NCBI GenBank assembly: GCA_963749075.1
Contig: CAVVLJ010000017.1
Span: 704,001-768,000 of the forward strand
Reading direction: 5' to 3'
Length of the DNA: 64,000 nt
Origin: an uncultured Pseudomonadota bacterium
Lineage (GTDB): Bacteria; Pseudomonadota; Alphaproteobacteria; JACZXZ01
The first letter of the stretch is position 1; every line of letters begins with the position of its first letter. The notes under the pieces are model-generated. The model saw only the letters and a program-made list of their open reading frames with translations. It was not told the origin of the DNA and did no database searches. This document shows positions 1 to 64,000 of this stretch, one piece after another. The translations under genes and the position numbers were made by a program.

Positions 1-140
1 GCCGCGGTCGCCGCGGTGGCATCGAGGGCCACGTCGCGCACCGCGAAGACGTCGCTCCTCTGCTCGGCGGCAGCGGCGCCGGCCACCAGCAACAGGAGCA
101 GCGCAAGGACGGCGAGCGGGCGGCCGGGAAGCTGCAACAT
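1..140 (-). CDS. DUF2066-like exported protein, N-terminal part (runs off the window)
   Basis: Hand translation from ATG 140: [46 protein letters not shown]. Signal peptide plus FxVxxVxxDxTA; usual divergent neighbour of purM in alphaproteobacteria. Confidence 0.65.
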
Positions 141-224
141 TGCAAACGGTTCCGGATCAAGTATTGTCGGCAAGGGGCTCTTTGGCATCGAGGTTATACC
201 CCCTCTCATCCGAGCGAGGAAGCC

Positions 225-1307
225 ATTACCGGCCGGACGCAGGAGCCTACGCGGAGCTACCGGGACGCGGGCGTCGACATCGATGCGGGTGCCGCACTCG
301 TGGAGGCGATCAAGCCCTTTGCGCGTGCCACGCGGCGCGCCGGCGCGGAGGCGGCACTCGGCGGCTTCGGCGCACTCTTCGACCTCAAGGCCGCGGGCTA
401 CCGGGACGCCATCCTGGTGGCGACGACCGACGGGGTCGGCACCAAGCTCAAGGTCGCCATCGCCGCCGGCCGCCACGAGGGCGTCGGCATCGACCTCGTC
501 GCCATGTGCGTCAACGACCTCGTCGTGCAGGGCGCCGAGCCGCTCCTCATGCTCGATTATTTCGCGACGGGCAAGCTCGACGTGGCGCTCGGCGCGGCGG
601 TGGTCAAGGGCATTGCCGCAGGCTGCCGCGAGGCGGGCTGCGCGCTCATCGGCGGCGAGACCGCGGAGATGCCCGGCATGTACCGGGAGGGCGACTACGA
701 CCTCGCGGGCTTTGCGCTCGGCGCCGTCGAGCGCGGCAAGGTGCTGAGCGGCGAAGGCGTTGCCGTGGGCGACGTGGTGCTCGGCCTCGCCGCCTCGGGC
801 GTGCATTCGAACGGCTTCTCGCTGGTGCGCCGCATCGTGGCCGAGAGCGGCCTCGGCTACGGCGACCCCGCACCCTTTGCCGCCGCGGGCACGCTCGCGG
901 AGGCGCTCCTTGTGCCCACGCGCATCTACGTGCGGAGCTGCCTCGCCGCCGCGCGCGCGGGCCTCCTCCAGGCGCTCGCCCACATCACCGGCGGCGGCCT
1001 TCTCGAGAACATCCCGCGCGTGCTGCCTCAAGGGACCGGCGTCGAGCTCGACGCCGCGGCCTGGCCGCTGCCGCCGGTGTTCCACTGGCTCAGGGAGCGC
1101 TCGGGCATCGCCGCGCACGAGCTCGCGCGCACCTTCAACTGCGGCATCGGCATGGCGGCGATCGTCCACCCAGCCGACGCCGGTGCTGCTAAGCGCATCC
1201 TCGAGGCGGGCGGCGAGACCGTCTATCCCATCGGGCGCGTGGTGAGCCTGGCCGCGCCAGCACCCGCGGTCGTCATCCGCGGCATGGACGCCGCGTGGCG
1301 CGGCTGA
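225..1307 (+). CDS. purM: Phosphoribosylformylglycinamidine cyclo-ligase (AIR synthetase)
   Basis: [40 protein letters not shown]. Conserved [11 protein letters not shown] lies in frame upstream of GTG 300; likely start ATT 225 after GAGGA. Confidence 0.97.
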
Positions 1308-1951
1308 GGACAGGGGTCCTCGTCTCCGGGCGCGGCAGCAACCTGCAGGCGCTCATCGACGCCGCGGCGGCGCCGGGCTATCCGGCTGAGATCGTGCTGG
1401 TGATCGCGAACGAGGCGGACGCCCAGGGACTCGCCCGCGCGGCACGCGCCGGCATCCCGGCGCAGCTGATCGAGCATCGCAAGTTCGCCGGCCGCGAGGC
1501 GTTCGAGGCGGCCCTCGACCAGGCGCTCCGCGCGAGCCGCGTCGAGTTCGTGTGCAACGCGGGTTTCATGCGCATCCTGACGGCCGGCTTCGTCGCGGCC
1601 TGGCGCGACAGGCTCGTCAATATCCATCCCTCCCTTCTCCCCGCCTTCCCGGGTCTCGGCACCCACGCGCGGGCACTTGCGGCCGGCGTGCGCATCCACG
1701 GCTGCACCGTGCATTTCGTGCGCGAAGCGCTCGACGACGGCCCCATCATCGTCCAGGCGGCCGTGCCCGTGCTCGCGGACGACGACGAGGCGGCGCTCGC
1801 CGCGCGCGTCCTCGCCGCCGAGCACCGCATCTATCCCATGGCGCTCAAGCTCATCGCGGAAGGGCGCGTGCGCGTGGAGGGCGGGCGCGTGGCGATCGAC
1901 GGCGCCAGCCCGCCCGCGGGCATGCTGCTCAGCCCGGCGGAGGAGAGCTAG
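1295..1951 (+). CDS. purN: Phosphoribosylglycinamide formyltransferase
   Basis: [33 protein letters not shown]; overlaps purM end. Confidence 0.97.
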
Positions 1952-3279
1952 GCGCCCTCGTCGTACTCCGCCGAGATGTCCTTGCCGGTATAGTCCGGCA
2001 TCAGACCCGCCGAGACCAGACTTATCACCGCGCAGGCGGCGATGTAGATGGCGATGGCGTAGCCCGTGTGGTAGGCGGCGAAGAGCGCCGTCGCGACGAG
2101 CGGCGCCGGACCGCCGGCGATGACCGAGGCGAGCTGGTAGCCGAGCGACGAGCCGCTGTAGCGCAGGCGAGGCGTGAAGGCCTCGGCGATCAGTGCTGCC
2201 TGCGGGCCGTACTGCATATCGTGCGGGATGAGCGAGAGCACGATCGCGATGAACACGGCGGAAGGAATGGCCGTGTCCAGCATGCCGAAATAGAGGAAGC
2301 CGAAGAGGCCGGTGACCGCGGCGCCGATCAAGTACATCTTGCGCCGGCCGATCTTGTCGGAGATATGGCCGAAGAGCGGGATGGAGACGAACGACACGCA
2401 CGAGGCCACGAGCACGGCGACGAGGATCATGTTCCGCGACATCTTCAGCGTGCCGACGCCGTAGGCGAAGACGAAGGCGGTGAAGATGTAGAACGGCGCC
2501 TGCTCGGCCATGCGCAGCAGGGCGGAGAGGATGATCTCGCGCGGCTGCCGCTTGATCACCTCGAGGATCGGCGCCTTCTCGATCTTCTTCTCCGCGACGA
2601 GCTTCCGGAAGGTCGGCGTCTCGAGGATGCCGAGCCGGATCCAGATGCCGATGCCGATCAGGATGACGCTGAGGGCGAATGGCACGCGCCAGCCCCAGGC
2701 CAGGAAATCGGCACCCGACCAGGCGCTGAACCCGAGGATCACGAGGTTCGCCAGGAAGAGGCCCGACGGCACGCCGAATTGCGGCCACGAGGCGACGAGG
2801 CCGCGGCTGCCGTGGGTGCGCGCCCATTCCATCGCGATCAGGACCGAGCCGCCCCATTCGCCGCCGACGCCGATGCCTTGGAGCGCGCGCAGCACGGTCA
2901 GGATGACGGCGCCCCAGATGCCGATCGAGGCGTAGCTCGGCACGAACGCCACGAGGACGGTGGAAATACCCATCAGCAGCAGCGTGGCGATGAGCGTCGC
3001 CTTGCGGCCGATGCGGTCGCCGTAATGCCCGAAGATCGCGGCGCCGATCGGCCGGCCGACGAAGCCGACGAAGTAGGTGCTGAACGCCAACAGCGTTCCG
3101 GTCAGCGGATCCTCGTTGGGAAAGAAGAGCTTCGGAAAGACCAGCCCGGCGGCGGTGCCGTAGATGAAGAAGTCGTACCACTCGATGGTGGTGCCGACCG
3201 TTGCGGCGATCACCGCCTTGCGCAATTCCGCGCTGTGCTCGCTGGCCGAGAGCTTGTCGTACGTGGCCGTGCTGGACAT
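1948..3279 (-). CDS. MFS transporter, metabolite:H+ symporter (MHS) family
   Basis: GTTIEWYDFFIYG, GDRIGRK, QGIGVGGEWGG, WRVPF; start MSSTATYDK after GGAG. Confidence 0.93.
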   Translation of the reverse strand: MSSTATYDKLSASEHSAELRKAVIAATVGTTIEWYDFFIYGTAAGLVFPKLFFPNEDPLTGTLLAFSTYFVGFVGRPIGAAIFGHYGDRIGRKATLIATLLLMGISTVLVAFVPSYASIGIWGAVILTVLRALQGIGVGGEWGGSVLIAMEWARTHGSRGLVASWPQFGVPSGLFLANLVILGFSAWSGADFLAWGWRVPFALSVILIGIGIWIRLGILETPTFRKLVAEKKIEKAPILEVIKRQPREIILSALLRMAEQAPFYIFTAFVFAYGVGTLKMSRNMILVAVLVASCVSFVSIPLFGHISDKIGRRKMYLIGAAVTGLFGFLYFGMLDTAIPSAVFIAIVLSLIPHDMQYGPQAALIAEAFTPRLRYSGSSLGYQLASVIAGGPAPLVATALFAAYHTGYAIAIYIAACAVISLVSAGLMPDYTGKDISAEYDEGA

Positions 3280-3390
3280 GGCTCCGTCCCCCCTCGATGC
3301 CGACAATCCCGTGGTCGTCGGGCTTATCCTTACCAGGATGTACCATTTCGCCCTTTCCAGCAAGACGAAGCCGGCTGGGCTGACGCGCGC

Positions 3391-3424
3391 GGCCGGCATT
3401 CATAGAGGGCCGGCATTCATAGAG
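3391..3424. repeat. Perfect tandem 17-bp duplication (GGCCGGCATTCATAGAG x2)
   Basis: Read directly in the divergent MFS/GFA intergenic region. Confidence 0.9.
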
Positions 3425-3526
3425 GGGATGTCGGCTACAATGACGTCCGCACGCATCTCGCTCTTGGCAGCGGCGCGCGCCTCGGCCTTTTTGGAATCGC
3501 TATAAATTGGCGGCGGGGAGGAGAGC

Positions 3527-3973
3527 ATGGAGAGAACGGCAGACGGGCCAGTACTGCATCGCGGCCGCTGCCTGTGCGGTGCTGTCCGATACGAGGGTCG
3601 GGGAGATCCGGACTGGGTGGGGATCTGCCACTGCGAATCATGCCGGCGCGCGACGGGCGGCGCCCTCGTCGCCTGGTGCGGCTTCCCTCGCGAGCGCCTG
3701 GCGTTCGCAGGCGAATTGCCGGCCTACTACATGTCCTCGCCCGGGGTGCGCCGCGGCTTCTGCCGCCGGTGCGGCACCTCGCTGACCTACGAGAGCGAGC
3801 GCTGGCCGGCGGACGTGCATCTGATCGTCGGCAATTTCGAGCATCCGGAGGCCCTGGCGCCGCAATTCCACGTCTTTGCCGCCGAGCGCCTGCCCTGGCT
3901 CCATCTCGCCGACGGCTTGCCGCGCTACCGTACCGTGCCGAGCGCGGGCGATCTCTTGGAGTCTGCTCCATGA
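3527..3973 (+). CDS. GFA (glutathione-dependent formaldehyde-activating / CENP-V) family protein
   Basis: GRCLCGAV, CHCESCRR, RGFCRRCGTSL zinc-binding pattern. Confidence 0.92.
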   Translation: MERTADGPVLHRGRCLCGAVRYEGRGDPDWVGICHCESCRRATGGALVAWCGFPRERLAFAGELPAYYMSSPGVRRGFCRRCGTSLTYESERWPADVHLIVGNFEHPEALAPQFHVFAAERLPWLHLADGLPRYRTVPSAGDLLESAP

Positions 3974-4108
3974 GACGAACGCGGGCCCGGCCGGCGGCGA
4001 CGGCGGAGAGCAGCCCCGCCTGAGCGCGCTTGCCCCTTGCCGGCCGAGGCCGCCGTCGGGCAATATGCCGGCGAAATTGCCTCACATCGCAGCAGAGCGA
4101 GCGCCGCA

Positions 4109-4231
4109 ATGTCCGCCGACTTCGATCTCCAGCCCCACCTCGACGCCTGGCACCGTTTCATCCGCATGGTCTTCTACGGCGCCGGGTTCGTGGTGACGGT
4201 GCTCGTTCTCCTGGCGATCTTCCTGCTTTAG
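4109..4231 (+). CDS. aa3-type cytochrome c oxidase subunit IV-like small membrane protein
   Basis: 40 aa MSADFDLQPHLDAWHRFIRMVFYGAGFVVTVLVLLAIFLL; D..H...W..F then a single C-terminal TM helix. Confidence 0.7.
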   Translation: MSADFDLQPHLDAWHRFIRMVFYGAGFVVTVLVLLAIFLL

Positions 4232-4240
4232 CGCGCAACG

Positions 4241-4663
4241 CTAACCGACGATCTCCAGCCCGCTGAAGAAGAAGGCGATCTCGCCCGCCGCCGTCTCGGG
4301 CGCGTCGGAGCCGTGCACCGAATTGGCCTCGATCGATTCCGCGAAGTCCTTGCGGATGGTGCCCGGTGCGGCATTGGCCGGATTGGTGGCACCCATGACC
4401 TCGCGGTTGCGGGCCACCGCATTCTCGCCCTCGACCACCTGGACCACCACGGGCCCCGAGCTCATGAACGCCGTGAGGCTCGCGAAGAACGGCCGCTCCT
4501 TGTGCACGGCATAGAAGCGCTCTGCGTCCGCCAGGCTGAGCCTGAGGCGCTTCTGGGCCACGACGCGCAGGCCCGCCTCCTCGAGGCGGGCGTTGATCCT
4601 GCCGGTCAAGTTGCGCCGCGTCGCATCGGGCTTGATGATGGAAAGCGTGCGCTCCACTGCCAT
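4241..4663 (-). CDS. ndk: Nucleoside diphosphate kinase
   Basis: [27 protein letters not shown]. Confidence 0.98.
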
Positions 4664-4777
4664 GGGGACCTCGATCTCAGCACTCCGCGCAGGGCCGGCC
4701 GCCGTGCGCCGCCGGGCTTATAGACGCCTTGAGCCGCAAGGGCAACCGCTGTATCACCCGGGACCGAGGACCCCACC

Positions 4778-6679
4778 ATGCTGCAGATCGGCGAGCTCAC
4801 CTATCGCGTCGGCGGCCGCGCGCTCTTCGAGCGCGCGAGCGCCGTCATTGCCGACGGCGCGCACGTCGGCCTCGTCGGCCGCAACGGCGCCGGCAAGACG
4901 ACGCTCTTGCGCCTCATCGCGGGCGAGCTCGAGCCCGACGGCGGCGACGTCCGGCTCTCGCCGGGCTTGCGCCTCGGCGTCGTCGCCCAGGAGCTTCCTG
5001 CGCTCGCCCAGAGCCTCCTCGATTTCGTCCTCGCGGCCGACCGGGAGCGCACCGCTCTCCTCGCCGAGGCCGAGCGTGCGCGCGAGCCCCAGCGCATCGC
5101 CGACATCCACCACCGGCTGGCCGACATCGAGGCCCACCGCGCCGCCCCGCGCGCGGCGCGCATCCTGGCAGGTCTCGGCTTCGACGAGGCGGCGCAGCGC
5201 CGGCCGCTCAGCGACTTCTCGGGCGGCTGGCGCATGCGCGTGGCGCTCGCGGCGGCACTCTTCGCCGCCCCCGACCTCCTCCTCCTCGACGAGCCGACCA
5301 ACCACCTCGATCTCGAGGCGACGCTCTGGCTCGAGTCCTATCTCGCGGGCTATCCGCACACGGCGATCGTGGTGAGCCACGACCGCGAGCTCCTCAACAA
5401 GGTGGCGGGCGCCATCCTGCACGTCGACGCCGGCAAGCTCGTGCTCTACAGCGGCGGCTACGACCGCTTCGAGCGCACCCGGCGCGAGCGCCTCGCCTTT
5501 CAGCAGGCACTCTCCGAGCGCCAGGCGGCCGAGCGCCGCCGCATCCAGGCCTTCGTCGACCGCTTCCGCGCCAAGGCCAGCAAGGCGCGCCAGGCGCAGA
5601 GCCGGCTCAAGGCGCTGGCACGCATGGAGCCCATCGCCGCCGTCGCCGAGGAGGAGGCGCCGAGCTTCGATTTCCCGAGCCCCGAGGCGCTGGCGCCGCC
5701 GCTCCTGGCGCTCGACAGGGTCGCCGTCGGCTATGCGCCGGATGCCCCGGTGCTCGAGCGGCTCTCGCTGCGCATCGACCCGGACGACCGCATAGCCCTC
5801 CTCGGCGCCAACGGCAACGGCAAGTCGACGCTCGTCAAGCTGCTCGCCGGCCGCCTCAAGGCCTTGAGCGGCACGCGCCGCGCGCCGGGCAAGCTGCGCA
5901 TCGGCTATTTCGCCCAGCACCAGGCGGACGAGCTCGAGCTCGAGGCGACGCCTTTCGACCACATGCGCCACCTCATGCCCAAGGCGGAGGAGGCCGCGGT
6001 GCGCGCCCAGCTCGGCCGCTTCGGCTTCGCCCAGGCGCGCGCCGAGGTCAAGGTGGCGGGCCTCTCGGGCGGCGAGAAGGCGCGGCTCCTCTTCGCCCTC
6101 ATGAGCCGCTCAGCACCGCACCTCATGCTGCTCGACGAGCCGACCAACCATCTCGACATCGACGCCCGCGAAGCGCTCGTCGAGGCGCTCAACGCCTATG
6201 AGGGGGCGGTCGTGCTAGTGAGCCACGACCCGCACCTCATCGAGCTCGTCGCCGAGCGGCTGTGGCTCGTCGGCAATGGCACGGCAGTCCCTTACGACGG
6301 CGATCTCGAAGACTACCGGAGCGCCCTCCTCGACGAGCGGCGCGGCAGGCCGGAGGCGGGCGCGCGCGCCAAGGACGGCGAGGCCAAGGGCGGCCGCGCG
6401 AGAAAGCGGGAGCAGCGCCGCGCCGCCGCCTCATCACGCGCGGCGGTGGCCCACCTCAAGCGCGCGGCGGCGAGCGCCGAGCGGCGCGTGGCGGAGCTCA
6501 CCCGCGAGAAGGAGCAGCTCGAGGCGAAGCTCGCCGACCCTGCGGTCTACGCCGGGCCCACCGCCACGCTCCTCGCGCTGCAGCTCCGCCACGGCGAGAT
6601 CAAGGCGGCCCTCGCCGCGGCCGAGGAGGCCTGGCTCGCGGCGCAAGGCGGGATCGAGGAGGCGGGCGCCACCCCGTGA
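4778..6679 (+). CDS. ABC-F family ATPase (YheS-like, ribosome-associated)
   Basis: Two ABC domains (GRNGAGKTT / FSGGWRMR / LLDEPTNHLD; GANGNGKST / LSGGEK), no TM segments, C-terminal coiled coil. Confidence 0.93.
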   Translation: MLQIGELTYRVGGRALFERASAVIADGAHVGLVGRNGAGKTTLLRLIAGELEPDGGDVRLSPGLRLGVVAQELPALAQSLLDFVLAADRERTALLAEAERAREPQRIADIHHRLADIEAHRAAPRAARILAGLGFDEAAQRRPLSDFSGGWRMRVALAAALFAAPDLLLLDEPTNHLDLEATLWLESYLAGYPHTAIVVSHDRELLNKVAGAILHVDAGKLVLYSGGYDRFERTRRERLAFQQALSERQAAERRRIQAFVDRFRAKASKARQAQSRLKALARMEPIAAVAEEEAPSFDFPSPEALAPPLLALDRVAVGYAPDAPVLERLSLRIDPDDRIALLGANGNGKSTLVKLLAGRLKALSGTRRAPGKLRIGYFAQHQADELELEATPFDHMRHLMPKAEEAAVRAQLGRFGFAQARAEVKVAGLSGGEKARLLFALMSRSAPHLMLLDEPTNHLDIDAREALVEALNAYEGAVVLVSHDPHLIELVAERLWLVGNGTAVPYDGDLEDYRSALLDERRGRPEAGARAKDGEAKGGRARKREQRRAAASSRAAVAHLKRAAASAERRVAELTREKEQLEAKLADPAVYAGPTATLLALQLRHGEIKAALAAAEEAWLAAQGGIEEAGATP

Positions 6680-6949
6680 GGCGGAGGCGCCTCGGCGAGC
6701 GGCCGCGCGCGCCGTCCCTTTTTTGTCCCTCGCACGCCGGCAGCGTTCAGCTTAGCTTGCTCATCGGCCTACGAAAGCGGCCGCGCCGGGCTGGCGCGAC
6801 TCGAGCGCTCCGTCCACGGATGCGTTGATGCCACAACGATTCAAGAGCGCGCGGTGCCGCGCAATCGAGAGGCAATGCTTGCGCGTGCGACTCCGGAAGA
6901 TTATACGGATTCGAGAGAACCCATTTTGCGACGTTCCGGGAGACCTGCG

Positions 6950-7180
6950 ATGAAGCGTATCCTCATCCCCGTGGTCCTGCTCGCCCTCCTGGGCACGGCG
7001 GCCTGCTCCGGCATGGACGATACCCAGCAGCGCACGCTTTCGGGCGGCACGGCCGGTGCCGTCGGCGGTGCCATCGGCGGTGCCTTGACCGGCTGCATCT
7101 GGTGCGGCGCCGTCGTCGGCGGCGCCGTGGGTGCCGCGGGCGGCTACGTCTACGACCAGGTGAAGAAGGGCGATCTCTAG
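6950..7180 (+). CDS. Small glycine-zipper lipoprotein
   Basis: MKRILIPVVLLALLGTAAC lipobox; GAVGGAIGGA...GAVVGGAVGAAGGY zipper. Confidence 0.85.
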   Translation: MKRILIPVVLLALLGTAACSGMDDTQQRTLSGGTAGAVGGAIGGALTGCIWCGAVVGGAVGAAGGYVYDQVKKGDL

Positions 7181-7206
7181 GCGCGCTGTGCCGCGGCAGC
7201 GCAGCC

Positions 7207-7674
7207 TCACGGTCTCGGCTGGCTCGGCATGGTGAAGACCGGGCTAACGAAGCGCTCTCCGCCTGGCGCCGTCGTGACGACGAACCTGAAGGGGCCGGCT
7301 CCGTAATAGAGGTTGGCGCGACAGGCGGCGACGCACTGGCCCGAGCAGCTGAAGCCGCGCCACGGCACGACGGTGAGAGCGGCTGCCGGGGCAATGCGCA
7401 CCGGGCCGTCAGGCGTCGTGCGCTCGCAACGCGCCACGGCGTTGAACTCCGTCAACACGGCGGTCCAGCCGCCGCCCTCCCTGGCCTCCACCGCGATCTT
7501 CGCCTGAATCTCGACGGGCGCGGTGCCGGGATTGACGATCCGTAGACCTCCATAATGCGCCGTCAACTCGAGGCGGAGCTCCGGCGGCGCCTGGCTCAGC
7601 ACCTGGCTTGGCGGCATCACCCAGGCGGCGGCCGCAAGGACGGCGCTCAGCGCCGCACGTCGAAGAGCGGCCAT
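7207..7674 (-). CDS. Hypothetical exported Cys-containing beta-rich protein (155 aa)
   Basis: ATG 7674, MAALRRAALSAVLAAAAW signal-like N-terminus; C...CSGQCVAAC; overlaps the upstream gene end. Confidence 0.65.
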   Translation of the reverse strand: MAALRRAALSAVLAAAAWVMPPSQVLSQAPPELRLELTAHYGGLRIVNPGTAPVEIQAKIAVEAREGGGWTAVLTEFNAVARCERTTPDGPVRIAPAAALTVVPWRGFSCSGQCVAACRANLYYGAGPFRFVVTTAPGGERFVSPVFTMPSQPRP

Positions 7675-8495
7675 CCGGTGGTCTCCCTGACGTTGGGCTT
7701 GCTCTCCTCCGCCGCGGCGATCTGATTGCAATTCTGGGCCTGGGGCGTCGTCAGCACGCCGACGAAGCGCGCGTCCGTCGGCCGGCCGGCGATCACATGG
7801 CCAACGTTGGCGGAATTTCCGCCGGGCACGGACCTTGCGACGGGCGACCCGGCGGCCGGCGGCAAGGTGAAGCTGCTCTGCCAATTCACGTTCCAATAGA
7901 GGTTCTGCAGGAAATGAAGCTGCCCCGGGCCGCGCAGAACGAGCGAGATGCAGAAGGCGAACTCGAGCTGGCACTCGAACAAAAAATTCATTTGCCCGGT
8001 CGTGCCGTTCGTCCGGGTATAGGCGAAGAAGTCGCCGGGAAAGTCGCGGTGGATGACGCTGAGCGTCAAGGGAAACGTCGGCTTGGCGGGCAACGAGGCG
8101 ACGAACGGCAGCGCCGGACCGCCGGTGACCGGGATTGCCGTCGCCGGCGACGCGCCGGTGCCGTAGAACGGCGCTCCTGCCGTCAGGCAGTCGAAGCACG
8201 CCTGATGAGGCCGCGCCGGCGGCCGTGCGCGCTGGAGGAAGGCACTGCCGTCCTTCTCGGTGCGCCCGCGGTAGGCGGCCCAGTTCGTCTCGATCCATTG
8301 AGCCTGCAGGAAACCCAGGGCCCAGCCGGTTCCGATGTCGCCGGCGGCGCCGTGGAGCGTCGCCGTCCCGACGGCCTCGATGCCGGTCTGGAGGCTGAAG
8401 GAGGCGCCCGACTGGCCGCCCGACGTGGTGGTCGCGACCGGCGCCAACGACGGCCGCTGGGTCACCTTGAATTGAGACGGCGCGACCGTAATCAT
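7647..8495 (-). CDS. Hypothetical protein, possibly FAM78-like (282 aa)
   Basis: Strong RBS (GGGAGGAGGGC-ATG); natural composition unlike the shadow ORFs; WALGFLQA, PFYG and LQNLYW motifs. Confidence 0.8.
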   Translation of the reverse strand: MITVAPSQFKVTQRPSLAPVATTTSGGQSGASFSLQTGIEAVGTATLHGAAGDIGTGWALGFLQAQWIETNWAAYRGRTEKDGSAFLQRARPPARPHQACFDCLTAGAPFYGTGASPATAIPVTGGPALPFVASLPAKPTFPLTLSVIHRDFPGDFFAYTRTNGTTGQMNFLFECQLEFAFCISLVLRGPGQLHFLQNLYWNVNWQSSFTLPPAAGSPVARSVPGGNSANVGHVIAGRPTDARFVGVLTTPQAQNCNQIAAAEESKPNVRETTGWPLFDVRR

Positions 8496-8624
8496 GCCCT
8501 CCTCCCTTGATCGTTCTCAACGCGGCGACGCCGTGCCCCCGGCCGCACATGGCGCACGCACGGGAGGTCCCCCAGGATAGCACCGTGGAAGCGATGGGCG
8601 ACAGCGCCGGTCGAAACGGCCGGC

Positions 8625-9224
8625 TCAGGCGCGCGGCTCGGACGCCCGCTTGGTGAAGCGCCACACGACGGCCGGCGGCACGTTGAGCCACGCCGTGCCG
8701 ACGCGCATGGCACGCCAGCCCCATTCCGCGAGCTTCTCCCGGCGCACCGGCGATTTCGGCCCATAGGTGTATTGGATGAAGGCGCCCGAGTCGTCGAGCA
8801 GGGCGCGCGACTCGGCGAGCACGGCCGCTTGCTGGCGCTCCCCCATGGCGAGGAAAGGGAGGCTCGAGACCACGGCCGCCAGGCGCTCGATGCCGCGCTC
8901 CCGGAGCGCTTGCCCGAGGCTCGCGGCATCGCAGCGCACGATGGCGAGGTTGGGAAAGCGCTTCTGGAGCAGGCGATAGAGCACGCCGTCGCGCTCGACG
9001 ACCATGAGGCGCTCGGCCGGCAGCCCGGTTGCGAGAAGTGCCGCCGTGATGGCGCCCGTGCCGCCGCCGAGCTCGACCACCATGCCCGGCCGCTGCGGGT
9101 CGATCTGGCGCGCCATCAGCCGCGCCAACGCCGCACCGCTCGGCACGATCGACGCCGTCTTGAGGGGATTGCGCAGCCAACGGGCGAAGAAGATGCCGTC
9201 GGTCTTGTCGAGCAGCCTTGCCAT
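8625..9224 (-). CDS. pmtA: Phospholipid N-methyltransferase (rhizobial PmtA type)
   Basis: WLRNPLKTASIVPS, VVELGGGTGAIT, VVSSLP, QYTYG, NVPPA. Confidence 0.8.
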   Translation of the reverse strand: MARLLDKTDGIFFARWLRNPLKTASIVPSGAALARLMARQIDPQRPGMVVELGGGTGAITAALLATGLPAERLMVVERDGVLYRLLQKRFPNLAIVRCDAASLGQALRERGIERLAAVVSSLPFLAMGERQQAAVLAESRALLDDSGAFIQYTYGPKSPVRREKLAEWGWRAMRVGTAWLNVPPAVVWRFTKRASEPRA

Positions 9225-9233
9225 GCGCGATGC

Positions 9234-9683
9234 CTATCCCCTGCGCTCCCACTTGCCGCGCGCGTCCTGCTGCCAATAGACGACCTCGTGGCCGGCCTCC
9301 TTGTAGCTCTGCCAGCGCAGCCGCGACGCGGCCACGGCGGCGGCGTCGTTGCCGTCGAAGAGCTCGAGGCAGCGCGCGAAGCGGGCCACGTCGGCCGAGC
9401 GCGCGCCATCCGCCAGCACCAGGATCTCCGCCCCGTTCGGGTTCTCGTCGCTCTCGGTGAGCCAGACCGGCTGCTCGGCGGCGCTGCCGTCGCGGGCGCT
9501 GCCGTGCGGCAGGAAGCTGCGCTCCTCGTAGGTCCAGAGGAGATTGTCCACCGCCTCGACGCGCTCCTTGGAGCCGAGCATCACGACCGCGCGCTTGCCC
9601 GCGGCGAGCACCTTCTCGAGGAGTGCCGGCAGCGCCGCCTCGAGGCGCTGGCGCTGCAAGTGGTAGAACCAGACCTCGCTCAC
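9234..9683 (-). CDS. holC: DNA polymerase III subunit chi
   Basis: VWFYHL, LWTY..SFLPHG, ENPNGA; follows pepA; GTG start 9683. Confidence 0.93.
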   Translation of the reverse strand: MSEVWFYHLQRQRLEAALPALLEKVLAAGKRAVVMLGSKERVEAVDNLLWTYEERSFLPHGSARDGSAAEQPVWLTESDENPNGAEILVLADGARSADVARFARCLELFDGNDAAAVAASRLRWQSYKEAGHEVVYWQQDARGKWERRG

Positions 9684-9726
9684 CTCGCCTCCGGGGAGCG
9701 GCGGAGGGCGCACCGCGGCACCGCCC

Positions 9727-11229
9727 TCACTTGCCCTCGTAATGGTCGGCGACGAAGCGCTCGAGCAGGCGGACGCCGAAGGCGGTCCCTCCCTTGGGTA
9801 CCGTGGGCTTGTCCTTGGACGACCAGGCGACGCCCGCGATGTCGAGGTGCGCCCAGGCCATGTCGTCCTTCACGAAACGCTTGATGAACTGGGCCGCGGT
9901 GATGCTGCCGCCGGCCCGGTCGCCGACGTTCTTCATGTCGGCGGCGTCGGATTTGATCGCCTTGTCGTACTCCTCGCCCAAGGGCATGCGCCAGAGCGGC
10001 TCGCCCACCGCCTTCCCCGCCTTGACCAGGCGGTCGGCGAGCTCGTTGTTGTTGGCGAAGAGGCCGGCGTACTCATGGCCGAGCGCTATGATGATGGCGC
10101 CCGTGAGCGTCGCGAGATCGACCATGAGGCGCGGCTTGAAGCGCTCCTGCGTGTACCACAGGGCGTCCGCCAGCACGAGCCGGCCCTCGGCGTCGGTGTT
10201 GATGACCTCGACGGTCTGGCCCGACATCGTGGTCACGATGTCGCCCGGGCGCTGCGCCGTGCCCGAGGGCATGTTCTCGACGAGGCCGCCGATGCCGACG
10301 ACGTTCACCCTGGCCTTGCGTCCGGCGAGCGCCTTCATGAGCCCGATCACCACGCCGGCGCCGCCCATGTCCCACTTCATGTCCTCCATGTTGGCGGCGG
10401 GCTTGAGGGAGATGCCGCCGGTGTCGAAGGTGACGCCTTTGCCGATGAAGGCGAGCGGGCTCTGGTCGCGCGCGCGCGGCGCACCGTTCCACCGCATGAT
10501 CAGGAGACGCGGCGGCCTGGCGCTGCCCTGGGCCACGCCGAGGAGCGCTCCCATGCCGAGCTTGGCCATCGCCTTCTCGTCGAGCACCTCGACCTTGACG
10601 CCGAGCTCGCCCAGGCTCTGCCCGGCCGCGGCAAGGCTCTCGGGATAGATGACGTTGGCGGGCTCGGAGACGAGATCGCGCGTGAAGAACACGCCGTCGG
10701 CAATGCGCGCGAGCGGCTCGAAGGCCCTGCGCGCCCGGCCGGCCTTGGCGACGGCCACGGTCAGCGTCTTGAGGCTCGGCTTGTCCTCCGGCTTCTCCTT
10801 GGTGCGGTATTTGTCGAAGCGGTAGGAGCGCAGCCGCGCGCCGAAGGCGAGGTTCGCGGCGACGAGCTCGGGCGGCAGCCGCACGCCGGGGACCTTGTCG
10901 ACGAGGACCGCGGCGGCGCTCTCGCCGCTCTCCGCGAGATGCGCCTCGATGCGGCCGCCCAACGCCTGCGCCTCGGCGGCGTCGAGCGCCTTGGCGGCAC
11001 CGAGCCCCGCCAACACGATGCGGGAGAGCGCGGTGCCCGCCGGCGCCACCAGCTCGGCGAGCTGACCCTTCTTGCCCTTGAACTTGCCGCTCGCGAGCGC
11101 GCGCGTGACGGCACCGCCGGTGAGCCCGTCGAGCTCGGCCGCACTCGGCGCGAGCTTGCCGCCCTCCAGCACTCCGACCACGACAGCGCCCTTCCCGGGC
11201 CGCTTCAACTCGCCGAACTCGATGTCCAT
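9727..11229 (-). CDS. pepA: Leucyl aminopeptidase (M17)
   Basis: GKGVTFDTGGISLK, MKWDMGG, NTDAEGRL, DLATLTGA, WAHLDIAG. Confidence 0.97.
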   Translation of the reverse strand: MDIEFGELKRPGKGAVVVGVLEGGKLAPSAAELDGLTGGAVTRALASGKFKGKKGQLAELVAPAGTALSRIVLAGLGAAKALDAAEAQALGGRIEAHLAESGESAAAVLVDKVPGVRLPPELVAANLAFGARLRSYRFDKYRTKEKPEDKPSLKTLTVAVAKAGRARRAFEPLARIADGVFFTRDLVSEPANVIYPESLAAAGQSLGELGVKVEVLDEKAMAKLGMGALLGVAQGSARPPRLLIMRWNGAPRARDQSPLAFIGKGVTFDTGGISLKPAANMEDMKWDMGGAGVVIGLMKALAGRKARVNVVGIGGLVENMPSGTAQRPGDIVTTMSGQTVEVINTDAEGRLVLADALWYTQERFKPRLMVDLATLTGAIIIALGHEYAGLFANNNELADRLVKAGKAVGEPLWRMPLGEEYDKAIKSDAADMKNVGDRAGGSITAAQFIKRFVKDDMAWAHLDIAGVAWSSKDKPTVPKGGTAFGVRLLERFVADHYEGK

Positions 11230-11276
11230 GAAGGCCTCGCAAATGGCAAGCCGCGACGCCATGGCGCGGCCAGCAC

Positions 11277-11879
11277 CTATTGCTTGGTGCCGAACAGCGT
11301 CTTGACGGGAACCGAGAAGGTGAGCCCGACGAGCTCGGTGCCCGGATTGACCCTCTCGCCGAGCACCTTGCCGTTGGACATGTGATGGAAGGCGACGCCG
11401 ACGCGCACGTCGTCGTCGAAGCGGTACTGGAAGTCGAAGCCGGAGCGGCCCAGGATCGGGCTGCCGAGCCACTTGCCGTCGCCGCGGTCGTAAGCCACCA
11501 GGGCGAAGCTCGGCGTCACGATGAAGTGGCGGCCCCAGTAGGTGTCGAGGCGGATGCCCGCATAGCCGTAGTAGCTCTCGTTCGTGGTCACGCCGGCGCC
11601 GACGAAGGGCTTGAACTTCCAAAGGAAATAGCCGGAACGGTATTCCGCCCCGAACTCGTCCGACTGCTTCACCTGGCGCACCGCATCGAAGCGCCCGCCC
11701 TCGAGGGAGACGAAGTCGGACTCGTCCTCGCTGGGGGTCGGGACGAAGAAGGATTCGATGAGGAGTGCGCCGCTGGCGATGGCGATCGCGTTCACCACGT
11801 CGTCGGCGCGCGCGCGCCCGGCACCGGCAACGAGAATGGCGGCGATGCCCGACAGCGCGACGAGACGGTTGAGGATCAA
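11277..11879 (-). CDS. Lipid A 3-O-deacylase (PagL-like acyloxyacyl hydrolase), outer-membrane beta-barrel
   Basis: Signal peptide; beta-strand pattern ending in FHHMSNG...NPG; start (TTG 11879) uncertain. Confidence 0.75.
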   Translation of the reverse strand: MILNRLVALSGIAAILVAGAGRARADDVVNAIAIASGALLIESFFVPTPSEDESDFVSLEGGRFDAVRQVKQSDEFGAEYRSGYFLWKFKPFVGAGVTTNESYYGYAGIRLDTYWGRHFIVTPSFALVAYDRGDGKWLGSPILGRSGFDFQYRFDDDVRVGVAFHHMSNGKVLGERVNPGTELVGLTFSVPVKTLFGTKQ

Positions 11880-12001
11880 ATGGCGCTCCCATTTTTGTGC
11901 CGGCTCTCGCCGCGGCCCATCATATCCAAGATTGGCGCATGGGCAATGCTTTTGAAATCCTTGCATTTCCTTGGCACTTGAGCGCGCCTCCCGGGCTTGC
12001 T

Positions 12002-12778
12002 ATGAGGCATCCCGTGCCTGCCATTTCCGCAACCCCGAGGGCGTGCGAGTTGTCCCCATCCCGTGCCCGCGCCGCGCCGAGGCCGGCTCTTCTGCTGCTT
12101 CTTCTCCTCGTGGTCGGCGCGGGTGCGGTACTGACGGTCTTCGGCGGGATCGACAAGGGAGTGGCGGCACTCTTCTACGTGCCGGGGCGCGGCTTTCCCG
12201 CCTGGCACGACCCGCTCATCGCGGCCTTGCGCCTCTCGACGCGGGCGAGCGCCATCGGCGTCGGCGCCTTTCTTCTCTTCGCACTCCTCTGGCGCGTCAT
12301 CCTCAGGCGGCCGCTCTTCGGCCTCGGCCGCTCCGCTGTCATCTATCTCCTCGCCGTCTTTCTCCTCGGGCCGGCGCTCATCGTCAACGGCGTGCTCAAG
12401 GAGGACTGGGGCCGCGCGCGCCCGGCGCAAGTCCGCGAGTTCGGCGGCGACAAGCGCTTCACCCCGCCGCTCCTCATCGCCGACCAGTGCACGCACAACT
12501 GCTCCTTCGTCTCCGGCGAGGCCTCGCTCGGCTTCGCGTTCGTGGCCTTCGGCTTCGCCGCCGTGACGCCGTGGCGCCGGCGCCTCGGCATCGCGGCGGG
12601 CCTGGCCCTCGGCAGCGCCTTCGGGCTCCTGCGCATGGCGCAAGGCGGGCATTTCCTCTCCGACGTCTATTTCGCGGGCGTCTTCATGGTGGCGCTCGCC
12701 TGGCTCCTCCATCGCTTGCTGATCAAACGCCGCTGGCTCGAGCGCCTGGCGCTGTGGCCGCCCGAGGGGGGCGGCTGA
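12002..12778 (+). CDS. PAP2 phosphatase, LpxF-like lipid A 4'-phosphatase candidate
   Basis: KEDWGRARP, CSFVSGEAS, RMAQGGHFLSDV; multiple TM helices; start uncertain. Confidence 0.75.
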   Translation: MRHPVPAISATPRACELSPSRARAAPRPALLLLLLLVVGAGAVLTVFGGIDKGVAALFYVPGRGFPAWHDPLIAALRLSTRASAIGVGAFLLFALLWRVILRRPLFGLGRSAVIYLLAVFLLGPALIVNGVLKEDWGRARPAQVREFGGDKRFTPPLLIADQCTHNCSFVSGEASLGFAFVAFGFAAVTPWRRRLGIAAGLALGSAFGLLRMAQGGHFLSDVYFAGVFMVALAWLLHRLLIKRRWLERLALWPPEGGG

Positions 12779-12783
12779 CGGCG

Positions 12784-14421
12784 ATGCGCGTCAAGGATTA
12801 CGCGCTTCTCGCCCTCTTGTGCCTCGCCATCTTCCTGCCGGGCCTCGCAAGCGTGCCGCCGCTCGACCGCGACGAGCCGCGCTTCGCCGAGGCCTCGCGC
12901 CAGATGCTGGAGAGCGGCGATTTCGTCAACATCCGCTTCCAGGACGAGCCGCGCCTCAAGAAGCCCGTCGGCATCTATTGGCTCCAGGCCGCAAGTGCGG
13001 CGCTCTTCTCGCGGGCGGGCGCCACGGCGATCTGGCCCTACCGCCTGCCCTCGACGCTCGGCGCCGTCATCGCCGTGCTCCTGACCGCGGCGCTGGGCGC
13101 CCGCCTCTTCGGCCGCAGCGCCGGCTGGTTGGCCGCCCTCCTGATGGCGACGAGCATCCTCCTCGGCGTCGAGGCGCGGCTTGCCAAGACCGACGCCGTG
13201 CAGCTCGCCGCCATTTGCGCGGCGCAGCTCCTCCTCGCGAGAGCCTACCTCGAGCGCGACCGTAGCACTCCCGCACGCCCCGGCAGCGCTGCGCTCTTCT
13301 GGCTCGCCATCGGCATCGGCATCCTGATCAAGGGCCCGATCATCCTCATGGTCTCGGGCCTCACCGCCGCGGCGCTCGCCATCTCCGCGCGCCGCTGGCG
13401 CTGGCTCCTGGCACTCAAGCCATGGCCTTATGCGGCGCTCGCCGTGCTCACGGTGCTGCCCTGGGGCCTTGCCATCGTCGTGCAGAGCAAGGGCGCCTTC
13501 CTCGCCGAGTCGGTCGGCCACGATCTCATCGGCAAGATGGCGGGCGCCCAGGAGGCCCATGGCGCGCCGCCTGGCTTCTTCCTCGTCACCTTCTGGGCGA
13601 CCTTCTGGCCCGGCTCGCTCTTGGCCGGGCTTGCCATCCCGTGGGTCTGGCGCCATCGCCGCGACGACGCCGTGCGTTTCTGCCTCGCTTGGATCGTGCC
13701 GAGCTGGCTCGTCTTCGAGCTGGTGCCGACCAAGCTGCCGCACTATACGCTGCCGCTCTTCCCGGCGATCGCACTTCTCGCGGCGCGCGCGGCGCTCGAG
13801 CCCTTCCCGCGCCCGGCGACGCGCGGCGGGCGCCTGCTGCAGGGTGCCCTGGCCGCGGCCTGGCTCCTCATCGGCCTCACGCTTTGCCTGGCGCTGCCGA
13901 TCCTGCCGGCAGTGCTCGAGCACCGCATCGACGGCGTGGCGCTCGTCGCGGGCGTGGCGGCGCTGCTCCTGCTGCTCGCCGCCTATCACGGCCTCAGCAC
14001 GGGGCGCAGCAGCCGGGCGCTCGCCAGCCTGATCGCCGCCTGCCTCGTCTTCTACGCCGCGTGCTACGCTCGGGTCATGCCGAGCCTCGACGAGCTTTGG
14101 GTGAGCAGCCGCGTCGCCGCGGCCGTCGAGCACGGCAAGCGCTGTCCGCGCGCCTTTGTGACCTCCGCCGGCTTCAGCGAGCCCAGCCTCGTCTTTCTTC
14201 TCGGCCAGGACACCCGCTTCGGCGACGGCACGGCCGCGGCAGAGGCGCTTCTCGCCGACCCTTGCGCGCTGGCGCTCGTCGCCGAGCCTCAGCTCAAGGC
14301 CTTCCGCGAGCGCCTGGCGCGCGCCCAAAAAAGCGCTGCGGCGCTGGCCACGATCGACGGCCTCAACCTTGCGCGCGGACGGCGCGTCGCCTTGACGCTC
14401 TTTGCCGCGGGCGGCTCATGA
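12784..14421 (+). CDS. GT39 / ArnT-Rgt-like lipid-carrier-dependent glycosyltransferase
   Basis: PPLDRDEPRFAEASRQM, RLKKPVGIYW, YRLPS, KGP, TKLPHYTLP; many TM segments. Confidence 0.9.
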   Translation: MRVKDYALLALLCLAIFLPGLASVPPLDRDEPRFAEASRQMLESGDFVNIRFQDEPRLKKPVGIYWLQAASAALFSRAGATAIWPYRLPSTLGAVIAVLLTAALGARLFGRSAGWLAALLMATSILLGVEARLAKTDAVQLAAICAAQLLLARAYLERDRSTPARPGSAALFWLAIGIGILIKGPIILMVSGLTAAALAISARRWRWLLALKPWPYAALAVLTVLPWGLAIVVQSKGAFLAESVGHDLIGKMAGAQEAHGAPPGFFLVTFWATFWPGSLLAGLAIPWVWRHRRDDAVRFCLAWIVPSWLVFELVPTKLPHYTLPLFPAIALLAARAALEPFPRPATRGGRLLQGALAAAWLLIGLTLCLALPILPAVLEHRIDGVALVAGVAALLLLLAAYHGLSTGRSSRALASLIAACLVFYAACYARVMPSLDELWVSSRVAAAVEHGKRCPRAFVTSAGFSEPSLVFLLGQDTRFGDGTAAAEALLADPCALALVAEPQLKAFRERLARAQKSAAALATIDGLNLARGRRVALTLFAAGGS

Positions 14422-15119
14422 GGAGCTCGGACCCGGCCTCCGAGCGCGCCAAGTGGCTCGGCGCGAGCGTCCTCGCGGCCCTCCTCGCCGCCCTCTCGAT
14501 CGCCTGCCTCGACCGCGCGAGCGCCGCCTGGGCACACGGCCTCGGCCCGGGCTTCGTGGCGCTCTGCGAGGCCTTCACGGCACTCGGCGATTCCGCGTGG
14601 TACCTCGTTCCCCTCGCCGTCGCCGTCCCGGCGCTTTATCTCGCAAGCCGCCGCAGCGGCGATCGCGAGCGCGCCGCGCGTCTCGGCTGGTTCCTCTCTG
14701 CGGCACTCTTTCTTTTCGCCGCCATTGCGCTCTCGGGCCTCGCAACCGACCTTCTCAAGGTGCTCTTCGGCCGCGCGCGTCCAGTGCTCTTCTTGCGCGA
14801 GGGGGATTTCGGCTGGCATCCCTTAGGCCTGACGGCCAAGCTGCAATCCTTCCCCTCGGGTCACGCCACGACCGTCACGGCCGCGGCATTGGCGCTCGGC
14901 ATGCTGGCGCCGCGCTTAGCTAAGCCCCTCGCCGTCGTGGCGCTGCTCGTGGCGCTTACGCGCGTCGCCGTCGGCGACCACTACCCGAGCGATCTCGTCG
15001 CGGGTGCCGCCGTCGCGTTTGCCACCACGCTGCCGCTGCGCGCCGCCTTCGCCCGCCGCGGCCGCCTCTTCCGCAAGACCGCCCAGGGAAAGTTCGTATC
15101 AGAAAGATCGGCCGATTGA
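14418..15119 (+). CDS. PAP2 phosphatase, LpxE-like lipid A 1-phosphatase candidate
   Basis: KVLFGRARP, SFPSGH, RVAVGDHYPSD; ATGA overlap with the GT39 gene. Confidence 0.8.
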   Translation: MRSSDPASERAKWLGASVLAALLAALSIACLDRASAAWAHGLGPGFVALCEAFTALGDSAWYLVPLAVAVPALYLASRRSGDRERAARLGWFLSAALFLFAAIALSGLATDLLKVLFGRARPVLFLREGDFGWHPLGLTAKLQSFPSGHATTVTAAALALGMLAPRLAKPLAVVALLVALTRVAVGDHYPSDLVAGAAVAFATTLPLRAAFARRGRLFRKTAQGKFVSERSAD

Positions 15120-15304
15120 CGGAGCGGAGCACGACCGCCCATGATACGGCGTGGCGCTCTCGCGCCGGTGACGCCGTCCGGCCGTAAGCTTCTGGGAGCA
15201 GCGCGCCATTGTCTCTGGAATTTAGGCACGAAACGGAAACTCGCCCTATCCACGGAGCCGGCGGAGACGCTATAAGACCGGCGTCGAGGCGCTTGGAGCG
15301 TGAC

Positions 15305-15412
15305 ATGGCGGGCGTCGTGCGGGCGGCGGCGGCAATCTCTGCCGGGGGCGGCCGCCGCGCGCGCCGCCTGCGGCGGCGGGCCGCGCCGCGCGCCGCCCTC
15401 GGGACGCGCTGA
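15305..15412 (+). pseudogene. 35-aa ORF at the expected lptF position (possible internally deleted lptF remnant)
   Basis: GGAG RBS + ATG, MAGVVRAAAAISAGGGRRARRLRRRAAPRAALGTR; ends 20 nt before lptG. Identity is inferred from position only. Confidence 0.3.
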
Positions 15413-15432
15413 GCACGGAGGCCTCGCCCGCG

Positions 15433-16527
15433 ATGCGCACCTCGCCCACGCTCTTCGTCTACATCGGCCGCCAGTTCCTCATGTGCCTGGTGAGCATTCT
15501 GCTGGCGTTCCTCAGCGTCGCCTTCCTCTTCGACGTCGTCGAGATGCTGCGCCGCTCGCAGTCGCGCGGGGACATCTCCTTCTCGATCGTGCTCAGCATG
15601 TCCGTGTTCAAGCTGCCGCATCTCTGCGAGCAGGTCATTCCCTTTGCGGTCCTCTTCGGCGGCATGCTGACCTTCTGGCGGCTCACGCGCAGCCAGGAGC
15701 TCGTGGTGGTGCGCGCGATCGGCGTCTCGGTGTGGCAATTTACCGCACCCGCGGTCTTCCTCGCCTTCCTCATCGGCGTGGCCAAGATCACCGTGCTCAA
15801 TCCCGTGGCGGCCGCGATGCTGTTCCATTTCGAGGAGCTCGAGAACAAGTACTTGAAAGGCATGACGAGCCTGCTTGCGGTCTCGGAGACCGGGCTCTGG
15901 CTGCGCCAGGTCGACCGCGACGGCGAATTGGTGGTCCACGCGCTTCAGGTCACGCCCAAGGACTTCGAGCTGATCAACGTGATCATCTTCCTTTTCAAGG
16001 GAACCGATCATTTCAGCGGGCGCATCGACGCCGAGACGGCGAGGCTCGAGAACGGCTATTGGGACATCCACAAGGCGTGGATCACCACGCCCGGGCGGCC
16101 GGCACAGTACGCCGCGGACTACCACCTCAAGACCAACCTCACGCTCGCGCAGATCCAGGACAGCTTCGCCTCGCCGGAATCGATCTCGTTCTGGGAGCTG
16201 CCGAGCTTCATCGAGCTCTTGCAGCACGCCGGCTTCTCGGCGCTGCGCCATCGGCTCTATTGGAACTCGCTGCTCTCCGACCCGCTCCTGCTCTGCGCCA
16301 TGGTGCTGATCGCCGCGACCTTCTCGCTGCGCCATCAGCGGCGCGGCGGCACCGTGCTGATCATCGCCATCGGCGTGTTCACGGGTTTCCTCGTCTACTT
16401 CATCTCCGACGTGGTCTTCGCGCTCGGCCTCACCTCGTCGATCCCGATCTTTCTCGCGGCCTGGAGCCCGGCGGGGGCGAGCCTCCTCTTCGGGCTCGCC
16501 ATGCTCTTCCATCTCGAGGACGGATAG
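15433..16527 (+). CDS. lptG: LPS export ABC transporter permease LptG
   Basis: TLFVYIGRQF, SQELVVVRAIGVSVWQ, GLWLRQ, PESISFWELP, AAWSP, HLEDG; precedes lptD. Confidence 0.92.
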   Translation: MRTSPTLFVYIGRQFLMCLVSILLAFLSVAFLFDVVEMLRRSQSRGDISFSIVLSMSVFKLPHLCEQVIPFAVLFGGMLTFWRLTRSQELVVVRAIGVSVWQFTAPAVFLAFLIGVAKITVLNPVAAAMLFHFEELENKYLKGMTSLLAVSETGLWLRQVDRDGELVVHALQVTPKDFELINVIIFLFKGTDHFSGRIDAETARLENGYWDIHKAWITTPGRPAQYAADYHLKTNLTLAQIQDSFASPESISFWELPSFIELLQHAGFSALRHRLYWNSLLSDPLLLCAMVLIAATFSLRHQRRGGTVLIIAIGVFTGFLVYFISDVVFALGLTSSIPIFLAAWSPAGASLLFGLAMLFHLEDG

Positions 16528-16534
16528 GCGGCCC

Positions 16535-18718
16535 GTGCGCTGGCTCCCGCTTACCGCACTCCTGCCGCTCCTCCTCTTGCTGAAGCCTGCGGAGGCCGCC
16601 GAGCAGAGACCCGCCGGCACGGCGCCGGCCCTCTTGTCGGCCGACCGCGTGAGCTACGACGACCAGCTCGGCATCATCACCGCCACCGGCCACGTCGAGA
16701 TCTCGCAAAGCGACCGCGTGCTGCTCGCGGACACCGTGACTTACAACCAGCGCACCGACGTGGTGACCGCATCGGGCAACGTCAGCCTCCTCGAGCCGAA
16801 CGGCGACGTGATGTTCGCCAATTATTTCGAGCTCACCGAGGGATTGAAGTCGGGCGTCGCGCAGAATTTCCGCCTTCTGATGAAGGACAAGTCGCGCTTC
16901 GCGTCGGCCGGCGCGCGGCGCGAGGGCGGCGTTCTCACGGAAATGGCCAACGGCGTGTTCTCGCCGTGCGAGCTCTGCAAGAACGACCCGGAGCGGCCGC
17001 CGCTCTGGCAGATCAAGGCCGCGCGCATCGTGCACGACGAGAACGAGCACGAGATCTACGACGAGGACGCCGTCATGGAGATGTGGGGCATCCCCGTCGC
17101 CTATACGCCGTACTTCTCCTACCCGGATCCCACGGTGAAGCGGCGCTCGGGCTTCCTCCCCGCCACTTACGGCGAGAATACCTACCTCGGCTATCTCGCC
17201 AAGGTTCCTTATTTCTGGGCGATCGACCCGGACAAGGATCTCACCTTTTCGCCGGTCTTCATGACCAAATCGAACCCCGTGCTGGACCTCCAGTACCGCG
17301 AGCGCTGGGGCTTCGGCAGGATCGATCTCTCGGGCAGCATCGTCGACGCCACCGCCTTCAACGAGGCCGGACTGCCGAAGTCGGGCGATCAGCTGCGCGG
17401 CAACTTCAAGGGCACCGGGCTCTTCAATATCGACGACGACTGGCGGGCCGGCTTCACGGCGGAACGCGAGTCGGACATCACCTATCTGCAGCGCTTCAAG
17501 ATCCTCTACACCCCGCCTACCGTGCTCACCTCGAACGCCTACGTGGAGGGCTACTTCGGACGGAGCTACACCGCGCTCAACAACTACGCGTTCCAGGACA
17601 CCCGCGCCCAGGTGAACCTCAACGACCTGCCCATCGTAGCGCCCATCTACCAGGTCAACTACCGCAGCGAGCCCGGCGATTTCGGCCAGTACTGGTCGGT
17701 CGACGCCGATGCGATGGACCTCTTCCGCCCGAGCGGCGTCTATACGCGCCGCGTCTCGCAGCGCACCTATTGGCAGGCGCCCTATACCTCGCCGATCGGC
17801 GACATCTATTCGCTCGACGTGAGCCTGCAGACCGACGGCTACTTGACGAACAGCAACCTCGATCCCGCGACGCCGGTGGCGCTCCCCGGGGAGAAGACCG
17901 TGGCCCGCGTGCTTCCCCAGGTCAAGCTGGATTGGCGCTACCCCTGGGCGCGGCCCGACGGCAACCTCCAGGAGAGGATCGAGCCCCACGTCGCACTCAT
18001 CGCAGGCACGCAAGGGCGCAACAGCGGCGTCCCCGACGAGGACAGCACCGACTTCGAGTTCGACGAGCAGAATCTCTACAAGCTCAATCCCTTCCCCGGC
18101 GTCGACCGCGTGGCCGGCGGCGAGCGCGTCGTCTACGGCGTGAGCGCGGGCGCCTACGGCAACAAGGGCGGCAGCGCCTCGCTCTTCCTCGGGCAGATGT
18201 ACCAGCTCAAGAAGGAGACGGGCGCCTTCACGCCGGACACCGGGCTCGATCAAAAGCTCTCCGACGTGGTCGGCGCCTTGCAGATCAAGCCCATGACCTT
18301 CATGGACTTCGTCTACCGCTTCCGCCTCTCGCGGGACGACCTCACGCCGCAGCGCACCGAGGTGACGCTGAACGGCGGCACCGGCATCCTCGGGGCCGGC
18401 TTTACCTACATGGACCTCTCCCAGGAGGTCCCCGGACAGGGCATCACCAAGGTCACCCAGCTCGGCCCCAATATCCACTCGCACTTCCTCGACCACTGGA
18501 GCATATCGGCCAACCTCCTGCGCGACCTGCGCGACAATCAGTTCCGCAATTACGGCGGCGCCCTCTCCTATACGGACGAGTGCCTCACCGTCACCTTCTC
18601 GCTCGTGCGCAGCTTCACCTATACCGCCGACGTGCCGCCGAGCGATACCTACCTCGTCACCTTCATCTTCAAGGACCTCGGCAACATAAGCTTCGGCGGC
18701 TCGAGCACGAACCAATGA
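16535..18718 (+). CDS. lptD: LPS assembly protein LptD
   Basis: ADRVSYD, FSPCELC..PPLWQIKA, PDPTVKRRSGFL, YTDEC. Confidence 0.95.
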   Translation: MRWLPLTALLPLLLLLKPAEAAEQRPAGTAPALLSADRVSYDDQLGIITATGHVEISQSDRVLLADTVTYNQRTDVVTASGNVSLLEPNGDVMFANYFELTEGLKSGVAQNFRLLMKDKSRFASAGARREGGVLTEMANGVFSPCELCKNDPERPPLWQIKAARIVHDENEHEIYDEDAVMEMWGIPVAYTPYFSYPDPTVKRRSGFLPATYGENTYLGYLAKVPYFWAIDPDKDLTFSPVFMTKSNPVLDLQYRERWGFGRIDLSGSIVDATAFNEAGLPKSGDQLRGNFKGTGLFNIDDDWRAGFTAERESDITYLQRFKILYTPPTVLTSNAYVEGYFGRSYTALNNYAFQDTRAQVNLNDLPIVAPIYQVNYRSEPGDFGQYWSVDADAMDLFRPSGVYTRRVSQRTYWQAPYTSPIGDIYSLDVSLQTDGYLTNSNLDPATPVALPGEKTVARVLPQVKLDWRYPWARPDGNLQERIEPHVALIAGTQGRNSGVPDEDSTDFEFDEQNLYKLNPFPGVDRVAGGERVVYGVSAGAYGNKGGSASLFLGQMYQLKKETGAFTPDTGLDQKLSDVVGALQIKPMTFMDFVYRFRLSRDDLTPQRTEVTLNGGTGILGAGFTYMDLSQEVPGQGITKVTQLGPNIHSHFLDHWSISANLLRDLRDNQFRNYGGALSYTDECLTVTFSLVRSFTYTADVPPSDTYLVTFIFKDLGNISFGGSSTNQ

Positions 18719-18801
18719 GGGGCCGTGCCAGGCGCGTCGGACGCGGCAAAGGCCGGGCCCCGCTCGCCCTCGCTCCGGCCGCCTTGCCGCGCGCCGGGCG
18801 T

Positions 18802-18830
18802 TTGCACTTGCTTCCGGGGTCGGCTATAAC
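18802..18830 (+). promoter_or_regulatory. Putative sigma70 promoter for surA-pdxA-rsmA
   Basis: TTGCAC-N17-TATAAC. Confidence 0.55.
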
Positions 18831-18875
18831 GGCTTCCTGTGCGCCGCGATGCGCCCTTTTCCGAAATGGCCGGAT

Positions 18876-20138
18876 GTGAAGCGCTCCTATCTCGCCTTGC
18901 TGATATTTGCCGCGGCCTGCTGCAGCGCTCCGGCTCGGGCCCAAGACGACGTGCAGCGCATCGCCGCGGTGGTGAACGACCAGGTCGTCTCCAACTTCGA
19001 CCTGGCGGGGCGCATCCGCCTCACCATCGTCTCCTCCGGGCTCCAGGATTCGCCCGAGATCCGCGCGCGCCTGACGCCGCAGATCCTGCGCACGCTGATC
19101 GACGAGGCGCTCGAGGTGGAGGAGGCCAAGCGCCTCAACATCACCGTGGGCACCGCCGATATCCAACAGGCCTTGACCCGCATCGCCAAGCAGAACGACA
19201 TGACGGACAACCAGTTCTCGGACTTCCTCAAGCAGGAAGGCATACCGCTCTCGACCGTCGTGTCGCAGGTCCGCGCGGGTATCTCGTGGAGCAAGATCGT
19301 CGCCGAGAAGATCCGCCCGACCATCGAGATCGGCGACGACCAGGTCGAGGACTATCTCGCCCGTCTCAAGGCCGACAAGGACAAGCCCGAGTTCCGCCTG
19401 CAGGAGATCTTCCTCTCCGTCGACTCGCCGCAGCAGGAGGACGAGGTGCGGCGCACGGCCGAGCGCCTTGCCGAGCAAATCAAGCGCGGCGCCAACTTCA
19501 CCGCCGTCGCCCGCCAATTCTCCCAGAGCGCCACCGCCGCGGTCGGCGGCGATCTCGGCTGGGTCGAGGAGGGGGCACTCGAGCCCGAGATCCAGAAGGC
19601 CGTCGGCCAGCTCAAGGTCGGCGAGCTCTCGGCGCCCATCCGCACGGTCACCGGCTTTCACCTGATTCTCCTGCGCGACAAGCGGCAGAGCTCCAGCGTC
19701 TTGCCCGACAACACCATGCTCAAGATCGAGCATCTCTTCATCCCGGGGCCGCCCAACGCCACGGAGGCGGATTTCGCGCCCTTGCGCTCGCTCGCCCAGA
19801 CGGTGTCGGACAATGCCGCCGACTGCAACGACTTCGCAGCGCTGCGCAAGCAGCTGCCGGACGCCAAGACGGTGATCCCCGAGACCATCCGGATGAGCGA
19901 GCTGGCGCCGGCGCTGCGCGCGGCCGCGACCAATCTCCCGGTCGGCAAGCCGAGCGCGCCGATCACGCTCAACAACGGCATCTTCGTCATGATGATCTGC
20001 TCGCGCGAGGGCGGCGAGGGCGGGCAGGCGAGCGCGGAAGAGGTGCGCAACCGTCTCGGGCGGGAGAAGCTCGAGCTCCTCACCCGGCGCTATCTGCGCG
20101 ACCTGCGGACGGCCGCTTTCATCGACATCCGCGCATGA
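18876..20138 (+). CDS. surA: SurA-type peptidylprolyl isomerase / chaperone
   Basis: IAAVVNDQVVS, ARQFSQSATAAVGGDLGWV, YLRDLR; lptD-surA-pdxA-rsmA order (alternative start 18849). Confidence 0.9.
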   Translation: MKRSYLALLIFAAACCSAPARAQDDVQRIAAVVNDQVVSNFDLAGRIRLTIVSSGLQDSPEIRARLTPQILRTLIDEALEVEEAKRLNITVGTADIQQALTRIAKQNDMTDNQFSDFLKQEGIPLSTVVSQVRAGISWSKIVAEKIRPTIEIGDDQVEDYLARLKADKDKPEFRLQEIFLSVDSPQQEDEVRRTAERLAEQIKRGANFTAVARQFSQSATAAVGGDLGWVEEGALEPEIQKAVGQLKVGELSAPIRTVTGFHLILLRDKRQSSSVLPDNTMLKIEHLFIPGPPNATEADFAPLRSLAQTVSDNAADCNDFAALRKQLPDAKTVIPETIRMSELAPALRAAATNLPVGKPSAPITLNNGIFVMMICSREGGEGGQASAEEVRNRLGREKLELLTRRYLRDLRTAAFIDIRA

Positions 20139-21181
20139 GCGGGCCGTCCGCGCTGCCGCCCGTGGCGCTCACCATGGGCGAGCCGGCGGGGATCGGGGGC
20201 GAGCTCGCGCTCAAGGCCTGGATCGCGCGCGGCTCGGCGGCGCTGCCGCCGTTCTTCGCGATCGACGATCCGGAGCGGCTCGCGGCCATCGCCCGGAGCC
20301 TCAAGCTCGCGGTGCCGCTCGAGACCGTGGCCAACCCGGCCGAGGCGGCGCGCGTATTCGCGCATGCACTTCCCGTCGTCTCCGAGCGCCTGGTCAGGCC
20401 GGTCGCCCCGGGCCGACCGGAGGCCGCCAACGGGACGGCCGTCATCGCCTCGGTGCGCCGCGCGGTCGAGCTCACGCGCGCCGGGCGCGCTGCGGCCGTG
20501 GTCACCAGCCCGATCCACAAGAAGAGCCTCTACGACGCCGGCTTCCGCTATCCCGGACATACCGAGTTCCTCGCCTCGCTGGTGGAGGGAGCGCCGGTGC
20601 CGGTCATGATGCTCGCGGTGCCGGGCCTGCGCGTGATCCCGGTCACCGTCCACCTGCCGCTCGCCAAGGCGGTCGCGGCGCTCGAGCGGGGCGCCATCGT
20701 CCATTGCGGCAAGGTCGCGGCCGCAGCACTCAGGGAGAGCTTCGGCGTTGCCGAGCCGACGCTGGCGCTCGCCGGCCTCAATCCGCACGCGGGCGAGGCG
20801 GGCGAGCTCGGCCGCGAGGAGATCGAGATCATCGCACCCGCCGCCGAGGAGCTGCGCGCGGCGGGCATCCGCGTGCTCGGCCCGCTGCCGGCGGACACGC
20901 TCTTCCATCCGCGCGCCCGCCAGCGCTACGACGCCGCCCTCTGCATGTATCACGACCAGGCGCTCATCCCGCTCAAGACCGTCGATTTCGAGCACGGCGT
21001 GAACGTGACGCTCGGCCTTCCCTTCGTGCGCACCTCGCCCGACCACGGCACGGCGTTCGATATCGCGGGCAAAGGCGTTGCGAGCCCCTTGAGCCTCATC
21101 GCGGCGCTGGCGCTGGCGGGAGAAATGGCGCTCCGGCGCAGCGCTGGCCGGACAGGCGCCGCCAAGCGGGCCTTTGCCTGA
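20135..21181 (+). CDS. pdxA: 4-hydroxythreonine-4-phosphate dehydrogenase
   Basis: MGEPAGIGGE, PGHTEFL, GLNPHAGE, MYHDQALIP, RTSPDHGTA. Confidence 0.97.
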   Translation: MSGPSALPPVALTMGEPAGIGGELALKAWIARGSAALPPFFAIDDPERLAAIARSLKLAVPLETVANPAEAARVFAHALPVVSERLVRPVAPGRPEAANGTAVIASVRRAVELTRAGRAAAVVTSPIHKKSLYDAGFRYPGHTEFLASLVEGAPVPVMMLAVPGLRVIPVTVHLPLAKAVAALERGAIVHCGKVAAAALRESFGVAEPTLALAGLNPHAGEAGELGREEIEIIAPAAEELRAAGIRVLGPLPADTLFHPRARQRYDAALCMYHDQALIPLKTVDFEHGVNVTLGLPFVRTSPDHGTAFDIAGKGVASPLSLIAALALAGEMALRRSAGRTGAAKRAFA

Positions 21182-22025
21182 GGCCGAGCCGCGGCTTGAG
21201 CCGCTCCGCGCGCTCATCGCGCGCCACGGCCTTCAGGCGCGGCGCTCGCTCGGCCAGCACTTTCTCCTCGACCTCAACCTCACGCGGCGCATCGCGCGCG
21301 CGGCCGGACCGCTCGGCCAGGGCACCACGATCGAGATCGGCCCCGGCCCCGGCGGGCTTACGCGCGCGCTCCTCGAGCTCGGCGCCGCGCGCGTGATCGC
21401 GATCGAGCGCGACGCGCGCGCGGTGGCCGCCTTGGGCGAGCTTGCCGAGGCCTATCCCGACCGGCTCGAGGTCATCGCAGGCGACGCGCTCGCCATCGAC
21501 GCGGCAAGCCTCGGAGCGCCGCCGCGCCGCATCGTCGCCAACCTCCCCTACAACATCGCGACGGCGCTCCTGCTGCGCTGGCTTCAGCGGTGCGACGCCT
21601 TCGCGGGCTTCACCCTCATGTTCCAGCGCGAGGTAGCCCTCCGTCTCGCGGCCTCGCCGCGCAGCAAGGACTACGGCCGCCTCAGCATCATCACGGGCTG
21701 GCTTTGCGAGGTGGAGCTCCTCTTCAACGTCGCCAGGGAGGCCTTCGTGCCGCCGCCCAAGGTGCTCTCGACCGTGGTGCGGCTCAAGCCGCGGCCGGTG
21801 CCCCTGGCAGAGGCGGAGCGCACAGCACTCGAGGCGGTGACCGCCGCCGCCTTCGGCCAGCGCCGCAAGATGCTGCGCACCAGCCTCAAGCCGCTCGGCG
21901 TCGATGTCGAGCAATTGCTCGCGCGCGCGCGCGTGGCGCCCACCGCGCGCGCCGAGGAGATCGCCATAGAGGGCTTCTGCGCCCTCGCCCGCACCTACGC
22001 GGAGCTCAGGGACCAGTGCGGTTGA
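21174..22025 (+). CDS. rsmA: 16S rRNA m6,2A dimethyltransferase (KsgA)
   Basis: SLGQHFL, EIGPGPGGLT, ANLPYNI, MFQREV, QRRKMLR. Confidence 0.97.
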   Translation: MPEAEPRLEPLRALIARHGLQARRSLGQHFLLDLNLTRRIARAAGPLGQGTTIEIGPGPGGLTRALLELGAARVIAIERDARAVAALGELAEAYPDRLEVIAGDALAIDAASLGAPPRRIVANLPYNIATALLLRWLQRCDAFAGFTLMFQREVALRLAASPRSKDYGRLSIITGWLCEVELLFNVAREAFVPPPKVLSTVVRLKPRPVPLAEAERTALEAVTAAAFGQRRKMLRTSLKPLGVDVEQLLARARVAPTARAEEIAIEGFCALARTYAELRDQCG

Positions 22026-22056
22026 GCGAGCCGGCGACACGGCGGGGACGTGCCGG

Positions 22057-22695
22057 CTATTGCGCCTGCCGCAAGCCCTGCACGAAGTCGACGAGGCCGG
22101 TCTGGCGCGCCCGGCGCAGGCGCTCGGCGACCAGGATGGCCCGCGCCTTGGCGACGCTCTCCGCGAGCTCGCGGTTGACGATGATGTAGTCGTACTCGGG
22201 CCAGTGGCTCATCTCGTCGGCGGCCTTCGCCATGCGCGCGGCCACCACCGCGGCGCTGTCCTGGGCGCGGCTCCGCAAGCGGCGCTCGAGCTCGGCGGTC
22301 GAGGGCGGCAGGATGAAGACGCTCACGAGATCGTCGCGCGCACTCTGGGCGAGCTGCTGGGTGCCCTGCCAGTCGATGTCGAAAAGCACGTCGGCACCGG
22401 CCGCGAGCGCCGCCTCGACCGGCGCGCGCGGCGTGCCGTAAGCGTGGCCGAAGACTTGCGCATGCTCGAGGAGCTCGCCGCTGAGCGCCATCTCGGCGAA
22501 GCTGGCCGCATCGACGAAGCGGTAGTCGACGCCCTCCACCTCGCCGTTGCGGCGCGGCCGGGTGGTGACCGAGACGGACATGGTGAGGTTGGGCTCGCGC
22601 TTGAGGAGCTCGCGCGCGATCGAGGTCTTGCCAGCGCCCGAGGGCGAGGACAGCACCAGCATGAGGCCACGGCGCGCGATTTCCGGATCCGGCAT
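22057..22695 (-). CDS. gmk: Guanylate kinase
   Basis: SSPSGAGKT, SVTTRPRR, YGTP, DIDWQG. Confidence 0.98.
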   Translation of the reverse strand: MPDPEIARRGLMLVLSSPSGAGKTSIARELLKREPNLTMSVSVTTRPRRNGEVEGVDYRFVDAASFAEMALSGELLEHAQVFGHAYGTPRAPVEAALAAGADVLFDIDWQGTQQLAQSARDDLVSVFILPPSTAELERRLRSRAQDSAAVVAARMAKAADEMSHWPEYDYIIVNRELAESVAKARAILVAERLRRARQTGLVDFVQGLRQAQ

Positions 22696-22701
22696 GGCGG
22701 C

Positions 22702-23589
22702 TTATTCGATGTTCTGGACCTGCTCTCTCAGCTGCTCGATCGCCGCCTTCAAGGCAAGCCCGAGGCGGGTCAAGGCCACGTCCGAGGCCTTGGAGCAGAG
22801 CGTATTGGCCTCGCGGTTGAACTCCTGGCAAAGGAAATCGAGGCGGCGGCCGACGGCGTCGTGCGAGGCCAAGAGCTCGCGCGCGGCGATGATGTGCGCC
22901 TTGAGCCGGTCGAGCTCCTCGCGCACGTCACCCTTGGCCGCTATGAGCGCCGCCTCGGCCGCCAGGCGCTCCTCGGAGAGCTGCGGCTCGGCCGCGAGCA
23001 ATGCCGTCACTTGCTCCTTGACGCGCGCCGCGAGTGCCGCGGGGCTCGCGGCCGGCAGCGCCTCGGCCTCGCCCACGAGCCGCGCCACCTCGTCGAGATG
23101 GCCGGCGAGCGCTGCGGCGAGGAGCGACCCCTCGGCCGCGCGCGCGTGGACGAGCGCCTGCAGCGCTTCCGCGAAGCTCGCCATCATCTGGGCGCTGCGG
23201 CGCTCGATCGCCTCCTCGCCCTCGCCCTCTTCGGCCTCGACGACGACGCCGCGCACGGCGAGCAGCGCATCGAGGCGCGCCGGGCCGGGCGCGATGCTGC
23301 CGGGAAACTCCTCGTGGAGGGCGATGAGCTGGCGGATGAGCTCGCGGTTGATGCGCCAGGCGGCACCGGCGCCGGCGCGGCTCAGCTGGAGCGAGGCCGT
23401 CACGTTGCCGCGCTTCAAATGCCGGCTCGCCAGCCCGCGCGCCAGCACCTCTAGGCGATCGAAGCCGGGCGGCAGACGGAAGCGGAGCTCGAGGCTGCGG
23501 CCGTTGACGCTCCTGACCTCCCAGGTCCAGCTCAGCCCTACCTCGTGGCCGCTCGCGCGCGCATAGCCGGTCATGCTGGAAATGGACAC
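22702..23589 (-). CDS. yicC: YicC/YloC family endoribonuclease
   Basis: SMTGYA, EVRSVNGR, REELDRL, GRRLDFLCQEFNREANT, REQVQNIE. Confidence 0.96.
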   Translation of the reverse strand: MSISSMTGYARASGHEVGLSWTWEVRSVNGRSLELRFRLPPGFDRLEVLARGLASRHLKRGNVTASLQLSRAGAGAAWRINRELIRQLIALHEEFPGSIAPGPARLDALLAVRGVVVEAEEGEGEEAIERRSAQMMASFAEALQALVHARAAEGSLLAAALAGHLDEVARLVGEAEALPAASPAALAARVKEQVTALLAAEPQLSEERLAAEAALIAAKGDVREELDRLKAHIIAARELLASHDAVGRRLDFLCQEFNREANTLCSKASDVALTRLGLALKAAIEQLREQVQNIE

Positions 23590-23659
23590 GAGGCCCCTTT
23601 AACTTGTGGAGGATGCCGGGCGGCGCCCACTATATCTGGCAGGCCGAAGGGCAACAAGC

Positions 23660-24421
23660 ATGACGGCACCGCGCCACATCCTGATCACCGGCGCCAGCAG
23701 CGGGCTCGGCGAGGCCCTGGCGCTCGCCTACGCCGAGCCGGGGATGCGCCTCTCGCTCTCAGGGCGCGACGGACCGCGCCTCGCGGGCGTCGCGGCGGCC
23801 TGCAGCGCCAAGGGGGCCGCGGTCGAGGCGGTGCAGCTCGACGTGAGCGATGCCGCGGCCATGGCCGCCTGGATCGCCGCCGCGGACGCGGCGCTGCCGC
23901 TCGATCTGGCGATCGCCAACGCCGGCATCTCGCACGCCAGCGGCGAGGGCAGCGCGCGCGCCGCCCGGGTACGGCAGATCTTCGCCGTCAACCTCGATGG
24001 CGCGATCAACACGCTCGAGCCGGCGATCGCCCTGATGGCGCCGCGGCGGCAGGGGCAGCTCGCCGTCATGAGCTCGCTCGCCGGCTTCCGCGGCATGCCG
24101 GGTGCGGACGCCTATTCGGCGAGCAAGGCGGCGGTCAAGGCCTATGGCGAGGCGCTCCGCGGCAGCCTGGCGCCGCTCGGCATCGCCGTATCGGTGATCT
24201 GTCCCGGCTTTGTTGAGAGCCGCATGACGGAGGGCAACGCGTTTCCCATGCCGCTCCTCATGGAGGCCCCGCGGGCAGCTGCCATCATCAAGCGCGGACT
24301 CGCGCGCAACAAAGCGCGCATCGCCTTTCCCTGGCGCCTCTATGCCGCGGTCTGGCTCCTCGCGGCCCTGCCGCCCGCCCTCACCGACCGCCTCCTCGCG
24401 CGCCTGCCTCGGAAGACGTAG
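23660..24421 (+). CDS. Short-chain dehydrogenase/reductase
   Basis: ITGASSGLG, ANAG, YSASK, ICPGFV. Confidence 0.92.
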   Translation: MTAPRHILITGASSGLGEALALAYAEPGMRLSLSGRDGPRLAGVAAACSAKGAAVEAVQLDVSDAAAMAAWIAAADAALPLDLAIANAGISHASGEGSARAARVRQIFAVNLDGAINTLEPAIALMAPRRQGQLAVMSSLAGFRGMPGADAYSASKAAVKAYGEALRGSLAPLGIAVSVICPGFVESRMTEGNAFPMPLLMEAPRAAAIIKRGLARNKARIAFPWRLYAAVWLLAALPPALTDRLLARLPRKT

Positions 24422-24450
24422 AGTGGTGCTCCGCCTGCGCCGGAGCCGCA

Positions 24451-24733
24451 TCAGGCCGCTCGTCGTTTCCGTCGATATTGCTGCTCGGCGTCCCACGCAT
24501 CGAGAGCGGCCTGCAGATTGACCCAGAGCGCGGTGCTCGTACCGAGCGCAAGCGCCAGGCGCGCCGCCACGTCCGGTGTCACCCTCACCTTGCCGTTGAC
24601 GATGCCGCTCAGATGCTTGCGCGAGAACGTCCAGATCGCGCGCCAGGCCGCTCACCGTGAGGCCGCGCTCCGCCATGAATTCCTCGCGGAGGATCACGCC
24701 CGGTGCGGTCGGCCGTCGCTTGCGCTTGAACAT
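24451..24733 (-). CDS. higA: HigA-family antitoxin (XRE HTH) with a +1 frameshift at about 24626
   Basis: PTAPGVILREEF...LARDLDV, continuing in another frame as SRKHLSGIVNGKVRVTPDVAARLALALGTSTALWVNLQ; removing one base of AA 24626-24627 gives 93 aa. Confidence 0.85.
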
Positions 24734-24806
24734 CGCTCCATCGTACTCGCGCCATGATCAGGGTCCGCGCGAACAGTCGGCGCAAGACTGCCAGCTCGGC
24801 TCAACA

Positions 24807-25082
24807 TCAGTGATAATCCTCAAAATTCACGTCATATGCCTCACTCTTATCGAACCGGAAAGTCAGGCGCCAGTTGCGCGTGATCGTCCAGGCCGCCGAA
24901 CCTTCGCGACCTCCCTTTAGACGATGATACCCGGACACCTGCAAGTCCTTCTCACTCGACGCTTTGTCCAACAAATCCAGCAGTCGGTCGATCTTGTCTA
25001 CATACCTTGCCGGCAATCCCTTCACCGTCCCGCTCACGAATAATTTCTCAAGCCGCTTGTCCGCGAAGCTCCTTATCGACAT
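24807..25082 (-). CDS. higB: HigB-like (RelE/ParE superfamily) toxin
   Basis: IRSFADKRLEKLF...HRLKG...NWRLTFRF....YDVNFEDYH; toxin-first order; AT-rich. Confidence 0.9.
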   Translation of the reverse strand: MSIRSFADKRLEKLFVSGTVKGLPARYVDKIDRLLDLLDKASSEKDLQVSGYHRLKGGREGSAAWTITRNWRLTFRFDKSEAYDVNFEDYH

Positions 25083-25202
25083 TGTACAATTCCTTGTTGC
25101 GCCAGCTGAGGCGCTTTTGCATAGCCATCTTCCTTTCAGATTAGTTTTCAGAATAGTTCGTCAATCACCTGTCGCCGCCCGGTGAGAAATTCTCTCTCCG
25201 GT

Positions 25203-25231
25203 CCCATAGCCTGTCACCAAATTGGTGTCAA
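25203..25231 (-). promoter_or_regulatory. Putative higBA promoter with overlapping operator palindrome
   Basis: Minus strand TTGACA-N17-TATGGG; near-perfect inverted repeat TGTCACCAA-A-TTGGTGTCA at 25212-25230. Confidence 0.6.
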
Positions 25232-25252
25232 GCGGAACTGACGACCGACACG

Positions 25253-26245
25253 CTACTCCGGCTTCTCCGCGGGCGCGGCGCTCTGCGCCTGGCGCAGCTT
25301 GGCCACGTTGCGGTTGTGCTCGGCGAGCGTCTTGGCGAAGACGTGGCCGCCCGAGCCGTCGGCCACGAAATAGAGCTCGCCGCTCTCGGCCGGATGGAGG
25401 ACCGCCGTGATGGAGGCCTTGCCCGGATTGTCGATCGGGCCGGGCGGCAGGCCCTCCACGAGGTAGGTGTTGTAGGGGCTCGCGGTCTCGAGGTCGGCGT
25501 GGCTCAACGCGCGGCCGAGAGCGCCCTTCCCCCGGGTGAGCGCATAGACCACGGTCGGATCGGCCTGGAGCCGCATGTGGCGGCGCAGGCGATTGAGGAA
25601 CACGGCGGCGACGCGCGGGCGCTCCTCCGGCTTGGCGGTCTCCTTCTCGACGATCGACGCGAGCACCAGCGCCTCCTCCGGCGAGTCGAGCGGCAGGTCC
25701 GGGGCACGGTCCTTCCACAGGGCATCGAGGGTCTCGCGCATGGCCTTCTCCATGCGCGCGACGAGCGCCTCGCGTCCGTCGCCCCATGAGAAGTTGTAGG
25801 TCTCCGGAAGCAGGCTGCCCTCGCGCGGCGCAGCAGGCAGGGTGCCCTCGAGGCCATCCGTGCGCCCGATTTCCTCGAGCACCTGGGCGCTGGTGAGGCC
25901 CTCGGCCACGGTGAGCCGGCGCACGACCGGCTTGGCGTACATCAGGACCGCCATGGCGTCGGCCGCACTGGCGTGGGCGGGAAACTCGTACTCGCCGGCG
26001 CGGAGCGCTCGATGGTTGCTCAAGAGATGCACGCCGATGGCGAAGACGTAGGGCTCGCTGAGGACGCCGCCCTCCGTGAGACGCCTGCCGATGGCCTCGA
26101 CGTTGAGCCCCTTGGGGATGACGAGCGCCGTCGCATGGTCGAGCGGCCCGGGTGCGGTGAAGGCGCCGTAGCCCCAGTAGAGAAGCGCCAGGGCCAGCAG
26201 CGCCAGTGCCGAGAGCCCGGCGATCCAGCGGATGAGCCGACGCAT
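25253..26245 (-). CDS. mltG: Endolytic transglycosylase MltG
   Basis: LRAGEY, EGSLLPETY, LASIVEKET, LQADPT, SPYNTY, GLPPGPI. Confidence 0.96.
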   Translation of the reverse strand: MRRLIRWIAGLSALALLALALLYWGYGAFTAPGPLDHATALVIPKGLNVEAIGRRLTEGGVLSEPYVFAIGVHLLSNHRALRAGEYEFPAHASAADAMAVLMYAKPVVRRLTVAEGLTSAQVLEEIGRTDGLEGTLPAAPREGSLLPETYNFSWGDGREALVARMEKAMRETLDALWKDRAPDLPLDSPEEALVLASIVEKETAKPEERPRVAAVFLNRLRRHMRLQADPTVVYALTRGKGALGRALSHADLETASPYNTYLVEGLPPGPIDNPGKASITAVLHPAESGELYFVADGSGGHVFAKTLAEHNRNVAKLRQAQSAAPAEKPE

Positions 26246-26267
26246 GGCAGCGCGTCCCGCCCGGCAC

Positions 26268-27530
26268 TCAGGGTGCGGGGCCGAAAATCAGCGAGGCGTT
26301 GGTGCCGCCGAAGCCGAAGGAGTTGGAGAGCGCGAAGCGGATCGGCCGCTCCTTCGCCTGATGCGCCACCAGATCGATGTCGCATCCCTCGGACGGCTTG
26401 TCGAGATTGCGCGTCGGCGGCGCTATGCCGTCGCGCACGGCGAGCAGCGAGAAGATGGCCTCGACGCTGCCGGCCGCACCCAGGAGATGGCCGATGGCGG
26501 ACTTGGTCGACGACATGCTGAGCTTGTAGGCCTGCGCGCCGAAGAGGCGCTTGACCGCCGCAAGCTCGATCTCGTCGCCGAGCGGCGTCGAGGTGCCGTG
26601 CGCATTGATGTAATCGATCGCCTCGGGATCGAGCATGGCGCTCTTGAGCGCGTTGCGCATCGAGCGGAAAGCGCCGTTGCCGTCGGGCGCCGGGGCCGTG
26701 ATGTGATAGGCGTCGCCCGACATCCCGTAGCCGATCACCTCGCCGTAGATCTTGGCGCCGCGCTGCTTCGCGTGCTCGAGCTCCTCGAGCACGACGATAC
26801 CCGAACCCTCGCCCATCACGAAGCCGTCGCGGTCCTGGTCCCACGGGCGCGAGGCGGCGGGCGGGTTGTCGTTGAAGGAGGTCGAGAGAGCGCGCGCCGC
26901 GGCGAAGCCCGCGAGGCCGATGCGGCAGATGGCGGCCTCGGTGCCGCCCGCCACCATCACGTCGGCGTCGTCGAGCCGGATCAATCGCGCGGCATCGCCG
27001 ATGGCGTGCGCCCCCGTCGAGCAGGCGGTCACCACGGCGTGGTTCGGCCCCTTGAAGCCGTAGCGGATCGAGACGTGGCCCGAGGCGAGATTGATGAGGC
27101 AGGAGGGGATGAAGAAGGGGCTGAGCCGCCGCGTGCCCTTCTCCTTGATGAGGAGCGCGCCGTCCGCGATGCCCTCGAGCCCGCCGATGCCGGAGCCGAT
27201 CATGACGCCGGTGCGCTCCTGGCCCTCGGCGTCGGCCGGCTTCCAGCCGGAATCCTCGACGGCCTGAACCGCGGCCGCCATGGCAAAGAGGATGAAGGGC
27301 TCGACCTTGCGCTGATCCTTGGGCGGCATCCAGTCGTCCGCGTTGAAGAGGCCGGCCGCCGTCTCGCCCCGGGGCACCTGACCGGCGACCTTGCAGGGCA
27401 GGTCGGAGACGTCGAAGCTCTGGATCGCGCGGATGCCGGATTGGCCGGCGATCAGGCGCTGCCACACGGTCTCGCCGCCGCAGCCGAGCGGCGTAACCAT
27501 GCCCAGGCCGGTGACGACCACCCGTCTCAT
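26268..27530 (-). CDS. fabF: Beta-ketoacyl-ACP synthase II
   Basis: RRVVVTGLG, TACSTG, NAHGTST, GHLLGAAG, NSFGFGG. Confidence 0.98.
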   Translation of the reverse strand: MRRVVVTGLGMVTPLGCGGETVWQRLIAGQSGIRAIQSFDVSDLPCKVAGQVPRGETAAGLFNADDWMPPKDQRKVEPFILFAMAAAVQAVEDSGWKPADAEGQERTGVMIGSGIGGLEGIADGALLIKEKGTRRLSPFFIPSCLINLASGHVSIRYGFKGPNHAVVTACSTGAHAIGDAARLIRLDDADVMVAGGTEAAICRIGLAGFAAARALSTSFNDNPPAASRPWDQDRDGFVMGEGSGIVVLEELEHAKQRGAKIYGEVIGYGMSGDAYHITAPAPDGNGAFRSMRNALKSAMLDPEAIDYINAHGTSTPLGDEIELAAVKRLFGAQAYKLSMSSTKSAIGHLLGAAGSVEAIFSLLAVRDGIAPPTRNLDKPSEGCDIDLVAHQAKERPIRFALSNSFGFGGTNASLIFGPAP

Positions 27531-27603
27531 GGGGACCTCCATTGCTCGCCTGCCCGGGCGGTGGCTGCCGTCCGAGAGGTGCCAGCTAGGCCGTCGCCCG
27601 GGA

Positions 27604-27837
27604 TCAGACGTGCTGCTCGATGAACTGGATCGCATCCTTGACGGTGACGATCTTCTCCGCCGCCTCGTCCGGTATCTCGCAGCCGAATTCCTCCTCGAAG
27701 GCCATCACGAGCTCGACCGTATCCAGGCTGTCGGCGCCCAGATCGTCGATGAAGCTGGCGCTCTCGATGACCTTGCCCTCGTCGACCCCGAGGTGTTCGA
27801 CGACGATCTTCTTCACGCGCTCGGCAACGTCACTCAT
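27604..27837 (-). CDS. acpP: Acyl carrier protein
   Basis: [20 protein letters not shown]. Confidence 0.98.
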
Positions 27838-27996
27838 GTTCTTGACCCTCGCAAACCGGGGAATCCCCTGACGGACCCGCGGATGTGAACCCTCCCCGCC
27901 CGCGCCCTTTGCCAGCAAGCTCGGGAACGAAAGCGGGGTTCTCTAACACATTTCCCGGGGGCTTGGCCAGCCGGCTTGCCGCCCTGGTCGGACCGC

Positions 27997-28734
27997 CTAG
28001 AACATGGCGAGACCGCCGTTTATGTGCAAAGTATGACCCGTGATATAGGCAGCCTCGTCGCTGGCAAGAAAGGCGATGGCCGCCGCCACTTCCTCGGGCC
28101 GGCCCAGGCGGCCGAGCGGCACGCGGGAGAGCACCAGCTCGCGCAGCTTGTCGCTCAAGACCTGCGTCATGGGCGTGTCGATGAAGCCGGGTGCGATGCA
28201 GTTGGCGGTGATGTTGCGCGGGGCCATCTCGGCGGCGAGCACCTTGGTGAGGCCAACGAGCCCGGCCTTGGCCGCGACGTAATTGGCCTGGCCCGGGTTT
28301 CCCGTGATACCGACGATCGAGCCCACGTTGACGATGCGGCCCCAGCGCCGGCGCATCATGCCGCGCAGCACCGCGCGCGCGAGGCGGAACGCCGCGGTCA
28401 GGTCGATGTCGATGACCTCCTGCCAGTCCTCGTCGCGCATGCGGGCGACGAGCCCGTCGCGCGTGACGCCTGCATTGTGCACGAGGATGTCGACCGAGCC
28501 CATGGCGGCCTCCGCCGCCTTGATCAGCGCCTCGATGGCGGCGGGATCCTCGAGCCGGCACGGCAGCGCCACCGCGCGGCCGCCGAGCTCGCCTGCCAAG
28601 CGCTCGAGCGCCTCCTGGCGCGTGCCGGAGACCGTCACCACCGCCCCCTGGGCCGAGAGCGCCTTGGCGATGGCATTGCCGATGCCGCCGGTGGCGCCGG
28701 TCACGAGTGCCGTCTTGCCGTTGAGATCGAACAA
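27997..28734 (-). CDS. fabG: 3-oxoacyl-ACP reductase
   Basis: LVTGATGGIG, NAGVTRD, GNPGQANYVAAK; TTG start after GGGAG. Confidence 0.96.
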   Translation of the reverse strand: MFDLNGKTALVTGATGGIGNAIAKALSAQGAVVTVSGTRQEALERLAGELGGRAVALPCRLEDPAAIEALIKAAEAAMGSVDILVHNAGVTRDGLVARMRDEDWQEVIDIDLTAAFRLARAVLRGMMRRRWGRIVNVGSIVGITGNPGQANYVAAKAGLVGLTKVLAAEMAPRNITANCIAPGFIDTPMTQVLSDKLRELVLSRVPLGRLGRPEEVAAAIAFLASDEAAYITGHTLHINGGLAMF

Positions 28735-28752
28735 ACGCTGCTCCCGCAAATG

Positions 28753-29694
28753 TCAAACGGTCTTGAGGAAGGCCTCGATGTCGGCCGGCGTCTGCAGCGA
28801 CACCGCGTCGAGCTCGCGCGCGATGCGCCGCGTCAGTCCCGACAGCACCTTGCCCGAGCCGATCTCGACGAGCTGCGCGATCTCGGCCTCCTTCATCGCG
28901 AGCACGCATTCGCGCCAGCGCACGCGCGCCGTCACCTGCTCGACGAGGAGGTTCCTGATCGCCAGCACGTCGCTCACCGCGGCCGCCGTCACGTTGGCGA
29001 CGAGGGGGACCGCCGGCGCCTCCATGGCGACGCGCGCGAGCGCCTCAGCCATGGCGTCGGCCGCCGGCCGCATGAGCGCGCAATGGAAGGGGGCGCTCAC
29101 CGGCAGCATGATGGCGCGCGCGCCGGCGCGCGTTTGCGCGAGCTTGACCGCGCGCTCGACCGCCGACTTGTGACCGCTCACCACCACCTGTCCCGGCGCA
29201 TTGTCGTTGGCGACCGCGAGGACCTCGTCCTCGGCCGCCTCCTTGGCGATCTCCTCGGCCGCGGCGAGATCGCTGCCGAGGAGGGCCGCCATGGCCCCCT
29301 CCCCCACGGGCACGGCCTTCTGCATCGCCTGGCCGCGCGTCTTGAGGAGGCGCGCCGCGTCGGCGAGCGCGAAGGTGGCGGCAGCTGCTAGCGCCGAGTA
29401 CTCGCCGAGCGAATGGCCCGCCACCAGATCGGCACCCTCGGGCAGCGCCAGGCCGCCGTCCGTGGCCAGCACGCGATAGGCGGCGAGGCTCGCGGTCATC
29501 AGCGCCGGCTGGGCGTTCTCGGTCAGCGTGAGCTCGCTTTCCGGCCCCTCGAACATCAGCCTGGAGAGCCGCTGGCCGAGCGCCTCGTCGACCTCCTCGA
29601 AGACGAGGCGCGCCGTGGGGAAGCTCTCGTAGAGCTCGCGGCCCATGCCGACGGCCTGTGAACCTTGTCCGGGAAAGACGAATGCGCGCGCCAT
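28753..29694 (-). CDS. fabD: Malonyl-CoA-ACP transacylase
   Basis: FPGQGSQ, GHSLGEY, VSAPFH. Confidence 0.98.
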   Translation of the reverse strand: MARAFVFPGQGSQAVGMGRELYESFPTARLVFEEVDEALGQRLSRLMFEGPESELTLTENAQPALMTASLAAYRVLATDGGLALPEGADLVAGHSLGEYSALAAAATFALADAARLLKTRGQAMQKAVPVGEGAMAALLGSDLAAAEEIAKEAAEDEVLAVANDNAPGQVVVSGHKSAVERAVKLAQTRAGARAIMLPVSAPFHCALMRPAADAMAEALARVAMEAPAVPLVANVTAAAVSDVLAIRNLLVEQVTARVRWRECVLAMKEAEIAQLVEIGSGKVLSGLTRRIARELDAVSLQTPADIEAFLKTV

Positions 29695-29748
29695 GAAAAC
29701 CGGGGAAATTGGCCTGCGGCCGGCCGGCCGGCCGAACCGGGGCAGGAA

Positions 29749-29777
29749 CTCATAGCGTCAAATGCGCACATGTCAAG
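29749..29777 (-). promoter_or_regulatory. Putative sigma70 promoter of fabD
   Basis: Minus strand CTTGACA-N16-TATGAG upstream of fabD. Confidence 0.4.
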
Positions 29778-29913
29778 CAAAGCCGACGCCAGGCAGGGGC
29801 CTCGGCAAGCAAAAGCCAAGGAATCGCGGCACCTCCGCCGGGCGGGATGGCGCCCGCATTGTTGATCGGGATATCGAGCGGCGCCCCGTCGCGCGAGAGG
29901 CTGCACGCAGGTA

Positions 29914-30924
29914 CTAGGTGCTGAACGCGCGCGCCGCAGCCCGCACCTTCTCCGCGTCGAAGGCGTTGAAGCGCTCGACGAAGGCCGCCGTGTAGAAGAG
30001 CTTGGGATCGAGCCGGCGGTGGACGGCGCCCGACGCCATGAGAAAATCCTGCCAGGCCACGATCTCGCTCTCCTCGATCGTGCCCCAGCGCGGGTCGGGG
30101 TCGGCCGGAGCGATGGCGAAGGCCGCGAGCCGCGCCTTCATGATCTCGAGATCGCGGCAGAGGATGCGGTCGTGCTCGGCCCGGCTCGGCCGCGTCTCGG
30201 GATGCTGCCGCCACATGAGACGCACCGCGGCCTCGGGGTTCTCGAGCGCGAAGACGATCGCCTTGGCGATCGCGCGGCCGCTCCCGATCAGCGCCAAGCC
30301 GTGATCCTCGAGGTAGGTTTGCGCGGTCCACAGGCACGAGGAGAGACGGATGCGGTCGAGCGCCCGCGACGGCAGGCGCCGGAGCGGCAGCCCTTCTGCT
30401 ACGAAGTCGCCGTGGTTCCAATCGATGAGGAAGACCGCATCGACCTCGCCTTTCCTGAGAGGTTCCAGCATCGCGCGCGTCGCCATGCCCGAGCCGCGCC
30501 AGGGCACCCAGCGGTAGCTGCCGGGTGCAACGCCTTCCTCGGCGAGCGCCGCCTCGGCGAGCGGCTGCAAATGGGCAAAGTCGCAGGCCAAGACCTTGCC
30601 CGCGAGGTCCGGCAGCGCCTTGAGCGGGCTCTCCGGCACCACCGCGAACCAACGGTGCGTGCGCCGCGCCTTGCCGTAGAAGGCGACCATGGGCAGGCCC
30701 TCGTCGCGGCCGAGGAGACCCACGGTCGTGTTGAGCGAGGCGATGTGGCAGGTGCCGCTTGAGAGGGCCGCCGCCGTGGCGCCGGGCTCGCCGCCGTAAT
30801 AGATGTCGAACTCGAGGCCTTCCTCGCGGTCGTAGCCGAGCGCCGCGGCGGCGCTGAAATAGCCGTTCGCCGCCGTCATGCCCGGCGGCGTGGCGACGCC
30901 GATCGTGACCTTTTCGCGTGCCAT
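29914..30924 (-). CDS. NMT1/THI5/SsuA-type periplasmic-binding-fold protein with no signal peptide
   Basis: LGYDREEGLE, SPLKALPDLAGK, GEVDA, ALENPEAA, FYTAAF pattern; no hydrophobic N-terminus. Confidence 0.8.
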   Translation of the reverse strand: MAREKVTIGVATPPGMTAANGYFSAAAALGYDREEGLEFDIYYGGEPGATAAALSSGTCHIASLNTTVGLLGRDEGLPMVAFYGKARRTHRWFAVVPESPLKALPDLAGKVLACDFAHLQPLAEAALAEEGVAPGSYRWVPWRGSGMATRAMLEPLRKGEVDAVFLIDWNHGDFVAEGLPLRRLPSRALDRIRLSSCLWTAQTYLEDHGLALIGSGRAIAKAIVFALENPEAAVRLMWRQHPETRPSRAEHDRILCRDLEIMKARLAAFAIAPADPDPRWGTIEESEIVAWQDFLMASGAVHRRLDPKLFYTAAFVERFNAFDAEKVRAAARAFST

Positions 30925-31053
30925 GCGCAGCGTTCCCCCTCGAACTATCGGCGGTGCACGATACTCGCGGTGACGAGGAGCGCCGCTCATTTTGGCAGAG
31001 CCGTCTTTTAGGGAGTGCTGCGGAAAGCTGTCAAGGCGGCGCCGCGCCGATCT

Positions 31054-31079
31054 CCCTCTTCTCCTGAAGGAGGAGAGGG
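31054..31079. repeat. Palindromic intergenic repeat, family A copy 1
   Basis: CCCTCTTCTCCTGAAGGAGGAGAGGG; related copies at 41847 and 57138. Confidence 0.8.
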
Positions 31080-31087
31080 GGTGCCCC

Positions 31088-32179
31088 TCAGAACACCGGC
31101 ACGATGTCCGCCGGGTCGAAGGGCACGGCCGCGCCGTCGATGCCGATCTCGGGGATGCCGGGAAACGTGATGCCGTGGGGCTCGACGAGGCCCTTCATGC
31201 GCAGGAGTGCCGTCCGCCAGTTCTCGCGGCGCTCCTCGAGGCTGAGGATGCCGAGGCCGGCGCCGCGCGCCGCCTCCTCGAGGAGGCGGTGGGCCGGGCG
31301 CCAGGTGGCGGGGAGCTCCCAGAACTCGGCCGGAGGCTCGTAGAGGATGCCCGAGAGGAAGATGAAGCCGGCGCGGAGTTGCTTGGTAATGGTTGCCTTC
31401 TCGGACGGCGCCAGCTTGGGGAGGATGTTCTCGAGGAGGGTCAGGCAGATGCGCAGGTGGCGCGATTCGTCCTGGCCCACGCGGCGGAAGGCCTCCTTGA
31501 AGACGGGGATCGTGGAGCGCTGGTGCATCTGCTGGAAAAGCGTCGCGGCGGCGATCTCGCCCATGAGGAAGGAGGTGAAGAGGATCGCCAGCGGATGGCG
31601 GCCAATGCCGCCCTTGAAGGCCTGCCAATAGCGCGCACCGTTGTGGAAGTACCAGCGCACGTTGTTTTGCGCCAAGCGGCCGAGCGGGGTCTCCGGCACG
31701 AAGCCGAGCGGGCCGCCGGGCGTCATGATCTCGATGGCGCGCTGGCACACCTCCTCGTGGTTCACCTCGTCGCGGGTGATGAGGAAGAAGCACTTGCGCA
31801 CCGGGTCCTCGGCATGGGTCTCGTAAGTGTGGATCATGGCGCGCGCGAAGACCGCGGGGCCCGAGCTGTCGAAGACCGAGAGGAGGCCGAACCAATAGGC
31901 GATTGCATAGCGCTGGTCGAGGGTGAAGGCCGCGGGGTCGAGCGTCTCCCAGGGGAGCTTGTTGGGGAACCACGTCTGCTCGCGCGCCGCGTCGTAGAGC
32001 TTCAAGAGCTTGGGCGTATCCGTATGCCACTCGATGGGGAAGATGTTGTCCGCGGGAAAGGCCGGCGGCTCCTCGGCGCCGTAGAGGATCTGCTCGGGCG
32101 AGGGCGGCAGCGCCCCGTCCGCGGGGGCTGCGGCCGTGCGGCGCTCGAGCTCCTCGGCCGGCGTGCTGGTGGTGGCCAT
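31088..32179 (-). CDS. Ferritin-like diiron-carboxylate protein (R2/AurF/BMM superfamily), function unknown
   Basis: Two ExxH motifs (RDEVNHE, QDESRH) plus SVFDSS and MGEIAA at ligand-like spacing. Confidence 0.8.
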   Translation of the reverse strand: MATTSTPAEELERRTAAAPADGALPPSPEQILYGAEEPPAFPADNIFPIEWHTDTPKLLKLYDAAREQTWFPNKLPWETLDPAAFTLDQRYAIAYWFGLLSVFDSSGPAVFARAMIHTYETHAEDPVRKCFFLITRDEVNHEEVCQRAIEIMTPGGPLGFVPETPLGRLAQNNVRWYFHNGARYWQAFKGGIGRHPLAILFTSFLMGEIAAATLFQQMHQRSTIPVFKEAFRRVGQDESRHLRICLTLLENILPKLAPSEKATITKQLRAGFIFLSGILYEPPAEFWELPATWRPAHRLLEEAARGAGLGILSLEERRENWRTALLRMKGLVEPHGITFPGIPEIGIDGAAVPFDPADIVPVF

Positions 32180-32283
32180 CGTTTCTCTCCCGTGCCAGGC
32201 GGAGCGCATGCGGCGCCGCGCGATATGATTAAGAGACTCTAGCAACACATATGGGCAAAGTGAAACATAAGGCCGCCGTCTCA

Positions 32284-33399
32284 TCAGCCGCCGTCGAGGC
32301 GGCGCATCACCTCCTCGGCGATCGCCATGGAGGCCGTGAGGCCGGGCAATTCGATGCCGTAGAGGTTGACGAGATTGGCGATGCCATGCGTCGCCGGGCC
32401 CTGGATGAGGAAATCCTCGGGCGTCCCGCCGGGCTTCTGCAGCTTGGGCCGCACGCCGGCGTAGCCGGGCTGCAGCGTGCCGTCCTTGAGGCCGGGATAG
32501 TAATGGCGGATCGTCGCGTAGAACTTGGCCGCACGGTCCTGCGGCACGTCGTAGTCGATGCGGTCGACCCATTCGACGTCGGGTCCGAAGCGCACCTGGC
32601 CCGCCAGGTCGACGGTGACGTGGAGCCCGAGGCTCGCGAACTTCACCTCGGGCGCCGGATAGATGAGGTGCTCGAAGGGCGGCTTGCCTTCGAGAGTGAA
32701 ATAGCAGCCCTTGGCGAGGTAGCGCCGGGGGATGCTCTCGGGCGGGATGCCCTCGATGGCGCGGGCGACTTCCTGGGCCCAGAGGCCGGCGCTGTTGACG
32801 AGGATGCGCGCCGCGATCTGGGTCGGCTCGGCGCCGCCCACCTCGAGGAGGAAGCCCTCCTTCTCGACCCAGCCGGCCACCACCGGGCTATTGAACGCGA
32901 TCATGACGCCGTGGTCCTCGGCGTCGCCCTGGTAGGCCAGCATGAGCCCATGGCTGTCCATGGTGCCGGTCGAGGGCGAGAGGAGGGCCGCGTGGCAATT
33001 GAGCTCAGGCTCCATGGTCTTGGCCGTGCGCTCGTCGAGCCAGACAAGATCGGCAACGCCGTTCTCAGCCGCCTTCTTCTCGAGCCGCTCGAGGGAGGCG
33101 AGCTCGCCCGGCTCGGTCGCCACGATGAGCTTGCCCACGCGGCGGTGCTGCACGCCGTGGGCCGGGAGATAGCCGTAGAGCAGCTCCTTGCCGCGCACGC
33201 AGAGCCGCGCCTTGAGCGAGCCGGTCGCGTAATAGATGCCGGCGTGGATGACCTCGCTGTTGCGCGAGCTCGTCTCGGTGCCGATCTGCGCCGCCTTCTC
33301 GAGCACGATCACCTCGCGCCCGGCCATCGCGAGGGCGCGTGCCGTGGCGAGCCCGACAACGCCCGCGCCGATCACCACGCACTCCACCCGCTCGACCAT
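32284..33399 (-). CDS. FAD-dependent oxidoreductase, L-2-hydroxyglutarate oxidase (LhgO)-like
   Basis: IGAGVVG, ETSSRNSEVIHAGIYY, LGLHVTVDL, FGPDVE, YAGVRPK, GIELPGLT. Confidence 0.9.
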   Translation of the reverse strand: MVERVECVVIGAGVVGLATARALAMAGREVIVLEKAAQIGTETSSRNSEVIHAGIYYATGSLKARLCVRGKELLYGYLPAHGVQHRRVGKLIVATEPGELASLERLEKKAAENGVADLVWLDERTAKTMEPELNCHAALLSPSTGTMDSHGLMLAYQGDAEDHGVMIAFNSPVVAGWVEKEGFLLEVGGAEPTQIAARILVNSAGLWAQEVARAIEGIPPESIPRRYLAKGCYFTLEGKPPFEHLIYPAPEVKFASLGLHVTVDLAGQVRFGPDVEWVDRIDYDVPQDRAAKFYATIRHYYPGLKDGTLQPGYAGVRPKLQKPGGTPEDFLIQGPATHGIANLVNLYGIELPGLTASMAIAEEVMRRLDGG

Positions 33400-33595
33400 G
33401 CCGCCGGCCCGTCCGCTCCAAAGGAAGCCGCCGGAGAATGGCGAGCGAGGGGGTGGCGGTCAAGTTTCGTGGGCCAGGGGCCAATTGGGCTCGGCGGGCA
33501 GGCGGGAGTGCAGGGCGGGATGCATTGTGTGCATGGTGTGCGCTTGCGCGGGGGCCTACATAACGCCGATAGTCGTGCTGGGAGGCGGTCGGGCC

Positions 33596-34027
33596 ATGTC
33601 GAGATCGCGGTCGCTGGCGGCGCTCATTTGTCTCGTCGGGCTGGCGCTTGGCTCGGGCGGCGCTGCGCTCGCCGAGGGGGCGAAGCACCAGATCGAGAGG
33701 GGCTCTGCCATCGGAACGCCGCTTCCGGTGGAGAAGGTCGAGGCGGCACCGATCCCACCGCCGCCTTACTCCGAGGCGGAGAAGGCGGCACTCGCCAAAC
33801 TCGATCAGACCACAAGCACGCTCGGCAGCTTGCGCGACCGACTGGCCAGGGAGCTCGACGGGCTCACCACCGTCATGAGCTGGCTCATCTGCCTCGCGGC
33901 AGTGCAGCTCGTCGTGCTCGGCGTGCAGCTCCTGGTGCTGCGCCGCATCCGGCGGCCGGCGGCACCCCCGGCGGGGGCGGCAGCACCGCCCGCCCAGCCC
34001 TCGGCACCCTCTGCCAAGAAGGCCTAG
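33596..34027 (+). CDS. Hypothetical exported/membrane protein
   Basis: GGAGG RBS; signal peptide, Pro-rich linker, coiled-coil-like helix, C-terminal TM helix and basic tail. Confidence 0.7.
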   Translation: MSRSRSLAALICLVGLALGSGGAALAEGAKHQIERGSAIGTPLPVEKVEAAPIPPPPYSEAEKAALAKLDQTTSTLGSLRDRLARELDGLTTVMSWLICLAAVQLVVLGVQLLVLRRIRRPAAPPAGAAAPPAQPSAPSAKKA

Positions 34028-34488
34028 CGTCCGTCCGCCGGCGGCTCCACCGTCACGCCGGTGTTGACGGAGCTGGCGATGAAGCACTGGCCGTGCGCCA
34101 GGTGGTGCAGCTCGGCGAGCAACGCGCCGTCCACTTCCGCGCCGGCTGCGAAACGGATGCGCGGACGCAGGTTGACGCGCGCCATCCATAGCTTGCCCGC
34201 CCCGCCCTTCTCGAGAAAGCCCACCGCCTCGTCCTCGTAAGCGTCGACCGCGAGCCGCTTGCGCGCGCAGATCGCGAGGAAGGTCAGCATGTGGCAGCTC
34301 GAGAGCGAGGCGACATAGGCCTCCTCGGGATCGACCCGCTCGGCGTCGCCCTTGAAGGCGGGTGCCGACGAGGCGGCCAGCACGACGGCGCCGCTCTTGA
34401 AGCGCATCTCATGGGCGCGGTTGTAGCTCTCGTAGGTGAAATCGCTGCTGGTGCGCTTCCAGGCGACGGCGGCGTGATGCTCGGACAT
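34024..34488 (-). CDS. OsmC family protein
   Basis: YNRAH, DPEEAYVASLSSCHMLTFL, AHGQCFIASSV. Confidence 0.92.
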   Translation of the reverse strand: MSEHHAAVAWKRTSSDFTYESYNRAHEMRFKSGAVVLAASSAPAFKGDAERVDPEEAYVASLSSCHMLTFLAICARKRLAVDAYEDEAVGFLEKGGAGKLWMARVNLRPRIRFAAGAEVDGALLAELHHLAHGQCFIASSVNTGVTVEPPADGR

Positions 34489-34659
34489 GGCGCTCTCCTT
34501 CGGGGTCCGCCTCATTTTCCCTCCCGGCGAGGCGGAAGGAAAGGCCGGCCCGGCTGCGGATTCTGCCGGGCGAGGGGCATGACGCAGGGGTCTACCGCCT
34601 TTCCGCCCGGCCGCTTTCGGCGTATATCTCTCTACGGTCCCAACCGGAGATGGCCCGCG

Positions 34660-36756
34660 ATGCCCTTCGATCCGCCCGAGCCGATTGCCACGAGGCGCAA
34701 CGTCGAGCTCTTCGCCTCCACCTGCCCGCACGACTGCCCGTCCGTCTGCGCGCTCGAGGTGGAGCGGCTCGATCCCTACACCATCGGCCGCGTGCACGGC
34801 GCAAAGGACAACAGCTACACGGCCGGCGTCGTGTGCGCCAAGGTGGCGCGCTATGCCGAGCGCATCCATCATCCCGGCCGCCTCAAGACGCCGCTCCGCC
34901 GGGTGGGCGAGAAGGGTATCGGCATGGCCGCGTTCCAGCCGCTCTCCTGGGACGACGCGCTCGACGAGGTGGCGCACCACCTCGAGCGCGCCGCGGAGAA
35001 ATACGGGCCCGAGACCGTGTGGCCCTACTTCTACGCCGGCACCATGGGCTTAGTGCAGCGCGACGGCATCGAGCGGCTGCGCCACGTGATGAAGTACTCG
35101 CGCCAGCACAGCACGATCTGCGTCACCCTCTCGGATACCGGCTGGCTCGCGGGTGCCGGCTTCAAGCGCGGCGTGGACGCGCGGGAGATCGCGGAGTCCG
35201 ACCTTGTGGTGGTGTGGGGCGGCAATCCGGTGCATACCCAGGTCAACGTGATGCACCACATCGCACTCGCGCGGAAGGAGCGCGGCGCCAAGCTCGTCGT
35301 CGTCGATCCCTACCGCACGCCGACCGCCGAGCAGGCCGACCTCCACGTCATGGTGCGGCCGGGGAGCGATGGTGCGCTTGCCGCCGCCATGATGCACGTG
35401 CTCTTCAAGGAGGGCTATGCCGACTGGGACTATCTCGAGCGCCACACGGATGCGCCGCGCGAGCTCGTGGCACACCTCAAGACGCGCACGCCCGAATGGG
35501 CGAGCGCCATCACCGGCCTCCCGCCCGAGGAGATCGCCGCCTTCGCGCGGCTCTACGGTGCCGCCAAGCGCAGCTACATCCGCATCGGCTACGGCTTCTC
35601 GCGCTCGAGGAATGGTGCCCAGCAGATGCACGCGGTGGCCTCGCTTCCCGCCGTCACCGGCGCCTGGCGCCACCGCGGCGGCGGGGCGCTCTACGGCCAG
35701 AGCGGCATCTATGCCGTCGACAGGACGCTCATCCAGGGCCTCGACGCGCTCGACGAGAGGGTGCGCCTGCTCGACCAGTCGCGCATGGGCCCGATCCTCG
35801 CGGGCGACCCGCGCGATCTCGGCGAAGGCCCGCCGGTCACAGCGCTCTTCATCCAGAACACCAACCCGGTCGCCGTCTGCCCCGAGGGCCTCAAGGTGCG
35901 CGAGGGCTTCGCGCGCAAGGATCTCTTCGTCGCCGTGCACGAGCAGTTCATGACCGAGACCGCGGCCATGGCCGACATCGTGCTGCCGGCCACCACCTTC
36001 CTCGAGCACGACGATTTCTACGTCGCGAGCGGCCACACCTTCCTCCAGGTGACCAAGAAGGTGGTCGAGCCCGTGGGCGGGAGCCGCTCCAACCACGACG
36101 TGCTGTGCTGCCTCGCGAGCCGCCTCGGCGCCCGCCATGCCGGCTTCGAGATGAGCGCCTGGGAGATGATGGACGCCACCTTGAAGGCGAGCGGCCTGCC
36201 CGACGCGGAGACCGCCTACCGCATGCGCTGGATCGATTGCGGCTACGCCTGGGAGGAGATGCATTTCCTGAACGGCTTCGGCCACGCCGACAAGAAGTTC
36301 CACTTCAAGGCGGACTGGGCGGCGCTCGGGCAGGATCACGCGCGCATGAGCCCCTTTCCCGACCACCTTGCGGTGATCGACGAGGCGACCAAGGAACGGC
36401 CGTTCCGCCTGGTGGCGGCACCCGCGCGCTCCTACCTCAACACCAGCTTCACCGAGACGCCGAGCTCGCAAGCGCGCGAGGGCCGCCCCACTGCACTCGT
36501 CCATCCCGACGATCTCGCGCGCCTCGGCGTCGGCGAGGGCGAGCGCCTGCGCCTCGGCAACGCGCAAGGCACGGTCGTGGTCCACGCCAAAGCCTTCGAC
36601 GGGCTGCAGCCGGGCGTCGTGGTGGTCGAGGGCATCTGGCCCAACGGCGCCTTCGCGGAGGGCCGCGGCATCAACACGCTCACCAGCGCCGATCCCGGCC
36701 TGCCCAAGGGCGGGGCGGTGTTCCACGACACGGCCGTGTGGCTCAGGCCGGCGTAG
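34660..36756 (+). CDS. Molybdopterin (bis-MGD) oxidoreductase catalytic subunit with 4Fe-4S motif
   Basis: CPHDCPSVC...CAK, SWDDAL, WGGNP, ADIVLPATT, C-terminal molybdopterin dinucleotide-binding domain. Confidence 0.92.
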   Translation: MPFDPPEPIATRRNVELFASTCPHDCPSVCALEVERLDPYTIGRVHGAKDNSYTAGVVCAKVARYAERIHHPGRLKTPLRRVGEKGIGMAAFQPLSWDDALDEVAHHLERAAEKYGPETVWPYFYAGTMGLVQRDGIERLRHVMKYSRQHSTICVTLSDTGWLAGAGFKRGVDAREIAESDLVVVWGGNPVHTQVNVMHHIALARKERGAKLVVVDPYRTPTAEQADLHVMVRPGSDGALAAAMMHVLFKEGYADWDYLERHTDAPRELVAHLKTRTPEWASAITGLPPEEIAAFARLYGAAKRSYIRIGYGFSRSRNGAQQMHAVASLPAVTGAWRHRGGGALYGQSGIYAVDRTLIQGLDALDERVRLLDQSRMGPILAGDPRDLGEGPPVTALFIQNTNPVAVCPEGLKVREGFARKDLFVAVHEQFMTETAAMADIVLPATTFLEHDDFYVASGHTFLQVTKKVVEPVGGSRSNHDVLCCLASRLGARHAGFEMSAWEMMDATLKASGLPDAETAYRMRWIDCGYAWEEMHFLNGFGHADKKFHFKADWAALGQDHARMSPFPDHLAVIDEATKERPFRLVAAPARSYLNTSFTETPSSQAREGRPTALVHPDDLARLGVGEGERLRLGNAQGTVVVHAKAFDGLQPGVVVVEGIWPNGAFAEGRGINTLTSADPGLPKGGAVFHDTAVWLRPA

Positions 36757-36839
36757 GGGTGCCGAGCGCTCCAGAGGCGCAAGCGGCGGAGCGCAATATC
36801 CGGTCGTCGCACATGTCGCTGGAAGGCGGTGGACAGTCC

Positions 36840-37205
36840 ATGGATCAGATTTTAGGGCTGCGGCCGTTCGCGCCGGCAAAGGACTTTGAGCTGTCCAAGC
36901 GCTTCTACCAGGCGCTGGGCTTCGCGCCGACGCATGAGCACGAGAATGTCTCGATGCTCAAGCTCGGCAGTTTCAGCTTCATCCTGCAGAATTTCTACGT
37001 GAAGGAGTTCGCGGACAACTGCATGGTCCAGCTGCTCGTTCGAAACGTGGACGCTTGGTGGCGCGGTATCGACGCCGCAAAGCTCATAGGCGATTTCTCT
37101 GTCAAGCCGCCGCGCACTCCCGCCATGCAAAGCTGGGGAATGAAGGTTGGGTTCGTCTTCGACCCGGCAGGGGTTCTCTGGCACGTGGCCAAGGTGCCCT
37201 TCTAG
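36840..37205 (+). CDS. VOC/glyoxalase family protein
   Basis: RPFAPAKDFELSKRFYQALGF, LQNFY, WG....DPAGVLWH. Confidence 0.88.
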   Translation: MDQILGLRPFAPAKDFELSKRFYQALGFAPTHEHENVSMLKLGSFSFILQNFYVKEFADNCMVQLLVRNVDAWWRGIDAAKLIGDFSVKPPRTPAMQSWGMKVGFVFDPAGVLWHVAKVPF

Positions 37206-37265
37206 GGGGGCGGGGCCCTCTCCGGCATAGCCGTCATCGGCGTCGCCGCTCCGCTCCGCCTCGAT

Positions 37266-39711
37266 CTACAGTCTCGGCCGCATTCCTTGCGCGTCGTGGA
37301 GCGGCGCCATATGCAGCTCGGCGGCAATGCGCTCGCTCGCCACCTCGAGCTCGTACTTGCCGCTCGCGAGATAATCGTCCGAGACGCCGGCCGCGTTGCG
37401 CACGTAGCCGTAGCCGATGCACTTCCCCACCGTGTAGCCCCAGCCGCCGCTCGCGAGCCAGCCGACGAGAGTGCCGTCGCGATAGATCGATTCGCGGCCG
37501 AGAAGGACGACCGCCGGGTCCGCGACCGTGAAGCAGGCGAGGCGCTTCCGAAGCGGCTTCTCTGCCTGCGCCGCGAGCGCCTCGCGGCCGAGGAAATCTT
37601 GCGCCGTCTTGAGCTTGACCGTCCAGCCGAGCCCCGCCTCGAGCGGCGTCGCATCGGGCCCGATATCGGCACCCCAGGCGCGGTAGCCCTTCTCGAGGCG
37701 GAGCGATTCGATCGCCCGGTAGCCGGCATTCACGATGCCGTGCTCGGCGCCGGCGGCCATCAGCGCCTGATAGACGGCGAGCGCGTATTCCGTCGGCACA
37801 TGGAGCTCCCAGCCGAGCTCGCCCACGTAAGTGATGCGGAGCGCGCGGACGGTCGCAGCCGCGACCATGATCTCGCGCGCGTGGCCGAAGGGGAAGGCGG
37901 CATTGGAGAGGTCGGCATCGCTGAGCTTGGCAAGCACCATCGCGCGCTTGCGGTCCCATCAGCGCAAGCGTTGCGTAGGCCGAGCTCACGTCGACGAGGC
38001 TCGCCTCGGCGTGCGCCGGCATGTTGGCCATGATCCAGGCGGCATCGTGGGTGGCGAAGCCGGTGCCGGTCACGATGTAGTAGCGCTCCTCGGCGAGGCG
38101 GGTGACGGTGAGGTCGCACTCGATGCCGCCGCGGCGGTTGAGCATCTGGGTATAGACGACCCGGCCCGGCGGCTTTGCCACGTCGTTCGCGCAAAGCCAG
38201 CCGAGCGCCCGCTCGGCGTCGCGGCCGACGACGAGGAATTTGGCGAAGGAGGATTGATCGAAGAGGGCGACCGCCTCGCGCGCGGCGCGGTGCTCGCGAC
38301 CGACCGCCTCGAACCAGTTCTGCCGGCCGAAGCCGTAGACGTCCTCCGGCGTCTCGCCGGCTCTCGCGAACCAGTTCGGCCGCTCCCAGCCGAGCTTCGA
38401 GCCGAAGCAGGCGCCGGCCTCCTTGAGACGCGCATAGAGGGGCGAGACGCGGAGCGGCCGGCCGCTCGCATATTCCTCGTGCGGCCAGGCCATGGTGTAA
38501 TGCTTGCCGTAGGCCTCGCGCGTGCGCGCGAGCACCCAGCGCTCGTCGCGGTGGAGGGCGCCGAAGCGGCGGATGTCGACGGGCCAGAGGTCCATGGGCG
38601 GCTCGCCGCCGACGATCCATTCGGCGAGCGCGCGGCCGGCGCCGCCGCCTGAGGCGATGCCGAAGGCGTTGAAGCCGGCGCCGACGTAGAAGCCCCTCGC
38701 CTCGGGCGCCTCGCCGAGGATGAAGTTGCCGTCCGGCGTGAAGGATTCGGGGCCGTTGATGAGCTCTTTGACGCCAGCAGTCGCGAGCGCCGGGACGCGC
38801 GCGAGGGCCTGGGTCATGTGCTGCTCGAAATGGTCCCAGTTCGGCGCGAGGAGGGAGAAGTGGAAGCCCTCCGGGATGCCGCCCTCGGCCCATGGAATGG
38901 GGTCGGGCTCGTAGCCGCCCATGACGAGGCCGCCCACCTCCTCCTTGAAGTAGATGAGGCGGTCGGGATCGCGCAGGGTGGGAAGATTGCGCGGCACGCC
39001 GGGAATGGGCTCGGTGATCATGTATTGGTGCTGGAGCGACTGCAGCGGCACGGCAACGCCCGCCATGCGGCCGATCTCCCTGGCCCATTGCCCGGCGCAA
39101 TTGACCACGACCTCGCACTTGATGGCGCCGCGCGCGGTGGCGACGCCCGTGGTGCTGCCCTTCTCGAGAAGGACGCCGGTCACCGGGCAATCCTCGATGA
39201 TGCGCACGCCGCCTTGGCGGGCACCCTTGGCGAGGGCTGAGGTGAGGTCCGCGGGATTGACCTGGCCGTCGGTCGGCAGGAAGGCGGCGCCCACGAGATC
39301 GCCGATGTCCATGACCGGCCAGAGCGCTTGCGCCTCCGCAGGATTGAGGAGATGCATCTCCAGGCCGAAGCTGTGCGCGGTGGTCGCCTGGCGCCTGATC
39401 TCGGTCATGCGCGCCTCATTGCAGGCGAGGCGCAGGCCGCCATTCATCTTCCAGCCGGTCGCCTGGCCGGTCTCGGCCTCGAGGCGGCCGTAGAGCTCGA
39501 CCGAGTATTTGAGGAGCTGGGTCACGTTGGCCGAGCTGCGCAGCTGGCCCACGAGGCCCGCGGCATGGAAGCTCGAGCCGCTCGCGAGCCTGTGCCGCTC
39601 GAGGAGCACGATCTCGCGCCAGCCGAGCCGTGCCAGATGATAGGCCGTCGAGCAGCCGACGATGCCGCCGCCGATGATGACCGCCCGCGCCGTCGTGGGG
39701 AAATCGCTCAT
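37266..39711 (-). CDS. GcvT-family FAD-dependent dehydrogenase (dimethylglycine/sarcosine dehydrogenase-like) with a +1 frameshift at about 37937
   Basis: IIGGGIVG, HAAGLVGQ, GPESFTPD, GWERPNWF, then RITYVGELGWELH and SLRLEKGY in the second frame; removing one base of CC 37937-37938 gives 814 aa. Confidence 0.9.
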
Positions 39712-40613
39712 GGCCGCGGCCCCGCGCGCTCGAAGGCCGCATAGACGCGCTCGAAGCGCGCCAGGTTCCCGGCCGTGTAGGCCGCATAGTCGAAGTCGAT
39801 CGTGGAGTGGATCTCGGAGACCATGCTCCACATCGCCTCGCGCAGCAGCGAGGCGCATTTCATCGCCTGGTAGCTCAGCCGGCGCCGGCCGTCGGCCGGC
39901 CTGCCGTCATAGGCCTCGAGCAGCCAAAGCTCCTCGGCCGCGGCGAGCTCGGCGTTGGAGGCGAGATTGGCGAGGTCGAAGAGGCCTGAGTTGAAGCCCG
40001 CGTAATCCCAATCGACGAGCCACAGCCGCCGGCCAGCGTCGATGAAGTTGGCGGGGAGGAGATCGTTGTGGGCGAAGACGAGCTCGATCGCGCCGACCGC
40101 CTGCTCGAGCACAGTTGCGATCTCCATGAGCCGCGGCAGCCGTGGTGCGTGGGCACTCCCGGCGGCCGCGAGCGTGTGGCCATAGTCGCGGATCACGTGA
40201 AAGACCCAGAATGCCAGCACAGGTCCGCGCAAGTGTTTGGGCATCTCGGTGTGGAGGCACTTCAAGAGCGGGACCACGCGCTCGAGCGTCGCGGGCGCGC
40301 GCAGGTCGGCGGCCGTCAGCGTGCGGCCGTCTATGAAGCGCATGACGATGGCGCCCGGCTCGCGGTGGAGGATCTCGGGCGAGAGGCCGGCGCGGAAGGC
40401 CGCCTCGGCCGCCGCGAGCTCGTTGAAGCGCATCACGCCGTGGACCGGGATGTCGCCGCCGATGCGCACGACGTAGCGCTCGCCTTTCTGGCGCACCAGG
40501 AAATTCCGGTTGGTGATGCCGCCCTTGAGCAGCTCGATCTCGATCGGCGCGCTCCAGAAGCTGAGCTTTAGCGCGCGCTCGCGCGCGTCGCCCGGCGCGC
40601 CGCTATGGCTCAT
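39708..40613 (-). CDS. Choline/ethanolamine kinase-like phosphotransferase
   Basis: LKGGITNRNF, HNDLLPANF, LVDWDYAG; ATGA overlap with the GcvT-family gene. Confidence 0.88.
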   Translation of the reverse strand: MSHSGAPGDARERALKLSFWSAPIEIELLKGGITNRNFLVRQKGERYVVRIGGDIPVHGVMRFNELAAAEAAFRAGLSPEILHREPGAIVMRFIDGRTLTAADLRAPATLERVVPLLKCLHTEMPKHLRGPVLAFWVFHVIRDYGHTLAAAGSAHAPRLPRLMEIATVLEQAVGAIELVFAHNDLLPANFIDAGRRLWLVDWDYAGFNSGLFDLANLASNAELAAAEELWLLEAYDGRPADGRRRLSYQAMKCASLLREAMWSMVSEIHSTIDFDYAAYTAGNLARFERVYAAFERAGPRP

Positions 40614-40625
40614 CGCAGCCTCGCC

Positions 40626-41768
40626 TCAGCCCTTGCGCAACGCCGGCATCACGTCCTTGGCGAACCAGCGGAGCTGCTCCTTGAACTCCTTAGGCGGCAT
40701 GCCCTCCGCCCAATGGATCATGAAATGCTCGAGCCCCGGATACTTGTCCGCGATTCCGCGGATGCCGTCGATCACCTGGGCCGGCGGGCCGCAGAACCAG
40801 GCCTTCTGCTGCACCCCGTCGCGCAAGGTCGGCACGCGGGCCGGCGCTCCCGGCATGCCCCAGCTCCGCCCCTCTTCGTCGGCGTAGCGCACGAAGCCGA
40901 AGGGGGCGAACCACTTGTAGCGCTCGTCGTGCGCCGGCTCGATGCGGCGGATGGCCTCCTCCTCGCTGTCGGCGAGACAGAGTCCCGCACCCCAGATCAC
41001 GTCCTCGCCGAGCTTCTTCTTCCGTCCGTGGCGGGCGCAGGCGGCGTGGTACTGGCGCACCACGTCGTCGAGGATCTTCTCGCCGTTGAGCGTCACCATC
41101 GCCTTGAGGCCGTATTGCGCCATCATCTCGATGGTGCGGCCGCTCGCGATCGGCATCCAGATCTCGACGGGGAGGTGCTTGGGCCGCGGGATGACGGTGA
41201 TCTCCTCGAGCCGGTAGCCGCGGTAGTCGACGGGCGGCGGGCACTCGAAATACTTGCCCTTGTGGTGGAAGGCCTCCTCGTTGAAGCATTTGAGGAGGAG
41301 CTGGAGCCCCTCCTCGAAATAGGCGCGGTTGGCCTCGGCGTCGAGGAGCGGGGCGCCGAAGCTCTCGACCTCGCGCGTGTGGTAGCCGCGCCCCACGCCC
41401 ATGATGACGCGGCCATCGGTCACGATGTCGGCCATGGCATAGTCCTCGGCCAGGCGGATCGGGTGCCACATGGGCAGCACGTTGAAGGCGCAGCCGAACT
41501 TGAGGCGCTTCGTCTGGGTGGCGAGCCAGAGGCCGAGCTGGATGAGGTTGGGCAGGCACTCGTAGCCCTCGCGCTGGAAATGGTGCTCGGCCGTCCACAG
41601 CACGTCGAAGCCGAGCTCGTCCATGGTGCGCGCCACGTCGCGCGCGGTGGCGAAGACCTCGCTCAGGCGCTCGTTGGCATAACGCCGCTCGTCGGCCGGC
41701 GTGCCGCTCAAGCCGACGTTGTCGAGCTCGATCTGGCCCACGTAAAGGACGTGGAAATTCTTGATCAT
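40626..41768 (-). CDS. LLM (luciferase-like) flavin-dependent monooxygenase
   Basis: WTAEHHF, WHPIRLAEDYA, GVGRGY..E, PRP. Confidence 0.9.
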   Translation of the reverse strand: MIKNFHVLYVGQIELDNVGLSGTPADERRYANERLSEVFATARDVARTMDELGFDVLWTAEHHFQREGYECLPNLIQLGLWLATQTKRLKFGCAFNVLPMWHPIRLAEDYAMADIVTDGRVIMGVGRGYHTREVESFGAPLLDAEANRAYFEEGLQLLLKCFNEEAFHHKGKYFECPPPVDYRGYRLEEITVIPRPKHLPVEIWMPIASGRTIEMMAQYGLKAMVTLNGEKILDDVVRQYHAACARHGRKKKLGEDVIWGAGLCLADSEEEAIRRIEPAHDERYKWFAPFGFVRYADEEGRSWGMPGAPARVPTLRDGVQQKAWFCGPPAQVIDGIRGIADKYPGLEHFMIHWAEGMPPKEFKEQLRWFAKDVMPALRKG

Positions 41769-41846
41769 GGCGCTCTTCCCCTGCCGCTGCCGCGCGCATC
41801 GCTCCTTCTCGCAGGCATCTTGCCACAACGGCCACCTCGATCCATC

Positions 41847-41879
41847 CCCTCTCCGCCTTCAGGAGGAGAGGGAGGGTAG
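41847..41879. repeat. Palindromic intergenic repeat, family A copy 2
   Basis: CCCTCTCCGCCTTCAGGAGGAGAGGGAGGGTAG. Confidence 0.8.
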
Positions 41880-41898
41880 CGTGCGATCGTTGCAATGC

Positions 41899-41917
41899 CT
41901 AAGCCGCTTAGCTAAGC
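41899..41917. promoter_or_regulatory. Candidate MarR operator
   Basis: CTAAGC-C-GCTTAG overlapping the perfect palindrome GCTTAGCTAAGC, upstream of the operon that encodes the MarR. Confidence 0.4.
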
Positions 41918-41948
41918 TCGCACGAAGCCAGCGCCAGGGAAGGTGCCC

Positions 41949-43454
41949 ATGCTCAAGTCCGGCGAGGAGCATCTCGAGAGCCTCCGCGACGGGCGCATCG
42001 TCTATATCGGCGGCGAGCGGGTCAAGGACCCGACGCGCCATCCCGCCTTCCGCAACGCGGCGCGGACGGTGGCGTCCCTCTACGAGCTCAAGCGGGGCGC
42101 GGAGATGCGCGAGCTCCTCTCTTACGAGGAGGGCGGCGAGCGCTTCAGCACGCATTTCCTCCTGCCGCGGAGCCGCGAGGACCTGCTGCGCCGCACGCGC
42201 GCGCACAAGGCCATCGCGGACAGGAGCTACGGGCTCTTCGGCCGCTCCTTCGACCATGTGGCGAGCTTCGTGGCGGGCTTGGCACTCCAGGCAGACGTGC
42301 TCGAGTCGGGCGAGGTGCGGAGCATCCCCTTCGCCCGGCATCTGCGTGCCTACTACGACGAGGCGCGGCGCAGCGACAGCTTCATCGCCTACGCCATCGT
42401 CCCCGCCCCCGGGGCGCGCGACCCCGGCTTCAGCGGCGGCCGCGCGGGCGACCGCTCGCCCACGCTGCGCGTCACGAGCGAGGATGCCGCGGGCGTCACC
42501 GTGAGCGGCATGAAGCTGCTCGCGACCGGAGCCGTCTTCGCCAACGAGCTCTGGCTCGGCAACGTGCAGCCTCTCGCACCCGAGCGCAAGAAGGAGGCGA
42601 TCACCTGCGCCGTTCCGATGAACGCGCCCGGCCTTTCCTTGTGGTCGCGCAAGCCCTTCGAGCCCATGGCGGCGAGCGAGTTCGACAGCCCGCTCTCCTT
42701 CCGCTACGACGAGGGCGACTTCGTCGTTGTCTTCGACGAGGTGAAGGTGCCGTGGCACCGGGTGTTCTCCCACGACGACCCGCGCCTCTCGCGCGAGCTC
42801 TATTTCCGCACGCCGTCGCACTGCTTCGGCAATCACCAGTCCAACGTGCGCTTCTGGTCGAAGCTGCAGCTCCTCGCCGGCCTGGCCGGCCGCATCGCCG
42901 AGGCGAACGGCGCCGAGCGCATCCCCGCGGTGCGCGAGACGCTGGGGCGGCTCGCAGCATTCGAGGGCATGCTCGCCGGCATGATCTACGGGCAGAGCAT
43001 GGACCAGGAGGAGCTCGGCAACGGCTACGTCTCCTTCAACCGGCGCTACATGTATGGCGCCCTCGCCTGGTGCACGGAGAACTACGGCGAGATCTGCGAC
43101 AAGGTGCGCGAGCTCATGGGCGCCGGCGTCTTCCTCATGCCGGCCGACGCCTCGGTCATGGACGAGCCGGACTTGCGCGAGCGCTTCGAGGAGATGTGGA
43201 GCACGTCCGGCCACACGGCACTGCAGCGCATGAAGCTCTTCCGCCTCGCCTGGGACCTGCTCGGCTCCGAGTTCGGCATGCGCCAGCAGCATTACGAAAA
43301 ATTCTTCCCCGGCCCGCCCTACGTGGTGCGCGACCACAACTTCCGCGAGGCGCCCTGGGCTCACTTCCACGGCATCGTCGACGATCTCATGGCAAGCTAT
43401 GATTTACCCGCCCACGGCAAGCCCGCTCCAGGCGGTGCGGGCAAGGCGCCGTGA
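41949..43454 (+). CDS. 4-hydroxyphenylacetate 3-hydroxylase (HpaB/PvcC/TcpA) family oxygenase
   Basis: HLESLRDGR, HPAFRN, GRSFDH, VSGMKLLATG, RYDEGD, FDEVKVPW, RLAWD, RQQHYE. Confidence 0.9.
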   Translation: MLKSGEEHLESLRDGRIVYIGGERVKDPTRHPAFRNAARTVASLYELKRGAEMRELLSYEEGGERFSTHFLLPRSREDLLRRTRAHKAIADRSYGLFGRSFDHVASFVAGLALQADVLESGEVRSIPFARHLRAYYDEARRSDSFIAYAIVPAPGARDPGFSGGRAGDRSPTLRVTSEDAAGVTVSGMKLLATGAVFANELWLGNVQPLAPERKKEAITCAVPMNAPGLSLWSRKPFEPMAASEFDSPLSFRYDEGDFVVVFDEVKVPWHRVFSHDDPRLSRELYFRTPSHCFGNHQSNVRFWSKLQLLAGLAGRIAEANGAERIPAVRETLGRLAAFEGMLAGMIYGQSMDQEELGNGYVSFNRRYMYGALAWCTENYGEICDKVRELMGAGVFLMPADASVMDEPDLRERFEEMWSTSGHTALQRMKLFRLAWDLLGSEFGMRQQHYEKFFPGPPYVVRDHNFREAPWAHFHGIVDDLMASYDLPAHGKPAPGGAGKAP

Positions 43455-44026
43455 ACGCCGTCCGGCAAAGCTCCCGTGCCGGGGCGGCCGCGGCCGGGCG
43501 CGAGCGCCGGACGCCGCCCCCCTCGGTGACGCTTCCGGCCCTCCTCGTCGAGGGCTCGGACGGCACCTTCCGCGCCCTCATCCAGGACATTCTCGTGATG
43601 GCCAAGGAGCTCCAGGCGCTGCGCGCGCGGCTTGCGCGCTCGCTCGGCGTGAGCGAGCCGCAGTACCGCGTCTTCCTCGCCATCGCCCAGCTCGAGGCGA
43701 AGGACGGCGTGAGCGTGAGCCAGGTGGCGGGCCATCTCGGCCTCAGCGGCGCCTTCGTCACCATGGAGACGCGCGGCCTGGTGCGCCGCGGCCTGGTGGT
43801 AAAGCGCCCCGATCCGCTCGACGGCCGCGCCGTCCTGCTCTCGCTCACCGAGAAGGGCCGCGGCAGCCTGGCAGCGCTCGCCGTGCGCCAGCGGGCGGTC
43901 AACGATGCGCTCTTCCGCGACTTCTCGGCCGCCGAGTTCCACAAGCTCGCCTCGTTCGGCCGCCGCCTCGTCGCCAATGCCGGACGCGCGCGCCGCGCGG
44001 CCGCCCGCCTCGCGCGCGGCGATTGA
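43451..44026 (+). CDS. MarR family transcriptional regulator
   Basis: PQYRVF, VAGHLGLSGAFVT, DPLDGRAVLLSLTEKG. Confidence 0.9.
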   Translation: MNAVRQSSRAGAAAAGRERRTPPPSVTLPALLVEGSDGTFRALIQDILVMAKELQALRARLARSLGVSEPQYRVFLAIAQLEAKDGVSVSQVAGHLGLSGAFVTMETRGLVRRGLVVKRPDPLDGRAVLLSLTEKGRGSLAALAVRQRAVNDALFRDFSAAEFHKLASFGRRLVANAGRARRAAARLARGD

Positions 44027-44035
44027 GAGGGTCCC

Positions 44036-45064
44036 ATGGCACGAGCGTCCTCCGCATCCGACCGCGGGCTCGAGATCGAGGGGCTCAAGCTCGTGCGCGG
44101 CGAGCGCGCCCAGCGCCGCATGCGCGTGCTCGAGCTCGCCGACGGCTCCTGGCTCGAGCTTCCCGTCGTGGTCCTGCGCGGCGGCATGCCCGGACCGGTC
44201 TTCTATCTGGGTGCGGCCTTCCACGGCGACGAGGCGAACGGCGTCGAGCTCGTGCAGCGCTTTGCGCGCACGCTGGATCTCAGGGAGCTCCGCGGCACCG
44301 TCATCATGGTGCCGGTGCAGAACCCCCTCGCCTTCCAGGTGCAGCACCGCTACTTCATCGGCCATCTCATCAAATCGCCGCTCGACAACAGCCCGGCCAA
44401 CCCCTGGGTCTCCTTCCCCGGCGACGCCAACGGCAACATGGCGGGCCTCCTCGCGCACGCGCTCTATGAGAAGCTCATGCAGCACGCCGATTACCTCGTC
44501 GACGTCCACACGCCGACCACCGGCGGCCGCTACGCCCCCTTCGCCTTCCTGCCGCCGCCGCGTTTGGGCGACCCGGCACGCGAGGCCGAGGCGCTCGCCA
44601 AGGCTTTCGGCGCCGACTTCATCCTCTCGACGGCGGAGGGCATCTACGTGCACGAGCAGAGCCCGCACGTCGTGATGGCCAAGCGCGGTGCCGCCGCCAT
44701 GGGCATCGAGGTCGGCGAAGGCGGCCGGCTCGAGCCGGAGGTGACGGCGCGCGGCGTAGCAGGCTTGGCCCGGCTCTTCCGCAGCATCGGCATGCTCGGC
44801 GGCGGCGGCGGTAGAGCGCGCGGCCGGCGCCTCGTGATCTCCTCGATGACCGTGGTGCGCGCGCGGCGCGGCGGCCTCCTCGCGCTCAAAGTCGCACTCA
44901 ACCAGGAAGTTAAGGCGGGCACCCTCCTTGCCACCATCACCGACATGTTCGGCGAGGTCGTCGAGGAGATCGCAGCCCCGCACGCGGGTCCGGTCGTGCG
45001 CATCGCGACCTTCCCGGTCGTCTCGGCGGGCGAGCGCGTCGTGCAGCTCGGCGTGGCGCGCTAG
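44036..45064 (+). CDS. Succinylglutamate desuccinylase / aspartoacylase (AstE/AspA, M14) family hydrolase
   Basis: HGDEANG, VDVHT, IEVGEG, C-terminal hybrid-motif-like domain. Confidence 0.85.
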   Translation: MARASSASDRGLEIEGLKLVRGERAQRRMRVLELADGSWLELPVVVLRGGMPGPVFYLGAAFHGDEANGVELVQRFARTLDLRELRGTVIMVPVQNPLAFQVQHRYFIGHLIKSPLDNSPANPWVSFPGDANGNMAGLLAHALYEKLMQHADYLVDVHTPTTGGRYAPFAFLPPPRLGDPAREAEALAKAFGADFILSTAEGIYVHEQSPHVVMAKRGAAAMGIEVGEGGRLEPEVTARGVAGLARLFRSIGMLGGGGGRARGRRLVISSMTVVRARRGGLLALKVALNQEVKAGTLLATITDMFGEVVEEIAAPHAGPVVRIATFPVVSAGERVVQLGVAR

Positions 45065-45069
45065 CGGCG

Positions 45070-46341
45070 ATGGCGGACGCGCGGGAAACGGAGAGGCGCC
45101 GCAGCTTCGCGGCCAGGCTCCACGCCGAGCGCGGCCGCCTCGTCGAGCTCTGCTCGGCACTCGTGCGCGCCGGCAGCGAGAACCCGCCGGGCGACACGAG
45201 CCTCGTCGCCGGCGCCGTCGCGGCAGCGCTGGCCTCCTCGCCGCGCATCGCCGTCGAGCGCGTCACGGCCAGGCCGCCGATCGTCAATCTGGTGGCGCGC
45301 CTTTCCTTTGCAACACCAGGGCGCCGTCTCGTCTTCAACGGCCACCTCGACACCTTCCCGGTGGGCGACGCCGCATCCTGGAGCGTGCCGCCGCTCGGCG
45401 GGCTCGTGCGCGACGGCCGCATCTACGGCCGCGGCGCCTCGGACATGAAGGCGGGCGTGGCCGCCGCCGTGCTCGCCGCCCTGCTGCTCGCCGGGGAAAC
45501 GGACGCGCTCGCGGGCGAGCTCGTGCTGGCGCTTGCCGGCGACGAGGAGACGGGCGGCCGCTGGGGCACCCAATATCTCCTTGCCGAGCGGCCCGAGACG
45601 CGCGGCGACGCCATGCTGAGCGGCGACGCCGGCTCGCCCCGCGTGCTGCGCTTCGGCGAGAAGGGCCAGCTCTGGCTCGAGATCCGCGCGCAAGGGGTCG
45701 CCAACCACGGCGCCCACGTCCATCTCGGCGTCAATGCCATCGAGCGGCTCATGGCGGCCCTGGCACGGCTCGCTCCGTTGCGCGGGCTCGATGCCGCGAT
45801 GCCCGAGGCGGTGCGCCGGCGCATCCTCGAGGCGAAGCCCGTCTCCGAGGTGCTCTCCGGCGCGGGCGAGGCGGAGACGCTCATGCATGTGACGGTCAAT
45901 ATCGGCACCATCACGGGCGGCCGGGCCGTCAACATCATCCCCGACGAGGCCGCGGCGCGTCTCGACATCCGCCTGCCGCCCGGCCTCGGCACCGACGCCG
46001 TGCTCGCCGCCGCCGCGGCGGCACTCGGCGATCTCGAAGGCGTCAGCACCCGCGTGCTCGCCAGGTGCGAGCCCAATCTGAGCGACCCCGACCACGAGCT
46101 CGCCCACCTCGCCGCAAGGAACGGCGAGGAGGTCCTCGGCGAGACCGTGGTGCGCAACATGCGCGTCGGCTTCTCCGATGCGCGCTTCTACCGCCAGCTC
46201 GGCGTGCCCGCCTTCGTCTACGGCCCCACGCCGCACAACATGGGCGGTATCGACGAGCACGTCACTATCGACGACCTCTTCGCCGTCTTCTACGTGCACG
46301 CCATGACGGCGTTCGATTTCCTCGCCTACCGGAGGCTGTGA
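45070..46341 (+). CDS. M20 family metallopeptidase (ArgE/DapE-like)
   Basis: NGHLDT, GRGASDMKAG, DEETGG, SDARF, DEHV. Confidence 0.92.
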   Translation: MADARETERRRSFAARLHAERGRLVELCSALVRAGSENPPGDTSLVAGAVAAALASSPRIAVERVTARPPIVNLVARLSFATPGRRLVFNGHLDTFPVGDAASWSVPPLGGLVRDGRIYGRGASDMKAGVAAAVLAALLLAGETDALAGELVLALAGDEETGGRWGTQYLLAERPETRGDAMLSGDAGSPRVLRFGEKGQLWLEIRAQGVANHGAHVHLGVNAIERLMAALARLAPLRGLDAAMPEAVRRRILEAKPVSEVLSGAGEAETLMHVTVNIGTITGGRAVNIIPDEAAARLDIRLPPGLGTDAVLAAAAAALGDLEGVSTRVLARCEPNLSDPDHELAHLAARNGEEVLGETVVRNMRVGFSDARFYRQLGVPAFVYGPTPHNMGGIDEHVTIDDLFAVFYVHAMTAFDFLAYRRL

Positions 46342-46375
46342 CCGCGGTCACTAACCCTCTGTGATATCGGTCATA
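46337..46375. promoter_or_regulatory. Two tandem CRP/FNR-family-like boxes
   Basis: TGTGA-CCGCGG-TCACT (46337-46352) and TGTGA-TATCGG-TCATA (46360-46375), each one mismatch from TGTGA-N6-TCACA. Confidence 0.5.
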
Positions 46376-46459
46376 TCTGCCCTCGTCCCGACGGGCTAGC
46401 TTGCCCCCCGAGCGCGCCAACCGGGTCCCTTTGGGACCGCCATCAGGGGACACGGCGTC

Positions 46460-46540
46460 ATGACGAGACAAGACATCTACACCTCCTGGGTGCTGTTCGC
46501 GGTCATGCTGGTCATCGTCGCCATCGCCTCGCTCTCCTAG
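46460..46540 (+). CDS. 26-aa single-TM small protein (not in the ORF track)
   Basis: AGGGGA RBS; MTRQDIYTSWVLFAVMLVIVAIASLS; GC-ending codons typical of this genome. Confidence 0.6.
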   Translation: MTRQDIYTSWVLFAVMLVIVAIASLS

Positions 46541-46640
46541 ACCTCGAGGGTGCGGCGGCGTGCGGCCGTGACATCGCCGCGGCGTTCATGCTAGTGAGGC
46601 GCACGCCATAACTTCGCAGCCATGACGAAAAGGGCGCCCC

Positions 46641-47081
46641 GTGGCCGTGCTCACCCTGGCACAAGCATCCGAGATCGTGGATAGCGCGCTTGCCGCCGGG
46701 CGCGCGGCCTCCTTCGCCCCGCTCACGGTCGCCGTGCTCGACGCGGGCGGCCATCTCGTGGCGCTCAAGCGCGAGGACCGCTCCAGCCTGCTGCGCCCCG
46801 AGATCGCGGTCGCCAAGGCGTGGGGCGTGCTCGGCATGGGTTTCGGCGGGCGCGAGCTCGAGCGCCGCGCCAAGGCGGTGCCGGCCTTCTTCGCCGCCCT
46901 CGCCAATCTCGCCGAGGGCCGCATGGTGCCGGTGCCGGGCGGCGTCCTCATCCGCGATGCGTCCGGCGCCATCCTCGGCGCCGTCGGAATAAGCGGCGAC
47001 GCCTCGCTCAACGACGAGAGCTGCGCCACAGCCGGCATCAAGGCGGCCGGCCTGGTGCCGGACACCGGCGATCCGCAATGA
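46641..47081 (+). CDS. GlcG/HbpS family heme-binding protein
   Basis: VAVLDAGG, IAVAKA, PGGVLI, GAVGISG, DE. Confidence 0.92.
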   Translation: MAVLTLAQASEIVDSALAAGRAASFAPLTVAVLDAGGHLVALKREDRSSLLRPEIAVAKAWGVLGMGFGGRELERRAKAVPAFFAALANLAEGRMVPVPGGVLIRDASGAILGAVGISGDASLNDESCATAGIKAAGLVPDTGDPQ

Positions 47082-47108
47082 ATGGGCTGCCGCCGTGAGG
47101 GCGGCGGC

Positions 47109-47993
47109 TCACCCGGCCTCGGCGCCGCACATCCCCTCGAGCACGGCAAAGACGGCGGCGGTATCCTGGCCGCCGAGCCCGAGGCCGACGGCGGCGCTAT
47201 AGAGCGGGGCGCTCGCCGTGAAGAGCGGCGTGGCGACGCCGAGGCTTGCGGCGAAGGCGCCGATTACGGCCATGTCCTTCTGCCACACGTCGAGCTTCAT
47301 CGAGGGAGGCTCGTAGCGCCCCTCGGCCATGAGCGGCGCGCGCAGCTCGAAGATGCGCGAGTTGGCTGCCCCGCTCGCGATCACCTTGCGGATCGTCTCG
47401 CTGTCGAGGCCGGCCCGCCGCCCGAGCAGCATCGCCTCGGCGGTGGCGACGTTGTTGATGGCGACGAGCAGATTGGCGACGAACTTCATCTTGCTGCCGT
47501 TGCCGAAGGCGCCGAGGTAGTGGCTCACGCGGGCGAGCTGGGCGAAGACCGGCGCCGCGCGCGCGAAGGCGGCCTCGTCGCCCGAGGCATAGACCGCGAG
47601 GTCGCGCGTCGCCGCCTGGGCGCCCGTGCCGCTCAACGGGCAATCGAGGAGCGTGATGTCCGCCGCGGCGAGTGCCGCCCGGTTGCGCTCCTTCACCTCG
47701 ATGGGAAGGGTGCTGAGCTCGGCAAGGATCTGGCCCCTCTGCGGCGCCGAAAGGAGGCCGCGCGGGCCGCCGACCGTCTCGTCGAGGGATTCGGCGCTCG
47801 GCAGGCTCGTGAGGAGTATCTCCGAGCGCGCGGCCACATCGGCCGCCGATCCCATCGCCTCGCCGCCAGCATCGCGCAGCTCCGCGAGCCGCCGCGGCTC
47901 GATGTCGTAGCCCGAGACGCGCGAGCCTGCGGCTATGAGGTTGCGCGCGATCGCCGAGCCCATGATCCCGATGCCGATGACGCCGACCCTCAT
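47109..47993 (-). CDS. NAD(P)-dependent beta-hydroxyacid dehydrogenase (3-hydroxyisobutyrate dehydrogenase family)
   Basis: IGIGIMG, DCPLSGTG, MKFVANLL, WQKD. Confidence 0.92.
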   Translation of the reverse strand: MRVGVIGIGIMGSAIARNLIAAGSRVSGYDIEPRRLAELRDAGGEAMGSAADVAARSEILLTSLPSAESLDETVGGPRGLLSAPQRGQILAELSTLPIEVKERNRAALAAADITLLDCPLSGTGAQAATRDLAVYASGDEAAFARAAPVFAQLARVSHYLGAFGNGSKMKFVANLLVAINNVATAEAMLLGRRAGLDSETIRKVIASGAANSRIFELRAPLMAEGRYEPPSMKLDVWQKDMAVIGAFAASLGVATPLFTASAPLYSAAVGLGLGGQDTAAVFAVLEGMCGAEAG

Positions 47994-48036
47994 GACCGTA
48001 CCCCCTCGCTTCGGCGGGCCGCACCGCCGCGGCCCT

Positions 48037-48651
48037 TCACTTGGCGCCGAGCGCCTTGATCCCCTTGATCATGGCGACGACCGCACGCTTGGCGACGGCG
48101 GCGAAATCGTCGCTCACGCGGCTCTGGTAGATGAACTTGCGCACCGCGAAATAGAAAAGCCCGCCGTGCATCACCCAGACATGCTCGAGCTCGAGCTCGC
48201 TGATGGGGACGACGGCCGGCCCCGGCAGTCCGCAATAAGCGCGAATCTCGCCGCACATCGGCTTGAGGATGGCCTCCTCGACGATGGCGATGTAGCGGCG
48301 GTTGAGGTCGTTGCCCATGAGGGCCGAGAACATGTAGAGGCGGATCCATTCGTAGCTGTAGGTGGCGCGCGCATAGGCCTCGTAGAAGGCGACGAGGCGC
48401 TCCTCGAGCGGCCGCGTGCGGTCCGTGATCAGCTCGCCCCAGCGCCGATCGATGCGCTTCAGAAAGACCTCGTCGAAGACGCGCTCGATGAGGCTCCGCT
48501 TGGTCGCGAAGTAGCGGTAGAGGAGCGGCTGGGTGATGCCGACGCGCGCGGCAAGCTCGCGGGTCTGGCCGCCGAGGCCGACCTCGGCGAAGAAGCGGAT
48601 GGCCTCGTCGACGATCTGCCGCTCGCGGTCGGCGGCCGGGAGCCGCTTCAT
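48037..48651 (-). CDS. TetR/AcrR family regulator
   Basis: RERQIVDEAIRFF, TRELAARVGITQPLLYRYF; start may extend up to 48774. Confidence 0.9.
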   Translation of the reverse strand: MKRLPAADRERQIVDEAIRFFAEVGLGGQTRELAARVGITQPLLYRYFATKRSLIERVFDEVFLKRIDRRWGELITDRTRPLEERLVAFYEAYARATYSYEWIRLYMFSALMGNDLNRRYIAIVEEAILKPMCGEIRAYCGLPGPAVVPISELELEHVWVMHGGLFYFAVRKFIYQSRVSDDFAAVAKRAVVAMIKGIKALGAK

Positions 48652-48736
48652 GCGCAGCGGCGCGGCCGCGGCCGGTCGCGGCACGGCGCGCAACCGGCGG
48701 GGCGAGGCCGGCGCCGCGCGGCCCCTGCCGCGGCGC

Positions 48737-49837
48737 TTACCCGCCCGCGGCGGCGTTGATGGCCCGGTTGACACGCGGCATCACCTCGCTCGCCATCAGC
48801 TCCATGGAACGCCTGGCCAGCCTGGCGTCGACCCAGTCCGTGCCGGCATAGACCAGCGTGCCGAAATCGCCCACGCGCTCGCGGAACGTCAGGATCTGGT
48901 CGACGACGCTCTCGACCGTGCCGCAGATGACGAGCCTGTCGAGCACGTATTCGAGCGAGACCGCCGAGTCCGGCATCGCGCGGTCTTCCTTGAAGAGCTC
49001 GGGGCGGCCGTTGCCGATGAGCTTCCGCATCATCTGCTTGAAGTAGAAATGATAGGGTCCTTGCGGCCCGCGTCCGTAGCGGAGCGCAGTCGCCTCGTCG
49101 TCGGCCACGAAGAGCGCGCGGGCGATGCGCCAGTCGCTCCTCAGCGCCGGCCGGCCGGCCTTGGCGCAGCCTTGCTCGTACATCGGCCAGTGGGAAGCGA
49201 CCCACGGCGTCTGCAGGAAGTTGGCCGAGATCGGCGTCCAGCCGCGCTCGGCGGCGGACGCGATGCCCTTCGAGAAGGGAGCGACCACGGTGACGACGAT
49301 GGGCGGATGCGGCTTCTGAAAGGGCGTCACGATGGCGCCCTGGCCGGTCTCGATATCCATGGTGCGCGCCGTCGTCACGGTCCAGAAGCGTCCAGCGAGA
49401 TCGTACGGCGGCTTGCCGCTCCAGATGGCGAGCACCTGGTCGATCGCCTCGACGAACATGGCGTTGCGGTCCGCATCGAGGTTGCCGAAGGCCTCCGAGT
49501 CCGAGCGCAGGCCGCCCGGGCTGATGCCGAAGAGGAAGCGTCCCTCGAGCATGTGGTCGATCATCGCCACCTGGGCGGCGAGCGTGGCGGGATGGCTGTT
49601 GGGCAGGTTGAGCGTGCCGCTCCCGAGCTTGATCGCCTTGGTAGCATCGATGAGGCTGGCGATGAAGGCGAGGCACGAGGTGATGGTCTCGGCCCGGTCG
49701 GTGATGTGCTCGCCTATGAAGGCCTCGCAGTAGCCGAGCGCGTCGGCAAGGAGGACGGCCTCGCGGTCCTCCTTGAGCGTCGCCGTGTAGTCGCGCTCCG
49801 GCGGATGGAGCGGCATGGTGAAATAGGCGAGCCGCAT
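48737..49837 (-). CDS. LLM flavin-dependent monooxygenase (limonene monooxygenase-like subgroup)
   Basis: FTMPLHP, AFIGEH, HPATLA, DHMLEGR, GISPGGL..D, QKPHPP. Confidence 0.9.
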   Translation of the reverse strand: MRLAYFTMPLHPPERDYTATLKEDREAVLLADALGYCEAFIGEHITDRAETITSCLAFIASLIDATKAIKLGSGTLNLPNSHPATLAAQVAMIDHMLEGRFLFGISPGGLRSDSEAFGNLDADRNAMFVEAIDQVLAIWSGKPPYDLAGRFWTVTTARTMDIETGQGAIVTPFQKPHPPIVVTVVAPFSKGIASAAERGWTPISANFLQTPWVASHWPMYEQGCAKAGRPALRSDWRIARALFVADDEATALRYGRGPQGPYHFYFKQMMRKLIGNGRPELFKEDRAMPDSAVSLEYVLDRLVICGTVESVVDQILTFRERVGDFGTLVYAGTDWVDARLARRSMELMASEVMPRVNRAINAAAGG

Positions 49838-49885
49838 GCGTTCCCCTCTCGCCCGGGCGGCAGCACCCGCGGCGAGCGGGGTTGT

Positions 49886-49899
49886 TTATCATCCGATAA
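49886..49899. promoter_or_regulatory. Candidate TetR operator
   Basis: TTATC-ATCC-GATAA palindrome, AT-rich, in the divergent promoter region. Confidence 0.5.
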
Positions 49900-50074
49900 T
49901 GTGGACGGTCAAGCCGCGACAGGACGGCGTCGCGGGCGTCGCGGGGGCCGGACAGTCGAGCGCTTCGTTGCGCCGGAACCGCCCGGCCAGGCGGAGTTCG
50001 GCAATAGGACCTAGGAACCACGGACCGCCTTGCGCTATTGTCCGATTCCCTCTGACCATCTCAGCGCAATTCCC

Positions 50075-52420
50075 ATGAGCAAGCGAGCGGACGATCCCCT
50101 CGCGCATCCTTGGCCCGGACGCCTCGAGGATGCTGCCCTCCTGAGAGGCGCCGGGCGCTTCACGGACGATTTGCGGCTCCCCGGCGAGGCCTTCGCGGTC
50201 TTCGTGCGCTCGCCCCACGCGGCGGCGCGCATCCGCTCGCTCGACGCGGCACCGGCGCGCGGGTCGCCCGGCGTTCTTGCCGTGCTGACCGCCGCCGACA
50301 TGGCGGCGGCGGGGGTGGGCAATGTGTGCCAGCTCCGCCCCTTTCCCGGCCGCGACGGCAAGCCGCTCAAGGTGCCGCAGCGGCCGGCGCTCGCCGCGGA
50401 GTGCGTCCGCCACGTGGGCGAGCCGGTGGCCCTTGTGGTGGCCGAGAGCGAGGCCGCGGCCCTCGATGCGGCCGAGCGCGTCGCGATCGAGTACGAGGCG
50501 CTTCCCGCCATAGTCGATCTCGCGGACGCGGTGGCCCCGGGCGCGCCGCAGCTCTGGCCCGAGGCGCCCGGCAATATAGCGGTGGATTGGTCATCCGGCA
50601 CGGAAGAGACGAGACGCGAGGTGGAGCGGAGCTTCGCCGCAGCCGCGCACACAGCACGCATCCGGCTCGTCAACCAGCGCATCGTCGTCGCCTCCCTCGA
50701 GCCGCGCGGCGCCTTAGCTGCCTATGACGCCGCAACGGACGAACTCACGCTCCATACGGGCTCCCAAGGTGCCCAGGTGCTGCGCGACCAGCTCGCAGCC
50801 GCCCTCGGCCTGCCGCAGCAGAAGCTCCGCGTCGTGACCGGGGACGTGGGCGGCGGCTTCGGCATGAAGACCAGCGCCTATCCCGAGCACGCAGCCCTCC
50901 TCGTTGCCGCGCGCCGCCTCGGCCGCCCGGTGCGTTGGGCGGCGACGCGCTCCGAGGCCTTCGCGAGCGACAACCAGGCGCGCGACACAACGATGGAGGC
51001 ATCCCTCGCACTCGACAGCTCCGGCCGCTTCCTGGCACTCCGTGTCGAGGCGCTCGCCAACATGGGAGCCTACCTCTCCTCGCACGGCGCCTACATCGCG
51101 ACCTCCAACTTCGCGCGCTGCTTCCCAATCGTCTATGACGTGCCGCAGATCGAGGTCGCGGTGCGCTGCGTCTTCACCAACACGCTGCCGACAGGACCCT
51201 ATCGCGGCGCCGGGCGGCCCGAGGCGAACTACGCGGTGGAGCGCCTCGTCGAGGAGGCGGCGCACGTGACCGGCATCGACCGCATCGAGCTCCGACGGCG
51301 CAACCTGATAGCACCCGCCATGATGCCCTATCCGACGGCCGTGGGCGCCACCTTCGACAGCGGCGAGTTCAGGGCGATCTTGGATGAGGCGTTGCAGCAA
51401 GCCGACTATGCCGGCTTCCCGGCGCGGCGCCGCCGCTCGGAGGCCGCCGGCAAGCGCCGCGGCATCGGCGTCTCGTGCTTCCTCGAGCACGCGGGCGGGG
51501 CGCCCTTCGAGCCGGCCGAGATCGCCTTTCCCGGCGACGGCAGCGTGCGCGTGGGCCTCGCCGTGCAGGCGCTCGGCCAGGGCCACGCCACGGTGTTCCG
51601 CCGGCTCGCTGGGCACCTCCTCGGCATTCCGGAGAGTGCGGTGGCGCTCGCAGCAGGCGATACGCGCCTCGGTCTCACGGGCATGGGCACCGTCGCCTCG
51701 CGCTCGGCCGTGGTCGCGGGCACGGCGATCCACCAGGCAGCGATGCGCGTCATCGCCAAGGGGCGGCAGGTGGCGGCGCTGGCGCTGGAGGCGGACGAGC
51801 GCGATATCGAGTACGCCCGCGGCGCCTTCGCGGTCGCCGGGACCGATCGCCGCATCTCGCTCCTCGAGGCGGCGGAGCGCGCGGTCGAGCTCAAGCGGCG
51901 CGGCGAGATCGCCGAGACCCTCGACAGCCGCGAGACCGCCGAGGTGCCGCAGACCTTTCCCAACGGCTGCCACGTGGCCGAGGTGGAGATCGATCCGGAG
52001 ACCGGCAATGCCGTGCTCGCCGCCTACACCGCGGTCGACGATTGCGGCACGGCGCTCGACCCGGTGATCGTCGAGGGCCAGGTGCAGGGCGGCATCGCCC
52101 AGGGCGTCGGCCAGGCCCTCCTCGAGCACGCGGTCTATGACCGCGCGTCAGGCCAGCTCTTGGCCGGCTCGTTCATGGACTACGCCATGCCGCGCGCCGA
52201 CGACCTGCCGGCGCTGGTTGCCTCGCTCCATCCCGTGCCCTGCCGCACGAACCCGCTCGGCCTCAAGGGCGTCGGCGAGGCCGGCACCACGGGCGCACTC
52301 GCCGCCGTGATGAACGCCATCGCCGACGCGCTGCCGCCGGGCGCCGCCGTCCAAATGCCGGCGACGCCCGAGAGGCTGTGGCGCGCCTGCCGCCATGCAG
52401 CAGAGAAAGAAAGGACCTGA
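50075..52420 (+). CDS. Xanthine dehydrogenase family molybdopterin subunit (form II CoxL-like)
   Basis: RLED..LLRG.GRF, GDVGGGFG.K, PYRGAGRPE, GQGH, EGQVQGG, KGVGEAG; lacks the form I CoxL AYXCSFR motif. Confidence 0.92.
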   Translation: MSKRADDPLAHPWPGRLEDAALLRGAGRFTDDLRLPGEAFAVFVRSPHAAARIRSLDAAPARGSPGVLAVLTAADMAAAGVGNVCQLRPFPGRDGKPLKVPQRPALAAECVRHVGEPVALVVAESEAAALDAAERVAIEYEALPAIVDLADAVAPGAPQLWPEAPGNIAVDWSSGTEETRREVERSFAAAAHTARIRLVNQRIVVASLEPRGALAAYDAATDELTLHTGSQGAQVLRDQLAAALGLPQQKLRVVTGDVGGGFGMKTSAYPEHAALLVAARRLGRPVRWAATRSEAFASDNQARDTTMEASLALDSSGRFLALRVEALANMGAYLSSHGAYIATSNFARCFPIVYDVPQIEVAVRCVFTNTLPTGPYRGAGRPEANYAVERLVEEAAHVTGIDRIELRRRNLIAPAMMPYPTAVGATFDSGEFRAILDEALQQADYAGFPARRRRSEAAGKRRGIGVSCFLEHAGGAPFEPAEIAFPGDGSVRVGLAVQALGQGHATVFRRLAGHLLGIPESAVALAAGDTRLGLTGMGTVASRSAVVAGTAIHQAAMRVIAKGRQVAALALEADERDIEYARGAFAVAGTDRRISLLEAAERAVELKRRGEIAETLDSRETAEVPQTFPNGCHVAEVEIDPETGNAVLAAYTAVDDCGTALDPVIVEGQVQGGIAQGVGQALLEHAVYDRASGQLLAGSFMDYAMPRADDLPALVASLHPVPCRTNPLGLKGVGEAGTTGALAAVMNAIADALPPGAAVQMPATPERLWRACRHAAEKERT

Positions 52421-52423
52421 GCG

Positions 52424-53513
52424 ATGCTCTACCGCTGTCTCCCTGCCGCGCAGCGCCCCGCTGTCTTGCGCGCTCCCGCAGCCGGCAAACGCGGCCGCAG
52501 CCGCCCATTCACCGTCGATGTCCACTGCCACGTGCTGACGCCCGCGGCCGAGGCCATGGTAGCACCTCACTGGCGGCCCGAGAGCGACCCTCTCGACCAC
52601 TTCTCGAATGCTGCCACGCGCGAGGTCAACCGCCGACAGGGCATCGCCATCCGCGAGCGCATCACCTCGACGGCAGCCCGGCTCGCCGCGATGGACAAGG
52701 CCGGCATCGACGTGCAGGCGATCTCGCCCGCGCCGTCGCAATACTATTATTGGTGCGAGCCCGAGCTCGGCCGTGCTGCGGCGCGCGCCATCAACGACAA
52801 CATCGCGGCGATCACGGCCGAGCACCCGGAGCGCTTCGTCGGCCTCGCCAGCGTGCCGCTGCAGGAGCCGCGGCTCGCCGTGGCCGAGCTCGAGCGCGCG
52901 ACGAAGAAGCTCGGTTTGCGTGGCGTCGAGATCTGCACCAACGTGGCCGGCACCGAGCTCTCGGAAGCCACGCTTCCGCAAGTTCTTCGCCAAGGCCGAG
53001 GAGCTCGGCATCGTCGTCTTCATGCATCCGAGCGGCTTCACCGAGGGCCGCCGCCTGGCCGACCATTACTTCTCGAACGTCATCGGCAATCCGCTCGACA
53101 CCACGGTGGCCTTGAGCCATCTCATCTTCGGCGGCGTGCTCGAGGCCTATCCCCGCCTCAAGATCGTGGCGGCCCACGGCGGCGGCTTCCTCCCCGCCTA
53201 TTCCGGCCGCATGGATCACGCGCACGCGGCGCGCGCGGACTGCCGCCGGCTCATCAAGAGGAAACCGACGAGCTACCTCAGGAAAGTCTACTTCGACAGC
53301 ATGGTGTTCACCCGCCACCAGCTCGAGTATCTCGCAAGCCTCTACGGCAGCGGCCACATCCTCCTCGGCACCGACTATCCCTACGACATGGGGATGGCGG
53401 ACCCGGTCGGCTTCATCGCGGGCGCGCGGCTCGGCGCCAAGGAGAAGGCCGCGATCATGGGCGGCAACGCGGCGCGGCTTCTCAAGATCAGGCGGCCTCG
53501 TTCCGCGCATTGA
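52424..53513 (+). CDS. Amidohydrolase_2 family decarboxylase/hydratase (ACMSD-like) with a +1 frameshift at about 52965
   Basis: DVHCH, FMHP, AHGGG, YFDS, GTDYPYD; removing one base of AA 52965-52966 joins ELS-EPRFRKFF. Confidence 0.88.
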
Positions 53514-53614
53514 GGAAGCAGGCTGGCCCCTCGGTTGCGGCGGCCCAAGCCGCAGGATAGGCTGGCGCGCAACGAGCGAGATTTAGCCGGCACAAGAGGT
53601 GGGAGGGCGCTGCC

Positions 53615-54253
53615 GTGAGGCTCTATAGCTATTACCGCTCGCAAGCGACCTTCCGCGTGCGCATCGCCCTCAACCTCAAGGGCATCCCGCGCGAGGACAG
53701 TTTCATCCACCTCGAGCGCGGCGAGCAATCCGCCGCCTCTTACAAGGCGATCAATCCCCAGATGGCCGTGCCCACCTTGCTCGACGGCAAGGCGAAGCTC
53801 ACCCAGTCGCTCGCCATCCTGGAATATCTCGAGGAGAGATACCCTGAGCCGCCGCTCCTGCCGGCGGATCCCCTGGCCCGCGCCTGGGTGCGCGCGCTCG
53901 CCCTCATCAACGTGGCCGATTCGCACCCGCTCATCGTGCCGCGCATCCGCAAATACTTCACCGAGGTCCTGAAGCTCGGCGAGGCTGAGCGGCTCGCCTG
54001 GATCCAGCATTGGCTCGGCCTGGGCCTGGACGCCATGGAGACGCTCCTCGCCGAGCATCCCGAGAGCGGCCGCTTCTGCCACGGCGAGACGCCGACCATG
54101 GCCGACATCTGCCTGGTGACCCAGGTGACCCCGGCCAAGATGTTCAAATGCCCGTTGGACGCCTATCCCAGGGTGACGCGAGTTTACGACAGCTGCATGG
54201 CCATCCAGGCCTTTGCCGACGCGCATCCGCTGAAGCAGCCCGACGCGGAGTGA
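53615..54253 (+). CDS. maiA: Maleylacetoacetate/maleylpyruvate isomerase (GST zeta)
   Basis: LYSYYRSQATFRVRIALNLK, NPQ..VP, QSLAILEYL, AHP..QPD. Confidence 0.9.
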   Translation: MRLYSYYRSQATFRVRIALNLKGIPREDSFIHLERGEQSAASYKAINPQMAVPTLLDGKAKLTQSLAILEYLEERYPEPPLLPADPLARAWVRALALINVADSHPLIVPRIRKYFTEVLKLGEAERLAWIQHWLGLGLDAMETLLAEHPESGRFCHGETPTMADICLVTQVTPAKMFKCPLDAYPRVTRVYDSCMAIQAFADAHPLKQPDAE

Positions 54254-54270
54254 CGGCGCCGGCCGGGCAC

Positions 54271-54354
54271 ATGACTTCCGCTCAGATGCGCCGCATGATT
54301 ATCTTGGTAAGAGAATATTCGCGCGCACACATGGATCGGAGGCGACGGCGATGA
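54271..54354 (+). pseudogene. Possible C-terminal relic of a RelE/HigB2-type toxin
   Basis: MTSAQMRRMIILVREYSRAH... resembles the C-terminal helix of such toxins; AT-richer; ATGA overlap with the following HTH gene. Confidence 0.35.
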
Positions 54355-54659
54355 GCAAGGCGAAAGGCAGGATCGGCACACTGATCGTGGAGGCGCTCGC
54401 GGAGGCAGTGGCCGATGCACAGGGCAAGCGCACCGGAATGCGCAAGCGGATCGTCACGGTGCCCGTGGATGTCGACGTGAAGGCGATCCGCAGGCGGCTC
54501 GGCATGTCCCAGTCGCAATTCGCGGACCGTTTTGGATTTCCGCTCGGCACGGTGCAGAATTGGGAGCGCGGCCACCGGCGTCCAGAAGGTGCTGCCCGCG
54601 CACTTCTCAAGGTGATTGAGAAGCGTCCCGACGCGGTCATCGAGGCACTCTCAGCATGA
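54351..54659 (+). CDS. XRE-family HTH protein (HigA2/YiaG-like antitoxin type)
   Basis: DVKAIRRRLGMSQSQFA..FG...TVQNWERG.RRPEGAARALL. Confidence 0.88.
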   Translation: MSKAKGRIGTLIVEALAEAVADAQGKRTGMRKRIVTVPVDVDVKAIRRRLGMSQSQFADRFGFPLGTVQNWERGHRRPEGAARALLKVIEKRPDAVIEALSA

Positions 54660-55849
54660 GGCACGAAGGTCCGGTCGGCGCTTCCTCCAAGCCGCGCGAC
54701 AGAGGACTCTCAGCGTCAGAGTCGCCCGCCGCGGAAGCGGACGAGAGGGCCGCTCGCCTCACCGCGGTCTACCGCGTGCGCGCCGAGGCGGGTGCCATCG
54801 AGGCACGCGCCGAAGCGATCGCGGTCGAGCAGAGCGTCGAGATGCCGGTCTCCGCGATCGACGACCCGAAGGTGCTCGCCGACATCGTCGGGCGGGTCGA
54901 GGGCATCGCCGATCTCGGCGGCGGGCTCTTCGAGGTGCGCATCGGCCTTGCGGCTGAGACGGTGGGCTCGGAGCCGGGGCAGCTCATGAACATGCTCTTC
55001 GGCAACAGCTCGATCCACGAGGACGTGGAGCTTCACGACGCGCTGATCCCGCCGGAGCTGGCCGCCGCCTTTGCCGGGCCCAATCGCGGCCTCGCCGGCT
55101 TGCGCGCCATGATCGGCGGCGCAAGGCGTGCTTTCACCTGCTCGGCGCTCAAGCCCCAGGGCTTGCCGGCGCGCGAGCTCGCGGCACTCGCCGGCCGCCT
55201 GGCACTGGGCGGCCTCGACTTCATCAAGGACGATCACGGCCTCGCCGACCAGCGCTACAGCCCCTTCGCCGAGCGGCTTGCGGCCTGCGCCGCCGCGGTC
55301 GAGAAGGCGAGCGAGGCGACCGGCCGCACCGCGCGCTACGTGCCGAGCCTCTCCGGCAACCTCGATTCCTTGCGCAGGCAGATGGCGCTCGCGCGCGCGG
55401 CCGGCATCGAGATGGTGCTCATCGCCCCCATGGTCGTCGGCCTGCCGCAGCTCGCCCAGCTTGCGCGCGAGAATCCGGAGATCGCCTTCATGGCGCATCC
55501 GGCGCTCGCCGGAGCCGCGCGCATCGCACCGCCGCTCCTCTTGGGCAAGCTCTTCCGCCTCTTGGGCGCCGACGCCACGATCTTCCCCAACCACGGCGGC
55601 CGCTTCGGCTATTCGCGCGAGACCTGCCTGGCGCTCGCAGAGGCCGCGCGCGCGCCTCAGCCGGCGATCCGGCCCGCGGTCCCCGTGCCGGCCGGCGGCA
55701 TGACGCCCGCGCGCGTGCCCGAGATGCTCGAGTTCTACGGCCCGGACTGCATGCTTCTCATCGGCGGCGGCCTGCTCGCCGCGCGCGGGCGGGTGACCGA
55801 GGAGACGGCGGCCTTCACCCGCCAGGTCGAGCAATACGCCTATCGCTGA
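54656..55849 (+). CDS. RuBisCO-like protein (form IV), candidate 5-methylthioribulose-1-phosphate isomerase
   Basis: EQSVE, LFGN, ALKPQG, FIKDDHG (KDDH rather than KDDE), MAHPA, GGRF, PAGG, IGGG; no small subunit or cbb genes nearby. Confidence 0.9.
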   Translation: MRHEGPVGASSKPRDRGLSASESPAAEADERAARLTAVYRVRAEAGAIEARAEAIAVEQSVEMPVSAIDDPKVLADIVGRVEGIADLGGGLFEVRIGLAAETVGSEPGQLMNMLFGNSSIHEDVELHDALIPPELAAAFAGPNRGLAGLRAMIGGARRAFTCSALKPQGLPARELAALAGRLALGGLDFIKDDHGLADQRYSPFAERLAACAAAVEKASEATGRTARYVPSLSGNLDSLRRQMALARAAGIEMVLIAPMVVGLPQLAQLARENPEIAFMAHPALAGAARIAPPLLLGKLFRLLGADATIFPNHGGRFGYSRETCLALAEAARAPQPAIRPAVPVPAGGMTPARVPEMLEFYGPDCMLLIGGGLLAARGRVTEETAAFTRQVEQYAYR

Positions 55850-55877
55850 GGCGGCCGGAGAGAAAGGAGAGCGCGGC

Positions 55878-57194
55878 GTGGCGATCGTTCTCGAGGGTGC
55901 CGCCGTCATCGCCATGGACGAGGGGAACCGCGTGCTCCCCGCGGCCGACCTGCGCATCGAGGGCGAGCGCATCGCGGCCCTCGGCGAGGCGGGCACGCTC
56001 CGGCGCGAGGGCGACCAGGTGCTCGATTGCCGCGACCGGCTGGTGATCCCGGGATTCGTCGATACCCACACGCACGTGGCGGCCGGCCTCTTCCGCGGCC
56101 TCGTCGAGGACGTGGCGCGGGAGCATTGGCGCGACGGCTACGCCATCCCCGGAGAGGAGCGCTTCCGCCCCGAGGACTATCTCCTCGCCGCGTGCGCAGC
56201 CTGCTGCGAGCTTTTGCAGAACGGCGTCACCTGCATCGCCGACCGCTGGGCCGGCATGCTGGCGATCTCGGAGGAGATCGCGCGCACCGGCATCCGCGCC
56301 GTCGTCGGCCACACGCTCAGCGACGCCAAGGCCAAGGCAGAGTGGCCGGCCGCGGAGGCGCTCCTCGAGCGCTGGGGTACCGCGCCCGCGAGCCGCATCA
56401 GCGCCGGCATCGCCCCCCATGCACCCGACACCTGCTCGGACGCGCTGCTGCGCGCTTGCGCGGATGCGGCCGAGAAGCACGGCTGCCGCCTCTTCATCCA
56501 CGCGGCGCAGAGCGAGTGGGAGATCGAGCGCCTCCGCGCGCGAGGCTACCGCGGCCTCCTCGATTGCTTCACGCAGAACGGGCTCACGGGCCCCCACGTG
56601 GTGGCGGCGCACTGCATCTATCTCGAGGAGCGCGAGATCGCGGCGTGGCCCGGGAGCGGCATCTCGATCGCCCATTGCCCGGCGAGCAATCTCAAGATCG
56701 AGGCGCGCACCATGCCGCTTCACCGCTTCGTCGGGCGCGTCGCCGTCGGGCTCGGCACCGACTGGGCACCAAGCGACAACGGCATGGACATGCTGGCCGA
56801 GACGCGGCTCGCGGCCCTCGTCGGCAAGCTCCTCGCCGGCGACCCGACCGCCCTCCCCGTCGCCGCCATGCTGCGCATGGCGACCATCGAGGGCGCCCGC
56901 GTGCTCGGCCTCGACGCCGCCGTCGGCAGCATCGAGCCGGGCAAGCAGGCCGACCTCGCGGTCCTCGATCTCGCAACGCTCGAGGCCAACCCGCGCCACG
57001 ATCTCGCGGCCAACCTCCTCTATTCCATGAGCGCACGCTCGGTGCGCGACGTGATGGTGGCGGGCGAGTTCCTCGTGCGCGACGGCAGGCTCACCCGCTT
57101 CGATGCGGGCGAGCTGCAACGGGAGATGCGATCTCGTCCCTCTCCTCCTTTAGGAGGAGAGGGAGGGGCCCGTCGCGAAGCGACGGGAGGGTGA
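55878..57194 (+). CDS. Amidohydrolase, MTA/SAH deaminase-TrzN (COG0402) superfamily
   Basis: PGFVDTHTH, PHAPDTC, IHAAQS, AAHC, HCPASNLK, GTD, GSIEPGKQAD. Confidence 0.88.
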   Translation: MAIVLEGAAVIAMDEGNRVLPAADLRIEGERIAALGEAGTLRREGDQVLDCRDRLVIPGFVDTHTHVAAGLFRGLVEDVAREHWRDGYAIPGEERFRPEDYLLAACAACCELLQNGVTCIADRWAGMLAISEEIARTGIRAVVGHTLSDAKAKAEWPAAEALLERWGTAPASRISAGIAPHAPDTCSDALLRACADAAEKHGCRLFIHAAQSEWEIERLRARGYRGLLDCFTQNGLTGPHVVAAHCIYLEEREIAAWPGSGISIAHCPASNLKIEARTMPLHRFVGRVAVGLGTDWAPSDNGMDMLAETRLAALVGKLLAGDPTALPVAAMLRMATIEGARVLGLDAAVGSIEPGKQADLAVLDLATLEANPRHDLAANLLYSMSARSVRDVMVAGEFLVRDGRLTRFDAGELQREMRSRPSPPLGGEGGARREATGG

Positions 57195-57280
57195 GGAGGG
57201 CGAGCGCATCAGCCTTTCGACGCGATTGGACAAATCACCTCCTCACCCTCCTCCTAAAGGAGGAGAGGGTAGGGTGAGGG
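57138..57280. repeat. Composite palindromic repeat (family A, full element) overlapping the amidohydrolase 3' end
   Basis: CCCTCTCCTCCT-TT-AGGAGGAGAGGG, inner hairpin CCCGTCGC-GAA-GCGACGGG, second arm CCTCACCCTCCTCCTAAAGGAGGAGAGGGTAGGGTGAGG. Confidence 0.85.
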
Positions 57281-57371
57281 AGCGCGGCGCCGCAATGGCC
57301 TTTCTGGACTTGTCGGCGGGCGATCCTATATCTTGCTCGGCTCAACCTCTCGGAGCGAAGGTCCAGCACCC

Positions 57372-57842
57372 ATGGACAGCGACGCACTGCCCCGCCTGCT
57401 TGGCTTCCGCGACGGCTTCCGCTGGGACGGCATCGACCTCCTCCCCTACAAGGAGGAGGGCAGCGCCCCCTTCAAGTCGATCTCGCGCCAGACCCTCTTC
57501 TCGGACGCGCACTTGCGCTGCGAGCTGCGCTATTTCGAGATGGCGGCGGGCGGCTATTCGACCCTCGAGCGCCACGAGCACATGCACGCGGTGATGATCC
57601 TCCGCGGCCGCGGCCACTGCTTGCTCGGCCAGGAAGTGTGCTCTGTCAAGCAATACGACCTCGTGGCCATCCCGCCCTGGACCTGGCACCAGTTCCGCGC
57701 CACGGAAGGCGAGCCGCTCGGCTTTCTCTGCATGGTCAATGCCGAGCGCGACAAGCCGCAGCTCCCCTCCGAGGCCGAGCTCGAGGCGCTGCGCAGTGTT
57801 CCCGCCATCGCCGCTTTCCTCGACGGCGCCCTCGGCGTCTGA
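57372..57842 (+). CDS. Cupin, candidate methylthio-xylulose-5-phosphate methylsulfurylase
   Basis: RW.G....YK, RQTLF, ELRYFE..GGYSTLERHEH.H, WHQF, LGFLC.V..ERDKP; clustered with the RLP. Confidence 0.8.
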   Translation: MDSDALPRLLGFRDGFRWDGIDLLPYKEEGSAPFKSISRQTLFSDAHLRCELRYFEMAAGGYSTLERHEHMHAVMILRGRGHCLLGQEVCSVKQYDLVAIPPWTWHQFRATEGEPLGFLCMVNAERDKPQLPSEAELEALRSVPAIAAFLDGALGV

Positions 57843-57861
57843 ACCGGTCGCCGCGCGTGCG

Positions 57862-57876
57862 ATCGCTTTTTCCGAT
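57862..57876. promoter_or_regulatory. Candidate OxyR/LysR box upstream of ahpCD
   Basis: ATC-N9-GAT palindrome (contains T-N11-A) in an AT-rich spacer. Confidence 0.5.
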
Positions 57877-57969
57877 TAATTGCGACGGAATTACTCGTTG
57901 GCTCGATCGATGGCTCGACGCCATCTTCCTCCTTGCGACACCCTTTCACGCGAAGCGAGGAGAGCAGAC

Positions 57970-58509
57970 ATGTTGACCATCGGCGACAAGTTCCCGGCCT
58001 TCAAGCTCAAGGCCGTCGTCTCGAGCGACCCCAGGACCGCCTTCACCGAGCTCTCCGAGGCCTCCGACCGCGGCAAGTGGAAGGTCGTGTTCTTCTGGCC
58101 CAAGGACTTCACCTTCGTCTGCCCGACCGAGATCGCGGCCTTCGGCCGCTTGAACGGCGAGTTCAACGATCGTGATGCGGTGGTCTACGGCGTCAGCATC
58201 GACTCTGAGTTCGTGCATCTCGCCTGGCGCCAGAACCATGCCGACCTCAAGGCGCTGCCCTTTCCCATGCTGGCCGACCTCAAGCGCGAGCTCTCCCAGG
58301 CGCTCGGCATCCTCGACAAGGCGGAAGGCGTGGCGTTGCGCGCCACCTTCATCGTCGACCCCGAGGGCGTCATCCGCTTCGTCTCGGTCAACGACCTGAG
58401 CGTGGGGCGCAACCCGCAGGAGGTCCTGCGCGTGCTCGACGCGCTGCAGACCGACGAGCTCTGCCCGTGCAACTGGCAGAAGGGCGACGAGGTGCTCAAG
58501 GCCGCCTGA
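57970..58509 (+). CDS. ahpC: Peroxiredoxin AhpC
   Basis: FWPKDFTFVCPTE, GRN, DELCPCNW. Confidence 0.96.
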   Translation: MLTIGDKFPAFKLKAVVSSDPRTAFTELSEASDRGKWKVVFFWPKDFTFVCPTEIAAFGRLNGEFNDRDAVVYGVSIDSEFVHLAWRQNHADLKALPFPMLADLKRELSQALGILDKAEGVALRATFIVDPEGVIRFVSVNDLSVGRNPQEVLRVLDALQTDELCPCNWQKGDEVLKAA

Positions 58510-58576
58510 GCGGCGGTAGAGAGGGGCGGCCGCTCGGCCGCCCCGTCCCAACCGCGCCCCAAAAGGAGATCCCGCC

Positions 58577-59125
58577 ATGTCGATCGAAGCCATCAAGAGC
58601 CGCCTGCCCGAGTATGCCCGCGACCTCAAGCTCAACCTCTCGAGCCTGCTCTCCGAGCCCGTGCTCAGCGAGCAGCAGCGCTTCGGCACCTTCATTGCCT
58701 CGGCCCTCGCCGCGCGCAACCCCGAGCTCGCGGCCGCCCTCGAGGCCGAGCTCGGCCCGCGTCTCGCACCCGAGGCGTTCCAGGCGGCCAAGGCCGCGGC
58801 CGCCATCATGGCGATGAACAACATCTACTATCGCTTCATCCATCTCGCCGCGGCGGACGACTACCGCGCCATGCCCGCCAGGCTGCGCATGAACGCACTC
58901 GCCAGGCCGGGCGTGGAGAAAGCGGATTTCGAGCTGTGGTCGCTCGCGGTCTCGGCGATCAACGGCTGCGGCATGTGCATCGACGCGCACGAGCGCGAGT
59001 TGAGGAAAGCCGGCGTGCCGGCGGAGGCGATCCAGGCGGCGGTGCGCATCGCGGCCGTGGTGCATGCCGTGGCGGCGACGCTCGACGGCGAGCCGGCAGA
59101 CGCGGCGTCCCGCGCGGCCGCGTGA
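58577..59125 (+). CDS. ahpD: Alkyl hydroperoxide reductase AhpD
   Basis: [34 protein letters not shown]. Confidence 0.96.
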
Positions 59126-59134
59126 GGGCGGGCC

Positions 59135-59941
59135 CTACTCGGCGGCCGGACGGCGCCTCCGCGCGTGCTCGAGGAGGCAGTCGTCCGGCAGCGTCTCGAT
59201 CGGCGTGAAGTCGCGGTTGGCGATCCAGGCCGGCCGCTTGAAGCGGCGGATCGCGTTGTCGCAGCGGTTGAGCGAGAGATAGAGGATCCAGCGCGGCCAC
59301 GGCGAGAGATTCGAGCCCGAGGCGTGCACCAGGTTGCCGTGGAAGAGGAGGAGCGAGCCCGGCGGTCCCTTGGGCGCCACGATGCCGCCCTCCTCGACGA
59401 GCCGCGCGATCGTCGCATTGTCCGTCGTCCAGAGGGGATAGCTCGTGGTGGTCACGTCGTGCGCCGCCGCGAGCCGGCCCTTGCGGTGGCTCTTCGGGAT
59501 GAACATGAGCGGCCCGTTGAACTCGTTCGCCTCGGCGAGGAAGAGGGCGATGTTCATGGCCTGCGGCGCCGGCATGTCGTCGTCGTTGTGCCAGGTCGCG
59601 TAATCCTGGTGCCACTGCCAGACCGCGCCGTCGAAGGCCGCCTTGGCGTTGATCTTGAACTGGTGCATGTAGAGCCGGTCCGAGCCGAGGAGCTGGGCGA
59701 CCGGCTGGACTAAGCGCGGATGGCGCGCCACGAGCGCAAAGACCGGGTTCCAGGTCTGTACATGGAAGGCCGTGCGCGGCGCCTCCGAGCCCTTCTCGCG
59801 CACCACCTCCTCGCGCCTCTCCGCGAAGATGGCCGGGAGCTCGGCGTTGAGCAGCGCCATCTCCACGGCCGAGAAGACTTGGGGGAGGAAGAGATAGCCC
59901 TCCTCCGCGAACTCCGCGAGCTGGGCCTCGTCGAGCTTCAT
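59135..59941 (-). CDS. PhyH-family Fe(II)/2OG dioxygenase (ectoine/proline hydroxylase-like)
   Basis: HQFKINAK, WHQDYATW, NGPL..IPKSH, LVHASGSN...R. Confidence 0.88.
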   Translation of the reverse strand: MKLDEAQLAEFAEEGYLFLPQVFSAVEMALLNAELPAIFAERREEVVREKGSEAPRTAFHVQTWNPVFALVARHPRLVQPVAQLLGSDRLYMHQFKINAKAAFDGAVWQWHQDYATWHNDDDMPAPQAMNIALFLAEANEFNGPLMFIPKSHRKGRLAAAHDVTTTSYPLWTTDNATIARLVEEGGIVAPKGPPGSLLLFHGNLVHASGSNLSPWPRWILYLSLNRCDNAIRRFKRPAWIANRDFTPIETLPDDCLLEHARRRRPAAE

Positions 59942-60085
59942 CGCGCGTTCCTCCGCATGACGGCGCTGGGAGCCGCCAAGCCTGCGATTTTAGCGCGAAG
60001 GGGCCGCCGAGGCGAGAGCACGGCTTTACGCCCGCAGCCGCCCTGTGGCAGGCTCGCACCCTTGGTGCTGCGGGAGGGAGCGGGC

Positions 60086-60376
60086 ATGACGCAAGCGGAA
60101 AGCATCCTCAGGACCGAGACGGACGACGTGCGCGTGACCGAGTGGCGCTTCGCACCCGGCGCCGAGACGGGCCGCCACCGGCACGGCTACGACTATGTGG
60201 TGGTGCCGCTCACAGCCGGGGCACTCCGCGTCGTGGCGGCGCGCGGCGAGACGCTTGCTACGCTTTCGCCCGGCGCCGCCTATTTCCGCAAGGCCGGCGT
60301 CGAGCACAACGTCATCAACGCGGGCGACGCCTTCCTCGCCTTCGTCGAGGTCGAGCTCAAGCGCCAGCCGGGGTGA
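60086..60376 (+). CDS. Small cupin (BauB-like)
   Basis: VRVTEWRFAPGAETGRHRHGYDYVVVP, GVEHNV, FVEVE. Confidence 0.85.
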   Translation: MTQAESILRTETDDVRVTEWRFAPGAETGRHRHGYDYVVVPLTAGALRVVAARGETLATLSPGAAYFRKAGVEHNVINAGDAFLAFVEVELKRQPG

Positions 60377-60380
60377 TATA

Positions 60381-60470
60381 CCCCCCCCTACCCTCCCCCT
60401 CAAGGGGGGAGGGGAAAGTTGTGGGCACGCCATGATCTGCCCCCTTGAGGGGGAGGGTTGGGGTGGGGGG
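60381..60470. repeat. Paired palindromic intergenic repeat (family B)
   Basis: CCCTCCCCCTCAAGGGGGGAGGG ... CCCCTTGAGGGGGAGGGTTGGGGTGGGGG between convergent genes. Confidence 0.75.
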
Positions 60471-60484
60471 TGCCGGCACGGGAC

Positions 60485-61117
60485 CTAGGCAGCACCCGAC
60501 CGCTTCCTCGCCACGAGGTCGATGAGCGCCGACATGCCGTTGTGCCCGCTGCCCTCGCGGATCGACTCGTCGTAGGCTCGGAGCTTGAGGATCTCCATGT
60601 CGGCAAAGCTCGCGCGCAGCAACACCTCGCTATAGAGGTTCTCCACGCTGGAGGGGCCGCCGGTGCGGTATTCGAGCTGCTTCGGGCGATAGCCGTGGAG
60701 GAGGAGGAGGCCGCCCGGCTTGAGGCACTTCTTGATGCCGGCGAAGATGGTCTCGCGCAGGGCAGGTCCCGCGAACTGGATGAAGACCGCGAGCACGGCG
60801 TCGAAGCGCTGCTCCGGCCACGCCCAGCGCGCGAGGTCGGCCTCCTCGATCTCGAGCGTCGCCTTGCGCTCGGCCGCTAGAAGACGCGTCTTGGCGAGCG
60901 CATTCGGCGAGAAGTCGATGGCGTGGACCGCGAGGCCGCGCTCGGCGAGCCACACGCCGTTCCGCCCTTCGCCGTCGGCGACCGCGAGCAGCTTCTGCCC
61001 GGGTTGGAGGAGATGGGCGTGGGCAGCGACGAAGCGGTTGGGCTCCTTGCCGAAGAGATAGCCCTCGGCCGCGAAGCGCTGGTCCCAGTGCTCGCGTGCC
61101 GAGGCGGCTCCGCTCAC
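60485..61117 (-). CDS. Class I SAM-dependent methyltransferase (TehB-like)
   Basis: WDQRF...YLFGKEPN, LAVADGEGRNGVWLA, LKPGG; GTGA overlap with the upstream gene. Confidence 0.88.
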   Translation of the reverse strand: MSGAASAREHWDQRFAAEGYLFGKEPNRFVAAHAHLLQPGQKLLAVADGEGRNGVWLAERGLAVHAIDFSPNALAKTRLLAAERKATLEIEEADLARWAWPEQRFDAVLAVFIQFAGPALRETIFAGIKKCLKPGGLLLLHGYRPKQLEYRTGGPSSVENLYSEVLLRASFADMEILKLRAYDESIREGSGHNGMSALIDLVARKRSGAA

Positions 61118-62184
61118 GAGGCAGCACTCTCCACGCGCTGCCCGATGCCGCCGCGCAGGGCGCCTGCAGCGACCGTGCCCCACAGCACCTCCTGGCCTGC
61201 CGGCAGCGGCCTGCTGTTCGGCATCGCGAGCCACAGGCGGTAGAGGAGGCGCGCACGCCCGCTCGCCGCATCGTCCTCGAAGGGCGTGCGGCCGTGGTAG
61301 ATGACGTGATTGTTGAGGAGCTGCATGTCGCCGGGCTCGAGCGTCATCTCGAAGGCGAGCTCGTCAGCTAGCGCCATCAGCATCTCGAGCGCCTCGCGCT
61401 CGGCCGCGGTGAGCGGCCTCACCCCCGGCACCATCTGCGCGATCTCGATGTAGGTGAGCGAGTAGTGGCTGGTGAACTTCCCGCCGACCGCACCGAAGAT
61501 GGGCAGCGCATAGAGCTCCTCCGGCCCGCTCGCCTCCTCGCCGAAGCGGCTCCGCACATAGTCGCGGTAGAGGAGCTCGACGAGGTCCGGCCGGCGCTCG
61601 AGCATGGCATTGTGCACGGCGGCCGAGCTCGCGAGCCGGCTCACCCCGCCCGCGCGAGCCTGCTGGACGCAGAGGAGGCCCACCACGTCCGTGCGGTCGG
61701 TGTGGAAGCGCAAGCGCCCGTTCGAGAGCGTGCGCGCATAGGAGGAGAGCACGGCCTGCCCGCCGCTCTTCTCGTCGCGGATCTCGCCGTAGCGCTGGCC
61801 GACGCCGGCCCCCTCGTCGTGGATCTCGCGCATGAGCTCGCCGCGGCGGTTCTGGAAGACCGGGCGGCCGAGGTTGCTGCCGATGCCGAACCAGATCTGG
61901 CGGAGCTCGTCGGCCGTATAGCGCTCGACCGGCAGGCGGCGCAGCTTGGCCATGCCCGAGCCATCCTCGAGCTCGCGCGCGACCGCGGCCAGCGTGGCGG
62001 CAAGGGCCGGGAGCGGAAAAGCCTCGCGCGCCGTCTCGTGCCAGGGAATGCCCTTGGCCCGGCAGGCGTGCAGCGCCGCATCGATCTCGGCGAGCTCGCC
62101 ATCGCTCAACTCGAAGATCCAGCGCCGCGATTGCGCCATCTCCTCGCCGCGCCAGGCGCAAGCTCCGGCAATAGCCGCGTGCAT
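61114..62184 (-). CDS. TauD/TfdA family Fe(II)/2OG dioxygenase
   Basis: FHTDRTDVVGLLC, LEPGDMQLLNNH..YHGRT, RLLYRLWL. Confidence 0.9.
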   Translation of the reverse strand: MHAAIAGACAWRGEEMAQSRRWIFELSDGELAEIDAALHACRAKGIPWHETAREAFPLPALAATLAAVARELEDGSGMAKLRRLPVERYTADELRQIWFGIGSNLGRPVFQNRRGELMREIHDEGAGVGQRYGEIRDEKSGGQAVLSSYARTLSNGRLRFHTDRTDVVGLLCVQQARAGGVSRLASSAAVHNAMLERRPDLVELLYRDYVRSRFGEEASGPEELYALPIFGAVGGKFTSHYSLTYIEIAQMVPGVRPLTAAEREALEMLMALADELAFEMTLEPGDMQLLNNHVIYHGRTPFEDDAASGRARLLYRLWLAMPNSRPLPAGQEVLWGTVAAGALRGGIGQRVESAAS

Positions 62185-62208
62185 CAGGGCCTCCTCCCTC
62201 AAGCGGGC

Positions 62209-62646
62209 CTAGCCGCCCACGACCTCGAACTGCACGTCGACGTTGCCGCGCGTCGCGTGGGAGTAGGGGCAGATCTTCTCGTGGGCGTCCTTGACGAAAG
62301 CCGCGAGCTCGGCCTGGGGCAGGCTCCTGTCCTCGACGCGCATCTTGACCGAGATGCCGAAGCCGCCGCCCTCGCGCGGCCCGATCGACACGGCGCTCGT
62401 GACCCTGGCCTTGGTGGCGTCCTTCTTCTGCTGCTTGGCCACGTAGTCGAGAGCACCCCCGAAGCAGGCCGCATAGCCCGCGGCGAAAAGATGCTCCGGC
62501 GTCGCCGTGCCGGGCTTGCCCGGGCCGCCCATCGCCTTGGGCACCGAGAGGTCCGCCGAGACCGTGCCGTCGCTCGCCTCGGTGTGTCCGTTGCGTCCGC
62601 CCGTGGCGGTCGCCGTCGCGGTGAAGAGCGGCTTGATCTTGTCCAT
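62209..62646 (-). CDS. ohr: Organic hydroperoxide resistance protein
   Basis: ATGGRNG, PEHLFAAGYAACF, AHEKICPYSHATRGN. Confidence 0.95.
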   Translation of the reverse strand: MDKIKPLFTATATATGGRNGHTEASDGTVSADLSVPKAMGGPGKPGTATPEHLFAAGYAACFGGALDYVAKQQKKDATKARVTSAVSIGPREGGGFGISVKMRVEDRSLPQAELAAFVKDAHEKICPYSHATRGNVDVQFEVVGG

Positions 62647-62691
62647 GTCGCCTCCGCTTGCGCTTGGATCCGGGTGATTGGAGCTTAATCT

Positions 62692-62709
62692 ATCGCGCGC
62701 CAGCGCGAT
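62692..62709. promoter_or_regulatory. Inverted repeat upstream of ohr (possible OhrR-type operator)
   Basis: ATCGCGC-GCCA-GCGCGAT. Confidence 0.35.
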
Positions 62710-62723
62710 GGCAACCCCCTACG

Positions 62724-62765
62724 CCTTCCCCTTCCCCTTCCCCTTCCCCTTCCCCTTCCCCTACC
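62724..62765. repeat. Hexanucleotide microsatellite (CCTTCC)x6 plus one degenerate unit
   Basis: Read directly; the minus strand is (GGGGAA)n. Confidence 0.95.
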
Positions 62766-63741
62766 CCCTCCCTTGGGCCACCATGGCCCGCACCGTCTCC
62801 GCGATGCGCGTGGGCGATATCTTGCATGCCTCCTCGAGCGGCGGCGCGTAGGGGATGGGGATGCGCGGGGCGCCGAGGCGCCGCACGGGTCCCTTGAGCA
62901 CGGCGAACAGTTCCTCCGCAGCGCTGGCCGCGATCTCGGCGCCGAAGCCGCCGGTCTCGACCGCCTCGTGGACGACGAGGAGGCGGCCGGTGCGGCGCAG
63001 CGAGGCGAACACCATCTCCTTGTCCCACGGGTAGATGGTGCGGAGGTCGATGACCTCGACCGAGGGGGCGCCTTGCAGGAGACCGAGCGCCGCCTCGACC
63101 GCGCGCAGCATCCCCGACCAGGCGACGAGCGTCACGTCGCTCCCGGAGCGCACCAGGCGCGCCTTGCCGAGGGGGATGGGGGGTGCCGCCTCGTCGACCT
63201 CGCCGGGCACCGCCCACATGTCCTTGTGCTCCATGTAGACGACCGGATCGTCGCAGCGGATGGCGCTCTTGAGCAGGCCGTAGTTGCAGGCGGGCGTCGC
63301 CGGGCAGACGACGACGAGGCCGGGGATGTGCGCGTACCAGCCCTCGAGCGATTGCGAATGCTGGGCGGCGGACGAGCGCCACATGCCGACCGGCTGGCGC
63401 ACCACCAGCGGCACGCGGCCCTGGCCACCGAACATGTAGCGCGCCTTGGCCGCCTGGTTGACGAGCTCGTCGACGGCGCAGAGGGCGAAATCGGCGAAGC
63501 GCATCTCGACGACCGGCCGCGTGCCCATGAGCGCCGCACCCACGGCAGCCCCCATGATGGTCGCCTCCGAGATCGGCGTATCGACGATGCGCTCCGCCCC
63601 GAACTCCTCCACGAGGCCCTTGTATTGCCCGAAGACGCCGCCGCGCCCGAGGTCCTCGCCGAGCGCCCAGACGGCCTTGTCGCGGCGCATCTCGGCCGCG
63701 AGTGCCGCCTTGCCGGCCTCGAGATAGCTCATGAGCGCCAT
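62761..63741 (-). CDS. 2-oxoacid/acetoin dehydrogenase E1 beta subunit
   Basis: LGEDL, DTPISE, AQHSQSLE, EVIDLRT, VHEA, EIAA. Confidence 0.93.
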   Translation of the reverse strand: MALMSYLEAGKAALAAEMRRDKAVWALGEDLGRGGVFGQYKGLVEEFGAERIVDTPISEATIMGAAVGAALMGTRPVVEMRFADFALCAVDELVNQAAKARYMFGGQGRVPLVVRQPVGMWRSSAAQHSQSLEGWYAHIPGLVVVCPATPACNYGLLKSAIRCDDPVVYMEHKDMWAVPGEVDEAAPPIPLGKARLVRSGSDVTLVAWSGMLRAVEAALGLLQGAPSVEVIDLRTIYPWDKEMVFASLRRTGRLLVVHEAVETGGFGAEIAASAAEELFAVLKGPVRRLGAPRIPIPYAPPLEEACKISPTRIAETVRAMVAQGRG

Positions 63742-64000
63742 GCTTCGGCTCCCACGTCCTGCACGTCCGTCCAGGCGAGCGCCGGCGCCGGCCAGGGTGC
63801 CGCGCGCGCCGCGGCCACGGCGTCCGCGATCTCGCTCCGGGCCTCGGCCAAGATGGCGGCAAGCTGCCCCTCCGCGGCGCCGCCCAGGCGCAAGAGCTCG
63901 GCGCAGCGCAGAAGCGGATCGTCCGCCTGCCTCTCCTCGAGCTCGGCCGCCGGGCGGTAGAGTGCAGGGTCGCTCGCCGTATGGCCCTTCAGGCGATAGG
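63729..64000 (-). CDS. 2-oxoacid/acetoin dehydrogenase E1 alpha subunit, C-terminal part
   Basis: Hand translation YRLKGHTASDPALYR...DPL...AAPWPAP..AWTDV; YRxxGH loop; overlaps the E1 beta start. Confidence 0.88.
   Translation of the reverse strand, partial: YRLKGHTASDPALYRPAAELEERQADDPLLRCAELLRLGGAAEGQLAAILAEARSEIADAVAAARAAPWPAPALAWTDVQDVGAEAWRS

Follow-up and report, generated by a model that had tools for sequence, protein, structure and literature searches.

In this study we describe a two-gene cassette of an uncultured Pseudomonadota bacterium that encodes a leaderless, beta-rich protein of 282 amino acids and a smaller partner with a signal peptide. We are inclined, by a modest degree, to regard the pair as an envelope-acting antibacterial effector with its periplasmic immunity protein, with toxicity, site of action, binding and delivery all putative. 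Sequence profiles make it probable that the effector domain is distantly homologous to the uncharacterised animal proteins FAM78A/B, the comparison being with the last exon of FAM78A. The cassette lies in a 64,000-nt stretch of DNA (GCA_963749075.1, CAVVLJ010000017.1:704001-768000), referred to below as the window, and the locus comprises the following features:

6854..7180, plus strand: gene of a Gly-zipper lipoprotein (Pfam Gly-zipper_YMGG), a flank that lies outside the cassette
7174..8646, no strand assigned: two-gene insertion relative to same-genus genomes, delimited by flank matches in congeners
7207..7674, minus strand: CDS of the 155-aa partner (P0239), with a signal peptide, an Ig-like domain of ~125 aa and four conserved cysteines; putative periplasmic immunity protein (translation, HMM, alignment A3, AlphaFold2 model)
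7647..7674, minus strand: 28-nt overlap of the effector and partner frames (from the coordinates), with the partner ATG within the last codons of the effector frame
7647..8495, minus strand: CDS of the 282-aa leaderless all-beta protein (P0001), putative effector with a FAM78-like domain (open reading frame and translation)
8496..8509, minus strand: Shine-Dalgarno region, mRNA ...CAAGGGAGGAGGGC-AUG, read from the sequence
8625..9224, minus strand: gene of a methyltransferase (Pfam RrnaAD/Methyltransf_25), a conserved core flank with 80-87% DNA identity in congeners

The 282-aa protein and its overlapping partner

The initial annotation had presented the open reading frame at 7647-8495 as an orphan that resembles FAM78. 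Translation and the existence of homologues establish this minus-strand frame of 282 codons as a real gene, and most of the properties ascribed to it hold: a purine-rich Shine-Dalgarno stretch, AAGGGAGGAGGG, is located directly 5' of the ATG, as befits the strong ribosome binding site that had been claimed, and the N-terminus carries no hydrophobic leader, i.e. no signal peptide. The motifs listed for the protein are present and in the order given, with one spacing in error (L177-x3-F181, not x4). The orphan label has to be dropped. A word-indexed search returned 96 close homologues, every one annotated as 'hypothetical', the clusters (at 50% identity) recovered by exhaustive phmmer searching number 262 for E ≤ 1e-3, of which 179 pass 1e-10 and 58 pass 1e-30, and there are 37 related loci in reference genomes from several phyla. 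With a cut-off as lax as E ≤ 10, the Pfam and NCBIfam scan of the 282-aa protein still came back without a match; it and its partner, scanned against Pfam, NCBIfam and PADLOC, returned nothing; Pfam searches with all 93 members of alignment A2 yielded scattered single-member noise matches only; the ESM Atlas gave no usable match, and a tblastn search of phage records was negative. A lone promoter-like match at 8520-8491 was set aside, as it overlaps the effector start codon.

We stored 245 proteins of the family, of which 186 span the whole domain. Throughout these full-length relatives D102, D151 and W201 are invariant (100%), while G61, Q64, Y75, G77, G83, P153, N163, N170 and F181 are conserved in at least 98%; two cysteines, C100 and C256, are kept in 94% and 91%, respectively. 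The universally conserved polar residues of the family (Q64, Y75, S84, D102, D151, N163 and N170) suggest a site for catalysis or for the binding of a ligand or metal. A GH16-like reading of the strand E174-x-Q176-x-E178 was considered and rejected: its residues are only 80-83% conserved, and fold searches produced no jelly-roll glycosidase.

AlphaFold2, supplied with a 51-sequence alignment (A1), returned a confident model with a mean pLDDT of 91.5 and a pTM of 0.88 that is almost wholly beta, which agrees with the beta-rich character noted initially. The listed secondary structure has 17 strand elements and two C-terminal helices, and a long hairpin occupies residues 169-210. A Foldseek search of the PDB gave no match at E ≤ 1e-3, the top rows being staphylococcal leukocidins (E 6e-3, TM < 0.2), and the best match in a profile search of PDB sequences was to aegerolysins (E 0.27); both sit at a level that the tools themselves call non-specific. 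As modelled, the 282-aa protein is a beta-sandwich without a close solved relative.

The partner gene, which was missing from the initial annotation, belongs to the same unit as the 282-aa frame. We inspected the DNA just 3' of the homologue in the 37 related loci of reference genomes and in the window, and found a candidate downstream frame in 26 of the loci inspected. A profile HMM built from ten of these candidates matches 24 of the 27 candidate sequences, the window's included, with E-values from 3e-68 to 5e-24, so that one partner family is present in 23 of the 37 related loci plus the window (24 of 38 loci in all). The overlap of the two frames is exactly 28 nt in 16 of the 24 pairs. The others show an overlap as well, the partner start as called lying 4 to 31 nt inside the end of the effector gene; at one locus (L031) this start is uncertain. 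This overlap suggests translational coupling of the two genes. The AlphaFold2 model of the partner has a pLDDT of 87.6. In the partner alignment (A3) all sequences begin with a hydrophobic leader, several also have lipobox-like cysteines, and C83, C110, C114 and C118 are conserved; since all members have the leader and four cysteines are conserved, the partner is expected to be exported and disulfide-bonded. The same 28 nt, read in two frames, encode both the conserved C-terminus of the effector (W..FDVRR) and the likewise conserved N-terminus of the partner (M-G/A-x-F/L-R-R) in the window and at 15 loci.

Fourteen of the 38 loci have no partner, and DUF4157-fused planctomycete forms are among them. 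Presence is concordant at the genome level: the partner is found in 22 of 36 genomes, and the 14 genomes with a partnerless locus have none anywhere. Partnerless homologues (L018, L019, L021, L025, L027, L029, L032-L034 and L037) come mostly from Planctomycetota and Acidobacteriota and align with the query no further than about residue 260, so that the C-terminal helical part differs where the partner is absent. A Geobacteraceae metagenome-assembled genome (MAG) carries two tandem effector-like copies (L014:4979-5806 and 5989-6819) and no partner anywhere in the genome.

Insertion at the locus and spread of the family

The 282-aa gene had been described as inserted among core genes, and the comparison with same-genus genomes bears this out. 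The flanks encode an ABC-F ATPase, the Gly-zipper lipoprotein, the methyltransferase, HolC and PepA. When window DNA from 5000 to 11000 was compared with five genomes of the same genus, both flanks were found in all five at 79-87% identity, and in all five the flanking genes are 50-100 bp apart and the 282-aa gene is missing, the empty site being precise. In one of these congeners (G004) the segments matching 6949-7173 and 8647-8798, from the lipoprotein gene to the methyltransferase gene, are separated by 97 bp, as compared to 1473 bp in the window; in two others (G001 and G003) window positions ~6664 and 8648, from the end of the ABC-F gene to the methyltransferase gene, map ~50 bp apart. 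The effector gene and its partner are a recent insertion of ~1.47 kb that is missing at this site in all five congeners. No direct repeats were seen at the insertion junctions, and the dip in GC content over the effector gene is slight (0.65 versus ~0.72). A profile of the family found nothing in 40 related genomes, of which five share the genus, five the family and 30 the class. The best explanation for window positions 7174-8646 is a cassette of two genes that arrived by horizontal transfer. The Gly-zipper lipoprotein gene is itself variable: among the five congeners it is at the site only in G004, and in G003 it is on another contig.

The family is scattered over MAGs labelled Acetobacteraceae, Sphingomonas, Xanthobacteraceae, Burkholderiales, Geobacteraceae, Acidobacteriota/Bryobacterales, Planctomycetota and Victivallales; by group, it has members in Alpha-, Beta- and Delta-proteobacteria and in Acidobacteriota, Planctomycetota and Victivallales MAGs. 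In five multi-copy genomes every effector copy adjoins a partner. The richest set that we describe is that of the genome of locus L009 (G054), with six divergent effector copies and seven partner copies on contigs C155, C98, C114, C109, C136 and C39, the seventh partner being a tandem extra copy on contig C114; two effector copies of this genome carry an in-frame stop. The second partner copy of another genome is degenerate and lies beside no effector match; in a third genome a broken effector adjoins an intact partner. The pair is also found in a cultured lichen isolate, Polymorphobacter sp. PAMC 29334, on a plasmid of 842 kb (L048, NZ_CP080242.1, 30153-31417), where it adjoins IS66 genes; RefSeq calls the same two overlapping genes there (WP_219773983 and WP_219773984), both as 'hypothetical'.

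DUF4157 fusions, neighbourhoods and the proposed function

Among the 186 full-length relatives, 157 stand alone and 26 are extended N-terminally by at least 80 residues, the other three having short extensions; the HExxH motif is intact in 25 of the 26 long extensions. Pfam eCIS_core (PF13699, DUF4157) was detected in 22 of the 28 long members scanned, always N-terminal to the effector domain, and the DUF4157-fused forms are scattered on a FastTree of the domain, where the minimum is 18 parsimony changes. A search for fused forms with a length of at least 553 aa came back empty, which is weak evidence. [quoted passage not shown] Our family resembles the eCIS-associated toxins described in these passages in that its domain is a C-terminal module behind DUF4157 in 26 of the 186 relatives, with HExxH in 25 of the 26, and in its patchy environmental distribution; unlike them, the window's protein has no DUF4157, its host gives no match to an eCIS marker, and its toxicity is putative. 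The domain family qualifies for the DUF4157-toxin architecture, but the stand-alone copy in the window does not. The recurrence of the domain at the C-terminal cargo-toxin position is a reason to read it as a candidate effector.

A Pfam scan of 267 neighbour frames from 36 loci found mostly unrelated housekeeping functions, and only the partner is conserved. Some neighbourhoods are more telling. At L004:1468-8973, a T6SS cargo island, the pair is located between Hcp and a prePAAR-PAAR-GH-E HNH nuclease, together with a SUFU-like (immunity-type) gene and a DcrB gene; L016 lies ~2 kb from a Tle1-like T6SS phospholipase; L005 and L010 adjoin PIN and Fic genes; and L019, L020, L023 and L031 are found amid IS21, TIR, integrase, GmrSD, HEPN and Cas genes. 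T6SS genes are near only two of the 37 related loci, none of the examined loci is inside an eCIS operon, and no T6SS or eCIS gene was found in the neighbourhood of the window's cassette. The host genome (96% complete) does encode T6SS sheath components, namely two adjacent VipB/TssC genes (L039 and L040; 442 and 370 bits) at ~505.8-508.3 kb of another contig, C20. It gave no match to DUF4157, the eCIS tube or a phage-type sheath, and two of these families drew a blank in control genomes too. An eCIS tube gene was found in two of five genomes with fused forms versus one of five with stand-alone forms, a sample that is too small to say anything.

In T6SS pairs that act in the periplasm (Tse1/Tsi1, Tae/Tai, Tle/Tli), the gene of a leaderless effector is followed by an immunity gene that encodes a signal peptide or a lipoprotein. 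The window pair has the same gene order, and the likeness extends to the spare and degenerate partners, to the Hcp/PAAR/Tle islands at some loci and to the presence of a T6SS in the host genome; it differs from these systems in that it shares no sequence or fold similarity with them and has no vgrG, hcp or PAAR gene beside the cassette. In the mechanism that we propose, the large protein would need no leader because a contractile injection machine would deliver it, either the T6SS of the host or, where the domain is fused behind DUF4157, an eCIS, and it would act on the envelope or in the periplasm of diderm target cells. The partner, an Ig-like protein of ~125 aa, would be exported via Sec (and lipidated in some relatives), form disulfide bonds, wait in the periplasm of the producer and neutralise the incoming effector by binding it.

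We arrive at an effector with an immunity protein because the coupled adjacent gene encodes a protein that is predicted to be exported and disulfide-bonded, because the presence of the partner is concordant at the genome level, because there are multiple divergent pairs per genome plus extra or degenerate partner copies that have no effector, and because the distribution is patchy and mobile (the insertion in the window, the IS66-associated plasmid pair and the lack of matches in all 40 related genomes). The conflict-gene neighbourhoods at L004, L016, L020, L023 and L031 and the sheath genes of the host argue for an effector as well. The same interpretation is weakened by the distance of the window's cassette from T6SS and eCIS genes and by the scarcity of loci near a T6SS, by the lack of DUF4157, eCIS tube and phage-type sheath matches in the host, by the low count of eCIS tube genes in genomes with fused forms and by the partnerless loci, fused planctomycete forms included.

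Two other functions have to be weighed. The partner could be a co-factor instead of an antidote, and the two proteins might cooperate as a binary envelope or surface module (membrane-binding, pore-forming or adhesive) in which the Ig-like protein serves as co-factor or receptor. Strict adjacency and co-variation suit co-function as well as antagonism, and the large protein does share with beta-barrel pore-forming toxins and aegerolysins an all-beta composition and, at residues 169-210, a very long amphipathic hairpin, leukocidins and aegerolysins being its weak top matches. However, all pore-former matches fall below the tools' own noise levels, only the small protein of the two has an export signal, the DUF4157 fusion points to injected cargo, and an extra or degenerate partner copy that lacks its own effector is typical of immunity genes; we consider cooperation to be quite improbable. 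We likewise give little credence to the second alternative, in which the large protein serves for binding or regulation and has no toxicity, be it a cargo-loading or adaptor domain of an injection system or an intracellular scaffold of the arrestin/Asf1 type, and the downstream gene is unrelated to immunity. The case for an effector is weakened in that one meets the beta-sandwich more typically in binding modules than in enzymes. Of these readings, an envelope-acting effector with an immunity partner is the one that we retain, and the initial expectation that gene context would be informative on function was borne out.

Comparison with FAM78

To obtain a FAM78 sequence we combined three short FAM78 motifs into a degenerate pattern and searched metagenome contigs for it, which yielded two contigs (L046 and L047). 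Both have a GC content of 0.45 and a polypyrimidine tract followed by AG just before a terminal exon of 174 codons. The frame called at L047:880-1338 belongs to a 46-member 90% cluster that contains XP_046874023.1, 'protein FAM78A isoform X2', and the exon was named FAM78A on that basis. Neither contig includes an upstream exon: a W..GW[IV]Q-type motif, the candidate counterpart of the bacterial W58-Q64 region, was not found in any of their six frames. Pfam and PDB sequence searches with the FAM78A exon found nothing. Bacterial protein and FAM78 are presumably of similar size.

The 93-sequence profile (A2) scores the last exon of FAM78A at 25.5 bits (E 7e-10) and 23.6 bits (E 3e-9), the E-values being for two targets, with profile positions 95-204 aligned co-linearly to exon residues 13-119, about 110 of the 270 profile positions, and a profile of the 186 full-length domains gives 23.7 and 22.6 bits. 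The controls against A2 score far lower: shuffling the exon 2000 times yields at most 10.1 bits, the reversed exon reaches -1.8 bits and the best of 311 unrelated neighbour frames 3.5 bits. When 25,782 frames of at least 100 aa from the host genome were scored, the gene itself reached 329.9 bits and the best of the 25,781 others 7.1 bits. In bacterial numbering the similarity covers the central ~110 residues (~97-213, versus exon residues 13-119), and Q98, D102, D151, P153, L172, Q176, F181, L185 and W201 are conserved between the two families. FAM78A differs in that C100, N163, N170, N202, W205 and Q206 are not kept, and the coupled exported partner and the DUF4157 fusions are bacterial features.

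The claim of the initial annotation that the protein is a relative of FAM78 is supported in part: a full-length, high-probability match was not obtained, the hhalign probabilities for the last exon being 27% (P 6.7e-4) and 2% (P 0.021), or 11% (P 0.0028) when 16 fish sequences were included. These low values would be compatible with convergence or a chance resemblance between beta-rich proteins of unrelated bacterial and animal families, as would be the scores of the narrower A1 profile (only 5.7 and 3.4 bits) and the loss in FAM78A of N163 and N170, which at least 98% of the bacterial proteins keep, and of C100 (94%). The reverse search with an exon-derived profile also matches family members only weakly, the best at 10.1 bits and E 0.014, which is not significant; furthermore, FAM78 was picked because it looked similar, so that the effective search space is larger than two sequences. 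What speaks against chance is that the 23.6-25.5 bits lie 13-18 bits above every control, that the alignment is co-linear over ~110 positions and keeps all three residues that are 100% conserved in bacteria (D102, D151 and W201), and that 48 of the top 60 matches of the reverse search are family members, as compared to an expected 44%. We therefore hold chance or convergence to be unlikely and distant homology to be probable. A word-indexed profile search at E ≤ 10 listed 82 bacterial proteins and no FAM78, a method that cannot reach so distant a relative.

Taken together, the bacterial proteins may be a new family of injected antibacterial effectors with periplasmic immunity partners that is the bacterial counterpart, and a plausible evolutionary source, of vertebrate FAM78A/B; we put this forward tentatively, as a possibility somewhat short of even. 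If it is true, a bacterial homologue with an informative context would make an orphan human family testable, and the bacterial pair would be the first experimental handle, via the conserved D102/D151 site, on the ligands or activity of the FAM78 fold. Among the 25 top-ranked of 168 papers that mention FAM78A or FAM78B in the library searched, none has either name in its title, we found no literature that combines FAM78 with 'polymorphic toxin', and the text supplements of the ECOD/DPAM2 paper (PMC10927120) have no FAM78 entry. The effector family is nameless in Pfam and NCBIfam. One of the unannotated C-terminal domains of DUF4157 proteins, as referred to in a passage of PMC11297309, would thereby gain a name and a cognate partner, and the domain may already sit among the unnamed DUF4157-protein clusters in the supplements of PMC8213781 and PMC11297309. 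A cultured carrier of the pair exists in Polymorphobacter sp. PAMC 29334, and tblastn locates a second matching place on the same plasmid.

Follow-up and report, generated by a model that had tools for sequence, protein, structure and literature searches.

The window analysed here is a stretch of DNA of 64,000 nucleotides (C17:704001-768000 of its genome), in which the ORF listing contains three ORFs for a RuBisCO-like protein (RLP), a cog0402-type amidohydrolase and a cupin (Table 1). All three read from the plus strand and the amidohydrolase begins 28 nt downstream of the RLP, as a reading made from the letters only (the sequence-only reading) had noticed. Each has a Pfam match, to RuBisCO_large (E 1e-18), Amidohydro_1 (E 1.3e-52) and Cupin_2 (E 6.8e-12), respectively, and chance ORFs can thus be dismissed. 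The GC3 values of the RLP, amidohydrolase and cupin genes are 0.905, 0.90 and 0.911. Judged by their spacing, the three genes would be cotranscribed.

Table 1. Genes and other features at the RLP locus (positions in the window)
Feature	Position	Strand	Description
Small HTH gene	54351..54659	+	102 aa; XRE-type, NadS/MqsA-antitoxin-like; Pfam HTH_3 E 2.4e-8
RLP	54656..55849	+	397 aa, ATG; DeepYkr / R. rubrum type by Pfam, PDB 3qfw, homologue names and cupin pairing
RLP-amidohydrolase spacer	55850-55877	+	28 nt; AGGAG Shine-Dalgarno-like site ahead of amidohydrolase GTG
Amidohydrolase	55878..57194	+	438 aa, GTG; cog0402-type, H-x-A-Q subfamily by Pfam Amidohydro_1 (E 1.3e-52) and PDB 4f0r (E 1.4e-65)
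REP-like palindrome, copy 1	57138..57163		CCCTCTCCTCC-TTTA-GGAGGAGAGGG; overlaps 3' end of amidohydrolase ORF
REP-like palindrome, copy 2	57244..57269		106 nt past copy 1, in the 177-nt gap ahead of the cupin
Cupin ORF, longest form	57333-57842	+	169 aa, TTG
Cupin, Rru_A2000 orthologue by alignment	57372..57842	+	156 aa from M14; ORF open from TTG 57333
Terminator-like hairpin and T-run	57845..57875	+	directly 3' of cupin stop
Peroxiredoxin (AhpC/TSA), context	57880-58509	+	Pfam
CMD/AhpD-like gene, context	58577-59125	+	Pfam

The RLP has the fold of a RuBisCO large-subunit catalytic domain (Pfam RuBisCO_large, 68 bits) and matches the RLP entry 3qfw over its full length (E 1.8e-121), and it scores far below the cut-offs of the NCBIfam models for MtnW and for form II and form III RubisCO (for example, 163.9 against 409). 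The KDDH motif reported earlier is located at residues 191-194 and is invariant in 16/16 aligned homologues, which align from about residue 23-33 onward; the 397-aa ORF thus opens with ~30 residues that lack conservation. Two clusters of homologues (72% and 66% identical) carry the JGI name "S-methyl-5-thioribulose 1-phosphate isomerase". The cupin, which begins at M14 in the protein collection and is thereby separated from the amidohydrolase by 177 nt, matches PDB entry 3jzv ("uncharacterized protein Rru_A2000") over residues 23-168 (E 1.7e-62), with its histidine cluster, HEHMH at residues 81-85 of the 169-aa ORF, aligned to HQHAH of 3jzv within a Pfam Cupin_2 barrel; the HEHxH motif noticed previously is thus present. 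According to published work on Rhodospirillum rubrum (PMC4958253, PMC4334135), Rru_A1998 is the MTRu-1-P isomerase and Rru_A2000 the MTXu-5-P methylsulfurylase. On the basis of these alignments the cupin is an orthologue of Rru_A2000, the 1-methylthioxylulose-5-P methylsulfurylase, and the RLP is predicted to isomerize 5-methylthioribulose-1-P to 1-methylthioxylulose-5-P. The suggestion that the two proteins form the R. rubrum-type pair of the MTA-isoprenoid shunt is borne out both by the structural matches and by adjacency, given that, of 80 RLP loci from other genomes, 79 have a cupin match that begins less than 170 nt from that of the RLP (the remaining locus, L001, stops 12 nt past the RLP), and that the ends of the two matches lie at most 64 nt apart in all 16 other RLP-bearing genomes of a class-wide sample, compared with 1486 nt in the window.

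The stop codon of the small HTH gene shares 4 nt (ATGA) with the ATG of the RLP. This gene scores 49.6 bits against the NCBIfam NadS model, under its cut-off of 60, and is unmatched in the same-genus loci, where the RLP directly follows maiA; an added regulator is one possible identity, an orphan antitoxin-like gene another. At the other end, the transcription unit is likely to stop at the hairpin that follows the cupin, the only terminator-like site within 53500-59200, although shuffled sequences average 2.3 such sites and the hairpin is by itself weak evidence. The peroxiredoxin and CMD/AhpD-like pair beyond it is missing at the equivalent position in same-genus genomes.

The remaining steps of the shunt are encoded elsewhere in the genome. 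No mtnP or mtnA is present in the window, as had been stated; their sole genome matches are at C4:235983 and C17:20560. MtnP is of the MTA type (NF006492, 501.4 bits against a cut-off of 437; single match), and MtnA scores 480.5 bits against the NF004326 cut-off of 271, again as a single match. Two O-acetylhomoserine sulfhydrylases (634 and 608 bits) exceed their cut-off of 495. Dxr is spread over two adjacent frames, both of which (232.7 and 224.9 bits) are under the 315.7 cut-off, and this split is probably an assembly indel. If the steps are read across from the orthologous enzymes of R. rubrum, MtnP would cleave MTA to adenine and methylthioribose-1-P, which MtnA would convert to methylthioribulose-1-P; the RLP would then form 1-methylthioxylulose-5-P, from which the cupin, with a thiol, would strip the methylthio group, yielding methanethiol and DXP; the DXP would enter the MEP pathway and the methanethiol would be taken back to methionine by O-acetylhomoserine sulfhydrylase. 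The amidohydrolase is indeed outside the described pathway, as had been pointed out, and the shunt as outlined would work without need for it.

The amidohydrolase seems, from its distribution, to be a rare, later, clade-specific insertion that has been retained in a few related soil bacteria. None of the 79 evaluable RLP loci from other genomes has an amidohydrolase between RLP and cupin, and neither do the 16 other RLP-bearing genomes found in the class-wide sample of 400. Four same-genus loci have the order maiA-RLP-cupin, with no amidohydrolase, HTH gene or peroxiredoxin, and the RLP-cupin spacer is 9 nt in two same-genus genomes. Moreover, an orthologue of the amidohydrolase is missing from five genomes of the same genus and five of the same family, and from 40 relatives, in which the top matches are 30-31% identical. 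The survey for triplets proposed in the sequence-only reading yielded one case only, another MAG in which the three proteins have consecutive NCBI accessions (MFI4986799-801) and are 84, 79 and 80% identical to the RLP, amidohydrolase and cupin of the window. The gene would have entered the RLP-cupin spacer in an ancestor common with at least that other MAG; it has a ribosome-binding site of its own, and a pair of REP-like palindromes is now located 3' of it. The genome contains 95 copies of the palindrome, in many cases as pairs 105-150 nt apart, and one copy encodes the final ~19 residues of the amidohydrolase. The amidohydrolase gene is unbroken, has a native composition and is conserved to about the same degree as its neighbours, and it is therefore probably functional and expressed together with the RLP. 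Functional recruitment would equally give an intact insertion in a tight two-gene operon that is kept across ~20% protein divergence.

The same arrangement would arise if a chimeric join had put an unrelated gene between the two shunt genes, and the assembly does contain apparent indel errors, with Dxr and an Amidohydro_2 gene each split over two frames; in addition, the RLP-amidohydrolase junction (55631-55993) is uncovered by the two public runs that were compared. Nevertheless, such an artefact is highly improbable given the second, independent MAG with all three genes under consecutive accessions, and the uniform composition over RLP, amidohydrolase and cupin. One 848-nt Logan contig also spans 56921-57743, running from the 3' end of the amidohydrolase via the palindromes into the cupin, although its run may share a sample with the assembly of the window and so does not count as independent support.

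Alignments and a tree place the amidohydrolase in an uncharacterised sister group of the MTA/SAH deaminases. The RLP-linked clade is nested within the H-x-A-Q family (support 97/94), and the nearest solved structures (4f0r, 4dyk/4gbd, 3lnp and 4dzh) are all MTA/SAH deaminases. The mononuclear metal site of the deaminases (HxH, with a His following strand 5 and an Asp following strand 8) is present, with the ligands H64, H66, H208 and D295 invariant in the alignments and H245 also retained. The catalytic Glu of the HxxE motif in MTA/SAH, guanine and cytosine deaminases, however, is absent; the aligned residue is Q211 in phmmer, hmmsearch and MAFFT alignments alike, and H-x-A-Q is found in 120/120 family members examined. 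The Asp-His-Glu machinery is reported to be conserved in GuaD and CodA clusters, with the HxxE Glu protonating the substrate (PMC12828455). Three residues, R123, E275 and R277, are invariant in the family and specific to it, and the Trp of the IWPxE motif is missing throughout. That motif has a role in ribose binding, as known from Tm0936. At the position aligned with its Glu, Gln stands in 93 of the 95 family sequences with a regex-located site, and the protein of the window, alone among the 120, has Glu (PGEE) as the deaminases do. The amidohydrolase is also under every NCBIfam equivalog cut-off (NF012037, 174.7 against 779; NF005557, 282.6 against 522; NF006549, 292.3 against 540).

Family members elsewhere keep different company. 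No RLP or shunt-type cupin is seen in any of 24 such loci, in which the neighbours include an SsuA/NMT1-like binding protein (10/24), LysR (7/24) and an XRE-cupin regulator (3/24); CoA-ligase/hydratase genes and SsuA-like ABC transporters also occur beside family members. Together with R123, E275 and R277, the CoA-ligase and ABC-importer neighbours would fit a substrate that is anionic and imported better than they fit adenine. Most likely, the enzyme is a mononuclear-metal hydrolase whose substrate is some N-heterocycle, either imported or endogenous, and a purine-nucleoside-like compound is a possible substrate because the nearest structures and the sister clade are MTA/SAH deaminases.

The sequence-only reading had proposed that the amidohydrolase might feed the shunt via methylthioinosine, or point it at another SAM by-product such as 5'-deoxyadenosine or SAH. 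For a deaminase of MTA, SAH or 5'-deoxyadenosine speak its closest solved relatives (4f0r, E 1.4e-65; 4gbd and 4dyk), the JGI automatic name "MTA/SAH deaminase" on many family members, the intact metal ligands, H245 and D295, and the position of the gene 28 nt past the RLP in an operon whose arrangement is kept in the second MAG. There is also a precedent in Pseudomonas aeruginosa, in which MTA is converted to MTI and then to MTR-1-P (PMC6302742). These points are outweighed by the substitution of Gln for the HxxE Glu in all 120 family members, the missing IWPxE Trp, the large shortfall against the deaminase equivalogs and the lack of the triplet in 79/79 evaluable loci and 16/16 other RLP-cupin genomes. 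With this last result the proposal fails one of the refuting conditions that the sequence-only reading had set for it, conservation of the amidohydrolase next to RLPs in relatives. Moreover, the check on phosphorylase type gives an MTA-type enzyme (501 against 437). This sole MTAP-family phosphorylase of the genome scores 206 bits with the MTI-phosphorylase model, under its cut-off of 223, and that counts against the methylthioinosine route; deamination of MTA would draw substrate away from such a phosphorylase. For SAH and 5'-deoxyadenosine, too, the Gln counts against deamination, and the family elsewhere lies outside SAM-by-product contexts, with no link to genes for them. Invariant E215 or E275 could replace the missing Glu, and Gln is no proof of lost deaminase activity. 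On this evidence the amidohydrolase probably does not act as a canonical adenine-N6 deaminase on MTA, SAH or 5'-deoxyadenosine, and we regard a deaminase in the service of the shunt as improbable.

An accessory role in handling the purine by-product, be it the adenine that MtnP sets free or a modified or oxidised form of adenine, would couple salvage of sulfur and carbon with purine disposal. One adenine is freed by MtnP per MTA, no classical adenine deaminase is over cut-off in the genome, purine-nucleoside deaminases form the sister group of the family, and the gene is inside the operon and retained in the second MAG; purine salvage from MTA in R. rubrum is, moreover, described as unresolved (PMC4958253). 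Adenine already has an outlet, however, in an adenine phosphoribosyltransferase that is over cut-off in the genome; the missing Glu counts against deamination of any aminopurine, and the family-specific charged residues and importer neighbours point to an anionic imported substrate. We therefore consider this role doubtful.

Taken together, we favour the view, with a probability of roughly 0.6, that the locus encodes a canonical MTA-isoprenoid shunt with a clade-specific inserted amidohydrolase that is probably no canonical MTA/SAH/5'-dAdo deaminase. A more speculative possibility, and on balance an unlikely one, is that in a small clade of Alphaproteobacteria from soil the two-enzyme shunt has become a three-enzyme module through recruitment of an H-x-A-Q relative of the MTA/SAH deaminases. 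This enzyme would hydrolyse a by-product, either a purine or one derived from MTA, in a step not described so far, and would be co-regulated with the RLP and the cupin, for which the added HTH gene might be responsible. If true, this would provide a first function for a large uncharacterised amidohydrolase family.

Compared with the R. rubrum shunt (Rru_A1998 and Rru_A2000), the window shares the standard gene order of RLP then cupin, and its genome also has MtnP, MtnA, O-acetylhomoserine sulfhydrylase and Dxr. It differs in the 1.5-kb insertion of amidohydrolase and REP-like pair between RLP and cupin, in the HTH gene that overlaps the RLP start, and in the lack of linkage to mtnP and mtnA, which lie far away or on different contigs. 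In R. rubrum the locus tags are two apart, and the one annotated gene that separates the RLP and cupin genes there may be a comparable insertion. The MTA/SAH deaminases (MtaD; 4f0r, 4dyk/4gbd and 1p1m, which is TM0936) resemble the amidohydrolase in fold and length, and in the HxH, His and Asp metal ligands, the second-shell His and the HCPxSNLK motif; we take the entries 4dyk and 4gbd to be of P. aeruginosa origin. The amidohydrolase, in contrast, has H-x-A-Q for H-x-H-E and GTDW for GTDGAASNN, is without the IWPxE Trp, belongs to a family with the extra invariant residues R123, E275 and R277, and usually has relatives in the context of transporters, LysR and CoA ligases. The P. aeruginosa route, with MTA deaminase and methylthioinosine phosphorylase, is the only one described in which a cog0402-type deaminase precedes MTR-1-P formation (PMC6302742), and it differs from the system in the window, whose genome has an MTA-type phosphorylase and an amidohydrolase without the catalytic Glu. 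Finally, two same-genome paralogues (C16:1044537 and C4:147965) in the uncharacterised NCBIfam PRK06151 "chlorohydrolase family protein" group likewise carry H-x-A-Q-S at the HxxE position, but they are 33-34% identical to the amidohydrolase of the window and, in a tree with a midpoint root only, fall outside both the deaminase clade and its family.

The best solved match of the cupin is PDB 3jzv, an entry titled 'uncharacterized protein Rru_A2000', which covers residues 23-168 at E 1.7e-62, and the RLP matches the RLP entry PDB 3qfw (E 1.8e-121). In R. rubrum, a Deep-Ykr RLP, Rru_A1998, produces the substrate of the 1-methylthioxylulose-5-P sulfurylase Rru_A2000 (PMC4958253, PMC4334135). Moreover, against models of the MtnW enolase and of form II/III RubisCO the RLP scores far under cut-off, and the source names of its close homologues include 'S-methyl-5-thioribulose 1-phosphate isomerase'. 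These matches bear out the earlier proposal, made by the sequence-only reading, that the RLP and cupin are an R. rubrum-type pair. As that reading also stated, mtnP and mtnA are absent from the window (C17:704001-768000); each has a single genome match outside it, at C4:235983 and C17:20560, respectively, with the MTA phosphorylase scoring 501.4 bits (NF006492, cut-off 437) and MtnA 480.5 bits (cut-off 271). Two genome genes exceed the cut-off for O-acetylhomoserine sulfhydrylase, and Dxr is present, spread over two adjacent frames (C16:1019575-1020715). Judged by these homologies, we put at about 0.9 the probability that the locus would be a canonical MTA-isoprenoid shunt operon. Rru_A1999, flanked in R. 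rubrum by the RLP gene and the cupin gene, gave no matches in a full-text literature search that included PMC4958253, PMC4334135 and supplements, and it is missing from both proteome tables of PMC4958253.

The ORF list and Pfam matches confirm three same-strand ORFs in the order RLP, amidohydrolase and cupin, together with the 28-nt spacer and KDDH motif recorded previously. All 16 aligned homologues carry the KDDH residues (RLP 191-194) unchanged, HEHMH occupies residues 81-85 of the cupin ORF, and an AGGAG site lies within the RLP-amidohydrolase spacer. Two N-termini deserve comment: homologue alignments of the RLP begin only at residue ~23-33, and the cupin start used in the protein collection is M14 (57372), giving 156 aa.

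Features of the RLP-amidohydrolase-cupin locus (window positions)
Feature	Position	Strand	Remarks
HTH gene, XRE-type, orphan	54351-54659		stop overlaps RLP ATG (ATGA)
RLP	54656-55849	+	397-aa ORF; Pfam RuBisCO_large E 1e-18
Amidohydrolase	55878-57194	+	438-aa ORF, GTG start; Pfam Amidohydro_1 E 1.3e-52
REP-like perfect palindrome, 26 nt, 2 copies	57138-57163, 57244-57269		11-bp arms, 4-nt loop
Cupin	57333-57842 (ORF)	+	169 aa, TTG start; Pfam Cupin_2 E 6.8e-12
Peroxiredoxin (AhpC/TSA) + CMD/AhpD-like gene	57880-59125		directly 3' of the cupin's terminator-like hairpin

We infer a single transcript that begins with either the HTH gene or the RLP and extends to the cupin, 3' of whose stop a hairpin and T-run resembling a terminator are found at 57845; a scan of 53500-59200 that is uninformative for this organism returned no sigma-70-like promoter. 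The HTH gene may have been gained recently as a regulator of this operon. It resembles NadS/MqsA antitoxins with a score below the NCBIfam cut-off, and there is no space for an upstream toxin partner because only 97 nt separate it from maiA. The palindrome pair, which may modulate read-through into the cupin, has one copy that encodes the final ~19 codons of the amidohydrolase and another in the 177-nt gap 5' of the cupin. A search of the 5.49-Mb genome gives 95 copies of the 24-nt core versus none for a reversed-pattern control, and the copies are often paired 105-150 nt apart, resembling a BIME or small MITE; further copies in the window lie at 31054-31079 and 41847-41872. Upstream of maiA, an Amidohydro_2 gene (52424-53560; second frame 52608-53513) is broken across two frames near 52,900-53,000: one frame covers Pfam profile positions 1-120, its partner covers 116-288, and the GC3 signal changes frame. 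The same gene is apparently unbroken, in one frame, in same-genus genomes. Given that Dxr is split alike, assembly indel errors are the likely cause.

The triplet is not unique to the genome of the window, and it is almost certainly not an artefact. The top database matches of all three proteins fall on one 8384-nt contig of an NCBI MAG, at identities of 84% (RLP, P0004), 79% (amidohydrolase, P0125) and 80% (cupin, P0244), and their accessions are consecutive (MFI4986799, MFI4986800 and MFI4986801). A third close amidohydrolase (P0124, 86%) is located on a 1694-nt contig. In addition, an 848-nt Logan contig bridges 56921-57743, running from the amidohydrolase through the palindromes to the cupin; the RLP-amidohydrolase junction (55631-55993) is uncovered by the short contigs of two DNA runs. 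We also considered a recent foreign origin of the amidohydrolase on the basis of composition and rejected it, since its GC3 (0.90) equals that of its neighbours (RLP 0.905, cupin 0.911).

How rare the insertion is can be gauged from a scan with an RLP alignment, one genome per species, in which at least 571 relatives were matched. Among the best 80 of these, the cupin match starts no more than 170 nt past the end of the RLP match in 79 loci, the exception (L001) stopping 12 nt beyond the RLP, and none carries an amidohydrolase homologue between RLP and cupin. The sequence-only reading had tied its proposal to conservation of the triplet around RLPs, which this survey does not bear out. The nearest approach is L030, where a 30%-identical amidohydrolase homologue is located 2.3 kb upstream. 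Of 400 other genomes drawn evenly from the class, a sample that may overlap with the 80 loci and is not independent of them, the same 16 have both RLP and cupin, and the RLP and cupin match ends lie at most 64 nt apart in all 16 versus 1486 nt in the window. Only 2 of the 400 encode an amidohydrolase orthologue (61-62% identical), and one of these (G114) has its RLP-cupin pair on another contig than the amidohydrolase. No orthologue was found in 40 relatives, including five of the same genus and five of the same family, the best matches being 30-31% identical.

Four same-genus loci preserve the window order of the remaining genes (xanthine-dehydrogenase-like, Amidohydro_2, maiA, RLP, cupin, conserved minus-strand ORF, cupin-2 and methyltransferase) and have no HTH gene, amidohydrolase, or peroxiredoxin and AhpD-like pair at these positions; in two of the four, the RLP-cupin match gap is 9 nt. 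The peroxiredoxin/AhpD-like pair thus brings the insertions within this 5-kb stretch to three. Given that the triplet is present in two lineages, that the amidohydrolase retains all family-invariant residues, and that its divergence approximates that of the neighbouring genes, the insertion is old enough for two lineages to share it and is under constraint. We regard it as a clade-specific, retained insertion of an uncharacterised amidohydrolase with no catalytic glutamate. The cupin-containing open frame is 527 aa in one class-sample genome (G276, C60:2298-3862) and 433 aa in another (G359, C14:6542-8115; the cupin is present in 5 of the 44 genomes of its family), long enough to reach the adjacent RLP and hinting at RLP-cupin fusion proteins in some Alphaproteobacteria.

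Assigning the inserted enzyme as an MTA, SAH or 5'-deoxyadenosine deaminase, as the sequence-only reading suggested, finds support in the closest solved structures, all of MTA/SAH deaminases (4f0r, E 1.4e-65, or 8e-89 with the family profile, followed by 4gbd/4dyk, 3lnp and 4dzh; TM0936, 1p1m, 3e-43). All of the NCBIfam equivalog models, however, score far under cut-off: 292.3 versus 540 for TRZ/ATZ hydrolase, 282.6 versus 522 for 5'-deoxyadenosine deaminase, and 174.7 versus 779 for the bifunctional MTA/SAH deaminase. Like these deaminases, the amidohydrolase keeps metal ligands H64, H66, H208 and D295, together with H245. In contrast to them, Q211 aligns with the Glu of H-x-H-E-T, the IWPxE Trp is lost, GTDW replaces GTDGAASNN, and R123, E275 and R277 are new invariant residues of the family; the active-site states agree across three independent alignments (phmmer, hmmsearch and MAFFT). 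H-x-A-Q is found in 120 of 120 top database matches, the protein of the window included. PMC12828455 describes a conserved catalytic set of Asp, His and Glu in the guanine- and cytosine-deaminase clusters, in which Glu protonates the substrate. With Gln in place of this residue, the H-x-A-Q family does not, in our reading, consist of canonical aminopurine deaminases, although another Glu could substitute, and the deaminase assignment is unlikely. At residue 93, which aligns with the WPxE Glu, the amidohydrolase of the window alone among the 120 has Glu (PGEE) rather than Gln (PGQE); the residue is Gln in its two closest relatives, a single-base difference.

In a maximum-likelihood tree of 35 rows, rooted at the midpoint only and with two stops in translated loci read as X, the 27 rows of the family group together (support 98/95), and their sister group is a set of six deaminase-like sequences that bear HxxE. 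The window's amidohydrolase, P0124 and P0125 form one clade (100/99), and this RLP-linked clade is nested in the family beside a locus of ABC-transporter context (97/94). The family comprises at least 119 other 90%-identity clusters at 57% identity or more to the window's protein, and ESM Atlas look-alikes carry generic 'amidohydrolase' and 'MTA/SAH deaminase' cluster labels only. Two paralogues in the same genome (C16:1044537-1045784 and C4:147965-149209; L084 and L086), assigned to the uncharacterised PRK06151 'chlorohydrolase family', have H-x-A-Q-S for HxxE, so at least two cog0402 lineages show the Glu-to-Gln state.

Of the 80 loci retained from a scan of metagenomes with the family alignment, 31 are in-family (53-68% identical), and in none of the 80 did the window's RLP, its cupin or 14 other window proteins find a match. 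Neighbours were annotated at 24 loci, comprising 22 in-family loci with enough flank and two genome loci: an NMT1/SsuA-like ABC binding protein occurs in 10, a LysR regulator directly upstream in 7, and an XRE-cupin regulator in 3. Within the XRE-cupin group, an AMP-dependent CoA ligase and an enoyl-CoA hydratase lie downstream in L111, and G114 has enoyl-CoA hydratases nearby; a dihydropyrimidinase adjoins the family member in one locus. Such neighbourhoods suggest that the family may serve to take up and break down some N-containing, probably anionic compound. No link to a SAM by-product was seen in the 24 annotated neighbourhoods.

The proposed feeding of the shunt via methylthioinosine requires an MTI phosphorylase, and the sole MTAP-family gene of the genome is MTA-type, passing the MTA model and failing that for MTI (ORF 205.6 bits, genome search 206.6 bits; cut-off 223), which speaks against this route. 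It is likewise improbable that the amidohydrolase acts on a purine by-product of the shunt: adenine phosphoribosyltransferase is present (218.6 bits versus 185.85), making an extra adenine outlet unneeded; no classical adenine deaminase in the genome reaches cut-off. The literature searched, including the accessible text of PMC5893883, PMC4958253, PMC4334135 and PMC6302742, does not connect the shunt with an amidohydrolase. The sole match to both 'MTA-isoprenoid shunt' and 'deaminase' is PMC4958253, where the latter word concerns purine salvage; in PMC5893883 neither 'deaminase' nor 'amidohydrolase' occurs. Taking all such routes together, some functional tie to the shunt is doubtful, and the amidohydrolase is most likely a co-expressed hydrolase mechanistically unrelated to it.

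The family adjoining the MTA/SAH deaminases is populous, and its members, which have no catalytic glutamate, are auto-labelled 'MTA/SAH deaminase', probably a mis-annotation in metagenome records; a wrong label would make many metagenome annotations wrong as well. Should the amidohydrolase act in MTA salvage after all, this would add a new step. The RLP-cupin shunt has been described before, and the genome of the window is a further member. New relative to that system are this enzyme family and a rare architecture, so far seen in the genome of the window and a single other MAG, with a third enzyme inserted and retained; the triplet marks a real operon variant of the known shunt, though one less novel than first supposed.
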